Shown here: positions 1-64,000 of the stretch, piece after piece
Layout: each line of letters opens with the position of its first letter
Position numbering within the stretch: the first letter of the stretch is position 1
DNA from: Cetorhinus maximus
Taxonomy: Eukaryota
Direction of reading: 5' to 3'
NCBI RefSeq assembly: GCF_964194155.1
Contig: NC_135899.1
Span: forward strand, 81,840,001-81,904,000
Length of the DNA: 64,000 bases
Program-made: the position numbers and the translations under genes
Notes under the pieces: generated by a model
What the model was told of the DNA's origin: nothing
What the model saw: only the letters and a program-made list of their open reading frames with translations
Databases searched by the model: none

Positions 1-760
1 CCAAGCCTTATAGGTTTCTTACAAAACTAAATTAAACCTCTATTAATAGAATAAATGATTTTAAATACATACAAAGAACTACAAACTACTACTATGATAA
101 CTTCTAAATCCCCTAGTTAATATAACTCCCAGTTACACTTTTGTTAAGGCAACAGTAAGACACATAAATTTTAAAAGACCCAGGCAAAGAAACAATCCAA
201 TTCAAAGTCAGTTTCTTTAACTTCAGTTCTTTGTAGACAGCAGATTGAGGCTTAGATGCTGAAGGCTTTTCACACTTGTTTGGATCTTAGAATGCCCGTC
301 CTTGCACACAGCCTTCTCTCCTTTATCCATATTTTCCCTTTGAATGCAAATTCCCATTGTTTCACTATGTCTTTGGACTTTACCTTTCTAATAATAAAAA
401 TCTCCCTTAGTACCAATTGCATGAGTAGTCCTTGGGAAAAATAAACAGACTGTTTCTGAACTTCACCTGGCTAGGTGACACATTTCACCCCCTCCTTTGA
501 AATCAATCTAGTCTGGTTTATTTAAAAACGCAAGTGTTCCCTTTACACCTTTGTCTACCTACCTAACATTCCAAACCTAACATATCTTCTAATACATCAG
601 AACCCTCAGACCAACTGCTTTTAATTCAATTAAGTCACTCTCACACACACACACACATACACATACACAAAGATATAGACCCATAAACACAGACCCCAAA
701 TTTACTCCACTTTACAATAAACTCCAAAAACATTATGAGAATTATTAAATCTTCCTGACA
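1..760. mobile_element. Probable LTR of an LTR retrotransposon, cut by the window start
   Basis: AT-rich repeat-like block ending sharply in ...cttcctgaCA at 760, with an internal (CA)n tract. No coding motif; the other end lies outside the window. Confidence 0.4.
641..668. repeat. (CA)n microsatellite
   Basis: cacacacacacacacatacacatacac seen directly. Confidence 0.9.
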
Positions 761-1529
761 TTAGGTAAACATCTAGGTCAGATTTGCATGGCTGACAGAA
801 GAGGGTAGAGATCTTAAAGCTCTCCCCTTAGCTGAGACAAGACAGAATCTACGCCTTATGCTTTGATTGAGAATAAGCTTAGTATGTTCTTTGTTTGAAT
901 GTCCTGCATTTATCTTTAAATGGGTGTGTATCTTTCATTTACTTCTAGGTGGGTTAGTTTAATTTGAATTTATATTTTGGATGGAATAGTTTATTTTGCT
1001 TACTTTACACTTTGTAATATTGCAACCATTACTATAATGTAATTTAAGGTTTAAGCTTATAATAAAATATTATTAAGTAACCATTATAAAAAGTTGTAGA
1101 CTCATTTTGTACACCTCGGGGTCCTAATTTCTCTTTAATTCCTCAATGAGGAATTCTATGTCCTGAGTGAGGTTAACTTAGAAGCATTGTTTCTGCTACA
1201 ATATACCTAGTAAATATATTTTATTCTGTGCTATCTCTGTTTAGTCTAACTATTACTGGGAGGGAGGACATTTTTTAAGACCAAATCTATAGCTAGTAGA
1301 GCTGACTATGCCGTTATAATGATTTCAAATCTCTCCCAGTCAAGGATTAAGACTGACAATAAGTTCGATTGAATAAATTTACCTTGTTGGAGGGTAAAGA
1401 TAGTAGGTCCTGAACAAAATTATTTGGCTCTTTGCCAGCAATGCTTGCTTTTTAGTACTAAGTTAATCTTATCACATATCCAAACCTATTCTATAATTTA
1501 AACAAACTGTGAAACAAATGCCATTATAA

Positions 1530-1625
1530 TATCACAATATCTTTACAGTGCAAAAGGAGGCCATTTGGCCCATTGAGTCTGCACTGGCTGTCTGAAAGGG
1601 CATCCCACCTAGTCCCACTCCCCTG
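1530..1625 (-). mobile_element. CR1 LINE 3' terminal fragment
   Basis: Reverse complement matches the CR1 tail at 30850-30940 (cagactcgatgggccaaatgg...cctgcactgtaaagattctgtgat). Confidence 0.75.
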
Positions 1626-3564
1626 TTGGTATTCCTCTTGCTGCCGGAGCGCAACAATTAATTATATCGGGCAAGTTGTGCATCATTCAGATGCAGACCA
1701 GATAAACAGTCGTTAATGGAAGTAGATTGAAAATTTCTACAATAACAGGGAATTAGTGTCAGTGTGGGATTATCAAAATTGCCAAGTTGTATAAGAGCGT
1801 TCAAACTGAATATCAATTACTGTCATGTGATTACAGTATTGAATTAATCCTGTAAGATTACCTCCACATGCTGTATCTAAACATCACAGAATATTGCAGT
1901 TGCTTCCAAACTGGTTTTACCGGAGTTTGCCTTCACTATGGCAAAATTCCAACTCGCAGCTGTAAATTATTCCAGTTGTACTGAGTGTTATATATTCTGT
2001 CGACGAAGCACCCTTGCCCCACTAATGGGATATTTGAATTTGGAGTGTGCAAAATGGCCTCAGCAGTTCGCTGGCAATGCGAAGCATTCAATTGTGCCTC
2101 CTCGCAGTTGACATTGGGTATGGTAGCTGTAAACCTGAAATGACAATGTTTTATGTAAGCACTGGCAATCAGAACCAGCAGCACCAGAATCAGGTATGGA
2201 TGACATGTCATTTCTATCCGGCATTTGAGTTACTTCATGCAAGTTGGCTTCATGCAAAATTTCTTCTAAAAGGAGGGACTAGCGGAACAGTCAGTCCAAT
2301 CCCACTGATGGCTGTTTGTCCATTCATTAATCATGTACAAAGGGAGTGACAGGGAGGCTGCCAGTAGTAATGAGAACACAATTAATGCCACTTTGCTTGC
2401 ACAAAAATGTTATTCCCCAGTCACTGTTTTCTTCAGGAACAGGGCCCAGTGGTCATGCCCGTGCATTGATGCGATTAGAGCCCTCAAATAAAGAGCTGGA
2501 GTCAATGTGAAGGTGCATGTAGAAAGCTTCAATTAAAATGACAGCATTGTTGCTTTAGGGTTAGGAGACTGCAAGAATCATTTACCATTGGTATTTCACT
2601 GTATGAATCCTGATGTCAAGCATGATGCGCGTCAAGCATAGAAAGTGAAATACGTATGTGTAATCTACTTAAATAGAATGGCTTATCCTCCTGGGTCTGT
2701 AGCACAATGCTGGAATTATAATATGAAAGGCTGTCAGTCTTCAAATCCTTCACATTTCTATAAACAGTCCCTAAATCTGAACGGTCTCCATTCTTCTTTG
2801 GAGCTTTGGGCCCTGCAGCCATGTCAGCTCCTTTGTTCCTGAACACCACACACCTGGAATTCAGGCAGCGCTTGGTCACGCGAGACTATCATTCGCAAGT
2901 CAAATCAGGACTGCAGTATAGCGCGGCACTGAAATTCAGATGAGCAAAGGGATTCACACCAAGCTTTCCCTGCAGTAACATTTCTTGTTTCCGTTGTGGC
3001 CAGTCAATGTGTGCTCTCCCCTCATCGCTGGGTGCTTTCTATTCCTAGCACAGTAAATGGTGCGGTGGGCTTATTAGCTCTCCCCATAAATCATAGAAAT
3101 GTCTACATTTCCTATCCAACTGCTGTGGACAAGAAAATATTCCCCGTCTCGAAACGGCCAAAAGCAGCTGCAAATTCCAAAGCAAACTGGCGGAGTTTCC
3201 TAGCATTTGAGGACGGGAGAAGGTTTTCAGCGTTAAAAATCTCATTTTGCTTCCGGTAAATACTTTGGGTGCAATAGGCTAAAAGGACATGTCTAGTGTC
3301 CACAGCTCGAGAAGCACCCAGGAGCATATTTTAAACGTACAACTGTTGTGCTTACCTTTGTCTTCAGTTGAAAAGGTGAGCAATTAGACTAGGTTAGATG
3401 ATACTGCCGTTCCTGGAAAATTTATTTGCATTTATATTATTTGGAGATAATTTTAATTACTTCAATTTTTCTTCTATTTGCTATTGATTTATGCTCATTA
3501 GCCCTATCGTAAGCAATGAAGCATATTCTCCATTTTGCCTGTATAGCATTAGCATCAAGTCAAA

Positions 3565-3690
3565 CCGACCTCTTTGTTAAGCTTTTGGTCAACTGTCCAA
3601 AAGCTCCTCATGTGGCTCAGTATCAAATTTTGTTTGCTAGCGCTCATACTTTGGGCTATTTTCTATATTAAAGGCACCCTCTAATTGCTG
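3565..3690 (+). mobile_element. Old L2 LINE 3' tail remnant
   Basis: Resembles L2 tails at 27680-27810 and 10290-10430 (agcttttggtca...tgtggctcagt...ttaaaggcac). Confidence 0.55.
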
Positions 3691-4154
3691 GTGTTGGGTG
3701 CAGGGCACAGCTTCCTCCATGCTGCTTCAAAATACTCAAATGTTTTTGAGGAAAACTATAAAGGGACGCTATGGAGAGACGGGTTCAATGCCTTCTTAAA
3801 AAAATCAGATGCCCTCATGTATGGCAAAAAAACAGCTTGTCTTTAATTCCAGAAACCTGTTAGCATCTCCTAACTCTCAAAAACTCTGGAGGTTCCTCCT
3901 TCCCCTCCAAGGACCTTCACCTGAGGAGCTGTGATACTTTCATCTTCACCAATGGTCAAGCTCCAAGCAATTCTACTCTCCGACTGTGTGTCACAGTTAC
4001 CAGTTGAATATAATATTAGTCTTTTCTTTATTGTCATTCTGCCATCAACTATACCACAGTGGGGGTTTTGAAACATCTTTAATAATCTGGACAATTTCTA
4101 CTCCTGCACCACAAGCAGCCATTCTCTGTGGGGGCACTTCTCCGGATGAATGTA

Positions 4155-4230
4155 TGGCGATGGTGTTATTGTTGCTGGACTAGTAATCCAGAGATCCAGG
4201 GTAATGTTCCGGGGACCTGGGTTCGAACCA
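4155..4230 (+). promoter_or_regulatory. tRNA-Thr(AGT)-like Pol III internal promoter (A box / B box) at the LINE 5' end
   Basis: Degenerate A box tggtgttattg; anticodon-like stem-loop ctgga-CTAGTAA-tccag; B box ggttcgaacc at 4220-4229. Confidence 0.7.
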
Positions 4231-6812
4231 GACGGCAAATAGTGGAATTTGAATTCAATAAAAATCTGGAATTAAAAGTCTAATGATGACCATTGAACCA
4301 TTGTCAATCTTATAAAAACCCACCTGGTTCACTAATGTCGTCCTTATCTGGTCTGGCCTACATGTGACTCCAGACCCACAGCAATGTGGTTGCCTCTGCA
4401 ATGGCCTAGCAAGCTACTCAGTTGTAACAAACCGCTACAAAGTCACAAAAAGAAATGAAACCGGGCGGACCACCCGGCATCGACCTAGGCACCAGAAACA
4501 ACAATGGCAAACCCAGCCCTGTAAAGTCCTCCTTACTAACATCTGGGAGCTTGTGCCAAAAGTGGGAGAGCTGCCTCACAGACTAGTGAAGCAACAGCCT
4601 GTCATAGTCATCCTCATGGAATCAAACCTTACAGATAATGTCCTAGACACCACCATCACCATCCCTGGGTATGTCCTGCCTCACCATCGTGTTGTGTGGC
4701 ACTACCACCGTGCTAAACGGGATAGATTTTGAACAGATCTAGCAACTCAAGACTGGGCAACTATGAGGCGCTGTGGGCCATCAGCAGCAGCAGAAATGTA
4801 CTCGAACATAATCTGTGTAACCTCATCGCCCGGCATATCCCCCACTCTACCATTACCATCATGCCAGGGGATCAACCCTGGTTCAATGAAGAGTGCAGGA
4901 GGACATGCCAGGAGCAGCACCAGGCATACTTAAAAATGAGGGGTCAACCTGGTGAAGCTATAAAACAGGACTACCTACATGCAAAACAGCATAAGCAGCA
5001 AATTATAGACAGAGCTAAGCGATCCCACAACCAACGGATCAGATCTAAGCTCTGCAGTCCTGCTACATCCAGTCGTGAATGGTTGTGGACAATTAAACAA
5101 CTCACTGGAGGAGGAGGCTACACAAATATCCCCACCCTCAATGATGGGGGAGCCCAGCAAGCAGTACAAAAGATAAGGCTGAAGCATTCGCAACAATTTT
5201 CAGCCAGAAGTCCTGAGTGAATGATCCATCTCAGCCTCTTCTGGTGGTCCCCAGCATCACAGATGCCAGTCTCCAGCCAATTCGATTCACTCCACGTGAT
5301 ATCAAGGCTGAAGGCACTGGATACTGCAAAGATTATGGGCCCTGACAATATTCCGGCAATAGCACTGAAGACTTGTGCTCCAGAAGTTGTCATGCCCATA
5401 TCCAAGCTGATTCTAAAATCAGGACAAATCCCACCCGGCCAGTTACCTACCACCCCATCAGTCTACTCTCGATCACCAGTAAAGTAATGGACGGAGTCAT
5501 CAACAGTGCTATCAAGTGGCACTTGCTTAGCAATAACCTGCTCACTGACGCCCAGTTTGGGTCCACCAGGGCCACTCAGCTCCTGACATCATTACAGCCT
5601 TGGTTCAAACATGGACAAAAGAGCTGAACTCCCGAGGTGAGGTGAGAGTAACTGCCCTTGACATCAAACCAGCACTTGACCAAGTGTGGCACCAAGGAGC
5701 CCTAGCAAAACTGGAGGCAATGGGAATCAGGGGGAAAGCTCTCCACTGGTTGGAGTCATACCTAGCACAAAGGAATGGCTGTGGTTGGTGGAGGTCAGTC
5801 ATCTCAGCTCCAGGACATCACTGCAGGAGATCCTCAGGGTAATGTCCTCAGCCCAACCATCTTTAGCTGCTTCATCAATGACCTTCCTTCCTTCATAAGG
5901 TCAGAAGTGGGGATGTTCGCTGATGATTGCACAATGTTCAACACCATTCGTGACTCCTCAGGTACTGAAGCAGTTCATGTATAAATGCAGCAAGACTTGG
6001 ACAATATCCAGGCTTGGGCTGACAAGTGGCAAGTAATATTCGCACCACACAAGTGTCAGTCAATGACCATCTCCAACAAGAGAGGATCCAACCATCGTCC
6101 CTTGATTCAATGACATTACCATTGCTGAATCCCCCACTATCAACATCCTTGGGATTAACATTGACCAGAAACTGAACTGGACTATCCATATGAATACTGT
6201 GGCTACAAGAGCAGGTCAGAGACTAGGAATCCTGAGACGAGTAACTCACCTCCTGACCCCCCAAATCCTGTCCACCATCTACAAGGCACAAGTCAGGAGT
6301 GTAATGGAATACTCCCCACTTGCCTGGGTGACTGCAGCTCCCACAATACTCAAGAAGCTTGACACCATCCAGGACAAAGCAGCCCGCTTGATTGGCACCA
6401 TATCCACAAACATTCACTCCCTCCACCACCGACACACAGTAGCAGCAGTATGTACTGTCTACAAGATGCATTGCAGGAATTCACCAAGGCACCTTCGACA
6501 GCACCTTCCAAACACATGACCTCTACCATCTAGAAGGACAAGGGCAGCAGGTAGGTAGGAACACCGCCACCTGGAGGTTCCCTTCCAAGTCACTCACCAC
6601 CCTGACTTGGAAATATATCGCCGTTCCTTCCCTGTCGCTGGGTCAAAATCCTGGAACTCCCTCCCTAACAGCACTGTGGGTGTACCTACGCCACATGGAC
6701 TACAGCAGTTCAAGAAGGCAGCTCACCACCACCTTCTCAAGGGCAATTAGGGATGGGCAATAAATGCTGGCCCAGCCAGCGAAGCCCACATCCCATGAAT
6801 GAACAAAATAAA
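4155..6812 (+). mobile_element. Near full-length decayed CR1-group (Crack-like) LINE with a tRNA-derived 5' head and no ORF1
   Basis: tRNA-like head at 4155-4230; APE N-terminus (KVLLTNIWELVPKVGEL...PVIVILMESNL); QPWFNEECRR linker; RT motifs GPDNIP, ALDIKPALDQVWH, PQGNVLSP, FADDC; C-terminal SLHHRHTVAA; tail ...cccacatcccatgaatgaa. Many frameshifts and two internal deletions. Confidence 0.9.
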
Positions 6813-8449
6813 ACCCCTCATTAACCAGCAGGCCCACCCGCTGGTTAAAACAGGGCTTTCTCACTCAATGTTGTCTGTTTTTCCAGACTATATTGCCAGC
6901 AGAAGCAATGCTGAACTCACTTTCAAAGATCAAGTGGACTGTTTCTGGGCTATTAACATAATTCATTAGCAGCACTGGAACTTTGGTTTGATTGCCCGGC
7001 TAAAAGTGAAACATTTCACGATACCAATTTGAGGGTAAGTGTGCGCATTTCCAGCAAAATTAATCAGCAAAAGAAGGCTACCGTCTACCAAAGGGCACAT
7101 CCAGCCTTTGACTTATTATTCAGGAAAAGAAGGACAACTATTTAGATCATTTGTTTAAGTGCACATTTAAATGTTAATGAGTGGCCTAGTAGGCTACCAT
7201 AGTGCCAATCTTTTTTTTTAATAAAGAAAATGATCAATATTAAAAGGTTTCCATTAAGCAGCAGCTCCTGGTATAAGGCATAAAGAAATAATGATATTTG
7301 TTAAGAGTATGGATCCCATTAATCACTGCCTCATTAAGTATATTGCATCTTGCAACATACTTAGAGCATGCTGCTGGATAGTTTGGATGCGATTTCTAAT
7401 TCCTACTTTGATCATTTTGTCTGTTAGAAGCAAACTATAACAAGTTATAGTTTCTCTAATGTAGGGCTACTTAAGTGTATTTTGGTCAGATCAATCACTG
7501 CTAAATGCGAAGGTGTCACTTGGTGCTTCTGCTTCAATCACACAAAAAAAAAAGATCAAACCAACCACATCAAATAATTTGCCTCTTAAAAGCAGGAAGT
7601 CACATTTGATCCATATCTCATGTTCTGTCACAAACCACATGACTTGATCAGCAGGCAATGAACGTGTTACGGGGAAACTGAAACCCATTTAATCAACAAA
7701 AAATGCATATTTCAAAATTTTGCTTCTGAGAACCCCAGTCTGATTCTATTGTGTGCAGAGATTCAGCCTGTCACACTGCACACTCCACTGCCACCAGGGA
7801 CTTTCATACCTTTGCCTTCCCGTCACGCATTCTTGGGTAGCGTATCCCTGTGGACTCCTCGCTCCTTTGTCTGTGCTACCTGTCTTTCGGCAGAGCTGTG
7901 CTTCGTAAACAGAATATATATTTATGGTGCACAATTCACAGTAAAAACAAAGTGTTGACTTTTCTGTGGTATGAATCATCTTCACAGACAGGGAAATAAT
8001 TTACTCCCATCAATTCTTTAAAAAAAAATGTCAATAGATGAAAATTTGGCTTCAGTTCCACCTAACAGTTCTGTCGTCATTGAATGTAAGACCACGGGTC
8101 AACACTAACTGTAGGCATCCATCATAAATGCTAATTGAAAGCATTGTAGAAAGAAGCGATATGTATATTTAATGCTCCAGACTTGCGGTGATGAGCAATA
8201 GGATTCAGCAACTATTTCATTAATATGTAAAGCACCTGAACATTTCTTAACTCATCTGCAAAGTGTTTGCTTCCTAGCCTTTTCCTCCTGTCAGTTTGCA
8301 TTACTTTCATATTGCTTTCAGTTCTGAATAAATCTAGTTTGTTAAAATTGTAAAACAAATCTGCTGCACATTCCCTGCATGTTCCAGCAGCACCTGGAAA
8401 AGGTTTGTTAATGTTTTCAGAATGGCATTTTCACCAAGCTGTCCCTGAT

Positions 8450-8826
8450 GGGGAGAGATGGTGGTGTAGTTGTAATGTCACTGGGCTAGTTATCCAGCAG
8501 CCCAGGCTAATCCTTCGGGGGAGGGGGCAAGGGTTCAATTCCTGCTACAGCAGCCAAAATCTGGAATTGAACACTAGTCTCAGTAATGGTGAACATGAAA
8601 CTCTCATTGATTGCTGTAAAAGCCCATCTGGTTCACTAATATCCTCCCCTTTCGGGAAGGAAAACTGCTGCCCTTACCTGGTCTGGCCTACATGTGTGGC
8701 TCTAGACCCACAGCAATGTGGTCGGCTCTGAAATAGCCTAGCAAGTGACTCAGTTTGAGGGCAATTAGTGATAGGTAACAAATGCTGGCCTTGCCAGTGA
8801 CACCCACATCCCATGAAAAAAAAAAT
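8450..8826 (+). mobile_element. tRNA-derived SINE sharing both ends with the LINE at 4155-6812
   Basis: Head tggtgtagttgt...ggttcaattcc; body matches 4230-4422; tail gggcaattag...cccacatcccatgaaaaa matches 6740-6800. Confidence 0.9.
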
Positions 8827-9640
8827 CAATAGCTCTAAATATTTCAGATTCCGATTAACCTGGCGTGTATTCCTAGCGTTTTCTGTTTTTAGTTCTAATT
8901 TCCCAGCACTAAGTTGTTCTTTTCACTCCTGGCCAAGAACTGACTGCAAATCTTGCCCATCTAATAGAACATATTTAAGTTTGCGACACGTAATGCAAAG
9001 CCTTGCCTGAGGTTCAATTCATCCTTATCTCTTAATAAGCATAAGATGCTCCTCGCTAACGAGCTGTTGCGGCCTTAAGCTCCATTTACATGAGGAAGTG
9101 CACTGATGTTTCAATCAATGCCATTAACTCACTCCATTACAGTTTCCTGCCTGTTAAAAGAGCAAGCACTTGAGAGAAGAAAACGCAGTTACTCAATTAC
9201 GGATGCATGATGCACCATATACACTTCACCTGCTTTGTAAAGAAAGGCTATTTGCACTTTTAGACACAGGCAGAGCAAAACTTTTGTTAGTCCTGTGTAA
9301 AAACTGGAGTTTATGTACTCTTGACAGTGGGGATAGAGCAAGTGTTTAATCTCACTGAATCCAGTCATCGTCACCAGCCCCTCAAAGCGAGGATGGTCCA
9401 ATATACAGGATGCACTTGATGCTCGCTTACTGTTGTATTCAAGTTGTAGAAAAATATTTTCCAGTCTACTCCAGTCTACCTCATGCCTCAGTGCCTGACT
9501 GCTATAATTTTTGTAGGTTTGGAGGCTAATTACACTGTCCATACTGGTCATGACAAGAAACTAAATGAAGCTATGACTGGAGTCATTTGGCCATTCTCAT
9601 GCTACTGTCTGTGAAGGGACAATAGAAGTCACTGCCAATA

Positions 9641-10045
9641 GGGGCAAATGGTGGTGGTAGTGGTTTAGACTCTAGCTAAATAATCCAGAAGCCCAGGCTA
9701 ATGCTCTGTGGTCAAGGGTTTAAATCCCAGGACAGCCGTTTGTGGAATTTAAATTCCATTAATAACAACTCTGGATTTGAAAGCTAGTCCCAGTGATGAT
9801 GACCGTGGAGGTATCATTGATTATTGCAAAGACTTACTTGGTTCATTAATGTCCTTTAGGGAAGGAAATCTGCCATCCTTACCTGGTGTGGCCTACATGT
9901 GACTCCAGACCCACAGCAATGTGGCTGACTCTTAACTGCCCCTCTGAAATGGCCTAGCAAGTCACTCAGCTCAGGGGAAATTAAGGATTGGCAACATAGG
10001 CTGACCTTGGCAGCGATGCCCATATCCCATGAAAGAATAAATTAA
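9641..10045 (+). mobile_element. tRNA-derived SINE, same family as 8450-8826
   Basis: Same head, body (ggttcattaatgtcctttagggaaggaaatctgcc...tggcctacatgtgactccagacccacagcaatgtgg) and tail. Confidence 0.9.
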
Positions 10046-10289
10046 AAATAAATAAATTTGACAATCTTCTATTTTATCCAGTTTTGTTGTGGGCACAGAA
10101 CTACTTGATGACCAATTGAGCTGTGGTGGCACTTTGAATTGGTTGATCGGTCTGCCAGTTTAACTCTCAATTTAAGCACCAATATGACTGACATCCATGG
10201 GTACAGCTACCAGAGAAGCATTCCCCATAGGACCAGACCCCAACACAAAGTTGTTGCTTTCAGGAGGAAAGAAGAAAAGGAAGAAGAAC

Positions 10290-10835
10290 AACAACTTGCA
10301 TTTATATAGCACCTTTAATGTAACAAAATAACTCAAGGCACTTCACAGGAGCGATATAGAGCAAAATTTGACACTGAGTTACTTAAGGTGATATCAGGAC
10401 AAATGGCAAAAAGCTTTGTCAGAGAGGTAGGTTTTATTGAGTGGCTTAAAGGTGAAAAGCGATATAGAGCAGCAGAGAGGTGTAGGAAAGGAATTCCAGA
10501 GTATGGGGTCTTGGCAGCTTAAGGTGCAGCCACCATTGATGGAGGGATTAAAATTGTGGATGCTCAAGATGCCAGAATTAGAGAGGCACTGATATCTCGA
10601 AGAGTTGTGGGGCTGGAGGAGATTACAGAGATAGGGTGGGGTGAGGTCATGGAGGGATTTGAAAAAGAGGATGAGAATGTTAAAATTGAGGTGTTCCTTG
10701 ATTGGGAGCACAGGGATGGTGGGTGAATGGGAATTAGTGCCAGTAACGACATGGGCAGCAAAGCTTTGGATGTCCTCAAGCTTACAGAATGCAGAATGTG
10801 GGAGGCTGGCAAAGAGTGCGTTGGAATAGTAAAGG
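10290..10835 (-). mobile_element. L2 LINE 3' fragment
   Basis: ORF 10394-10876 gives an L2 ORF2 C-terminus (YSNALFASLP...KLEDIQSFAA...FKSLHDLTPPYLCNLL); tail aaaggtgctatataaatgcaagttg. Confidence 0.85.
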
Positions 10836-11281
10836 AAGAATAATATAGGGAAAATTGGAGGGGGAGAAAGAACCAAAAAGCTTTGGCCTTTGAACTCAGC
10901 ATTTAACTGGTCTTAATGGATATGTGCTTTCAGAATGTATTGCCAAATGGATGCGTGCTCTGACAGTGACCAAAAGAAATCACCCACTTCTCTTTGTAAG
11001 TACAGCACTGCAAATGCATTAAGAGTACCAATGTGAACAAAGGGGTTATTTTATACAATGACTAGTAGTCAAGACAGGACTGCAAAGGGATAATCGATTT
11101 TAGACGGTACAAAGAAGCATGCTGAACTTAAGCAAAATTTGCTGATGATACAATACTTGGAGGTGGGGAGGAGGGTTATATACCACTCAACTGCAACAGG
11201 ACATAAAAGCAAAATACTGCGGATGCTGGAAATCTAGAACAAAAACTCAGCAGGTCTAACAGCATCTGCGGAGAGGGATAC

Positions 11282-11320
11282 AGTTGACGTTTCGAGTCCA
11301 TATGACCCTTCATCAGAACT
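11282..11320 (-). ncRNA. Minimal type I hammerhead ribozyme in PLE pseudo-LTR (core intact)
   Basis: Reads AGUU-CUGAUGA-A-GGGUC-auaug-GACUC-GAAA-C-GUC-AACU: stem I, conserved core, stem II, and an ACGU palindrome in place of stem III. Confidence 0.8.
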
Positions 11321-13349
11321 AAGACATATAGAAATGAGATGAAATATAAGCTGGTAGAGGGGGGTGGGTGGGACAGGTAGAGCTCGATAGGGGGCCAGTG
11401 ATAGGTGGAGGCCAAGAAGAGACTGCCAAAGATGTCATAGACAAAAGAACAAAGGGCTGTTGACAGTGGTGATATTATCTAAAGGGTGTGCTAATGGGGA
11501 CATTAAGGGAAGCAAGCTAGTGGGAGATGGCCCTGGTGCGGGTGGGGTGGGGGGAAGGGATTGAAATGGGCTAAAAGGTGGAGATGAAACAATAGATCGA
11601 AATAAATTTAAAAATAGGAGGGAAAAGAAAAAAATATAGTTGTAAAAAAAATGATAAATTATTGGAAAAAGGGGGATCGGAAAGGGGGCGGGGATGGAGG
11701 AGAGAGTTCATGATCTAAAATTGTTGAACTCAATATTCAGCCCGGAAGGCTGTAAAGTGCCTAATTGGAAGATGAGGTGCTGTTCCTTCAGTTTGTGTTG
11801 AACTTCACTGGAACATTGCAGCAGGCCAAGGACGGACATGTGGGCATGAGAGCAGGGTGGAGTGTTGAAATGGCAAGCGACAGGGAGGTCTGGGTCATGC
11901 TTGCGGACAGACTGAAGGTGTTCCGCAAAGCAGTCACCCAGTCTGCGTTTGGTCTCCCCAGTGTAGAGGAGACTGCATTGGGAGCAGTGAATGCAGTAGA
12001 CTAAATTGAGGGAAGTGCAAGTGAAATGCTGCTTCACTTGAAAGGAGTGTTTGGGCTTTTGGATGGTGAGGAGGGAGGAAGTAAAGGGGCAGGTGTTGCA
12101 CCTTCTGCAGTTGCATGGGAAGGTGCCATGGGAGGGGGTTGAGGAGTAGGGAGTGATGGAGGAGTGGGCCAGGGTGTACCGGAGGGAACGATCCCTGCGG
12201 AATGCCACCAGGGGTGTGAAGGGAAGATGTGTTTGGTGGTGGCATCATGCTGGAAATGGCGGAAATGGCAGTGGATGATCCTTTGAATGCGGAGGCTAGT
12301 GGGGTGATAAGTGAGGACAAGGGGGACCCTATCATGGCTCTGGGAGGGAGAGGAAGGTGTGAGGGTGGATGCGCAGGAGATGGACTATCCTCCATCTGGC
12401 TGAACTTGTTCTCTCACTGAACAATTTCTCCTTAAACTCATCTCACTTCCTCCAAATAAAAGGTGTGGCTATGGGTACCCGCATGGGCCCCAGTTATGCC
12501 AGTCTCTTTATGGGGTATGTGGAACATTCCTCGTTCCAGTCCTACTCATGGCCCCCCCCAACAACCCTTTCTCCGGTACATCGATGATTACTTTGGTGCT
12601 GCTTCATGCTCTCGTCTGGATCTGGAAAAATTTATTAATTTTGCTTCTAATTTCCACCCCTCCATCATTTTCACATGGTCCATCACTGACACTTCCCTTC
12701 CCTTCCTTGACCTCTCATTCTCAATTTCTGGTGATAGACTGTCCATCAATATTCATTACAAGCTTACCGACTCCCACAGCTACCTCGACTACAGCTCTTC
12801 ACACCCTGCTTCCTGTAAGGACTCCATCCCATTCCCTCAGTTCCTTCACCTCCATTGCATCGGTTCTGATGATGCCACTTTCCAAAACAGTTCCTCTGAC
12901 ATGTCTTCCTTCTTCCTTAACCGAGGTTTTCTACCCACGGTGGTTGACAGGGCCCCCAACGGTGTCCGGCCCATCTCCTCCATCCCCACCCTCTTTCCGA
13001 TCCCCCTTTTTCCAATAATTTATCATTTTTTACAACTATATTTTTTTCTTTTCCCTCCTATTTTTAAATTTATTTCGATCTATTGTTTCATCTCCACCTT
13101 TTAGCCCATTTCGATCCCTTTCCCCCGCCCCACCCTCATGAGGGCCATCTGCCACTAGCTTGCTTCCCTTAATGTCCCCATTAGCACATCCTTTAGATAA
13201 TATCACCACTGTCAACACCCCTTTGTCCTTTTGTCTATGACATCTTTGGCAGTCTCTTCTTGGCCTCCACCTATCACTGGCCCCCTATCGAGCTCTCCTG
13301 TCCCACCCCCTTCTACCAGCTTATATTTCATCTCATTTCTATATGTCTT

Positions 13350-13388
13350 AGTTCTGATGAAGGGTCATATGGACTCGAAATGTCAACT
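13350..13388 (+). ncRNA. Minimal hammerhead ribozyme motif (second PLE arm, one C>T)
   Basis: agtt-ctgatga-agggtc-atatg-gactc-gaaa-t-gtc-aact. Confidence 0.7.
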
Positions 13389-15074
13389 GTATCCCTCTCT
13401 GCAGATGCTGTCAGACCTGCTGAGTTTTTCCAGGTATTTTTATTTATGCAACAGGACATAGATTGGCCAGCAGAATGGGCAGATAATTGGCAGATGGAAT
13501 TTAACACAAAGAAGTGTGAGGTGATTCATTTTGGCAGAAGTGATAGAGAGAGGCAAATATACTTAATGGCATAGTTCTAAAGAGTGTGCAGTGACAGAGA
13601 GGCCTGGGGGCTCTTGTTCAGAGATCTTTGTAGTCTCCAGGACGTATTGGGAGAGTAATTAGCAAGCCAAATAAGATCTTGGGTTTCATAAATAGGGGTA
13701 TTGAGTACAAAAGCAGGGAAATTTGCAACCACATTTTAGGATGGATGCGAAGGTCCTCAAGAAAGTACGAAGGAGATATACCAGAATGATTCCAGGGATG
13801 AGGGAGTTTAGCTATAGGCTGGAGAAGCTGGGGTTGTTCTCCTAGGAGCAAAGGAGGTTGAGGGGAGATTTGATAGAGGTGTACAAGATTATGACCGGTT
13901 TAGATAAGGTAGTCAACGTAAAGCTGTTCCCATTCGATGATGGTGCAAGGTCTGGGGAACACAGGTTTAAGGTTTTGGGCAAAAGATGCAGGGGGGATGT
14001 GAGGAAGAACTCTTACACAATGAACTGAAACTTGCAGCCTGGTGGTGGAAGCAGAGATGATTAATGATTTCAAAAGGATAGGCACTTGAGGGAAATAAAA
14101 TTGCAGAACATGGGGATGAAGTGAGGGAATTGGGCCTGACTGGAGTGCTGCATAGAGAGCCAGCAGCGACTCAGTGGGCTGAATAGTCTTCTACTGTTGT
14201 CTTCCTTTCGGGGAGCACTAAAGCGATGCAACTTCACAAACTGTGTCGAACGGCTTAACAGGGAGTGAAGTAACCTGTTGAGCTCAAAGCTGGCAGTGCT
14301 ATTAATTGCTTTAATATGCAGATCACACATTTAAAATTCTTAGGAAAAATGTTATTCCAAATTGTATTTTCACTGCCATCTTGAGCATCTCCGCAATTAA
14401 CACTTGTACTTACTAACTGGAATTATTGCCTTGTAAAGCGTTTAGCTCCTTGCAGGGGAAAAAAAAAAAATCTTGAAAATTCAAATCTCAAGCAAATATT
14501 TAAAAGGTGTTTCTCCAGGAATCGCTAATGGGATTGTCCCCACAGAATATAAAGCAAAATGTTGCTTTTGCTGTGGCGTAGCACACATTTAGCACGTTCA
14601 CCAAAAACACAGGTTACAGACAAACAAAAACGAAAAAAAAAAAAATCCCTCCAGAGCACGGAGGAACATATGTTTGGATTTGCAGCACACCATTTCTGTG
14701 ACATTAATCATTCTGTGAAAGAAGGAACGATGGCAGCTGCGATGCCAAAGAACAGTTTCCACTATATACCCGCAGTTGCTTCTTTTGACACGAGCGTAAG
14801 AATAAGCTGATTACAAGCATAACTTCACTGCAGGCACATTGTAACAATGAGGTATGTTTAGACCGCAGCCCAGTGCTCTAATCAGGGCTCAGTGGCCTGC
14901 GTGTGGATGGACTGACTGATACGGTTGAATTGTGTCGTTAGTTTGCACACAGCAACTGCACAGGCATTGTGTACTGCAAAAAGAAACATTGCAAACAAAT
15001 ATAGATTAGGTACTACATATTCATAAGGGGTGTGCAATGAATTTGGTGGCGGATTATCGTGAGGTGAGAGAAAT

Positions 15075-15925
15075 GAAGACTTGCATTTATGTATAACATC
15101 TCATGACCTCAGAATGCCCCAAAGTGCTTTCTACCAATAAATTATTTCTGAAGTTGAAGGCATTGTTGTAATGTAAAAAATGAGGCAGCCAATTTGCACA
15201 TAGCAAGCTCCGACAAACAGCAATATATTAATGACCAAATTATCTGTTTTTAGTGATATTGGTTGAAGGATAAACATCGGCTCGCACAGAACCAATAACT
15301 CCCCTACTCTCCTTCAAAGTAGTGCCATGGAGTCATTTAAATTCAGCAGTGATGAAAGATCGTAAGAGGCAGGGGCCATTATGCCCATTGAGCCTGGTCC
15401 ATCATTCAGTTAGATCATGGCTGATCTGTTTGTGGCCTTAACACCACTTTCCTGCCTGTGCCCCATTAAGTCCCTTGTTGATCAAAAATCTAACTCAGCT
15501 TTGAATATATTCAATGACCCAGCCTCCATTGCTATCCGTGGGAGAAAATCCCAAAGACCCTCTGACAAAAGAAATTCCTCCTCATCTCCATCTTAAATGG
15601 GAGGTTCCTTATTTTTAAACTCTGCCCCATAGTTCTAGATTCCCCCATAGGAGGAAACATCCTCCCAGCATCTATCCTGTCAAGCCCCCTCAGAATCTTA
15701 TATGTTTCAATAATTCTGATTCTTCTAAACTCCAGTGGGCCCAATCTTCCCTCTTAAGACAAGAGACGGCAAATGAGGCCTAGGTTCTTGTGAAGGATAG
15801 CACCTTCAACAGTGCAGCACTCCCTCAGTGCTGCACTGGAGTGCTAACCCAGATTAAGTGCTCTGACCTCTAGCATGGGACTTAAACCCACAACCTTCAG
15901 ACTCAGATGCAATGAACCACAGCAG
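15075..15925 (-). mobile_element. Deu-domain SINE (SacSINE1/AmnSINE-like) split by a CR1 fragment
   Basis: Head at 15760-15925 (ctgagtctgaaggttgtgggtttaagtcccat...ctccagtgcagcactgagggagtgctgcactgt); 3' half at 15075-15345 (gcttgctatgtgcaaattggctgcc...taaatgcaagtc). Confidence 0.8.
15360..15755 (-). mobile_element. CR1 LINE 3' fragment
   Basis: LEFRR..IETYKILRGLDRIDAGRMFPPMGESRT.G.SLKIR...MRRNFF plus CR1 tail. Confidence 0.85.
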
Positions 15926-17004
15926 ACAGAACTGAAAGATGTAAGAGATTTAACAGTTTTAAGGACAAAGTGAAGGTCTGCGATCGGGTGGAGAACAGGA
16001 GTGCTTCAATAACAAAAAAGATGACAGTGCAATGTATAAGGGACTGGTAATGGGACGAGTAGAGCAGAGAACAAGAGATGGGTCCAGAGGAGCAGCAAAT
16101 GGTTAAAGCAAAACAGGAGAGGAGGGAGGGGGCAAGTATAGAAAATTTGTGAAAAATAGAGACGGGTTCTTTGGCCCAGAAATGTGACAGAGAACTGTAG
16201 GAAGACCCTAGAGTTGAGGAGCTGACCATCAACTGTGTATCAACAGGAGATCCCCACCCCAAACATCAGCCCACTGCTCCTCCATTCTCTGTGGCTATGC
16301 CGTAGCCATCCACTGTCAAAAAATGGGACCTGTGGTTAAGGTGTAAAGTTGTTAACCTCTTATTTCAAGATTGTCCCATACCTTCTAACAGATATTTAAT
16401 ACCTTCTGACATATACATTTTAGAGTGGAGATTATACCTATTTAAATAAGTGTTATGAAAAAGGTAACCAAATTGATAATATTACAAGAATTGTGATTTC
16501 ATAAACATTAAAAAGCAATAAATAACTGTTTATATACTTACTAAATGTATTTAAAATTACCAAATTATTCACAGCTTAATTGGTTAAAAAGAAATTGCAA
16601 CTGATTCAAAAATTACTCACAGATTATCATTAGTTCTTTTATTTTTCAAGCATGTAGTTACATGAATGATGATTTGAATGAAAATTACATCTGCCTATTC
16701 AACATTAAAGTATAAATTTGTGTTAATTACAAAAGGTTATTGAGAACTTAATGTGCAGCATAAAATTCTTTGCAACTACTTCTACGATGTCCTGAAATAT
16801 CCATTAGAAATCACTGCAACTATTGGAATATGAAGGGGCTGTTGAAAAATTATTACTGCAGTGATTCTGCAAAGTGTAAACATTTGAACTTCCTTTAATC
16901 AAATATTCCACTCAGGCAAGTACGTTTGTTGGCCGATTTGCATAAAACTTTTAACATAAAGGTCAGTAAAGATTGGATTTCATTGACAATCACCAGGAAT
17001 AGCA

Positions 17005-17150
17005 GAGGTGCATTTAAGGGGAAGCTCGGTACGTACATGAGGGGGAAAGAAACATAAAGGTATACAGATAGGGTGGGACGAAGCAGGGTGGGTGGATACT
17101 CATGTAGAACATAAACATCAGTGTGGACCTGTTGGACCGAATGGCCTGTG
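17005..17150 (+). mobile_element. CR1 LINE 3' tail
   Basis: gcatttaaggggaagct...gacctgttggaccgaatggcctgtg. Confidence 0.7.
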
Positions 17151-18434
17151 ATGTGGATTCTAGTTAATGTGGTCGCTGATTGGGAAAGGCAGCTTGAATG
17201 ATAGAGGTAGATACTGCTGCAGCTAACTGACCCTATCAGTAAGGAGTGTCATTCATTCTGAGCTACACCACCCTGCACAACACTGTCACTGGATAACACT
17301 GAATACTCAAGCAGTAACTGCTTGAGCACAAGAAAGGATAGTTGCTTTTCTACAATACATTATGTAATCATTTAGGGTTAAGCCAAAAAAAATCTGCATT
17401 TCAGGTTCTTCCTGAAGTCAGAAGTTCCATTTGCTTTTCCATTTTTTTGTCTTCTGTGGGTAATGCTCATTTCTACTAACATCTACGCACTTATGGGGTT
17501 TATTTGCAGCACAAAACAGTTCTAGCTGCACAAAGAGTCAAGAAATAGTAGATTGAAACTTTTTAAAAGGGCCCATAAACAATAAGGAAATGTCTGATCA
17601 TTTCTTCGTATCAATTATGAATGAATATGTGGATATTCTATGTCTGTTTCCTTGCCTGTAACAGAAATAGGTCTCATAGCACAATAAACATTAAGAACTG
17701 AATCAGCAGTCACACTTTGGTTTATTTTACTGAAGCGTCAACGTACTTAGCTCAGGTTGACATTGGTGGTCAAGGCAGAGGGTGCTGCAGAATCAGATTT
17801 AAATCTGCGATAGTCCACTGAAGCTTCGTAGCTGAATGCCCATCAATGAGGGAGATAAGAAATGTCACTCTCCATTTTGCCTTTAAGATGTCAGAAAGCA
17901 TCGATTGCGTTGTAACTATTGACAAGTCAGTCCGACTAAAAACTGATTCTTGAAAGGGAAGAGCCTGCTGATGGGAAGAAAAGCAATAGAATGACATCGA
18001 CTGTAGTGGCTTTGATCAACCGTGTGCATTTTAGAGAAATGAGTTTCAGGTAGTTTTTGCAACATATTTGCCATTCTTCAAGAATCTGTGTTTAGGAAAC
18101 GCAGTGAAGGCATTGATTGAGACTTTGAAAGAAACCTCTGTCATCTGATTTTACAAGGTGGTGGACATTATGATCAGCTTTGTAATATGCAGTGGAAATT
18201 ATCTAAAGCTTCTAAGGCTGATGATCATTCATGATTACCAGCCAGCCACTGGAAACATTTCTTTACATATCAATTCAAACGTTACAGGAGATAAAGCAAT
18301 CCAATGGAATGCATGATATACAAACTAAACAGCTTAACAACCACAAGTAACCCGCAAGATTTTTACTGATGAATCTTGACCTATCCCCATTGGTGGCGAC
18401 AGGACCAAAGAGTTCAATGATCCCCACGAAAGTA

Positions 18435-18965
18435 CGCAATGCATGTTGAATAACTGGATGAAGCTAAAACAGATCCAAGGGTCTTGGTAGGCTCGACATT
18501 TAACATGTCCAAAAATGTAGGTCTAGCAATTGATAAAGCAATTGTGTGGGTCGGATTGCAATTTAAGTACTGGGTCCAGTTTTGAAGGCTGGAACGCAAG
18601 TGTGATATTCAAGCATTGTGGGCTGCTCAGAGAAGCATCATGGCATGTATTACTAAAGGTCTGCGTTATGAGGAAAGAATAGAAAAACTAAGCCCGTTCA
18701 GCCTTGAATGTGGCGGGGGAGGGGGGGATGGGGGGATGGGAGGTGTGGTGACCTAATGGAGTTAGTTAAGGGACTGGAAAATTGAGGAAATTAAATTAAT
18801 TGTGAGCAAGGGCACACAGGTACAATTTAATGAAAAGGTAAATTTAGGCCTAATATTAAGACGTTCTTCACGGAAGTGTGATGAAGACATGCAACGAACT
18901 CCCAGATAAAGCTGAGGATTGTGGATGAACTAAAAGGGGCTGAGCAAACAGCAACCATTCCTGTT
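18435..18965 (+). mobile_element. Highly decayed CR1 3' fragment
   Basis: Residual agtactgggtccagttttg (EY.VQFW) and ttatgaggaaaga (YEER) motifs. Confidence 0.55.
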
Positions 18966-19668
18966 GTTCAACAGTCATAAGGTCATAAGGAAACACTCCA
19001 TGACTCTACCACCAGCATAAGAAATAGACAAGCCTGAAAGGAGTGATAAGGAAGGGTGAATGAAACTTAGTTAGAGAGGAGGGTTTTGAAAAAGTTATTA
19101 AAAAGCTCAAGAGAGAGCTGGATATTTTGGCAGGGAGTTTGAGCTTCATACGGAAGAGGAAAAAAGCAAAGAGAAAGGGAAATAATAGGCCCCAAAGCCA
19201 TTTTGCTGCAACAGGCAGGCTTTTGAAATGTTGTTGATAAATACCCTGGACAGATAAATCTTAAAAATGACCAGTTACCGAGAAGGTGGAAGAAGTTGAG
19301 TAACCAACTTCAAAAGGATCACAAGGCGATGAACTTAGCTCATAGTAAAAGGTAGCACATCACAGCAAATGATGGCGCTTTCTTCAAAGAGAAATGGTTG
19401 AAGAAAGAGAGGTTGCCGTGTTTGTAAACCAGGTGAGGCTAGATGGTAAACAAATCCACCAATGCTTGGATTCTGGAATGCAATTGTTTTCATCACAAAA
19501 TGCCATTCACTGTATAATGATATCCAACACAGATCATTAATCTACTGTGATGGGAATGTCAATAACATGAGACTACTTATAAAAATGCAATATTTGGACA
19601 TCTCACACTGCATAAAGTTCTGTAAGGAAAAATATAATTCAATATCTTCCGCAGTAGAAAATGTAACT

Positions 19669-19928
19669 TGTTGTAGGGTGTTGGATACCGTTCAGTGGGT
19701 CTTAAGTAATCTTCAGTCAGTTAACTGTAGGTATTTATTAACTACAAGACCTACCTACATATATACAGTAAAGGGTTTAAGCCAGGACCTGTTTCCATGC
19801 TTGCTTCTGCACCCTGCTCTGTCCAACGCTAGGCTGACCCCGAGGCGTAGGTTCTCTTACATCACTCTGTGGGTGGTACTGTACTCAATCCCACATTAAC
19901 CCTATATGTGCCAGATCCTTTAACTGCA
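19669..19928. mobile_element. Possible solo LTR
   Basis: Starts tgttgta and ends actgca, like the other short LTRs here; TSD not clean. Confidence 0.4.
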
Positions 19929-20409
19929 AAACCCTTCAACTGGCTGAGTTCAGACATAGTAACAGGACCCATGGGTACTATTCAAGATCATTTAAGGAGC
20001 ACAACTGGTATCACAAAGTCCAAAAAAGACATTTTAAAAAGCCAAGTTGCCTGCTAATGAATGTGGAAACATTAAAAGAAGCATCAGCCTTAAGGGTTAT
20101 CTACCACTTCCTCAATCTTCCACTTTGAACCTCAAGCTATAAAGAGACAGGGATTGCCCAAGGCATTGGAATTGCTATCAATAACCTGTAGATTGGCTTT
20201 CACTAGCAATAGTGGGGCACTGTGAGCTTAATTTAATGATCAAGCACTTCCAGGGCTGTTATAATGTAGCTCCTGCTCTGACCTACAAACCTTTAAACAT
20301 GACTGCCCATTGGGAGTGTAGAATCAGTGAGTTTATCCTGACATCTTTGCAATTTGGACAATACAGTTAATTAGGTTTTTCTTTATTGCTTGGTCTATGC
20401 AACTCAGAT

Positions 20410-20558
20410 ATGGGATCATTTTTTATTCATCCATGAGATGTAAGCAAGGCCAGTTTAATCGTCCTTCCCGAATTACCATTGAGGGGATGGTGTTGAGCTG
20501 CTTTCTTGAACCTTTGCAGCTCATGTGGTGTAAGTACATCCACTGTGCTGTTAGAGAA
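20410..20558 (-). mobile_element. 3' tail of the Crack-like LINE family
   Basis: Reverse complement matches 6660-6800. Confidence 0.7.
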
Positions 20559-20560
20559 AG

Positions 20561-21860
20561 TGGGGGTGGTGGGGGGTCGGGTGGTGGTTTGTATTAGGAG
20601 GCTAGGGATTGTCAGTCAGGGGAAGGATAGGAAAATAGAATGGGTTGTCAATCTGGGGTCCTTGGGTGGAGAGGAAGGTTTCAGTGGGACATGGTTGGTA
20701 GCAGGGTGGTGGGGGGGAGGCCGGGGGGGGGTGGGGGAGGGGGTGGAAGGGGTTGGAGGGGTGGAATCAGGGCCTAGGGGGAGGGCTGACATTAGGGTTG
20801 GAGGCCTTGTGGGGAAGGTTGGGCAAAGGTGGGTGCCCAATAGCAAAGGCTCCTCAAGGCAGGCACCTAAATCCAGAAGCTAGGTGTGGAGACACTCACC
20901 TCCTGAGCCCACCAAGACCTCGGCCTGATGAAGCTGTCAGATTCCCTAATGATTGGGAAACCTGGCCAACCACAGGCTCTCAGTCTCATCATCATATTTC
21001 AAGTAGCGACCTGCCTCCTTGAAGCGGGATTGGATGTCTGTGCCCCAGCTGAGTTAAAGACAGAAATGGGCAGGTTGGAGGCGAGTTTGGTCTGCGAAAA
21101 ACATTTTTAAGACTTTAACCCTCATCGAATCCAAACCTGTCCGTTGTTTGAAGTTAAATTCCCCACCCCAGTGTTTTGAGACTGAGAGCCTGTGGTTGGC
21201 CAGGTTTCCCAATCATTAGGGAACCCGATAGCTTCATCAGGCCGGGGTCTAGGCGGGTTCAGGAGGTGAGTGTCTTCACATCTACCTTCTGGATTTAGGT
21301 GCCTACCTGAGGAGCCTTTACTATTGGGCACCCACCTTTACCCAACCTCCCCAACAAGGCCTCTGACCCCAACGTCAACCCTTCCCCTAGGCCCTGATTC
21401 CACCCCTCCGCCCCCCTCAACCCTGCTACCAACCATCTCCCACTGAAACCTTCCTCTCCACCCAAGAACCCCAGGTTGGCAGCCCATTCAATTGTCCTCC
21501 TATCTCCCCCCACCGACTGACAATCCCTAGCCTCCCAATGCAAACCAACCCACCACCCCCCCCACCTCCCCACACAGCTCCCACCCTGCCCCCGCCGCCT
21601 CTCCAGCCTCCCCCGAGATCTCTTCCCACCCCCGACTGGCGCGTGTCCAGCCTGGTCCTGAGGCCTTCACTGACCAATTCCCTGTCCAACTGAGAACCAA
21701 GCCAAGCCTGTCAAGCAGGTGAGCCAGACAGTGACATGAAGTGTACACTGTGGAGTGAAATCTTCACAGCATGCGGGGGGAATCTCAAATTCTGGGTCCC
21801 GTGTGACTCCCTGACTCACCTGCCCCCCGAAGGCTGAAGTAAATAAAAACTCAGCCCAAT
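20561..21860. repeat. GC-rich MITE-like element containing a ~400-bp inverted duplication
   Basis: 20561-20988 is the reverse complement of 21177-21572; the right end aaaactcagccc resembles the Harbinger-type termini elsewhere in the window. Confidence 0.8.
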
Positions 21861-22413
21861 GCCTCAGAATAAAGAGGGTAAATATGGTTGTGACCCAACA
21901 GCATGTTGTATCACATGAAGTATTCAATGCTTATACAAATGAAACCTGTTATTCGTCAAAGAATGCAAACCTTTTCCACAGGACCATGACCCACATTTTC
22001 ACAGCTTATTCTGAGTTTTATAAGGTTGGTGTTCAAACGACGTTTTTCAGCTGTTAAATTGATTCAATCTTAAAGGTGACAGATTAATTTCCAATTATCC
22101 TCCAGTTATCAATCTATGTCTTGTATCTGAAATCTCATTCTCTTCCAATACATATATTCCCACTAGATTGCACATCCAAATTAACCCGTGTCTTAAAATA
22201 TTCCTTTCAGCCCGAATGAATGAGCATCTCTGTTGTGCATCTCATCTCACCCGACGCCCTTTAACTTTTACAGTTTCATCCGTGTTTGATAGAATCAACA
22301 GTGGTGATGGATTATAATCAGACCACTCAAACAGTTCAACATTCTTCCTCTCTGAATGAATTGAAGTAAATATGGATTTTCTTTTTTTTTTCTCCTATGT
22401 AACTAGGTGGAGT

Positions 22414-23169
22414 GCGGTCTCCTCTACATTGGAGAGACCAAACGCAAACTGGGCGACCGTTTTGCGGAACACCTGCGGTCTGTCAGCAAGAAAGACCCAA
22501 ACCTCCCTGTCGCTTGCCATTTTAACACTCCACCCTGTTCTCTTGCCCACATGTCTGTCCTTGGCTTGCTGCATTGTTCCAGTGAAGCCCAACGCAAACT
22601 GGAGGAACAGCACCTCATCTTCCGACTAGGCACTTTACAGCCTTCCGGGCTGAATATTGAATTCAACAACTTTAGATCTTAAACTCCCCCTCCCCCCATC
22701 CCTACCCCATTTCTCGCCCCCCCCTTTTTTTTTTCAAAATTTATATAGATTCTTCTTTCCCCACCTATTTCCATTATTTTTAAATCTAAAACTAAAACCT
22801 TGTTAGTCTGTCCACCCCACCCCCACTAGAGCTGTACTTTGAGTGTCCTGTCTTCCATTCTTAATTAGCACTTTTCTTAGACAAATATCACCACCTTCAA
22901 AACCTCTTTGATCCTTTTGTCTGTGACATCTTTGGATTATCTGCTCCTATCACGGCTTGCTTATCTCCACAATCACCACACCCTCAACTTCTCTCTTCCC
23001 TCCCCCCCCCCCCCCCCCCCACCCACCTTAAACCAGTTTATATTTCTCCTTTCTCCTAACTATGCTTCAGTTCTGCCGAAGGGCCATGAAGGCTCGAAAC
23101 GTTAACTGATTTCTTCTCCGCCGATGCTGCCAGACCTGCTGAGTTTTTCCAGGTAATTCTGTTTTTGTT
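22414..23169 (+). mobile_element. 5'-truncated Penelope-like element (second subfamily), 10-bp TSD
   Basis: CGLLYIGETKRKLGDRFAEH...GLNIEFNNFRS* then 3' UTR; TSD taggtggagt at 22404-22413 and 23170-23179. Confidence 0.92.
23067..23109 (+). ncRNA. Hammerhead motif variant (CUGCCGA core)
   Basis: tcagtt-ctgccga-a-gggcc-atgaa-ggctc-gaaa-c-gtt-aactga; 6-bp stem I, one core substitution. Confidence 0.6.
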
Positions 23170-23387
23170 TAGGTGGAGTAGGATCCTGGTTTGGAACAAA
23201 TTATTTTAAAACCTGCCTAGCCGTCAAAGCCAGACATGGAATCCTAAAGCTGCCTTTCAGGGGTTGAGTTTCTTTGATGATTTGCCATTGCAAGGAAGCC
23301 TTATCTAACTTCAACTCGAGATGCGGGGATTATTTTTTTGCCAATATTCGCCCTCTGTTCCCTCTTCCCAAAGACCCTGGCCATTGA

Positions 23388-23529
23388 GATAAAGGCAAAA
23401 TACTGCGGATGCTGGAAACCTGAAACAAAAACAAAAAAAATGCTGGAAAAACTCAGCAGGCCTGACAGCATCTGTGAGAGAAAGACGGAGTTAATGTTTT
23501 GAGTCCATGCGACCCTTCATCAGAGACTC
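23388..23529 (-). mobile_element. Solo PLE pseudo-LTR fragment with decayed hammerhead
   Basis: Matches 11206-11320; minus strand ctgatgaagggtcgcatggactcaaaacatt (GAAA box lost). Confidence 0.8.
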
Positions 23530-24040
23530 TGAAAAAGAGACACATGGGTCATTGAGAAGGGGAGGTATAGAAAGATTTTATATTGAGTAGTCACTACATC
23601 AGGCCATTCATTCACACATTTGTCTGAATCCCCATTCTTCCAGGCGTTAACCCATTCATTTTAAATGGATTAACAACTCTATCAAGGTAGGAGAGAGATA
23701 AGTTTCAGACAGTGTTCATTCACAAGGGAACAGGTCTTTCTGGAATAATAATGGTGTGCAAACCGCTACTTACTTTTCTGTCGCCTTTTTCTCCCTCTCA
23801 CTTAATCCAATCTTTCTTTCCCTCTCTTTATTTTACTTTCTGTACCTGATTTGGCTCTAATTCATCCTCCTTCTCTGTTGTTCCGTTGTTTCTTTCTCAA
23901 TCCTTAAATCTCATTGGTTAGGGAGATAGACTGTTAATCCCGCCATTCACTGTGGCCCCAGATGTCCCACTGCCCTCCCCGCATCATTATCAGCTTGCAC
24001 TTCCAGCAGTTACAGTGCAGGAACTACTTGAGCTGAAAGG

Positions 24041-24675
24041 CACAAGAATACAAGAAATAGGAGCAGGAGGAGACCATGCGGTCTGTTGAGCCTGCTCCGC
24101 CAATTGTGGCTGGTCTTGGGTTTCAACTCCACTTTCCCAACTGCTCCCACATCCTTTAATTCCCCGAGGGACCAAAAACCTGCCTATCCCAGCCTTAAAT
24201 ATATTCAGCGATGGATCCACAACCCTCTGGGGTACAGAATTCCAAAGATTCACAACCCCTTGCGTGAAGTAATTTCTCCTTATCTTAGTCCTAAATGATT
24301 GGCCCTTTATCCTGAGGCTGTGCCCCCATGTTTTAGATTCCCAGGCAAACAGAAACAATCCCTCGGTGTCCACCCTATCAAGCCCCTTCAGAATTTTGTA
24401 GGTTTCCATGAAATCACCTCTCATTCTTCTAAAATCCAGAGAATATAAACCCAGTTTACTTAGCCTCTCATCATAGGACAATTTCCTTATCCCAGGAACT
24501 AATCTAGTGAACCTTCGCTGTACCGCCTACTGTGCAAGTATATCCAAACCTGCACACAGTATTCCAGATGTGGTCTCATGAAAACCCTGTACAACTGTAG
24601 AAAGGCTTCTTTATTCTTGAACTCCTTGCAATAAAGGCCAACATGCCAGTTGCCTTCCTAACTGCTTGTTGCATG
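24041..24675 (-). mobile_element. CR1 LINE 3' fragment
   Basis: SYDERLSKLGLYSLDFRRMRGDFMETYKILKGLDRVD... (ORF 23990-24481) and (ttcttgt)-type tail. Confidence 0.92.
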
Positions 24676-27064
24676 CAGAGGAAATAGTCCAACTGAAGTG
24701 TTATGCTGTGTGTTTTTCCACTCCAGCAAGATACAGCCCAGTATTACAGGGCCCTGCTTTGTTAATAGTTTCTAGCTGAACCCGAGGTGATAGAGGGAGC
24801 TCCTCTAGATTGATTGGGCTTGATATATTTTGCCTATTAAGAGAGCCTCTAGATGTTTTGAATGGAGTTTCGGTGAACCTATATTCTTAATGTACCTCAT
24901 TATTCCTGCTGATGTGACTTTCTTAAAAAAAAAAGTTGCACAAGTGACTTTCATTCTGATTAATGCATTACAGTGAGAGCAAGCTGACACAAATATCAAT
25001 AAAAATAATAGGATCAATTGCACTTTGGTTAAAACTTGATAACTGAATTTAACAAGCTAATAGCACAATGGTAAAGACATTCACTCCACCCACATGTGAT
25101 GGATTTTGTTGCGTTTTCTGGTAGGCTGCTACATGAGATGCTTTCTGAGGCACAACATCCCACCTTGGGGTAACAGTGACATTTTCTCTTACTCTGCAAC
25201 AATTAGTCCTCCTGGCTGTTGAGGATATTGGTGTCAAAAGGTTATAAAGGAGCCTTACCCACCCTGTCTGCTGAAGGCGCCTACATGAAAGTGAGTGATT
25301 TTGATTGGGAGGCGATAGATAGAAGGGAACCTAGTTAAAAATAAACCAAACACTAGAAGAGAGCGTACAGGCAACTCCCCTATAAATAGAAGCATCTTTT
25401 TTTTTTAACAAAGAAAACAATAATAATCCTTCCCTTAACCAAAACTGGCCTCATTAGAAATTCGGCTTTCTGTTCACATTTGTAGGAGTACGCACACATG
25501 GCTGATTTTAGAGGCCTTTTCAAACTGCCTCCTGAACTCACCTATTGTCCACACGCCCTCAGTTTCCAAAAAAAAATTGACTGGCTAGCAGCCAAGAGCA
25601 CCAATGTATAGAAGAGCTTGCACATTGACTCATCCCAGGTAACATTCACTGACATTGATGACTTAGCACAGGAGTGAAAGAATAGCTCAAACCCACAGTC
25701 ACCTGTGAAATGCTGCTCTATTCTACAACAGTGAGTGATCCCTCAGCTCCTAGCACAGTTTCTAAGGCCGATTTCATTAAAGTAATAATGCTTTCAACCT
25801 GCCAACTGTTAAGTGATAATTGGCAGATGTGTATTAGTTTTACTTTTCCCCAGTGTGAATCATCATTCCACTGGGCAGCGTAGATTTGGTTCACATCCAC
25901 AGTAAATCCTGTGGATTGACTCACTGCCCAAATGAAACGTTTCTCTTCATTTTCAGTGGGCAAGTCTTACATTCAGCACTGCTGCAGTATTGAAATGTAT
26001 CATTAAAGTGAATTAATAGGGTATTGCAAATATTGGAGGAGGTTTAACAGCTAGCACAATTCAAGCTTCAACACGGCTGGGGGATATATTCGATGAAAAA
26101 TTTCAAGGGTGTTATTTTTAGAACACCTGGGTTGATGTTCGAACTATGGAATGTGAACGATAGAGCTATGCACATGTGCCGTATTTATGCAGGACGTTAG
26201 GACAGGAAGAAAATCTCTCAGTAACACTGGGAAATTATGAAGGAGGGCAATGCTCCCACTGTTTCCCCTGTATTGGTGAGGAGGGAGAGTCCCAACTAGG
26301 ATTGGGGGTGGGGGAGTGGATGGGGGGAGACGGGCAAGGGGAATGACACAGGCAAATGTAATGACCCAAAAGATTAGGAAAGGGGGGAGTAATATTACCC
26401 CACTGCCTCAGCGCACTAAGAATTGGGTTGAGGAAAGTGAGGAGCAAGATCCACTACTTTGATATGCCCATTCACATTACCATACACGGCACAAGTATCG
26501 CTTTAACACAACTGGCAAAATTATAAATTAGAGCCAACAGGTAAGTAAGTATTTCAAATTGGATGCAAAAATGTTGTGCTTCTGATCAGTAAAGAATGCT
26601 TTGTAGAGGTTACTGGACTGGACTCAGGGCCTTATGTTCTTTATCATCATCAGCAACTTGTACGCGAGGTGTCTGTTGTCTGGTCAATGGCACTAGCAAT
26701 TGATCACACAAAACATATTAATAGATTTGCAGTGTTGATTCTGTCTCCACAAAACCTGCTTGTGAAAATTAATGAGGAAAGGAGCCAAATGCCTCAATAT
26801 TTTAGAGAAATGCCAAGATGCCACCAACTCACAAGATACCCCACTATGAATTAATGATTCTGTCAAAAGTATCAGGCACACTGTGAAAAATATTGCATTT
26901 TCCAGCAACTAGTCATCTCTTATAAATGAATTTTCCAGGCTGAGCTGAGCTACTGCAAGCCACCACTCACCCTTCACAGTCTACAGCAAGAGGAGTGAAG
27001 GCAATTGCTGGCTGCCTTAAAGCAGGCATGCTGTCAGAATCTGTCCTACTTACTATATAGAATT

Positions 27065-27180
27065 AATTAGAATTTACAGCACAGATTTGGCCCAACTGGT
27101 CTATGCCAGTGCTTTTGCTCCACAGGATCTTCCTCCCACAATATTCCATCTCACCCCATCAGCATTTCCTTCTCCCTCGT
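27065..27180 (-). mobile_element. CR1 3' tail
   Basis: ttacagcacag...ttggcccaactggtctatgccagtg similar to other CR1 tails. Confidence 0.6.
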
Positions 27181-27191
27181 GTACTCTCCAA

Positions 27192-27305
27192 TGGGGAGAT
27201 GGTCACTAAATGTCACTAAACCAGTAATCCAAAGGCCCAGGCTGATGCTCTGGGGGACACGATTTCAATTCCACCAAGGCAGCTGGTAGAATTTAAATTC
27301 AGTTC
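27192..27305 (+). mobile_element. 5' part of the tRNA-derived SINE
   Basis: agtaatccaaaggcccaggctgatgctctggggg...gcagctggtagaatttaaattc. Confidence 0.75.
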
Positions 27306-27314
27306 CTAAAATCA

Positions 27315-27810
27315 CATTCTTCCCTCCATAAACTTGAGGTCATCCAAAACCATGCTGCCAGTCACACCAATAGCACCCCTGTGCTTGCTGACTTACAATG
27401 GCTCCCGGTCAAGCAACATCTTCATTGTAAGATTCTCATCCTTGTTTTCAAATCCCTCCCTGGCCTTGTCCTCCCCTACCTCTGTAATCTCCTCCAGTCC
27501 AAAACCCTCTGAGATATCTGCACTCCTCTAATGATGAGCTCTAGAGCATCCCCGATTTTAATCACTGCACCATGGGTGGTCACATCTTCAGTTGCCTAGG
27601 CCACAAGCTCTGGAATGCCCTACACCTCTTCACCGCACTACCTCGCTTCCTTCCTTCAAGACATCCCTTTAAACCTACCTCTTAAACCAAGCCTTTGGGT
27701 CATCTGACCTAATATCTCCTTGTGTGGTTCAGTGTCATGTTTTGTTTTATAACATTCCTGAGGTACCTTGGGAGGTTAAAGGCACTATATAAATATAAAT
27801 TGTTGCTGTT
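27315..27810 (+). mobile_element. L2 LINE 3' fragment
   Basis: Similar to the reverse complement of 10290-10800; tail ttaaaggcactatataaat. Confidence 0.8.
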
Positions 27811-28744
27811 GAATAAATGAAAACTTAGCTCAGGACTTCACCACTCGAATAGCCTCAAGACACTTACTGTCCAGGCACACACATCAGGAATAACAACATG
27901 AATGTCATCCCAGTGGATACCAGCACCCAGCTGTGGACTCTGAAGAACAAGGAGAGGAAACTAGAGGAAAGCCTGGAGGAGAATAAAATAAAGGGGGGGA
28001 AGGGGAGGTAAATTGGCAAAAGAAACCTGCATAGCTCCTTGTGGCTCATTCCAAAAATAAGACTAAAAGTCAATCTTTTTATGTTCGATTACCCAGACAG
28101 TGGCTTGTTGATAAATAAAAATTATTTCAAGACTATAACTGTATCGTATTTAAGGTTTTATTATTGAGGAGCCTGACAATGCTAATAACCTTTGCTGTAC
28201 AACAGCATTTCTACTAGCTACAGGCAGCTTAGCATTCCTGGAGGCAGGAATCTCAGTTTGTTTGATTTATTAATAGAATCTCAAGCATCTGTGTTATCTG
28301 TTATTCAGAAGTGATCTGGGGACTTATTATATAAAAACACAATTCAGGAATTTCCCTCCCACCTCACTGACCTCTTCAAAGATATGTTAACAAAATCAAA
28401 CCCGATCATTTCTGCCTCTGGTAAAATTTTTACGTGCAGTAACAGTAACTCAAAGCATCAAAATCAAGGCAGTCACTAAGTGAAAATTCTCACATGTAGT
28501 GATAATGGTCTTTGAATTTATCGTTGGATATATTAGTGTATGGGTATTTAACGTAGTCAGATGAAATTCCTTCACCTGCTATCTTAAGAGGTATTAACCT
28601 ATAAGAAACAGGTTAATGTTAAAATAAAAGACATGTCACTGAACATGTTACTCAAATACCACAAGCAATGATCTGTAGGCCAAAAATACTGCATATACAC
28701 AATGCATTATCACAGTGAAATGTTTCTGAGCCTTCCACACAATT

Positions 28745-29080
28745 CCTTTTACAGCGCAGTGACTTGCTATGTTGTCACTTGTGGCAACCAGCAACATCCT
28801 GCATACAGTCGCAAGATGAAAGACTAGTTAATCTGGAGGGGTTTCTTGATGGGGCTGATTGAGTGAGGAATGTGGCACAGAAAACCAGGAGACGACCATC
28901 ATATAGTGCCATGGGATCTTCAATGTCCACCTGCCCTGGCATTTCATTTGAAGGGTGGTGCCTCTGACAATGCAGCACATTTCAGCAATATACCAACACG
29001 TCAGCCTATTTTTGAAATACAATCACCCAAACCCGCAATCTTCTCACTCAGAGGCAAGAGTGCAATCAACTCAACTGACA
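28745..29080 (-). mobile_element. Decayed Deu-domain SINE
   Basis: atagtgccatgggatctt..tgtccacctg and ttctcactcagaggcaagagtgc motifs. Confidence 0.7.
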
Positions 29081-29149
29081 CACTTCAAAATATATATTGC
29101 ACAATTACATATTCTAAGCATGCACACATTTTAAATATGTCATCCTATG

Positions 29150-30940
29150 AGGCAACAGTTAATAAAGTATATAGTATTGTGGGCTTTATTAATAGGGGAA
29201 TTGAGTACAAGGGTAAGGAGGTCATGTTGAACTTGCGTAAGACACTAGTTAGGCCTCATAGAGTTATGGGGTCATTGAGTTATACAGCACAGAAACAGAC
29301 CCTTCGGCCCATCATGTTCGTGACAGCCATCAAGCACCTATCTATTCTAATCCCATTTTCCAGCACTTGGCCCGTAGCCCTGGATGCTGTTGCACTTCAA
29401 GTGCTCATCTAAATACTTCTTAAATGTTGTGAGGGTTCCTTGCCGCTACCACCCCCTCAGGCAGTGTGTTCCAGATTCCAGGTCTATATTTGCTTTGCCT
29501 TCCACACTGACTTAGTTTCTCTTCTAATTTTTGGCTGTGCATCACCCCTTACTGTATCTCCACTCTGTATCCCATCGCCCTGCAAAATTAGTTTAAACCC
29601 CTCCCACCAACAGCACGAGCAAACCTCCTCGCAAGGATGTTGGTCCCGTTCCGCTTCAGGTGCAACCCGTCCGACTTGTACAGGCCCCACCTTTGCCAGA
29701 AAGTGATCCAGGAAACTGAAGCCCTCCCTTCTGCACCATCTCTGCAGCCATGCATTCATCCTCTCTATCCTCCTATTCCTATACTCACTAGCACATGGCA
29801 CAGGGGGTAATCCAGAGATTACAACCTTTGAGGTCCTGCTTTTTAATCTGCTACCTAGCTCCCCAAATTCTTGTTGCAGGACCTCATCCCTTTTTCTACC
29901 TATGTCATTGGTACCAATGTGAACCATGACCTCTGACTGTTCACCCTCCCCCTTCAGAATGCCCTGCAGCCGTTCTGTGACATCCTTAACCCTGGCACCA
30001 GGGAGACAACGCACCATCCTGGAGTCACATCTATGGCCACAGAAGCGCCTGTCTGCACTCCTCACTACTGAGCTTCCTACCACTATTGCTCATGCCCTCT
30101 GACTCCTCCCCCCTTGTGCAGCTGAGTCACCCACAGTGCTGTGAACGTGGCTCTGGCTTCACTCTCCAGAGGAACATTCACCCTCACTGTTTTCCAACTC
30201 AGAAAATTGGTTCTTGAGTGAGATGCACTCTTTCCTGGGCTTTCCTGACTACCTGCTGCCTCCCTTCTTCTGACTGGTGGTCACCCATTCCCTCTCTGAC
30301 TGCACTTCCTTAAGCTGCGGAGTGACCACATCTAAACTCGTGCTATCCATGTAACCCTCAGCCTCGCGGATGCACCACTGTATGTCCAGCTCATCTGGAG
30401 TACTGCACCCAGTTCTGGGCACCATACTTGAGGAAGGATGTGAAGGCGTTGGAGAGAGTACAGAGGAAATTCACAAGAATGATTCCAGGGATAGAGAGCT
30501 GTAGCTATGAGGATAGATTGGAGAGGTTGAGATTGTTTTCCTTGGATAAGATAAGGCTGAGAGGATACTTGATAGTGATGTTCAAGATCCTGAGGGGTAT
30601 GGACAGGGTAAATAGTGAGAAACTGTTCCCACTCAAGAGAACATCAAGAACTAGAGGGCACAGATTCAAAATAATTGGCAAAAGGAGTTTAAGTGAGGTT
30701 GGAGAAAAAAAAATTCACCCAGAGAGTGGTTGGTGTCTGGAACAAACTTCCTGAGAGGGTGGTGGAGGCAGGTTCAATCGAGGTATTCTAAAGGGTATTG
30801 GATTGCTATCTGAAAAGAAAGAATGTGCAAGGTTACAGGGATAAGGCAGGGGAGTGGGACTAGGTAGAATGCTCATTCAGAGAGACAGTGCAGACTCGAT
30901 GGGCCAAATGGTCTCCTCCTGCACTGTAAAGATTCTGTGA
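29150..30940 (+). mobile_element. CR1 3' fragment (29150-29259 plus 30390-30940) split by a second CR1-derived insert
   Basis: GFINRGIEYKGKEVMLNL.KTLVRPH continues as HLEYCTQFWAPYLRKDVKALERVQRKFTRMIPG. Confidence 0.9.
29260..30389 (-). mobile_element. Internally deleted CR1: ORF1 (SGNH esterase) joined directly to the 3' tail
   Basis: ORF 29484-30083 VGSSVVR...CLPGARVKDV...VHIGTND...KVVISGL...NAWL is the CR1 ORF1 esterase; CR1 tail at 29260-29482; ctcat on both sides (29255-29259, 30390-30394). Confidence 0.88.
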
Positions 30941-30949
30941 TGTCTTATT

Positions 30950-31205
30950 CTTCAGTTATCTGGAAAAACTGGAGAATAGGGTTGTTCTCCTTGAAGCAGA
31001 GGCACTTAAAGAGAGATTTAAGAGAGGTGTTCAAAATCATGAAGAGTTTTGATAGAATAAATGGGGAGAAATTGTTGCCAGTGACAGGATGGTGAGTGAA
31101 CAGGACACTCAGATTTAAGGTAATAGGCATACTGAGCTGAGGAAGAGGAGGAGAAAATTTTAAATGCAGCGAGTTGCTAAGATCTGGAGTGCACTGCCTC
31201 AAAAT
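30950..31205 (+). mobile_element. CR1 ORF2 C-terminal fragment
   Basis: GLFSLKQRHLKRDLREVFKIMKSFDRINGEKL readable on the + strand. Confidence 0.8.
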
Positions 31206-31271
31206 ACTGTAAGATTTACTGCAAAACATGGTTTGTCATTGCTGTATATTTTATATATCTCAGGTGGGCAG

Positions 31272-31526
31272 TGTTGTATGTTTTATATATCCCAGGGCAA
31301 TGCAGAGATGACACTATTTTCTAAATGTACAACAGGTTTATTTACAAGAGTTTTAAAATACCTCTGCAACCACCAAAAGTCTGCTCTCATACTGCTTCTG
31401 GTAGTTTCTGTGGTGTCTGTTTACTTTGCTCTGAATCCACAACCAGACTTAACCAATCAAGTACAGTGAGAATAGATCAGTTACCAGACTCACACAATCA
31501 AACAGAACAATTGAACACTACCTACA
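31272..31526. mobile_element. Solo LTR, related to 62426-62657
   Basis: TG...CA ends; shares atgcagagatgacact, tgtttacttt, aatcaag and cagactcaca blocks with the second copy. Confidence 0.65.
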
Positions 31527-31994
31527 AAGCTAATGAACTATCTCTAGCGACAGCTACAGGATCCTAAGTTGTCTGCTCTGTGTTATTGGCACCTCTTAAT
31601 CCTCTATTTTACAAACAAAAATTCTCATTGCTTATCATTGCAGCAAAATGAATGTAAACTTTAGCCTCCAAGGGATGTAACGAGAGTAGCCTGTTCTATG
31701 TTATTCTTCAGATCTCCTGTCAAGATATCTCACATGGGTAAAGTTGTCAGTAATAACAAATCAATAAATTCCAAGGTTCAGACTTGCCTTTGAACACCAC
31801 AAAACCCGTAAACTTCAAATCCAAATCAAACAAGCGGGGGTCGGGGATTGCGCGAGGGAACATATCACTGAACCATTAACGAGTTAAAGTCATACCAGCT
31901 CCTTGAGAACCTGCTCCCTCCCAACCATTAGACTACAACTGTCAAACGCCAGAAACATCAGACTAGCAGGGCTATATTCCGCCTGGATAATTTA

Positions 31995-32225
31995 TGGAAA
32001 TAGGCAATGGATATCTGGAACTCCATTCTCCAAAAAGCCATTGAGGCTAGGGTTCATTCAAATTTTAACGCTGAGGCTGATAGATTTTTGTTAGGCAAGG
32101 GTGTCGAGGGTTACAGAATCAAGGTGGGCAAATGGAATTAAGCTGCAGATCGGGCATGGCTGGATTGAATGTGGGACTGGTTTGAGGAGCTGAGTGGCCT
32201 ACTCCTGTTCCTATGTTCCTCTGTT
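31995..32225 (+). mobile_element. CR1 3' tail
   Basis: tggaactc...gatagatttttg...tggcctactcctgttcctatgttcct. Confidence 0.75.
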
Positions 32226-32574
32226 CTTAAAATAACGCAGTGACATGTGTTAACCAGTAATAGGTTCTAAAATGTTGAAAAAAAAAAAATGACTCATTTA
32301 CACTCTAGATTTCAAACTAAAATAAAACCCATAATGGCTCTGCTTTTCTGTAAAATATACCCTGATTTACAAATTGACACAACCTCTTGCCCCCCCACCA
32401 CCCCCCCCCAGCCTCCAAAGCTGTGGGAGGAATCACATAGAAGTCATGACACATGTTTCATTATCAGGATATGTGTGCAAACTGAACATTGATCTCTTTC
32501 TCATCAGAGCCGTGCTGTTGTGAATGTAGAGTGAATAGGATCGGTCTCATTCTTTCCTAGAACCTTTTAATAAA

Positions 32575-34325
32575 TTTGGTCATGGGACATGAACATCGCT
32601 GGCTAAGCCAGCATTTATTACTGATCCCAAATTCCCCTTTAGAAGTTGGCAGTGTGTCGCCTTCTTGAACCACTACAGTCTATGTAGTATGTGGTGTAGG
32701 TACACCCACAATGCTGTTAGGGAGGGAGTTCCAGGATTTTGAACCAGTGACATTAAAGGAAAAAAGCAAAATACTGCAAATGCTGGAAATCTAGAACAAA
32801 AACAAAAATACTTGGAAAAACTCAGCAGGTCTGACAGCATCTGCGGAGAGGGATACAGTTGACGTTGTAAGTCCGTATGACCCTTCATCAGAACTAAGAC
32901 ATATAGAAATGAGATGATATAAGCTGGTAGAAGGGGGTGGGACAGGAGAGCTCGATAGGGGGGGCCAGTGATAGGTGGAGGCCAAGAGGAGACTGCCAAA
33001 GATGTCATAGACAAAAGCACAAAGGGGTGTTGACGGTGGTGATATTATCTAAAGGATGTGCTAATGGGGAACATTAATGGAAGCAAGCTAGTGGCAGATG
33101 GCCCTACTGAGGGTGGGGTGGGGGGAAGGGATAGAAATGGGTTAAAAGGTGGAGATGAAACAATAGATCGAAATAAATTTTAAAATAGGAGGGAAAAGAA
33201 AAAAGTTATAAATTATTGGACAAGGGGGGGATCAGAAAGGGGGTGGGGATGGAGGAGAGAGTTCATGATCTAAAGTTGTTGAACTCAATATTCAGTCCAG
33301 AAGGCTGTAAAGTGCCTAGTCGGAAGATGAGGTGCTGTTCCTCCAGTTTGCGTTGAGCTTCACTGGAACATTGCAGCAAGCCAAGGACGGACAAGTGGGC
33401 ATGAGAGCAGGTTGGAGTGTTGAAATGGCAAGCGACAGGGAGGTCTGGGTCATGCTTACGGACAGACCGATGGTGTTCCGCAAAGCAGTCACCCAGTCTG
33501 CGTTTGGTCTCTCCAATGTAGAGGAAACCGCATTGGGAGCAACGAACGCAGTAGACTAAATTGAGGGAAGTGCAAGTGAATCGCTGCTTCATTTGAAAAG
33601 TGTGTTTGGGCCCTTGGACGGTGAGGAGAGGGTAAGTAAAGGGGCAGATGTTGCACCTTCTGCGGTTGCATGGGAAGGTGCCGTGGGAGGGGGTTGAGGT
33701 GTAGGGGGTGATGGAGGAGTGGACCAGGGTGTCCCGGAGGGAACGGTCCCTGCGGAATGCCGCCAGGGAGGGTGAAGGGAAGATGTGTTTGGTGGTGGCA
33801 TCATGCTGGAAATGGCAGAGGATGATCCTTTGAACGTGGAGGCTGGTGGGGTGATAAGTGAGGACAAGGGGGACCCTATCATGTTTCGGGGAGGGAGAGG
33901 AAGGTGTGAGGGCGGATGCGCGGGAGATGGGCCGGACACGGTTGAAATTAAAGGAACATTGATATAGTTTAAAGTCGGGAATGGTGAGTGACTTGGAGGG
34001 AGCTTGCAGTTGGTGGTGTTCTGATGCCTCTGCTGCCCTTGGCCTTCAAGATGGTAAAGGTCACAGGTTTGTAAGATGCTGTCGAAGGAGCCTTGGTGAG
34101 TTGCTGCAGTGCATCTTGTAGATGGTGCACACTGCTGCCACTGTGCGTCAGTGGTGGGGGGAGTGAATGTTGAAAGTGGTGAATGGGGTGTTGATCGAGT
34201 GAGCTTCCTGAGTGTTGTTGGAGCTGCACTCATCCAGGCAAGTGGAGAGTATTCCATCAAACTCCTGACTTGTGCCTTGTAAACAGTGGACAGGTTTTGG
34301 GGAGTCAGGAGATGAGTTACCCATT
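32575..34325 (-). mobile_element. Crack-like LINE 3' fragment (33947-34325 plus 32575-32761) split by a PLE
   Basis: VTHLLTPQNLSTVYKAQVRSLMEYSPLAWMSAAPTTL; the tail resumes left of the insertion. Confidence 0.88.
32762..33946 (-). mobile_element. 5'-truncated Penelope-like element, 10-bp TSD
   Basis: GIY-YIG ORF 33263-33592; highly similar to 11206-12385; TSD attaaaggaa at 32752-32761 and 33947-33956; hammerhead at 32857-32895 with mutated GAAA box. Confidence 0.94.
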
Positions 34326-34989
34326 TACCCAAAGTAAGGCGCGTAACAGTTCCTCTGTGTGTTAGAGAGGGCGAGAGGGATTGGTAGCTTGTGATGTAAA
34401 TTTGAATTTGCTACAGATTTTCAGAAAAATTATAATGAAGGGGATCATTTCTACCTGTCAGGTTGGGGTGAAGGGGGCAAGAGATGAGGTGGCATGTGAA
34501 GGGAATGCATTGCGATCAGATTTCATGCTAAGATCTACCACTTTACACAGGTTGTAAGACAGCGCAACCTTCTCAAGGGCAATAAATACCGGCCTTGCCA
34601 GTGACCACAACATTGCAAAAATTAAGTGAAAAAGCTTCTTCCCCTTCTGAGCTGCCTGAGGAGATGAAGCTGGGGATTCGCATTTGGTTAATGGAAGTGC
34701 CGACTGATGCAAATTTCTCGATGATTTCAGCCAGAAATCAAAAGTCAGCACATTCAGCTTAACAGATCCAGAGCAGCCTTTCCTATGAACTCAGAGAGGA
34801 GGAAATTACACTGGTTCAGGTCAACCTGAAGAGGGAGGGAAAGGAATGATCAAAAAAGTAGGTTTAAAGGAGGCTTTAGAAAGTGAGAGATGCCGCAAGC
34901 AGAGGGATTAAGGGAAAGAGAATTAAGAGTTACAGAAGAAAAAGAGATGGTGAGAGGTTCCACCACTAATGGTACAGTCTGTGGCGAGT

Positions 34990-35530
34990 TTCTTTATTCT
35001 TTCATGGGAGGCTAGTGGGCTATTGCCCATCACTAATCGCCCTTGAGAAGGTGGTGGAGAGCTGTCTTCTTGAACCGCTGCAGTCCATGTGGTGTAGGTA
35101 CACCCACAGTGCTGTTAGGGAGGGAAGTTGAGGCTGGTGGTGTTCTCATGCGTCTGCTGCCCTGATCTCTCTAGGTTGTAGAAGTTGCAGGTTTGGAAGA
35201 TGTTGCAGTGCATCTTGTATATTGTACAAACTGCTGCTGTTGTGTGTCAGTGATGGAGGGGGTGAATATTTAGGTTGGTGGATGGAGTGCCAATCAAGCG
35301 GGCTGCTTTGTCCTGGATGGTGTCGAGCTTCTTGAGTGTTGTGCAGGCAAGTGGAGAGTATTCCATCACACTCCTGACTTGTGCCTTGTAGATGGTGGAC
35401 AGGCTTTGGGGAGTCAGGAGGTGAGTTACTCGCCGTAGAATTCCCAGCCTCTGACCTGCTCTTGTAGCTACAGTATTTATATAGCTGGTCCAGTTCAGTT
35501 GCTGGTCAATGGTGACCCCTAGGATCCTGA
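34990..35530 (-). mobile_element. Crack-like LINE 3' fragment
   Basis: Reverse complement matches 6140-6800 with deletions. Confidence 0.85.
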
Positions 35531-35534
35531 TTAT

Positions 35535-35919
35535 GTGGATTCAGCAATGGTAAGTGGGTGGGCGATGTTGGAATGCTCAGAGTAAATGGTGTGGATGGAT
35601 ATATGGGGCTTCACATGCTTAAAAAGGTAGGAAACAGCAAAGTGATGGTGGGGCTTGCAGACAAAGACAAGGAATTTGAAACTGATGCACTCAAGTGGGA
35701 GGTCAGCAGGAATTGGCAACACAGGAACAATAGGTGAGCTGGGCTTTGAACGCCATAGAAGGGCCAGAGTTTATATAGGGTGGAGATGACCAGGGGGATA
35801 TTGGAAAAGGTAAGTCCCCTGGAAACTAGGATTTCAGCATCAGTGGAAATCAAATAGGGAAAGGGACAAATGATATTTTGGAGGCTGAAGTAGGTAATCT
35901 CGGAAAATGACTAGGAAGC
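35535..35919 (-). mobile_element. Old L2 fragment, the target of the Gypsy insertion
   Basis: LPLECISFKFLVFVCKPHHHFAVSYL resembles the L2 motif LP...RI.FKIL.L..K.L...AP.YL. Confidence 0.6.
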
Positions 35920-36151
35920 TGTTGTAGAGTTGATTTTCCAGGCAACTTTTCTTAGTGGAAAGATTAAACTTCATTTACCAGACAGCAGCAGCAGCTACCT
36001 GTGTGCATCAAACTCTATAACTAAAGAAGAACTCTCCCCTGGAGGATCCCCATGCTACTAACTCATTGGTTTACACAGGTCATGTGATCTTACAACATAG
36101 GATTATTCGTAAAGTTACAGTCCTACGTTTATCAAAACTATAATTACTACA
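35920..36151 (-). repeat. 3' LTR
   Basis: Direct repeat of 38839-39063; adjacent PPT (minus strand aaaaaggggaggaa, 36152-36165). Confidence 0.95.
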
Positions 36152-36449
36152 TTCCTCCCCTTTTTACTTTTCTGCACATTTTGTATTTACAAGGATATTT
36201 ATCTCATGACATTACAATATTTACACAGGTCATGAAATTACAGGCTGAGTCTTTCAGGTGGTTTCCTGATCTGCCTGGAATGTCGTAGCTCCACAACTTC
36301 AGGTTATTTGACAGGAACCACATTCTCTGGAACCGCATTAACATCAGGTACCTCATTAGGCACAGGCAGTTCAGTGTCTTCCACTCCAACAGAGACATCG
36401 GGCATGTCTATCCTCGGTTGAGCAACTTCAACAGGAACCACTGGTTCAG

Positions 36450-36885
36450 CAATGGTTACAGGTGGAACATCATTTTATTGGGGTATCTCCCTTCTTCTTA
36501 AATGATCGACATGCTTACAGGTGATCCTGCCCTCCATTTCCACGTGGTGTGACAATGGTCCAGTCACAGAGCTTAGTTTACCAGGTAACCATGTCGGTCC
36601 GCCACCGAAATTCCTTACATATACTGCTTCTCCAACAGTAAATTATCGCTCATGACTATGCAAATCATGAGTCGTTTTTTGGTTCCCTTGATTTTTCTCC
36701 ACCTTCCCCTCAAAATTGGGAAGTATCAGGCTTAGTCTTGCTTGAAGACAGCGCCTCACCGGTAACTCTGCAAGTGTTGCTCCTGTTGTAGTTTGGGGGT
36801 TGTTCTGTAGTGAAATAGGAAATAAACAAGTTTAATTTCCAACGATTCACCTGTTAACTTTCTCATTCCCATCTTTTATTGTGTT
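36450..36885 (-). pseudogene. Gypsy integrase C-terminal remnant
   Basis: Minus-strand translation MRKLTGESLEIKLVYFLFHYRTTP..TTGATLAEL..RRCLQARLSLILP. Confidence 0.8.
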
Positions 36886-37550
36886 TTCAGAGCCTTCTTC
36901 CTTTTTGTCTTCTTCGTTCTACCACAGAGTTTAGTCTCGGCTTTCTTTTTGACTTCACTGTCAGCCAAACTTCTCTCAGGTGAAATCTCAACTTGATTTA
37001 GTTCAGTAGTTGAGCTACCCATGACCTCATTATCTACTTGCATTTGGAAAGTTCTACAACTTTTGCTTTCAAAGCCTCTTTAGCTTCATTCAGCTGATTC
37101 TTCAGCTCTTCTGTCTCCTTCTTGTATCTGTTGGCTTCCTCCTGGAACCTTGAACATTGCTGCATCTTCTCTGCCAACTGGTTCTTCAGTTTGCTCAGAG
37201 TGATGTTAAATTCTTCCTGTTTCTCTTCATAATTTTCCAGAGGTACAAACTTTGACCTCAGGGATCCTTGTAGTATGTGAATGTCTTTCAATAGGCTTTC
37301 CTTCTTTTTGTGAAACTCACTTGTTTCATCTTGAGTTCTGTAATTCAGCAGAGTCTCCTTGAGTTTCTTCTGCTGTTCTTCCATGTCGTTGTTTAAGACA
37401 GTCTTGGTTTCTTCAGGCTGCTGAATGGCTACATATTCCCTTTTCATCCAGTTGCGATCCTTGGACTCTCCAGGCTCTTTCTGAAGTACCTTGCCTTGTT
37501 CCTTTTCCAACTCAGGAACTCTTCCTGCTTTCTTTTGAAATCTCACTGGT
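36885..37550 (-). pseudogene. UACA: Captured host coiled-coil coding fragment, UACA-like (UACA/RAI14/ANKRD24 family)
   Basis: ORF 37034-37546 (EYVAIQQ...ETLLNYRTQDETSEFH...KFVPLENYEEKQEEFNITLSKLKNQLAE..QQCS..QEE..RYKKETEELK) aligns from memory with the UACA coiled coil (EYISLAE...EILANYRKGQEE...KYAPIVSFEECERKFKATEKELKDQLSE). Not Gypsy-like. Confidence 0.72.
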
Positions 37551-37573
37551 CAATCAAGGTTAATTTCCCTCAG

Positions 37574-37993
37574 TCAGTTTCGACCTAGAAGACTTGTTCC
37601 TCTACCTTCTAATACCATCACAGGTAGATGTGCTGTTTGGTGTCTATAATGAACAGTTACTTTGGTGATACCTTTTGCCTGGATTTCTTCGCCTGTGTAC
37701 GTTTTCAACTTGGCAGATATTTGTTCCAAATGTAATTGTTGAGCACCTTTATTTAAATATTGGAAAGTGTGTTCTCCTACTATTGTGGTAGAAGCACCAG
37801 TGTCTGCTTCAATTTTTAAGTGTTTACCATTCACTTGCAATGTGACAGTAATTGGCTCTGTCTTCCCAACTTTCATGTTGAATAAGGAATAAATGTCAGA
37901 ATTGGTTGTTTCTGTCTCTTCCACACTGTATACTTCATTGGACTTTGTTTTTTGCTTGGAAACCTGTTTAAACCTCACTTTGCAATGTTTCAA
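37574..37993 (-). pseudogene. Gypsy aspartic protease region
   Basis: ITVTLQVNGKHLKIEADTGAS...LKTYTGE...LLGRN. Confidence 0.9.
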
Positions 37994-38099
37994 TATGTGC
38001 CCACTTTTGTAACAAAAATAACGCTCTACCTTTTTAAATTGCCAATCGTTAGGAGTGTGATTGTTTCCGCGTTGATAAAAATTAGATTTAATTTTGCTG

Positions 38100-38720
38100 C
38101 TAAGCTGTTTCCTCTAACTTTTGGGTTTTAGCGGGGACTGTTTCCCGCTTCGCCGCGCAGTCCCGGCTTTTCACGTCACTTTCGGCTGACCGTTCCCGCC
38201 CAACTAGGAAAATGGCGCCGTTTTGCACACCTTGAATCGCTTGTGAATCCCTTACAGCGCTTTCAATCGCTAACGCTATTTCTAATGCTTTCTTAAAATC
38301 AAGATCAACTTCAGCCAGCACTCTTTGCTGAATAGCATCCTCCTGCATGCCACAGACCAAACAATCCCTGAGCATATCATTCTGGGTTTCACCGAAATCA
38401 CAATATTCCATTAGTTGTTTTAATTTCACTATGCAGGTAGCATTGGTCTCCCCCAGGTCTCTACTCCGTCAATTGAACTTGAACCTCTGTAGGGCTTTGG
38501 TTGAAAATGTCCCTTAACGAGGTCTACTATTCGCTGAAAGTCTTTGAATCTAGAGCACTGGGGGCAGTCAAGCTTCAAATTAAACTGTAGGTCTTGCTCC
38601 CACAAATACTCAGGAGAATTGCTCTCCTCTTTTCCTCCCCTGTGATTTCTTTGGCTTAAAAGTAAAACACAAGATGTTCTTTATATTGAGACAAGTCGTC
38701 TGCGGCTGGTTCAAAGGGAT
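38100..38720 (-). pseudogene. Gypsy gag remnant
   Basis: LKQLMEYCDFGE...MLRDCLVCG..EDAIQQRVLAE.DLDFKKALEIA; upstream part frameshifted. Confidence 0.85.
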
Positions 38721-38817
38721 TGATTCAGCTGAACTATGACATCTCGGGTAAGTATATCTTCCTTTCTTTTTAATGAACTTAGATACTCACAATCACTGGG
38801 CGATTGCATTGGATCTG

Positions 38818-38835
38818 ATCCCATTCTCATCGCCA
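38818..38835 (-). promoter_or_regulatory. Primer binding site, tRNA-Ser(GCU)-like
   Basis: Minus strand tggcgatgagaatgggat, 3 nt from the 5' LTR; two mismatches to TGGCGACGAGGATGGGAT (complement of the vertebrate tRNA-Ser-GCT 3' end, recalled). Confidence 0.8.
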
Positions 38836-38838
38836 GTT

Positions 38839-39063
38839 TGTTATAGAATTGATTTTCCAGGCAACTTTTCCTAGTGGAAAAATCGTTTACAAGACAGCAA
38901 CAGCAGCTACCTGTGTGCATCTAACTCTATAACTAAATAAGAAGTGTCCCCTAGAGGTTCCCTGTGGTGTTAGCCCATTGGTTTACACAAATCATGTGAT
39001 CTTACAACACAGGATTATTCTTAAAGCTACAGTCCTACGTTTATCAAAACTATAATTACTACA
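38839..39063 (-). repeat. 5' LTR
   Basis: Direct repeat of 35920-36151, roughly 85-90% identical by eye. Confidence 0.95.
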
Positions 39064-39144
39064 GAAGCAGATGCCAATGACGTGCGATTGGTAAAATACT
39101 GGTTATGTAGTTGTTGATAATTAACGCAGTTGAGCAGGACAAAT

Positions 39145-39350
39145 GATCTGGAGTTATAAGTTCAAATCCCACCATCATAGCTGTGGAATTTAAATTCAGT
39201 TAGTTGCATCAAATCCGGAATAAAAAGCGACCATCTGTAGTGATGAACTTGAAACTACCAAATTCTTATAAAAATCCACCTTGTTCAAAAAATGTTCTCT
39301 TGGGCAGGAAATCTGCTGTCCTTACCTGGTCTGGCCTACATGTGACTCCA
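39145..39350 (+). mobile_element. Partial tRNA-derived SINE
   Basis: gttcaaatcccacc...tggaatttaaattc...ccttacctggtctggcctacatgtgactcca. Confidence 0.75.
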
Positions 39351-39987
39351 GGCTTACTGATAAGTTTGTTATCAGGTTGGGAGAAAGTTATTCATTCTCG
39401 GGATGTGCGTGTTGCTGGTAAGGCCAGTATTTATTGCCCATCCCTAATTGCTCTTGAAAAGGTGTTGGTGAGCCACCTTCTTGATCCCAGTGGATATCTG
39501 GAAGTTCTCACCAACCGGCCTCAGCTTTGAAGGTCCAAATGCAGACCAGCTACACGCAGATGAGGCTACAGGTTGACAGCCACACACAATTGCAGGTGAG
39601 GTAGAGAGCGAGACAGAACCAGTTAGGGGAGCCTTCCTTCCTCAGCTTGCTCCCCAACAAGACTGCCTTCAAACCCAGCAGGTTCACAACTGAAGTTTTT
39701 TTTTCTCTCTCCCAGGTCATTTCCAGCAAGTTACCAACCTTTGCCTTTTCAGCTTTTTCCCCCATCAATTAAAGTGATTGCTGTCCAAAACAAACAAACA
39801 ACCAGGCCTTCCTCAGGTACCATAAAGGTCTGGTGATTTCTTGGAAGAGGCCTGTTTGTTGACATTTTCAAGGTGAACTTATGACCTTCTATTTAAAAAA
39901 AACCCGCGTTGGCATCCAAGTGTACAGATAATGTCATGTCCTTCCATTTTGAGGAAGAAAAATTCAGTCTTGAGAGATATGATTCTA

Positions 39988-40048
39988 ACATATACATATA
40001 TTGACGTATATATTTATGCATATTATGTATATGTGCGTGTGTGTGTGT
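39988..40048. repeat. (TA)/(TG) low-complexity microsatellite
   Basis: catatacatatattgacgtatatat...gtgtgtgtgtgt. Confidence 0.7.
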
Positions 40049-40070
40049 AGTTACTGTGTATGGTCTACAT

Positions 40071-41117
40071 TGTTATGACCCAGTTAGGAGGGCTGAACTG
40101 ACTCCTTAGCTGGCTATAACAGAGTTTGAATTTAAAGGGGAGGCGATATTGCCAATTCAATAGATATTTAACTGTGGATGCCTCTCCAGCCAGATTTCTT
40201 AAGTTAACAAGTAAAGAGTTAGTTTTATTGCAAAAACGCTCTCAAGCAAAGATGCAGAAATCATTAACAAAAGGTTTAAAATGTGCAAATATGTCCAACC
40301 CCCCCACTAATGCAAAAAACCCACACAAAACCACAACCCTCACCATTCTTTATAAATTAATATTATATATAACACATCTCCATAACACCTCCAGCCCACA
40401 GGGAATAAAAAGTGATCCGTAGGTGCATTTCAATACGAGGTCTCAAGAAATAATTTCAAATATTCAAAACACATGTATACCCAGTCACTCTATAAGTCTA
40501 ACTAATACAGCTATACTCTTTAGTGATCTTGGTAATTCTGACTGTGTTAAATTCTGGACAAAGCATCAGCCATCACATTGTTTCTCCCTGATATGTGGGT
40601 GACCTTTAAGTGATAGGGCGGTAATAATAAACTCCACCGAAATGGCCCAGCATTCTGGGTTTTAAGTTTTTCCACAAAGGTTAGGGGGTTGCGTTCAGTA
40701 TATTCTAAGGCCTCCCTGTATCTGTGGCAGACATATATTTGAAAGTGTTTAAGAGCCAGTAACAGACCCAGGGCTTCCTTCTCCACAGTAGCGTTTATCT
40801 TTTGGTGCCAATTTGATATCGAGTCTCTGTTAGTGCAAATCCAGCATATTTCACACCCAAGGGCTGGGTCATGTGACCTCTCCCTGGTTTCTATCTGGGC
40901 TCATCGTAGCCACTGTCTCTGAGAGCTCTGTAGACTCTGTGTCTCCATAAAGCAGCTTGCATACTTTGCAAATGCAACATAGCAGCTGTTGTGGGCCAGC
41001 ATCCTTTGCTTAGCAAAAGTTTTTTTTTAAATTTAAAACACATATATGTCCAGCAAATAACATTATAAATGAATATTCTTTACAAAATATTATTTAATAT
41101 GACACACCTCCGTAACA
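40071..41117 (-). mobile_element. LTR-like unit containing a Gypsy RNase H C-terminal fragment
   Basis: Ends tgttatga...cgtaaca; flanks acat/atat; ORF 40547-40786 EKEALGLLLALKHF..Y...NPLTF...RWSLLL..Y.LKVTHISGRNNVMADALSRI*. Confidence 0.7.
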
Positions 41118-42277
41118 ATATATGTAATATACACGCACAGTAAGCACATGCATGTTATCCTGCCTCCCAGTCTCAGACTCATCAGCATTTACCCACAGTG
41201 ATTAAGTGTTACTGCAGCCATATCTAATTAGAAGATCCCCTCAAGATCATTACAAAATGTTCTAGACTGAGCTGAGCAACAGTTGAGTGGCATCCCAAAA
41301 TAATCCATAGTTTACACTATCTACATCCTGTACTGCGAGAACTCTCCCACCCTCAGATTATTACATTGCTACTGTCAGCTCTCCCACATTTATAAAGTTG
41401 CTAGAACACCCTGCAGGGAATCAGAGCTCTGGTAATTAAAGATGGATAGAAACCCATCAAAAAGCAGCTTATCTTCTGTACCACCAGCCATCAGAACACA
41501 TCCTCCCACCTGTTAGCAGAGTCTTAATCCCACAGAATGAATTGCACTGAATCCATAATGATGTGGACTCTTAAGTCTATTTGCCTAAATCTATTGCGGT
41601 TCCCACTGAACTATGATGCATGTGTAAGCGATACAGCTGTGCTCTCAACCATGTGGAGTAATCAGTAATGAACAGAGACTCCAAAGCAGCCTGGCAAAGT
41701 CAATGCAGTGTACACCAGAGGCCTCTTCTTAATGCATAGTCAGGGAACTGATTAAATGGAGTTCTTCCTCGCAGGCAAGCTGGTGCACCTTGCAGATTGA
41801 ATGTGCACCAACTCATGACTAAAGTCAGGAATGCTAATCTAAACCCCTGCCTGTGCCTTTGCAGGGGGAAGAATATTAAAACGGCAGCGTTATCGACGCA
41901 GGTCAGGATCGCAGCCACTTCGTGGTTTCGCTTTGCTCTCCGGCCCCTCCCCCACAATCGTGGGGTGATTGTCTATGTATCACACGGATGTCTAGGTTCA
42001 GATGGCGACCGCGAGGTGTCAAAATGTTTGTCATCCTGCTACTTGGATCAATCTGTCGAGGCAGCTGTTGTATCACAACCTGCCAAACGAACAGTTTCCT
42101 TTTATTTACCTTTTTACCCTTCGCATCCTGCCACAAGAAGCTGAGGCTCCTGTCGTCTCAGGAAAACTCGCTGGAAGTCGGTAGCAAGCTGGCCCTGACG
42201 GCTTGGCGAGTTAATCCAGTGAGAAACTGAGTCAGGCGGACCAGGAAAGGGGGTCCAGGTTTGTTCCTCCGCCTTGA

Positions 42278-42515
42278 ATAAAAACAGAAAGTGGCGGAAA
42301 AGCTCAGCAGGTCCGGCAGCATCTGTGGAGGGAGGAACAGAGTTAACGTTTCGAGTCCGTGTGACCCTTCTTCAGAGCCCCGAAGAAGAAGACACATGTG
42401 GACTCGAAACGTTAGCTCTCTTTCTCTCTCCACACGTGCTGCCAGACCTGCTGAGCTTTTCCGCCACTTTCTGTTTTTGTCTCAGGTTTTCAGCATCTGC
42501 AGTATTTTGCTTTTA
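42278..42515. mobile_element. Palindromic PLE-derived mini-element with two head-to-head hammerhead motifs
   Basis: 42280-42375 is inverted relative to 42380-42478; degenerate TSD tccgccttga (42268-42277) / tctgctttga (42516-42525). Confidence 0.85.
42339..42378 (-). ncRNA. Minimal hammerhead ribozyme (core intact)
   Basis: Minus strand gct-CUGAAGA-A-GGGUC-acacg-GACUC-GAAA-C-GUU-aacuc, with an AACGUU palindrome. Confidence 0.72.
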
Positions 42516-43858
42516 TCTGCTTTGAGCCAGATGATGAGAAGGGCACCACAGTTAGCCCTGGTACAATAGAGTTAAAAGGGGGACAATTAGCAAGGATTAG
42601 TTATTGGCGGCTCCTGTGCAGCTGGAAGCGAGTGACAATGGGGATAGCATCGGCTGTGGGGCCACTCCCCGCACCCCCCCCCCCCCCCCCCACCCCCCCC
42701 ACCCCACCACACCTCCCACCCCAACCAAGGTAAAAATAACCTGTGTACATTCACTGTCAAGGTACTGGAGAGCAATCAAAGCTGGTAGAAACGTTTGTGG
42801 AATTCATAAAACAGTCATCTTGGGGAGGGAAAAGAGTTGTTGAGGAAGGCAAGAAATCTGAATCACATTATATCCATATTCAGCAATGTGCCATGTAAAT
42901 GGTGCAGAAATCCTTCATTAATTCTGCTTTAGAGATTCAGGCCTGGAAATCCTACTGTGCAACGCCCTTTATCAGGACTAAAATGGAGGCTTCAGACTTT
43001 TATATAGTGGGCAGAGGGCATGCACTCGTAATGTGTCAGATGTGCGCCACCCTCAATATTGGTAAATTCAGAAAAAGAAGCATTGAGGGTTCAGACCTGA
43101 AACGGGCTTTAGACCCCCTATTTGCATAGGCAAAGGCCATAATGCCGATTTGCAGCTAGTTTGATAAAAATGGCCTGAACTCAGGCTGGCTACATTCAGC
43201 AGGTCAGGTTCTACATTGCAACTTAACCAAGACCACCGGACACCGTCACCGAAGAGGTCATTTGTAAGGCAGACATTTCCCTGAGTATGAAGCAGAGGCA
43301 AGTGTACACTTCTCAGCTCGACTCCAGCGCCAAACGCCATTGCCAGTCTTCAATTGTCCCCTTCCCTCCCGCAATCACATCGCCCCTTCTTAACCTGGTC
43401 ACTGCACCTCCCAGCCTGATCAATTCTCCCCCATTCTTCCCCTCAACAGGATATGCCTGGGGGCTAGTGCCAGCATGACAGAGGTCCAAAATTCAAGTCT
43501 TCGTCACTGACAAGTTGCCTGCTTATGTCCAACACTTAAACGAGGCTTGAGGCTCAAAATTGGGTGGACTTTGGCTAGCAGCTCTGGCACAGAGACTCTT
43601 TCCTTAAGATGTCTATCATTTGGCAATTTCACTGGATTCAGATTATTCTTTAGCTGATTTCATCCTGAATGTGCAAATATTCCAGGCTGATTCAGAGCCA
43701 CTGAACAAAGAAAAATATTATAGATAGTCCAGGACCACAGCGCTAAAAATTGTTCAATAAGGAACAGGGTGATAGGAAAAGAAAGAAAAACTGGTGCTCA
43801 CAACCGCAGAATGTCCCGAACAGCTTTACAAAAGACCTGCAGTAAGGAGAAATACTTG

Positions 43859-46222
43859 GGCCGGAATTTTCCCCGAATTGCGCCTCGTCCGCTTCTCGCC
43901 TCATTAATTATGCAGCTGCAGGAAACGCACCGTCTCGCTGGCGGGCGGCCTCTGAATCGCCCACCATGACATAACCTCACTGTTACCTCACTCCGGGCGC
44001 TATACTTAAACTGCAGCCACACACACAGTCCTCAATGTTTGTAGCCCATTTATTGCCCACTGGGCAATAAATTGCTCCAGTGATGACACAGCCCTGAAAG
44101 GCAAGAAGAGTGCAGTGACTCGTCCCTGGAATGCCTTTTGGAGGCCCACTGTGATGTCCTCCACCCCCATTCTGGCCACAGAAGGTCCAGCAATCTCACC
44201 ACTCCGGCTTAGGTGGCAGTGGCTTTGGTGGCTAATGCCAATGCTGCACAGAAGAGGTTGGCCATCCAGTGCAGAAAGAGGATGAATGGTCTCAGCTATG
44301 CCACCAGGGTAAGGCAACTATCTCATCACTCTAAACGCACACACTCATTAAAGTGATGGAAGGGGTCATCTACAACGCTATCAAGCGGCACTTGCTTAGC
44401 AGTAGCTTGCTCACTGACGCTCAGTTTGGGATCCGCCAGGGCCACTTATCTCCAGGCCTCATTACAGCCTTGGTTCAAACATGGACAAAAGGACTGAACT
44501 CTAGAGGTGAGGTGAGAGTGACTGCCCTTGACATCAAGGCAGCATTTGACTCAGTTTGGCATCAAGGAACCCTAGCAAAACTGGAGTCAATGGAAATCAA
44601 GAAGAAAACTCTCTACTGGTTGGAGTCATACCTAACACAAAGGAAGATGGTTGTGGTTGTTGGAGGTCAATCATCTCAGTCTCATGACATCACTGCAGGA
44701 GTTCCTCAGGGTAGTGTCCTTGGCCTAACCATCTTCAGCTGCTTCATCAATGACCTTCCTTCCATCATAAGATCAGAAATGGGGATATTCGCTGATGATT
44801 GCACAATGTGTTCAGCACCATTCATGACTCCTCAGATACTGAAGTGGTCCATGTCCAAATGCAGAAAGACCTGGACAATATCCAGGCTTAGGCTTACAAG
44901 TGGCAGGTAACATTATGCCACACAAGTGCCAGGCAATGACTATCTCCAACAAGAGACAATCTAACCATCGGCCCTTGACATTCAATGGCATTACCATCAT
45001 TGAATCCCCCGCTATCAACACCCTGGGGGTTACCACTGACCAGAAACTGAACTGGACTAACCATATAAATACCGTGGCTATAAGAGCAGGTCAGAGACTA
45101 GGAATCCTGTGGTAAGTAACTCACTTCCTGACCATCCAGGACAAAGCAACCCGCTTGATTGGCACCCCATCTACAAACATTCACTCCCTCCACCGCCAAC
45201 ACACAGTAGCAGCTGTGTGTACCATCCACAAGATGCACTGCAGGAATTCACCAAGGCTCCTTAGCACCTTTCAAACCCATGACTGCTACCATCTAGAAGG
45301 ACAAGAGCAGCAGCACATAGGAACTGGTAGCTCCCATCCAAGCCACTCACCATCCTGACTTGGAAATATATCACTGTTCCTTTACTGTTCCTGGGTCAAA
45401 ATCCTGGAATTCCCTCCCTAACAGCACTGTGGGTGTACCTACACCAAATGGACTGCAGTGGTTCAAGAAGGCAGCTCACCACCACCTTCTCCAGGGCAAT
45501 TAGGGGATGGGCAATAAATACTGGCATAGCCAGCGATACCTACATCCTGTGAATGAATTTTAAAAAAACTTACAGGGCCATCACACATTCATTGGCGTCT
45601 CACTCACTGCCAGCTCACCACTCACTCTCTCACACCGACCCTCACAACTCCATCTGGCCTGATCTCCCCAGGAGACTGCCGCCTCAGCCCTCACCATCTT
45701 GATGCCACTTGCGCAGGTCAACATGTGTCCCCCCCACATGCCTTGGAATGCCCCTTTTCCCCAAGCAAGCCCTTGCCCTGCAGCCTTACGGCTGCTCTGG
45801 TAGGTAGAGACCTGCCCATGAGCCCCCTTAAAAGTGATGTGGTGCTGTCTGTGAAGCCTGGCGCTGATGACTCAGAGAGCTGCCCGAAGCAAGGTAGGCA
45901 AACAAACCTCGAAGTCCCGAGCAAAGTGCAGCCGGCCAAGTGCACGTCGCTTATGTTCAGTACATGAAACAGGCCGTGAGCTCATGATCTAGTGTAGGGG
46001 GTGATTGCGGCGAGGACAGCTTATAATGAGATGCTAAATGTATCGAAATTAGCTTCCAGATGTCCGATGGCGGGAAATGCAGCCTGCCGTTAAACAGGGG
46101 GAGCGGATGATCACAAACTGGTTTTATGACGATGTGAAACCGGATTTTGCAATCTCCTGATACTTCCTGCTCCTCCCGCCCGCTATGACCCCTGCTGCAA
46201 GCGGGAGCGGAAAACCCCGGCT
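43859..46222 (+). mobile_element. Deleted PIF/Harbinger DNA transposon with Myb/SANT-like exon remnant
   Basis: Imperfect TIRs ggccggaattttcc / ggaaaaccccggct; 3-bp TSD ttg; 44088-44308 encodes ...NAAQKRLAIQCRKRMNGL..ATR followed by a gtaagg donor. Confidence 0.75.
44351..45568 (+). mobile_element. Crack-like LINE 3' fragment nested in the Harbinger element
   Basis: ORF 44353-44910 RT: AQFG.RQGH, ALDIKAAFDSVWH, GVPQGSVLG, FADDC; same tail as 6740-6812. Confidence 0.92.
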
Positions 46223-47114
46223 TTGGACTGCGTTTAAGGATGGGTACTTCCAAATTAGTGAGATTCAGTGTTTGAACCATTGCTGCAGTGAGATCGGGCA
46301 ATCTCAAAGCCACTGCCGGAAGCTGAGGGAGTAGGAGATTGTTGTTTTACTTCTTTCACTTTTGTGATGGCTGATGTGAGGAAGCTCTCATTAGCAGTTT
46401 TTATAATTAGTGATAGTTTAGCCGCTGTGTATTACTGGTAACCCCCAAATAGCCCGGACAAAAGAATTTCTGGTTTACTTATCAATCCTGTCCTATCATG
46501 GCCATTTGTGGTTCACCCCTTTTAAAAAAAGAGACTGACAGACAGATCATTTTTTCACACAAACATGCTGCCTCTGTGCATATCCTGACATAAGATTTCC
46601 TGCTGTGAGAGTACATGAGTAACTGTTTGTGTGACTGGAGCCATAGCAATGTACTTATTTTATAAGTACACAATCGACAATCTAGATAGACATCAAGATC
46701 CTGACTGGGTGCGTGTCCAAAGCTAATAGCCGGAACATGCAATCCCACAGTCATGCTGTATTCAACTAATCTTTGATGGTCCAGTGGGGTGTCTAGTAAT
46801 AAACCTAGATAAACCTTGCTGTGTCCCTAAAATAGCAAGTCTAGTGATGGCGATAACAATCGGATTCTTCGAACAATACTAATCATTTGCTTCAAATGCA
46901 CCTTCACGACCACCCAAAATTTGGAATTAAGCTACATTTGAATTCAGAGATGGTGAATTTTTTTCTAAAAATGAAAAATGGGTAACTATCTCACCAAATC
47001 CAAATGTATCTCTTTTATACTAAAACCTGTTCCTTTTGCAAATTAAACACCACATCAAAACGAGCTTGAATTTAACTTCAGGGGGAAACATCCTGTCGAA
47101 CCAAAGGAAATCAG

Positions 47115-47295
47115 GATCACAGGATTGTTATGGTGCAGAGGGAGGCCATTCAGCCCCTCGTGTCTGCACTGGGCCCTCCGAATGAGCAACTCACTTAAGT
47201 GCCGTGATCCCGCTCTCCCTGTAAACCTGCATACCCTTCCCTTTCGGAAAACAGTCTAATTTCTTTCTGAATGCTTCAATAGAACCTGCCTCCAG
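47115..47295 (-). mobile_element. CR1 3' tail
   Basis: gatcacaggattgttatggtgcagagggaggccattcagccc...aatagaacctgcctcc. Confidence 0.75.
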
Positions 47296-47424
47296 GTGGG
47301 AGTGGACACAGAAACTGGTGGGTAAAGCTAGTGGGGCTCTTATATTTTGCTCTTAAAAGATAAATACAACAACTGTCAGATATATAACTTTAATAACACC
47401 TTTGAAGTGAGAATTTGTACTACT

Positions 47425-48840
47425 CAACAACAACTTACTTTTATATAGTAGCTTTAATGTAGTAAAACATCCCAAGGTACCTCACAGAACAATTATCAAA
47501 TGTAATTTAACACTGAGCCATGTAAGGAGATACTAAGACAAGTGACAAAGGCACATCCTAAAGGAGGAAAGAGGGATGGAGAGGTTTAGGGAGAGAATTG
47601 CAGGGCTCAGGACCGAGGCAGTTGAAGACACAGCCGCCAATGTGAAAGCGGTGAAAATATTGGAGACACAAGAGAAAGAATGAAAGTTTTAGACCATAAG
47701 ACCATAAGACATAGGAGCAGAAATTAGGCCATTCGGCCCATCGAGTCTGCTCCGCCATTCAATCATGGCTGATAAGTTTCTCAACCCCATTCTCCCACCT
47801 TCTCCCCGTATTTAAAGGGCACTTTTCATGATCACTGGACTTCTCAGTGCGCTTTGCAACCAATGAAGAACTTTGTAGTCACTGTTGTAATGTAAGAAAG
47901 AGGTCAGATTTGGAGGGGCGCTGAGATCTTAGAGTACTGTTGGGTTGGAGGAGGTTACAGAGAAGGACAAGCAGCAAGGCCAATGCACGATTTGAAGACA
48001 AAGATGAGAATTTCAGAAGTGAGTCATTGGCAGTCCTGGAAACGAAGTGGGTCAGTGAGGGCAGGAGTAATGAGTGATCAGGACTTGGTGTGAATTAGGA
48101 TATAGGCAGCAGAGTTTTGGATGAGTTGAAGTTTATGGAAGATGCAAACTAGGTCAGCCGGGACTGTTTTGGAATAAAAGTCTACATGAGGGCACCATTG
48201 CTTAATGGGGGCAATGGTTAAAATTATGAATGTGCAAGGGGCCAGAATTTGAGCAGCTCAGATATCTGGGAAGACTGGAGGAGGTTACAATGACAGGGAG
48301 GGTCGAGGCGATGAAGGCATTTAAAAACAAGAGTGGGGATTTTAAAATCAGAGTGGTGCTCAACTGGGCGCCAGTGTGGGCCAGCGGGCCAGCCAGGTGA
48401 TGGGTGAACGGGGCTTGGTGAAAGTTAAGGTGCAGGCAACCGAGTTTTGGATGAGCTTAATTGTATGGAGGGTGGAAGATAGGAGGCCAGCCAGGAGTGT
48501 GCTGGAATAGTTAAGCTGAGAGGTAACAATGGCGTGGCTGAGGGTTGAAACACTAGAAAAGCCAAAGCTGGGGTAGTATCTGGCAATGTTATGAAGGTGG
48601 AAGTAGGCGGTCTTGGTGATTGTGTGGACACGTAGTCGGAAGCTCACCTTGGGATCAAATACCACACCGGGGTTATGAACACTCTGGTTCAGCCTCAGAC
48701 AGTTGTCAGGGAGAGGGATGGTTAGAGTTTGTGATGGGGGTCAAAGACTAATGGCTTTGGTCTTCCCAATACTCAGTTGGAGGGAATTTCTGCTCATCCA
48801 GTACTGGATGCTGGATAAGCAGTGTGACAATTTAGAGGCA
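47425..48840 (-). mobile_element. Cluster of L2 fragments with nested CR1 tail (47690-47790) and Deu-SINE tail (47810-47895)
   Basis: VVFDPKVSFR..VHTITKTAYFHLHNIAR...LSHAIVTSQLNYSSTLLAGL...IQNS (ORF 48360-48665); (accataag)2 CR1 tail. Confidence 0.85.
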
Positions 48841-50574
48841 ATAGTTAAAAACTAACAGAATGAAACTCTATACTTGTACAAGTTAATTTTCAGCTGCAGA
48901 GAGGTTGTGTCACCGTAATTAGGAACTACAACGCTTAAAAATTTGCTTCCACAGCAGTGGCACACGTCTTAACCTTTCCTGCTGAGTTTAGTATGTTTAA
49001 GGGTGGGGGTTTTCCATACCCGCCCGCCGCTGGGAACTTCCAGTCCCACCGCAAGTCAATGGACTTCTGGCTGGGGGGCCACCTCGCCCATGGCGGGTCC
49101 TGCCCACAATGGGGCCGGAAAGTCACGGTCTATATATCACTCAACTTCACACTATTCAATGCCAAACCTCTCAGCGAGATACCAGTATAATGCAGATTCA
49201 GGGGTAACAGGGCATCTCAGTCGCTAGTGTTTGCTGTCCAATTTGCAAAATCCATCCCATTCTCCCTATCTAAGTCCTGCAGATCGAGAAGTATGTCCTG
49301 AAAGATAATAAGCTGAAATACAGATAGTGCAACGTGTCAGTCGGCCTGGATGCCTCCTAAATCAAAATGGCAGCTTCTAAGCTCTGCATCCATCTCTTCC
49401 TGTCACCCAACAAAAAGCCATCCCATTGCCTTGTCCGGTTGTGTTTCAATAATTCTTAGTGAAATACATGTTGCGGGGCTGTCAATGAAATACATTAATC
49501 ACCTTGTCCAGGAAAAATCTTTGAGACATTGCAGTTGTGAAATGCAATGGCCAAAACCTTGGCAAAAGCAGCAAATGCAGTGAGATAAAACTCCAACACC
49601 CTGTAAAAGGGATACAATTCATGCTTTTCCATTAAGGCTACAAGACAATTACAAAACTATTGATTCGCAAACTGCAGAAATATACTCTGGTGCTTGCACA
49701 AATGGAACAGAAGCCACTTTTCAAGGTTGGGAAGGACAAAGAGTTTATTGCAATCATTTTTAATAATATTGAGTCTTTTTTTCATTGTCAGCTTTCTGTG
49801 CTGTGCAGGTTTGCCGCTAACTCTGCAATACAACAATCACTCTCTCCCCATTTGGGGCTAGAAGCAAATGCTAATGCTCCTGACTGTTATTTTACTGTTC
49901 CCTCATACTAGCTATCAATATTGGCGGTTGGGATTTTACAAGGGATGCAGTTCCTGTTTTTTTATCATATAAATTAATCCCAGCAATATTGTGGCAGTAA
50001 TTTTTCGTCCTCTGTCTCGCAATGAAATTTGGCCAGCTGTAGTATTTTTATTACCATTTTCAAAGGGGCGTAAAGTCGAAATTGGTTGCCGTGTTAAAAT
50101 CCAGTCTGTAACTCTGCTAGCAGTTATCTGACTTCCTGCTCTATGAATACTGAATTGGAAAATAATTATGCAGTGTAACACCAATTTTATTAAAACAAGG
50201 TTAATGCTGTTTTAAAACTGCTTCATATATACTGCCATTCAATCATTTTATTTTCTTAATTACTTCCAAGTAAACTTAATGACATTTCTTCAAAAAAAAT
50301 CACCAGGTTATTCCTGTGCCAAAGTATTTCCAGTGGCACTCAACCACAGCTTTAAGGGTTTGTATTAAAAAAACTGCAAAGTTTGAAGTTTCTCTTTAAA
50401 GATTAAGAGAATAAGATGTTGAACAATTCACAGAATTACTCATAATAGACAGCACAGAAACAGGTGATCCAACCCAACTAGTCTGTGGCAGTGTTTCACA
50501 CGAGTCTCTCTCATTTTACTCACCTTGCCTTAGCCTTTCTCTCATGTGCTCAACCACGTGTTTATGTCGCTGAC

Positions 50575-51690
50575 GCAAGTTAGGATAGGGCAGCAGAGTT
50601 TTGGATGACCTCAATTTTACCAAGGATGGAATGTGGAAGACTGGCTAGGAGTGCATTGGAATGGTGAAGCCTAGAGGTGACAAAGGCATGGAGGACATTT
50701 CAGCAGTGAATGAGCTGAGACAGAGGTGAAGTCGGGTGGTGTTCCGGAGGTGGAATTAGGCAGTCTTGGTGTTGGTGTGGGTATGTAATCTGAAGATAAA
50801 ATTGGGATCAAATATGTCCCCAAGATTGCAAACAGTCTGGTTCAGCCTCAAACAGGGGTGGGGGGCGGGCAGAAGCCAGTGCGAACCCAATCGGCACCCC
50901 CGATTGGGTGCGCGCCGCCATTTTACATGGGCGGGCCAATTAAGGCCCGCCCAGCATGACGCACACCCAGGAGCCCTGTGCACTCCCTGTGCGGGCAGGG
51001 GAGATTCCCTGAGTCAGGGCATGCGTGCGAAGGAGCACAGAAATCTCCCTGAGGCACGGAGATGCCTCAGGGAGATCAGTTTAAGTTATGGAATATTTAA
51101 TAAAGGTGAAAAAAATTTTAAGGACGTGTCCCCTCGTGTGAAACTATCACATGAACTGGGACACGTCCATTAATTTTTTCAACAATTTTTATTTAAATAA
51201 TAAGCCCTTCATGAAACCTCATCCCTCAAACCTGTGGATGAGGCTTCATGAAAAATGCGAAGGCCGCCTTGGGCTCTTCGCCTGCCCAACCGACCTTAAG
51301 GTTGGATGGGCAGCAACCTTAACAGCTTTAACTACTTTGCTAATGGCCCCAATAGGCCTTTGACAGTTCGGCGGGCACACAGCCGACTCGGCTGCACACC
51401 CGCTGAACTGACAATCTAAATGACGCGCGGTGACTTCGGGACGCCCGCCCGACGTCACCGCATGTCATTTTACACGTCGGCGAGTGGGCCCTGCCCCCAC
51501 GCTCACCCACAGGAAAATTCACCCCAGAGAGTTGCCATGGAGGGGGATGGAGTGGATGGCTAGGGATCGGAATTTTTAGCAAGGACCGAGGCCAGTGGCT
51601 TCGGGCTCCCCAACATTTAACCAAAGAAATTTGTCCTCATACAGTTCTAGATGCCAGACAAGCAGCCTGATAATTTAACAACAGTGCAGG
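50575..51690 (-). mobile_element. L2 fragment interrupted by a MITE
   Basis: LRLNQTVCNLGDIFDPNFIFRLHTHTNTKTA; resumes after 51527, similar to 48700-48840. Confidence 0.75.
50856..51524. mobile_element. Non-autonomous Harbinger-type MITE
   Basis: Co-linear with 60514-61186; right end aaaattcaccc; 3-bp TSD cag; CpG-rich. Confidence 0.85.
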
Positions 51691-52379
51691 AGTATAATTT
51701 CCTTTTGCCAACATCTAAGCTATTTACCTCAAACAAGATCCACATTCTCACTATTACTGAAAGTTTAATTATACCATTCAAGTTTCCCACTGCTTTACAG
51801 AACAATTCATGCAAGAGGCCAAAAAGTTCCCAGGTCACACCTTGCAATAAGTCAAGGGGACGCTGTTTTATAAGGACAGGAGCATTAAACCATGCATTGT
51901 GCAATGTGTTATTGGTTGTTGAGATTGGTTGGGATCTAGTCACTTCAGGACCACAAAGTTCATTTGACATAGGACAAAAATAGTCTTTAATCATTGATGA
52001 GGACACTGCAGATTGAAAAATGCTTCCAAGTTTCTAAGCTTCGGGTCAGAAGCAATAAGAGATAGAACTCTGATCAGACACTTTAAAATATATCTAATCC
52101 TAAAGAATTTGTTGGAAGATGCAATTTTTCACCGGTGGCCCTCAAAGATAAAATTCATGAGAGGTTAAAGTTCAAAAGAGGTTAACCACACCGCCCCCCC
52201 CAACCCCCCCTACCCCTGCCCCCCAACCCCCACCCTGTGCTGGTTTTCTTGGGATCATATCCTGCTGGAGCGGTAATGTTGAAGACCTTTTAAACAGTTA
52301 AAATGTAGCCTTCGCTAAAACTGACACCAGTCATTTACCAAGACACATGATGAAATGTTACAGTGAAACACAACATTAC

Positions 52380-52590
52380 CCCAGCGTCCAGGCCAGTATC
52401 GATCCCTCAATCAACTTCATGAAAGCAGATTATCTGGTCATTACCACGTCGATATTTGTGGGAATTTGCTGTGCACAAATTAGCTGCCGCGTTTCCTATT
52501 TTACAACACTTCAAAAAATACCTAAAGCGGCCGTAAAGTGCTTCGGGACATCGTGCGGCCCTGAAAAGGCGCTACATAAATGCAAGCTGT
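52380..52590 (+). mobile_element. Deu-domain SINE 3' half
   Basis: cagattatctggtcatt...tgctgtgcacaaattagctgccgcgtttcc...gaaaaggcgctacataaatgcaag. Confidence 0.8.
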
Positions 52591-54224
52591 TCTTTCTATC
52601 ATTTTGTCACTGTGGGTAGAGTAATGGCGCAGAGCCTTGCTTCAGCTGCTCCTGAGAAACACTCCCACAGGATGACGGTGCCCCTTGTAAATAACCAGTC
52701 TATGAAAGGTAAACATGGCTGTATCCGAAGAGTTTTAACTGAGTTCCCAGCTCTAACGATTACTGTTTTGGGTTTGCCTTTCGTCTACAATGCCCTTCTC
52801 CGCTTGTTGTGAACGTAGGCCCACATCCCATGGGCGATACAGGGGCCACGTGCAGCAGCAGGGTTCTGTCCTTCAGATTTAAATGGTGATTGACCTTCCA
52901 CAGCCTGGGAAGAAATAGGTAAAGAAATGGATATTAAGAAAGTGACACGCCGGTAATTATGATCCAATAACATCAGCCTTGATAATATTGATGTAAAGTG
53001 TCAACACTGTTTTGTAAAGGGATATATAATCCATCTGGAGGTGTATGCCAACATTGTGAGTGGAGAATGGAGAAAAAAGAATCACTGCCTTTCACATCTG
53101 GTGATGCCAGCTTGCCCGGTGCCCTGACATCATCTGTGTCTTTCAGTTATCGGGCTGCAGTGAGCTCAAGTTTCTTTTGGCTGGCACAGTGGGTTTTGCA
53201 CCCATATTGCGTAAAATGAAGCCTAACTGCCAGTGTCGTGTTTATCTTCCTTCCTGTGAGGTTACTAGCATTTAGAAATATGCCATGCAGAATGGGGCAT
53301 ATGTTGCAGAGAATGTGAAGAAGTGACAGTGTGGCGCGTCGCATCGCAATCAACTACTTAGTAAAATAGGAATTACTAGACAAAAAGGAGCCAAGATTGA
53401 GCCCATCTTCTACAGGTTGGCCAGCTCTTATGAAATAAAATAAGGAACACTTTGATCGTGGGACTTGGGGGAGAGAGAGAAGGCTCATCTTGAGAGGGGC
53501 TGGGGAGAGCGGCAAGTGCTGAGACCATAATAGCAGGGTTGGGGGTGTTTAAAATTAACTAAAACTTACGACTTATCTTGTTGAGTCACAGCATTATCAT
53601 CTCTCTGCTGGCTGACCCAATCAATTGCAATTCTGCTCGAATCATTCAGGCACACTCCCAGGATCAGTTTTCCACAGGCTGTCCTAGAAACATAGGACAG
53701 AAGACACCCCTTAGGGAGAGACTCGACAAACAGTCAAAATAGGGGACATAGCCTTAAAATATGGGACAGTTGGTCAGCCTGGTCTTCGACCAGCTGGTAG
53801 TTGCATGACACAATGATAAAGGCATTGTTGACTAATCACAACAATAAATCTCTATTAATATCCACAACTGGCTCAGATGGGATGTAAAGTGCACCCGTGA
53901 TGGAGCGCTTGGGAACCTGAGATCCAAAGTTCTTCCCCAGCAAACTCCATTTAACCTCAGGCCATGTTTCAAAATACTCATATACCTCACCTAGATCATA
54001 GCCGACACATTCGACGCCTGTCCTAGTTATAAGAGGTTCAGTTCTCTTTGACGTAATTATAGCATAGTATGGAATTTAAAAAAAATTATTATTGAACAGG
54101 CTTTCGGACAGACTAATGCTTCTGAGACATGGGTTCAAATCCCAGCCCGACAGCTGCAGGGTGAGTGTAGGAAGGTCTGATTGGGCTGGATAGCTCTTCA
54201 ACTGACATTGATAGGCTGAATTTT

Positions 54225-55262
54225 TCTTATTCATTCACAGGATGTGGGCATCGCTGGCCAGGCCAGCATTTATTGCCCATCACTCATTGCCCTTGAGAAG
54301 GTGGTGGTGAGCTGCCTTCTTGAACCGCTGCAGTCCATGTGGTGTAGGTACACCCACAGTGCTGTTAGGGAGGGAGTTCCAGGATTTTGACCCAGCAACA
54401 GTTAAGGAACAGCGATATATTTCCAAGTCAGGTTGGTGAGTGACTTGGAGGGGAACTTCCAGGTCGTGATGTTCCCATGTGTCTGCTGACCTTGTCCTTC
54501 TAGATAGTAGCGGTCGTGCATTTGGAAGGTGCTGTCTAAGCAGCCTTGGTGAGTTCCTGCAGTGCATCTTGTAGATGGTACACACTGCTGCCACTGTTTG
54601 TCAGTGGTGGAGGGAGTGAATGTATGTGGAAGGGGTGCCAATCAAGTGGGCTGCTTTGTCATGGATGGTGTCAAGCTTCTTGAGTGTTGTTGGAGCTGCA
54701 CTCATCCAGGTAAGTGGAGAGTATTCCATCGCACTCCTGACTTGTGCCTTATAGATGGTGAACAGGCTCTGGGGAGTCAGGAGGTGAGTGACTTGCTGCA
54801 GGGTTCCTAGTCTCTGACCTGCTCTTGTCGCCACAGTATTTATATGGCTGGTCCAGTTCAGCTTCTGGTCAATGGTTACCCCCAGGATGTTGATAGTGAA
54901 GGTAAAGGCATTGAATGTCAAGGAGCAATGGTTAGATTCTATCTTATTGGAGATGGTCATTGCTTGGCACTTATCTAGTGCAAATCTTACTTGCCACTTG
55001 TCAGCCCAAGCCTGGATATTTTCCAAGTGTTGCTGCATTTGGACATAGACTGTTTCAGTACCTGAGGAGTTGCGAATGGTGCTGAACATTGTACAATCAT
55101 CAGCGAACATCCCCACTTCTGACCTTATGATGGAAGGAAGGTCATTGAAGAAGCAGCTGAAGATGGTTGGGCCGAGGACACTATCCTAAGGAACATCCTG
55201 CAGTGATGTCCTGGAGCTGAGGTGATTGACCTTCAACAATGACAACCATCTTCCTTTGTGGC
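54225..55262 (-). mobile_element. Crack-like LINE 3' fragment
   Basis: GMFADDCTMF...WADKWQVRF...YKAQVRSAMEYSPL (ORF 54601-55116) and family tail. Confidence 0.92.
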
Positions 55263-55729
55263 CTCCTCATGAACCTTATGATTTCTAATGTTTAGGCATT
55301 AGAGTCCTACAATAAGTGGAGATTTATCTGAAGACTTTATCAAACGGTTTCTGGGTTTTGTCACTCTGGTAACCACAGGCTGCCTTTAAACGATGCAAAA
55401 AGAAGTAGTCAGCACGATCACACTGAAGGGAAAAATAAGAATAAATGATTGTTCCAGATTTCAGATTCCTTATTTCCTGTGGCCATGTGGAAGAAAAGTT
55501 AAGCTGGCACAGAGTCAATGGCTGCACTGTTAACTGGAGTGGGGGCCAACACTTTGCATTCAGCTGGATTAGGCTCAAGTTTAATGTGCTTGGTTATCAA
55601 GATGAGATCTGGAAGGATCCAAATTGTCTGGTTGACACATGCTACTGTGCAGTACAACTAAAAGTACTCTTGGGCTTTTGGGCGTGATTGTTGATGTTCA
55701 AAAATTTGGAGCTTGCTAGGAGCTGAAGA

Positions 55730-55880
55730 AAGAAAGGCCTTTCATAATCTCAGTACAGCCCAAACTCCTCACAGCCAACAAAGCACTTCTCTTCTGACGC
55801 CGAGTCACTGTTGTGATGTAAAAATATTGCAGCCAAATTGCACAAAGCCAGCTGCCACAATGTGAAAATGACCAGGTAAG
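55730..55880 (-). mobile_element. Deu-domain SINE 3' fragment
   Basis: gtcactgttgtgatgta...gcagccaaattgcaca...atgaccag. Confidence 0.65.
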
Positions 55881-58800
55881 CTGCAAACAAACGAACATAT
55901 GAAATAGGAGCAGAAGTAGGTCATTCGGCCCCTCAAGCCTGCTCTGTACGCCTTTACTCCTGCTCTTTCTTATATTCTTATCCTCCTACTTAAAGGAGCC
56001 TGACTGTTTATGGTTGTTTCAATTCCCTTTCCCTTCTTCTGGACTCTCCTGACATTGCACGGTTCCCCAAACCGCCACCCCGCCCCCGGCCACCGAACTG
56101 AACGAACAATTCACCCTCAGGCCTCCACAAATTCTGCCTCGATCCTTTTCACTGCAACAGGTGTGAAAACAGGTGAAAGGGGGTGTGAAAATGTGGCACC
56201 AGCTTTCGTTGGCACTCTCTTGTTGCTGCCTTTAGATCAGTAAATCCAGGCACAGTGCACTGGAGCCCGATAGCGTGGCTTTTAGAGAAACTGGTAATTC
56301 TTCATTACATCATGCACTGCAACAGAATCCACTTAGTACGATTGTCCTTGTGGCATGCTAATTTGATCAAATGAATTGGTTGATAACGCTAACTGAACAA
56401 CGAGGTAAAATTGTGAGTTACCGCATACTGTGCAGACCACAGAGGCAGGCAGCTGTTTGACTGACGTGTTTGTACATCACACTGTGACTGCACACCCTTA
56501 TCCTTTCTCTGTATTGTATTTCTTTGTATTTCTAGGTAGTAATGTTTCAGCAAAGTTACAGCAATTTAACTGTGATAAGCCAAAAGAGTTAGGCAATCCA
56601 CCTGGGGCTTTCCAGGTTCACTCAGGAGCTAATCACACAAAATGAATTAGACTTGGAAGGCTGATTATACTGCCAGGGCCTTTAAGTAGGAGCAAAATAC
56701 AATCTGTGTTTGTGAATATTATTGCAGTTGCATATCGATGGAATTTGCTGCCAATCACACAAAACGGCTTTTCACTGCGTTCGCAATAACCCTCAGCTTC
56801 AGGGGGAAGGCTATAACCCACAGAGCAGAATAAACCGGGAGATTTGAAATGCCTTTATTCTCTTTGGGCTTAAAGTCAGTTTCGGCCTGGCCTAATTTCC
56901 AGCTACGTGGAACGATGGAAAAATGTTCAGGAGGCGGCGAAGGCCTCTGGTGGTGTGATAACTTCTTGGGTTGGCTGATAACTTTTCCATGTTTATTTCT
57001 GCTGCAGTCTGTGCAGTCTGCAACGTTCCATTCTGCTGACACAAAGGAGCTATTCACATGCCCAGGACTATGTGTGAAGCCGGATATTCCCTTTGGGAAA
57101 AGGGAATTGTTACCATGATTTTTTCTACGCCAACCCGGAGAGGTTTGACAGCATCGAATGTCCGATGGCATCCAAACTAAAGATCAGCCACATTTTGTAA
57201 ACCTTATGAAGAATTCAGTTGTCTGTAGAACAAAAGAGACTAGAGCCATCTCGGTATGATTGAGCCAGACACCCCAATTTAGCTCAACTGATGATGCTGA
57301 CAGTATTAACCCAAGTGCAGCTGAGGGAAAAGGCCTTCAGAGTAAAACAGGTCCAATAGCTCCTGAATCTGCTGTTACAGGGTGTGGCTATCTAGCACAA
57401 AGCAACACAGTCCACCTTGATTTAAAACCACACAGTCTCTTTCTCACCTCTTTCACCGTAACGATTGTTTCAGGAGCCGTTGTTCAAAAGCAAATATACT
57501 GCAGATATTGGAAAGCGGAATTAAAAACGGATGTGAGGGACTAAGACCTCACCCTGTATTTTTTTATATAACACATACATATAGCTCATTGCTATCTCTA
57601 AAAATTTCAAACTGGACAAGGACCTAAAATGGCTGAATCTATGTCTGTCCATGACCTCGAACAAAAGAAGCTACCTGGCAGTATCGGGGAAACTCGCACA
57701 TTGTTCTCCCTGTGGAGACACTAGTGACCCCCTGTGGGCTGCTCAGACCAAATTCAAAGAGAGCTATACAAAGGCCGTCTGCATTTCATAACCCAGGCTG
57801 GCCAACAGGAGTCTGCCACGACAAAGGGCCCTGCAACCTTCCTTTCAATTCTTAATGAGACATTAAACAATCTCGGGGACCCAGACGAGGGATACACGCC
57901 CTTTGTTAAAGGTAATGTGGAGAGGTGGGAGTCATGTGACATGAGCCTCTGGTTGCAGAGCCAGTAATATTGTCTTGCTGAACTGCAAAGTCTCAGTCGG
58001 CCTTTTTACCATCTGACTAGCAGCCTCCCAGGCAAGGAGCCCTGGTCCAGGTTTGACACTTGACCCCATCTACACTGCTTCTGCTGAAAATTCTGTGCCA
58101 TCGCCTAGAAGACTGATTCATCTCTTCATGCCTATCTCAACATGTGAAGCCAACACCACCAGAAAAGTGAATTATCCAGCATTGGTCTTCAACCCGCTGA
58201 CCTCCGTGAAGAAATACTCCATTGGACTTTGATTCTGGACTCTGGAACACATGTGAAACAATAATTATTTTCTCTGTGGTCTCTGCACTGTAAATCTTTC
58301 TTTTCTCTATCCCTCTTTTACTGTGTGAATGCAAAGGAGGCAATGTTGCGACCCTCTTCCACATTTGAGTGTGTGCAAATAAACTAACCCTTTGAGTTCA
58401 TCTTATCTCAAGTTGCAGTAGGGCTGTTAATAGAAAGTTGGACCACTCTAAAACTGAGGGGTTAGGAAATACCCCACCGCTTATAAAGGGGGAAGCAAAT
58501 CAAAACACCTTTCTGTTTACGGATGGGTGGTAAGAGGAGGAAGTAGTGCTGTTTAAATTAACCTCTCTGTCTGTATCACAAAGAATGCTGGAAATACAGT
58601 TTTAAAAAAGAATGCATCTCTAACTTTCTCCAGTTCTGACAAAAGGTCAACAGCCTGAAAGGTTTACTCTGTTTCTCTGTCCACAGACACCCACAGTTTA
58701 ATTTAGTTGAATTGTTGAAGATTATAAATTCAACTATGTTGAGAGGGAAATTAATGCACTAATTAACCAAAAGACAAAAGCTAGATTGCTGAAGATTTGG

Positions 58801-59254
58801 ATACTGATTCTTAACAGCGATGTAGGTATGGCATGCAATTGTCACTTGGAATTCCCTTTAGGAAAGCAGAAAAAAGCTATTTTTACAACTGCCTTGTGAA
58901 AGTGGCATGAAACTATTACATTAATGGTGACACAGATGATTTGACGATGTTAAGAAAGGCACAGAAGTAATGAGCTTCAGTATCACCAGTCCTCAGAGCA
59001 CACATTACATAAGACGCTATATAAAAACATGCCAAATACAGCCCACATGCATAACATTTAATTACCTTCAGCCATCCCAGTTGGCAAAATTTCACTCACT
59101 GTATCGATCACAAGGAAAAAAATGGGAGCAATTTACCAGAACCCCAAATATCAAGCATTGTAGGCAGAGATGAACTGTCAATCGCTTTCAAAGTCACTAA
59201 CCACATCACATTATTGCAAATTTCTTTAAGTTCATGTCCTTGGGGGCTATAAAA

Positions 59255-61370
59255 GCACAAGAACACAAGAAATAGGAGCAGGAGTAGGCCATTCAGCCCA
59301 TCGAGCCTGCTCCATCATTCAATATGATCATGGCTGATCTTGGGCTCCAATTCCACTTTCCCACTCACTTCCCCCGTTCCTTATTTCCCTGCAACACCAA
59401 AAATCTGTCTATCCCAGCCTAAAATGTATTCAACAATGGAGCATCGACAACCCCCTGGGGTAGAGAATTCCAAAGATTCACAACCCTTTGAGTGAAGTAG
59501 TTTCTCCTCATCTCTATTCTAAATGATTGGCCCCTTGTCCTGAGACTGTGCCCCCTTGCTGTAGACTGCCCAACCAGTGGAAACAATCTCTCAGTGTCTA
59601 CCCTATCAAGCCCCGTCGCAATTTTGCTGGTTTCAATGATATTGCCTCTCAATCTTCTAAACTACAGAGAATCTAAGACCAATTTACTTCGCCTTTCATC
59701 ATTGGACAACCCCCTCATCCCATGGACAACCCCCTCATCCCATGGACTAGTCTATCGAACCTTGGTTGAACGGCCTCCAATGTAAGTGTATCCTTTCTTA
59801 AATGTGGAGACCAAAACTGCACACAGTATTCCAGATGTGGGCTCACCAAAACCCTGTACAATTGTAGCAAGGCTTCTTTATTCCTGCGCTCCAATCCTCT
59901 TGCAATAAAGGCCAACATGCAAATTGCCTTCCTAATTGCTTGCTGCACCTGCTAACTTCTTCTGTTCCTTGAATACCCAAGTCTCTTTGAACATCAGCAC
60001 AAGTTTCTCACCTTATAAAAAATATTCTGCTTTTCTATTCTTATGACCAAAGTGAATAACTTCACACTTCCCTACATTATGCTCCACCTGCCATCTTGTG
60101 GCCTGCTCACTTAACCTGTCTATATCTCTTTGCAGACTCTCTGTATCCTCCCCACAGCTTAAATTCCCACCTAGCTTGGTATTATCAGCAAAATTTGATA
60201 CATGACTCTCTGTCTCTTCATCTAAGTCATTAATGTAGATTGTAAATAGTTGAGTCCCTGGCACTGATCCTTGCAGCACTCCACTATTCACTCCCATCTT
60301 GAAAAGCCCCATTTATGCCAACTCTCTTCTTTCCTATCTGTTAACCAATCTTCTATCCATACAAATATACTACCCCCAACTCCATGACCCCTTACCTTGC
60401 CTCGTAACCTTTTGTGTGGCACCTTATCAAATGTCTTTTTGAAATCCAGGTACACTACATCTACTAGTTCTCCCTTTATCTATATTACAAGTCACATCCT
60501 CAAAAAACTCTAAGGGTAGAATTTTCCCCCTGTCGGAGGGGTTGTGCGGGAGCGGGCGCAGACCCAATCCGCGCCCCTGACTGGGTCCGCGCTGCCATTT
60601 TATGTGGGCAGGCTAATTAAGGCCCGCCCAGCATGATGTACACCTGGAAACACCGTGCGCTCCCTGTGCAGGCATTGCGGGGGTGGGGGGGAGTGGTGGG
60701 GGGCAGTTCCCTGAGTCGGGAAACAGCGCAGAAATCTCCTTGAGACGTGGAGGTGCTTGGTTTTAAAAGGTTAATAAAGTCGAGAAATATTTTTTATGAC
60801 ATGTCCCCTCGTTTTATGACATGGGCTGGGACACATGCATTAATTTTAATAAAAATTTGTGTGAAAATTTAAAATCATTCATGAAACCTCATCCCGCCCG
60901 TCGATGAGGTTCCACGAAAAATGCGAAGGCCGCCTGGGCTCTTTGCCTGCCCGACCGACCTTAAGGTTGGACGGGCAGCTCAGGTAATTGTTTAATTGCC
61001 TTTTTAAATGGCCTTAATATGCCTTTGACAGTTCGGCGAGCGTGGCTGAGCCAGCTGCCCGCCTGCCGAACTGAAAACCTAGATGATGCGCGGTGACATC
61101 GGGACACACACCCGACGTCATCTCGCATCATTTTACACCTTGGCAAGCGGGCCCCGCCCCCGCTCGCTGAACCGAAGATTCAGGCCTAAAAAATTTATCA
61201 AACAAGATTTCCCTTTAGTAAAACTATGTTGACTGATTGTAATCATACTATGCTTTTCTAAGTGCATTGTTAAGGCTTCCTTAATAATAGATTCGAACAT
61301 TTCCCCAACAACTGATGTTAGGCTAACTGGCCTGTGGTTCACTGTTTTCTCTCTCTCTCTCCTTTCCTTA
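59255..61370 (-). mobile_element. CR1 LINE ORF2 fragment (RT to 3' tail) interrupted by a MITE
   Basis: NHRPVSLTSVVG..QHSFTKGKSCLIN; SGVLQGSV.G.QLFTIYINDLD; NFADNTK; PHLEYCVQFWSPHLRKD; CR1 tail. Confidence 0.93.
60514..61186. mobile_element. Non-autonomous Harbinger-type MITE
   Basis: Ends gggtagaatttt / aagattcaggcc; TAA TSD at 60511-60513 and 61187-61189; same family as 50856-51524. Confidence 0.88.
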
Positions 61371-61741
61371 TATAACTAACAAATATGTTAGAATCATAAA
61401 CAGGGGGACGCATTCCTTATTCTACCAATAGAAAAGGTCCAATTTTAAATTGGGGTGGGAACTGGATCAGAGGGAGCCTAAGGTGAGTACCTCATCCACA
61501 TGACCTCAGGAGATCTTAATTCCTCGACCTCATCTGCATATCCCTGGTTAGCGGCATGCCCAACAGCAGCAGGAAATGCCAATTGGTCTGAGGGCAGGAG
61601 AGGAATATTGAGTGGTGGGAAGCTCCAAGCCAAGGAACCTTCACTTAGGTAAGTCGGGTTTCAGAAGAGTTTCACAATTTGAAAGGGAGGGTGGAGAGCA
61701 TGGCAGTCGGGTGGGTGGGGAGCAACTCAAACTTTCTTTGT

Positions 61742-62200
61742 GGAACATGGGAACAGGAGGAGGCCATTCAGCCCTTTGAGTCTGATCCGCCCACCATTCA
61801 ATGAGATCACGGCTGACCTGTATCCTAGCTCCATCCACCTGCTTTGGCTCCATAGCCCTTAAAGCCCTGGATTAATTCGCAATAATCTATCGATCTCAGG
61901 TTTAGAATGATTAATTGAGATAGCATTTACTGCTTTTTGTGGGAGAGAATTCCGCACTTTTACCACCTTTTCGGTGTAGAAGTGTTTCCTAACCACTCTC
62001 TGAAAGGCCTGGCTCTGATTTTAAGGTTTTGCCCCCTTGTCCTAGACTTCACCCCCACCCACCCCTTCAGAAAATGTTTCTTTCTATCGATGATATCAGA
62101 ACCTCAAACAAATCAGGGAAATATTCCAGGGAAATGAAAGGCTAGTTTATAAAATGTCTCATTCCTCATAATCTAACTCTTAGAGCTCTGGTAACATTCT
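61742..62200 (-). mobile_element. CR1 3' fragment
   Basis: gaacatgggaacaggaggaggccattcagccc tail; tctaggacaagggggcaaaaccttaaaatcagagcc. Confidence 0.8.
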
Positions 62201-62204
62201 GGTA

Positions 62205-62425
62205 TGGAAACCTTGTGGTGCAATGGGTAGCGACCCTACTTCTAAGCCAGAAGCTCTGGGTGTGAGTTCCATTCCAGGACTTGATGTCCAAGGAAGGTGC
62301 TTTTAATGACAGCCAAACATTCCAACGCACACCAATGGCAGTTGGTAGGACTGAGAGAGATTCCTGTCAGCCATATGATGGAAAGAATGACGAAGCCTCT
62401 TCCATGACTATCCATAGTTCCAGGC
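62205..62425 (+). mobile_element. tRNA-headed SINE-like fragment
   Basis: tggtgcaatggg (A box-like) ... tctaagccagaagctctgggtgtgagttcc (degenerate B box). Confidence 0.5.
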
Positions 62426-62657
62426 TGTTGTATATTTTAAATCTTGGATCCATGCAGAGATGACACTGGTTTCTTGTAACAGGTTTTATTCACAGTGTTT
62501 TAAAATGTCTACTCCATGCTTCAGCTCTAGTTTCCAGCTCCTTCTACAGCTTTGTTTACTTTTCTCTGATTCCATACCCAGGCTTATCTAATCAAGCACA
62601 ATGAACATCAATAGTAACAGACTCACATAATCAAATACGGAACAATCGACCACTACA
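62426..62657. mobile_element. Solo LTR, related to 31272-31526
   Basis: tgttgta...actaca ends; flanks aggc/atgc; shared blocks with the first copy. Confidence 0.65.
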
Positions 62658-64000
62658 ATGCCGATGCTTGGTTTTGCCTGCCACACACATGTAGAAGTGC
62701 ATGCTGCCACATCAACTCGGATTCCCCCAGTGAACTGTAACATGCCACCATTAGCCTTCTGGTGAATTTTTACTATACTCCTTCCAAAGCCAATAAATCC
62801 TTTCCTGATGCTCACACCTGTACTCAGTACTCATGCTTCTCTAGGCTCCACAGGGAAAGTAAAGTAAAGTTTTGAAAAATGATCTATTTGCATGTGTACT
62901 TGTTCTGGCTCCGGGTCCTCTTCCCAGATGGAAAGCCACAATGCATCCCACCTCAGGCCACCAGTTAAAGTTGCAGTCAGGGTTCATTGACATTATCAGA
63001 CTCTAATCTGCATATTAAAGAAGAATCTTGTTTCTTTCAGGAGTCCAGTTAAGAGGAGATTAAAATAGAAGGCGGCGGGACATCAGTGGGTAAATCTCCC
63101 CTCGTATCAATGATACGAGATGTCCATGCATTTCCTAAAGTGTTTCAATCATTCCTTATTTTTTTGTTTTATGCATCAAAAATTCTTAGTTTAGAGTTGT
63201 CACAACTCCCTTCAGTCCTTTGATACCACTGGTGATGCCCACTAGAGCACTATTTCATGTTATCACACTGGGGAGATTCTACACAGAGTGGTTGTTCCAA
63301 TAAATCTCTAACCAACATTCTAAAGCAGGAGGCAGAACTAGAGGCCCTAGAAAGTGTCAAATTACTCATTGTGTATGATATTTAAGAATGACAGTGTTTG
63401 GCTCCTTTGGCAATGTCAACACAGCTTCCTCCCCCGTCCCTCCCCACCCCCTCAGCCCCCAGCATTTTGGATGACATTGAATCTTAATAATTAGAAGAGC
63501 CCTGTGAATAATACTGGGGACAGGAAGAGTGAAAACACAGATTTAACCGCTGCACTGGGCTGATGCACAATACTGGATGAATAGTTAAAAAAAAAAGCCA
63601 GCAGATTTCTTAATCACGATAGCTTTCCAAACTCTCGCACGCAAAGTTTCACAGGCAAAGGCCATGGCCCAAAGTCTCAGCATCTCACAACTCAGCTTCC
63701 ATTTTTGTTACCCTGCCCAGTGGCCTAGTTTTGATGCTGATGAGTTTTGCTGGTGACAGTTTCTAGCCAGGAGCAAAAATATGTTGTCATTGATAAAACT
63801 CAACCTCAAGCCTTGTACATATGGTGGATGAAGGGAAATCACCGACAGACTTTTACAGTTTGACAGATACCAGCAACAGTAACATTAGCTTTACGCGCAT
63901 CAATGTCTTCCCATCTTCCATGCGTGTTTGGTACCTGGAGACGTCCAAGCCCTACGCAACCTGACATGAAATATTTATGATGTGCACTGGAACTAAAGTA

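Follow-up and report, generated by a model that had tools for sequence, protein, structure and literature searches.

Insertion units of endonuclease-positive Penelope-like elements (PLEs) have been described (PMC3846280; PMC8557442) as containing inverted, 5'-truncated copies with pLTRs arranged head-to-head, a tail of 30-40 bp at one end only, a target-site duplication (TSD) of 8-18 bp, a palindrome at the inverted junction, and motifs resembling TATA and Inr close to where the pLTR begins. The pLTRs of metazoan PLEs carry minimal type I hammerheads, which according to the accessible part of PMC4209133 have the core, an unpaired base at 9-10, and a palindromic ACGU in place of stem III. Schistosoma hammerheads of this type occur in pairs on opposite strands, 100-700 bp apart (PMC4209133, same part). 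The non-LTR retrozymes are also derived from PLE pLTRs, and are small, non-coding and hammerhead-bearing; as far as the available text of the sources goes, they are head-to-tail tandem repeats, in which a same-strand pair of ribozymes gives rise to monomeric and circular RNA (PMC7229834; 10.64898/2026.07.22.740005). A PLE protein has been studied in vitro for a Poseidon element, which belongs to another clade than the PLE discussed here. In that work, the protein cuts and extends both DNA strands, with two start sites that bound the tail, acts on uncleaved RNA and does not need hammerhead cleavage; the experiments end before the second-strand steps (PMC11167929).

The window analysed here is a stretch of 64,000 nucleotides of Cetorhinus maximus DNA (NC_135899.1, 81,840,001 to 81,904,000), and all positions refer to it. 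On inspection of its sequence, 42278-42515 consists of two PLE end modules, arranged head-to-head in a palindrome of 238 bases. The feature is real and represents a known kind, the inverted PLE insertion unit, here reduced to a minimal form of high copy number. It resembles the endonuclease-positive PLE units in each of the properties listed above. It differs from the published inverted units in containing the end module alone, in its very high copy number, in a single sharp 5' edge, and in a contrast between AGCT and AG-TT subfamilies that bears on junction formation. The hammerheads are of the minimal type I design; unlike those described for metazoan pLTRs, they abut, share the 5' strand of stem I, and are locked in a long hairpin. 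The unit has the size, the lack of coding capacity, the hammerheads and the pLTR origin of a non-LTR retrozyme, but in place of tandem head-to-tail repeats there is a single head-to-head unit with unique flanks and one motif per strand.

MITEs are short inverted-repeat structures with a TSD and transposase ends; unlike MITEs, units of the window type have TSDs of variable length and end at PLE start sites. L1 twin priming is an inversion that occurs during target-primed reverse transcription and joins two segments from different parts of the RNA, whereas both segments of the palindromes represent the same part of the RNA twice. No account of a palindromic PLE class made up of the pLTR alone turned up in a literature search; Repbase and Dfam were outside its scope, and the class may already be catalogued.

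Anatomy of the unit

The features of the unit and of the related insertions are collected in Table 1. The arms 42278-42377 and 42378-42478 are complementary at 85%. The initial annotation had placed two head-to-head PLE ends at 42278-42515, with an intact hammerhead core on the minus strand and a decayed motif (CCGA, broken stem II) on the plus strand, and both its coordinates and its anatomy were borne out. The one-sided tail that it had likened to the asymmetry of the 11206-13446 insertion is indeed present in both places, as 37 bp on one arm here and as an equally one-sided tail there. The junction bases, which are probably the first bases of the parent RNA, form the 5' strand of stem I, in support of the idea that the shared centre supplies stem I.

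Table 1. Positions of the palindromic unit, its parts and related insertions in the window
Feature	Position	Strand	Description
Left TSD copy	42268-42277		10 bp, differing from the right copy at two positions; from sequence, look-alike TSD statistics and related species
Tail-less arm	42278-42377	-	PLE unit in inverted orientation, roughly its first 100 nt, from hammerhead to inner end point
Minimal type I hammerhead, intact core	42345-42375	-	CUGAAGA, unpaired A, 5-bp stem II, GAAA-CG-UU, weak stem I; fits the description in the available text of PMC4209133
Junction, four bases common to both arms	42376-42379		Ancestral AGCT, here AGCC
Tail-bearing arm	42378-42478	+	Sense copy of the same PLE segment
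Decayed hammerhead	42380-42413	+	CCGA core, stem II broken
PLE tail	42479-42515	+	37 bp, on one arm only; tail described in the available parts of PMC8557442 and PMC11167929
Right TSD copy	42516-42525		10 bp, from sequence
Longer head-to-head insertion, AG-TT sister subfamily	11206-13446		RT and GIY-YIG fragments, tail on left arm, perfect 14-bp TSD
Second short head-to-head insertion	23390-23549	-	Full tail arm, second arm of about 20 nt, different centre, 8-bp exact direct repeat

The 10-bp direct repeat with two mismatches was also found as annotated, and both mismatches are C/T. Taken alone the repeat is weak (score 5 under a TSD rule with a threshold of 8); it sits at the same place as the clear TSDs of the look-alikes. 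A related species has T at 42270, as in the right TSD copy, and a new mismatch at 42269. Contigs of the related species cross both outer junctions of the unit, and none bridges its centre. Since both outer junctions are crossed, the insertion is old and shared. The repeats suggest a shark-like host.

Elsewhere in the window, a tail-less PLE end copy with a variant hammerhead is located at 22990-23170, and a tail-bearing one, at 32762-33530 and onward, reaches across the GIY-YIG region. Several copies of a different abundant repeat family, dispersed and with 80-90% identity, are present at 5556-6812, 33995-35531, 44426-45505 and 54221-55194.

Dispersed copies and their variation

The genome search with the unit returned 3782 candidates, 40 of which were scored; all 39 besides the window copy were near full length, with 80-86% identity. 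The ancestral centre that the initial annotation had deduced, AGAG/CTCTG, was matched exactly in its 22-nt form at 369 places in the genome, as compared to 0 for the reversed control. Exact matches numbered 4043 for the hammerhead core pattern and 7008 for the tail junction pattern. By extrapolation from these pattern counts, the genome would hold several thousand palindromes, and the 238-base unit is one of hundreds to thousands of dispersed head-to-head PLE front ends. The samples are uneven: the loci picked by pattern come mostly from contigs C1 and C2, and L001-L030 are ordered by their similarity to the window copy. Of the look-alikes, 21/30 have TSDs of about 9-18 bp (against 4/870 mismatched flank pairs), and TSDs were present in 33/40 copies picked by their centre (against 6/768). 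At first sight, copies with the same centre and independent TSDs, which had been suggested as a check on the initial annotation, are thus abundant.

Uniform ends and a uniform structure, as expected of a self-replicating family, were not found among 90 insertions picked by the tail or among the 30 look-alikes. The 90 insertions comprise 13 symmetric ones with both arms at the edge, 27 that are otherwise inverted, 30 single-arm insertions (17 from the edge and 13 shorter), and 20 into the element body. The junction has the length of an exact palindrome in 9 of the 30 best look-alikes, and offsets range from -12 to +10. The initial annotation had held that differing centres would speak for independent by-products instead of a replicating family; this is borne out in part, as 21/30 copies deviate from the exact length. 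Among 40 centre-picked copies, 18 have a second arm of only 19-77 nt, and TSDs are intact in 16 of these 18. Such short arms fit self-primed extension as well as second priming.

Other departures from symmetry were also seen. L174, L197, L061 and L222 share a recurrent asymmetric junction, in which one arm's edge is joined to position 23 of its partner through a three-base microhomology in stem II. Rare palindromes (L047, L121) carry the tail on both arms.

The parent element and its 5' edge

The arm segment is evidently the 5' start of full-length RT/GIY-YIG elements, in agreement with the PLE origin assigned initially. At 30 loci that match the 5' part of the ORF, all or part of the arm lies directly upstream in 14 (the whole arm in 11) and continues into the ORF region. 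RT and GIY-YIG motifs are visible in the translation. The natural frame of 534 amino acids, one of three frames scanned, matches RVT_1 with E 5.6e-6 and GIY-YIG with E 4.4e-4, both below the curated cut-offs. A C-x4-C-x2-C linker between RT and endonuclease, read in translation only, suggests the Neptune clade; a Cys-rich linker is a trait also of Nematis PLEs, as described in the available text of PMC8557442. Contiguity of arm and ORF in full-length copies, a tail of 30-40 bp at one end next to an inverted 5'-truncated copy, and TSDs of variable length all mark the units as endonuclease-positive PLE insertions.

The 5' ends of copies are concentrated at the A of AG(C/T)TCTGA. Among 72 ends that fall between -80 and +78, 20 are located at -2 to 0, 14 of them at -1, where 1.4 would be expected for a uniform distribution. 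The same 72 ends show no enrichment at the ribozyme cut site (2 observed, 1.8 expected). The AG-TT sister subfamily has its edge at -1 to +1 in 9/30 copies, and both of the edge-to-edge joins seen in it, L286 and L294, are blunt. TATAWW begins at -31 to -28 from the A in 20/30 copies picked by the upstream CTTTAG context, and is absent from 9/30 upstream regions, about five of which are truncated there. The AG-TT form at the edge fits the initiator consensus YYANWYY. The parent RNA probably starts at the A of the edge, about 30 nt below the TATA-like box, which is itself absent from the palindrome. Solo copies were also inspected visually for an additional cap-templated G ahead of the edge, which did not occur consistently.

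A fixed stop point in the parent RNA accounts better for the shared centre than a replicating family does, since the same point is also used by solo, full-length and sister-subfamily copies. In L139, L193 and L227 the 5' end falls at -23 to -27, close to both the TATA-like box and a potential branch point; such ends are too few to define a second stop site.

Hammerhead motifs and folding

As judged by core and stems I and II, the minus-strand motif qualifies as a minimal hammerhead and the plus-strand motif does not; no intact hammerhead motif is present on the plus strand of the unit. Stem I of the minus-strand hammerhead (42375-42345) contains one C.A mismatch and two G.U pairs, and cleavage is predicted between 42345 and 42344. 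A scan of the unit against Rfam yielded no hammerhead match. Matches to Rfam miRNA families were driven by the hairpin and stayed below the gathering scores, so that a miRNA identity was rejected.

The RNA of the full palindrome is predicted to fold with -155 to -158 kcal/mol. According to the initial annotation, the transcript would switch between this hairpin and an active ribozyme, and some features are compatible with the idea: the window copy has one intact core, both cores are intact in 21/44 palindrome pairs picked by pattern, and in the fold of the window copy the opposite arm extends stem I to 6/7 pairs. However, the hairpin is more stable than the fold that holds the hammerhead, by 42 kcal/mol for the window copy and by 60 kcal/mol for the better kept L101, with constrained hammerhead energies that are approximate. 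Moreover, the antisense arm is transcribed ahead of the ribozyme on either strand, and single minimal hammerheads were not cleaved in vitro in the experiments of PMC4209133 that are accessible. A switch is therefore extremely improbable. The palindrome product, which lacks the TATA-like box, would fold as a 100-bp hairpin and so likely neither cleaves nor copies itself.

Haplotypes of the arms and descent of the copies

The two arms of a copy mirror each other. Across 59 pairs, the non-CpG diagnostic columns agree between arms in 53/58, 51/58, 44/56 and 35/42 cases (28.5, 30.4, 30.1 and 23.8 expected), whereas CpG columns agree at about chance level. Rare variants are mirrored in 15/133 cases in these pairs, with 0.7 expected, and in 8/132 in 44 pattern-picked pairs, with 1.9 expected. 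Both arms of a copy evidently derive from one source haplotype; gene conversion between the arms could add to the mirroring. A column by column search of the 59 pairs for differences between left and right arms identified none at p<0.01.

All five main haplotypes are present in palindromes, long copies and solo copies alike, and the net divergence between palindromes and long copies is 0.0006 (permutation p 0.19). A single palindrome clade was rejected (p-AU 0.022), and the number of label changes on the tree was 28, as compared to 29 after shuffling. The tree was calculated for 59 tail arms and 36 long copies from 94 columns, with tail-less arms, solo copies and CpG columns excluded; it has no strongly supported branch and low power. 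Descent of the palindromes from master copies of their own would be expected to leave one clade and inherited arm-specific variants, and neither was found, with the reservation that the power of the tree is low.

A sub-lineage around the window's centre variant was considered and rejected. Of the 29 places with this variant, 11 have it on the tail arm and 14 on the tail-less arm, with 4 unclear, and it is found in all haplotypes.

The substitutions in the 44 pattern-picked pairs were also compared between strands. An A-to-I footprint was sought in these genomic copies, and no excess was found (A>G 49 versus T>C 38, p 0.28). On the tail-sense strand, non-CpG C>T exceeds G>A (55 versus 32, p 0.018, one of several comparisons); chance or the deamination of a single-stranded intermediate might account for this.

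Discussion

The unit, made of the first 100 and the first 136 bases of a PLE, is probably a dead by-product that is made anew with each insertion, when two run-off cDNAs are joined head-to-head. The parent RNA would start at the A of the edge, below the TATA-like box, and the PLE protein would nick both DNA strands. Reverse transcription would then start at two internal sites, +136 and about +100, which are the ends of the tail, and both cDNAs would run off the 5' end of the RNA after 100-136 nt before being joined. If the RNA begins with AGCU, the cDNA ends would be self-complementary and could anneal to yield a perfect palindrome, and other RNA starts would lead to blunt, overlapping or asymmetric joins.

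The arms have their outer ends at roughly +100 and +136; that of the second arm lies at 92-107 in 32/42 inverted copies. Run-on of 4-10 nt into the downstream sequence of the parent is seen in 8/30 copies, and part of it is microhomology with the target. Counted by hand, the first 50 palindrome tips listed comprise 44 with AGCT and 6 others, and the first 100 long-context copies listed comprise 57 and 43 (Fisher p 1e-4). The excess of AGCT is as expected if two cDNA ends anneal through this sequence. The tail-less arm extends more than 5 nt further in the 5' direction than the tail arm in 17/42 inverted copies; the bias in arm reach, 17 versus 7, is not significant (p 0.064). Arms that hold sequence missing from the tail arm argue for separate priming, although some of the 17 could result from later deletions.

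The closest rival to two run-off cDNAs is a fold-back, in which a single cDNA that has reached the edge serves as its own template after folding back at AGCT. Such self-priming, on an antisense template, has been proposed for the inverted ends of PLEs, namely for the junction palindromes of rotifer Penelope elements (PMC3846280, in its accessible part), and it would account for arms that mirror each other and for a second arm of variable outer end, as in the short cases with intact TSDs (16/18). It accounts poorly for the tail-less arms with sequence that the tail arm lacks (17/42), as exemplified by L002, the second best match, where the tail-less arm includes 18 nt of the parent body beyond the edge. 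The blunt edge-to-edge joins of the AG-TT subfamily also speak against it, and fold-back has no obvious need for the self-complementary AGCT, yet tip palindromes favour AGCT by 44 to 6. Taken together, we regard self-priming as unlikely. The position of the edge itself has a different main alternative, a 3' splice site instead of an RNA start, so that copying would stall or end on a splicing intermediate. Long copies have a pyrimidine tract and TAG ahead of the edge, with upstream sequence that also reads as a branch point, and in several solo copies the TSD includes the AG or G as well. Moreover, the available text of PMC4209133 places the end of the Drosophila Penelope intron at the 5' end of helix I (for the intron, see PMC2377424, likewise in part). 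However, AG is kept in most ends, including some whose AG does not come from the TSD (L119, L129, L132) and those of inverted arms (L286, L294), and the TATA-like box is at the canonical distance. Among 20 edge copies, none is a spliced-template copy and none has parent exon sequence upstream on the sense strand (the matches there are a host repeat and one inverted PLE body). The splice acceptor thus appears quite improbable.

The initial annotation had seen the unit as a retrozyme- or MITE-like parasite of the PLE machinery. Its transcript would be copied by the PLE protein in the manner of a retrozyme or SINE; in a variant of this reading, the second arm would be rebuilt from the first in each round. 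The hundreds of exact centres, the near full length and 80-86% identity of the 39/39 other scored places, the independence of the TSDs, and the inclusion of the tail, where reverse transcription starts, are what such a non-autonomous element should exhibit. This reading was not upheld in view of the absence of inherited arm differences, the haplotypes common to palindromes and long copies, and the rejection of a single clade. The low share of exact junction lengths (9/30), the occurrence of the window's centre variant on either arm and in all haplotypes, the lack of a TATA-like box in the palindrome, and the lack of an A-to-G strand excess (49 versus 38, p 0.28) also argue against it. Self-propagation of the palindromes is thus very improbable, though a slight chance is left to a cycle in which every round rebuilds the second arm, and the 42278-42515 palindrome is unlikely to be a new ribozyme parasite.

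If the palindromes are by-products of run-off cDNAs, as we favour, they are evidence on PLE integration and a useful record of its probable route. The ends of the short insertions mark the two start sites of reverse transcription and the likely 5' end of the RNA. The two subfamilies, which are one base apart, amount to a natural experiment on junction formation, and the mechanism is testable by junction counts. For annotation, the finding implies that the labels MITE, miRNA precursor and active retrozyme should be avoided for palindromes of this kind. It is tentatively conceivable, though on balance doubtful, that the palindromes are the footprint of a step with two RNAs and two primers, in which a dimeric PLE complex would prime both nicks on two RNA 5' ends, possibly paired via the palindromic AACGUU of the minimal hammerheads. 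The role of the ribozyme would then lie more in template pairing than in cleavage, and the step would explain why PLEs have head-to-head inverted pLTRs and a one-sided tail on a sense template.
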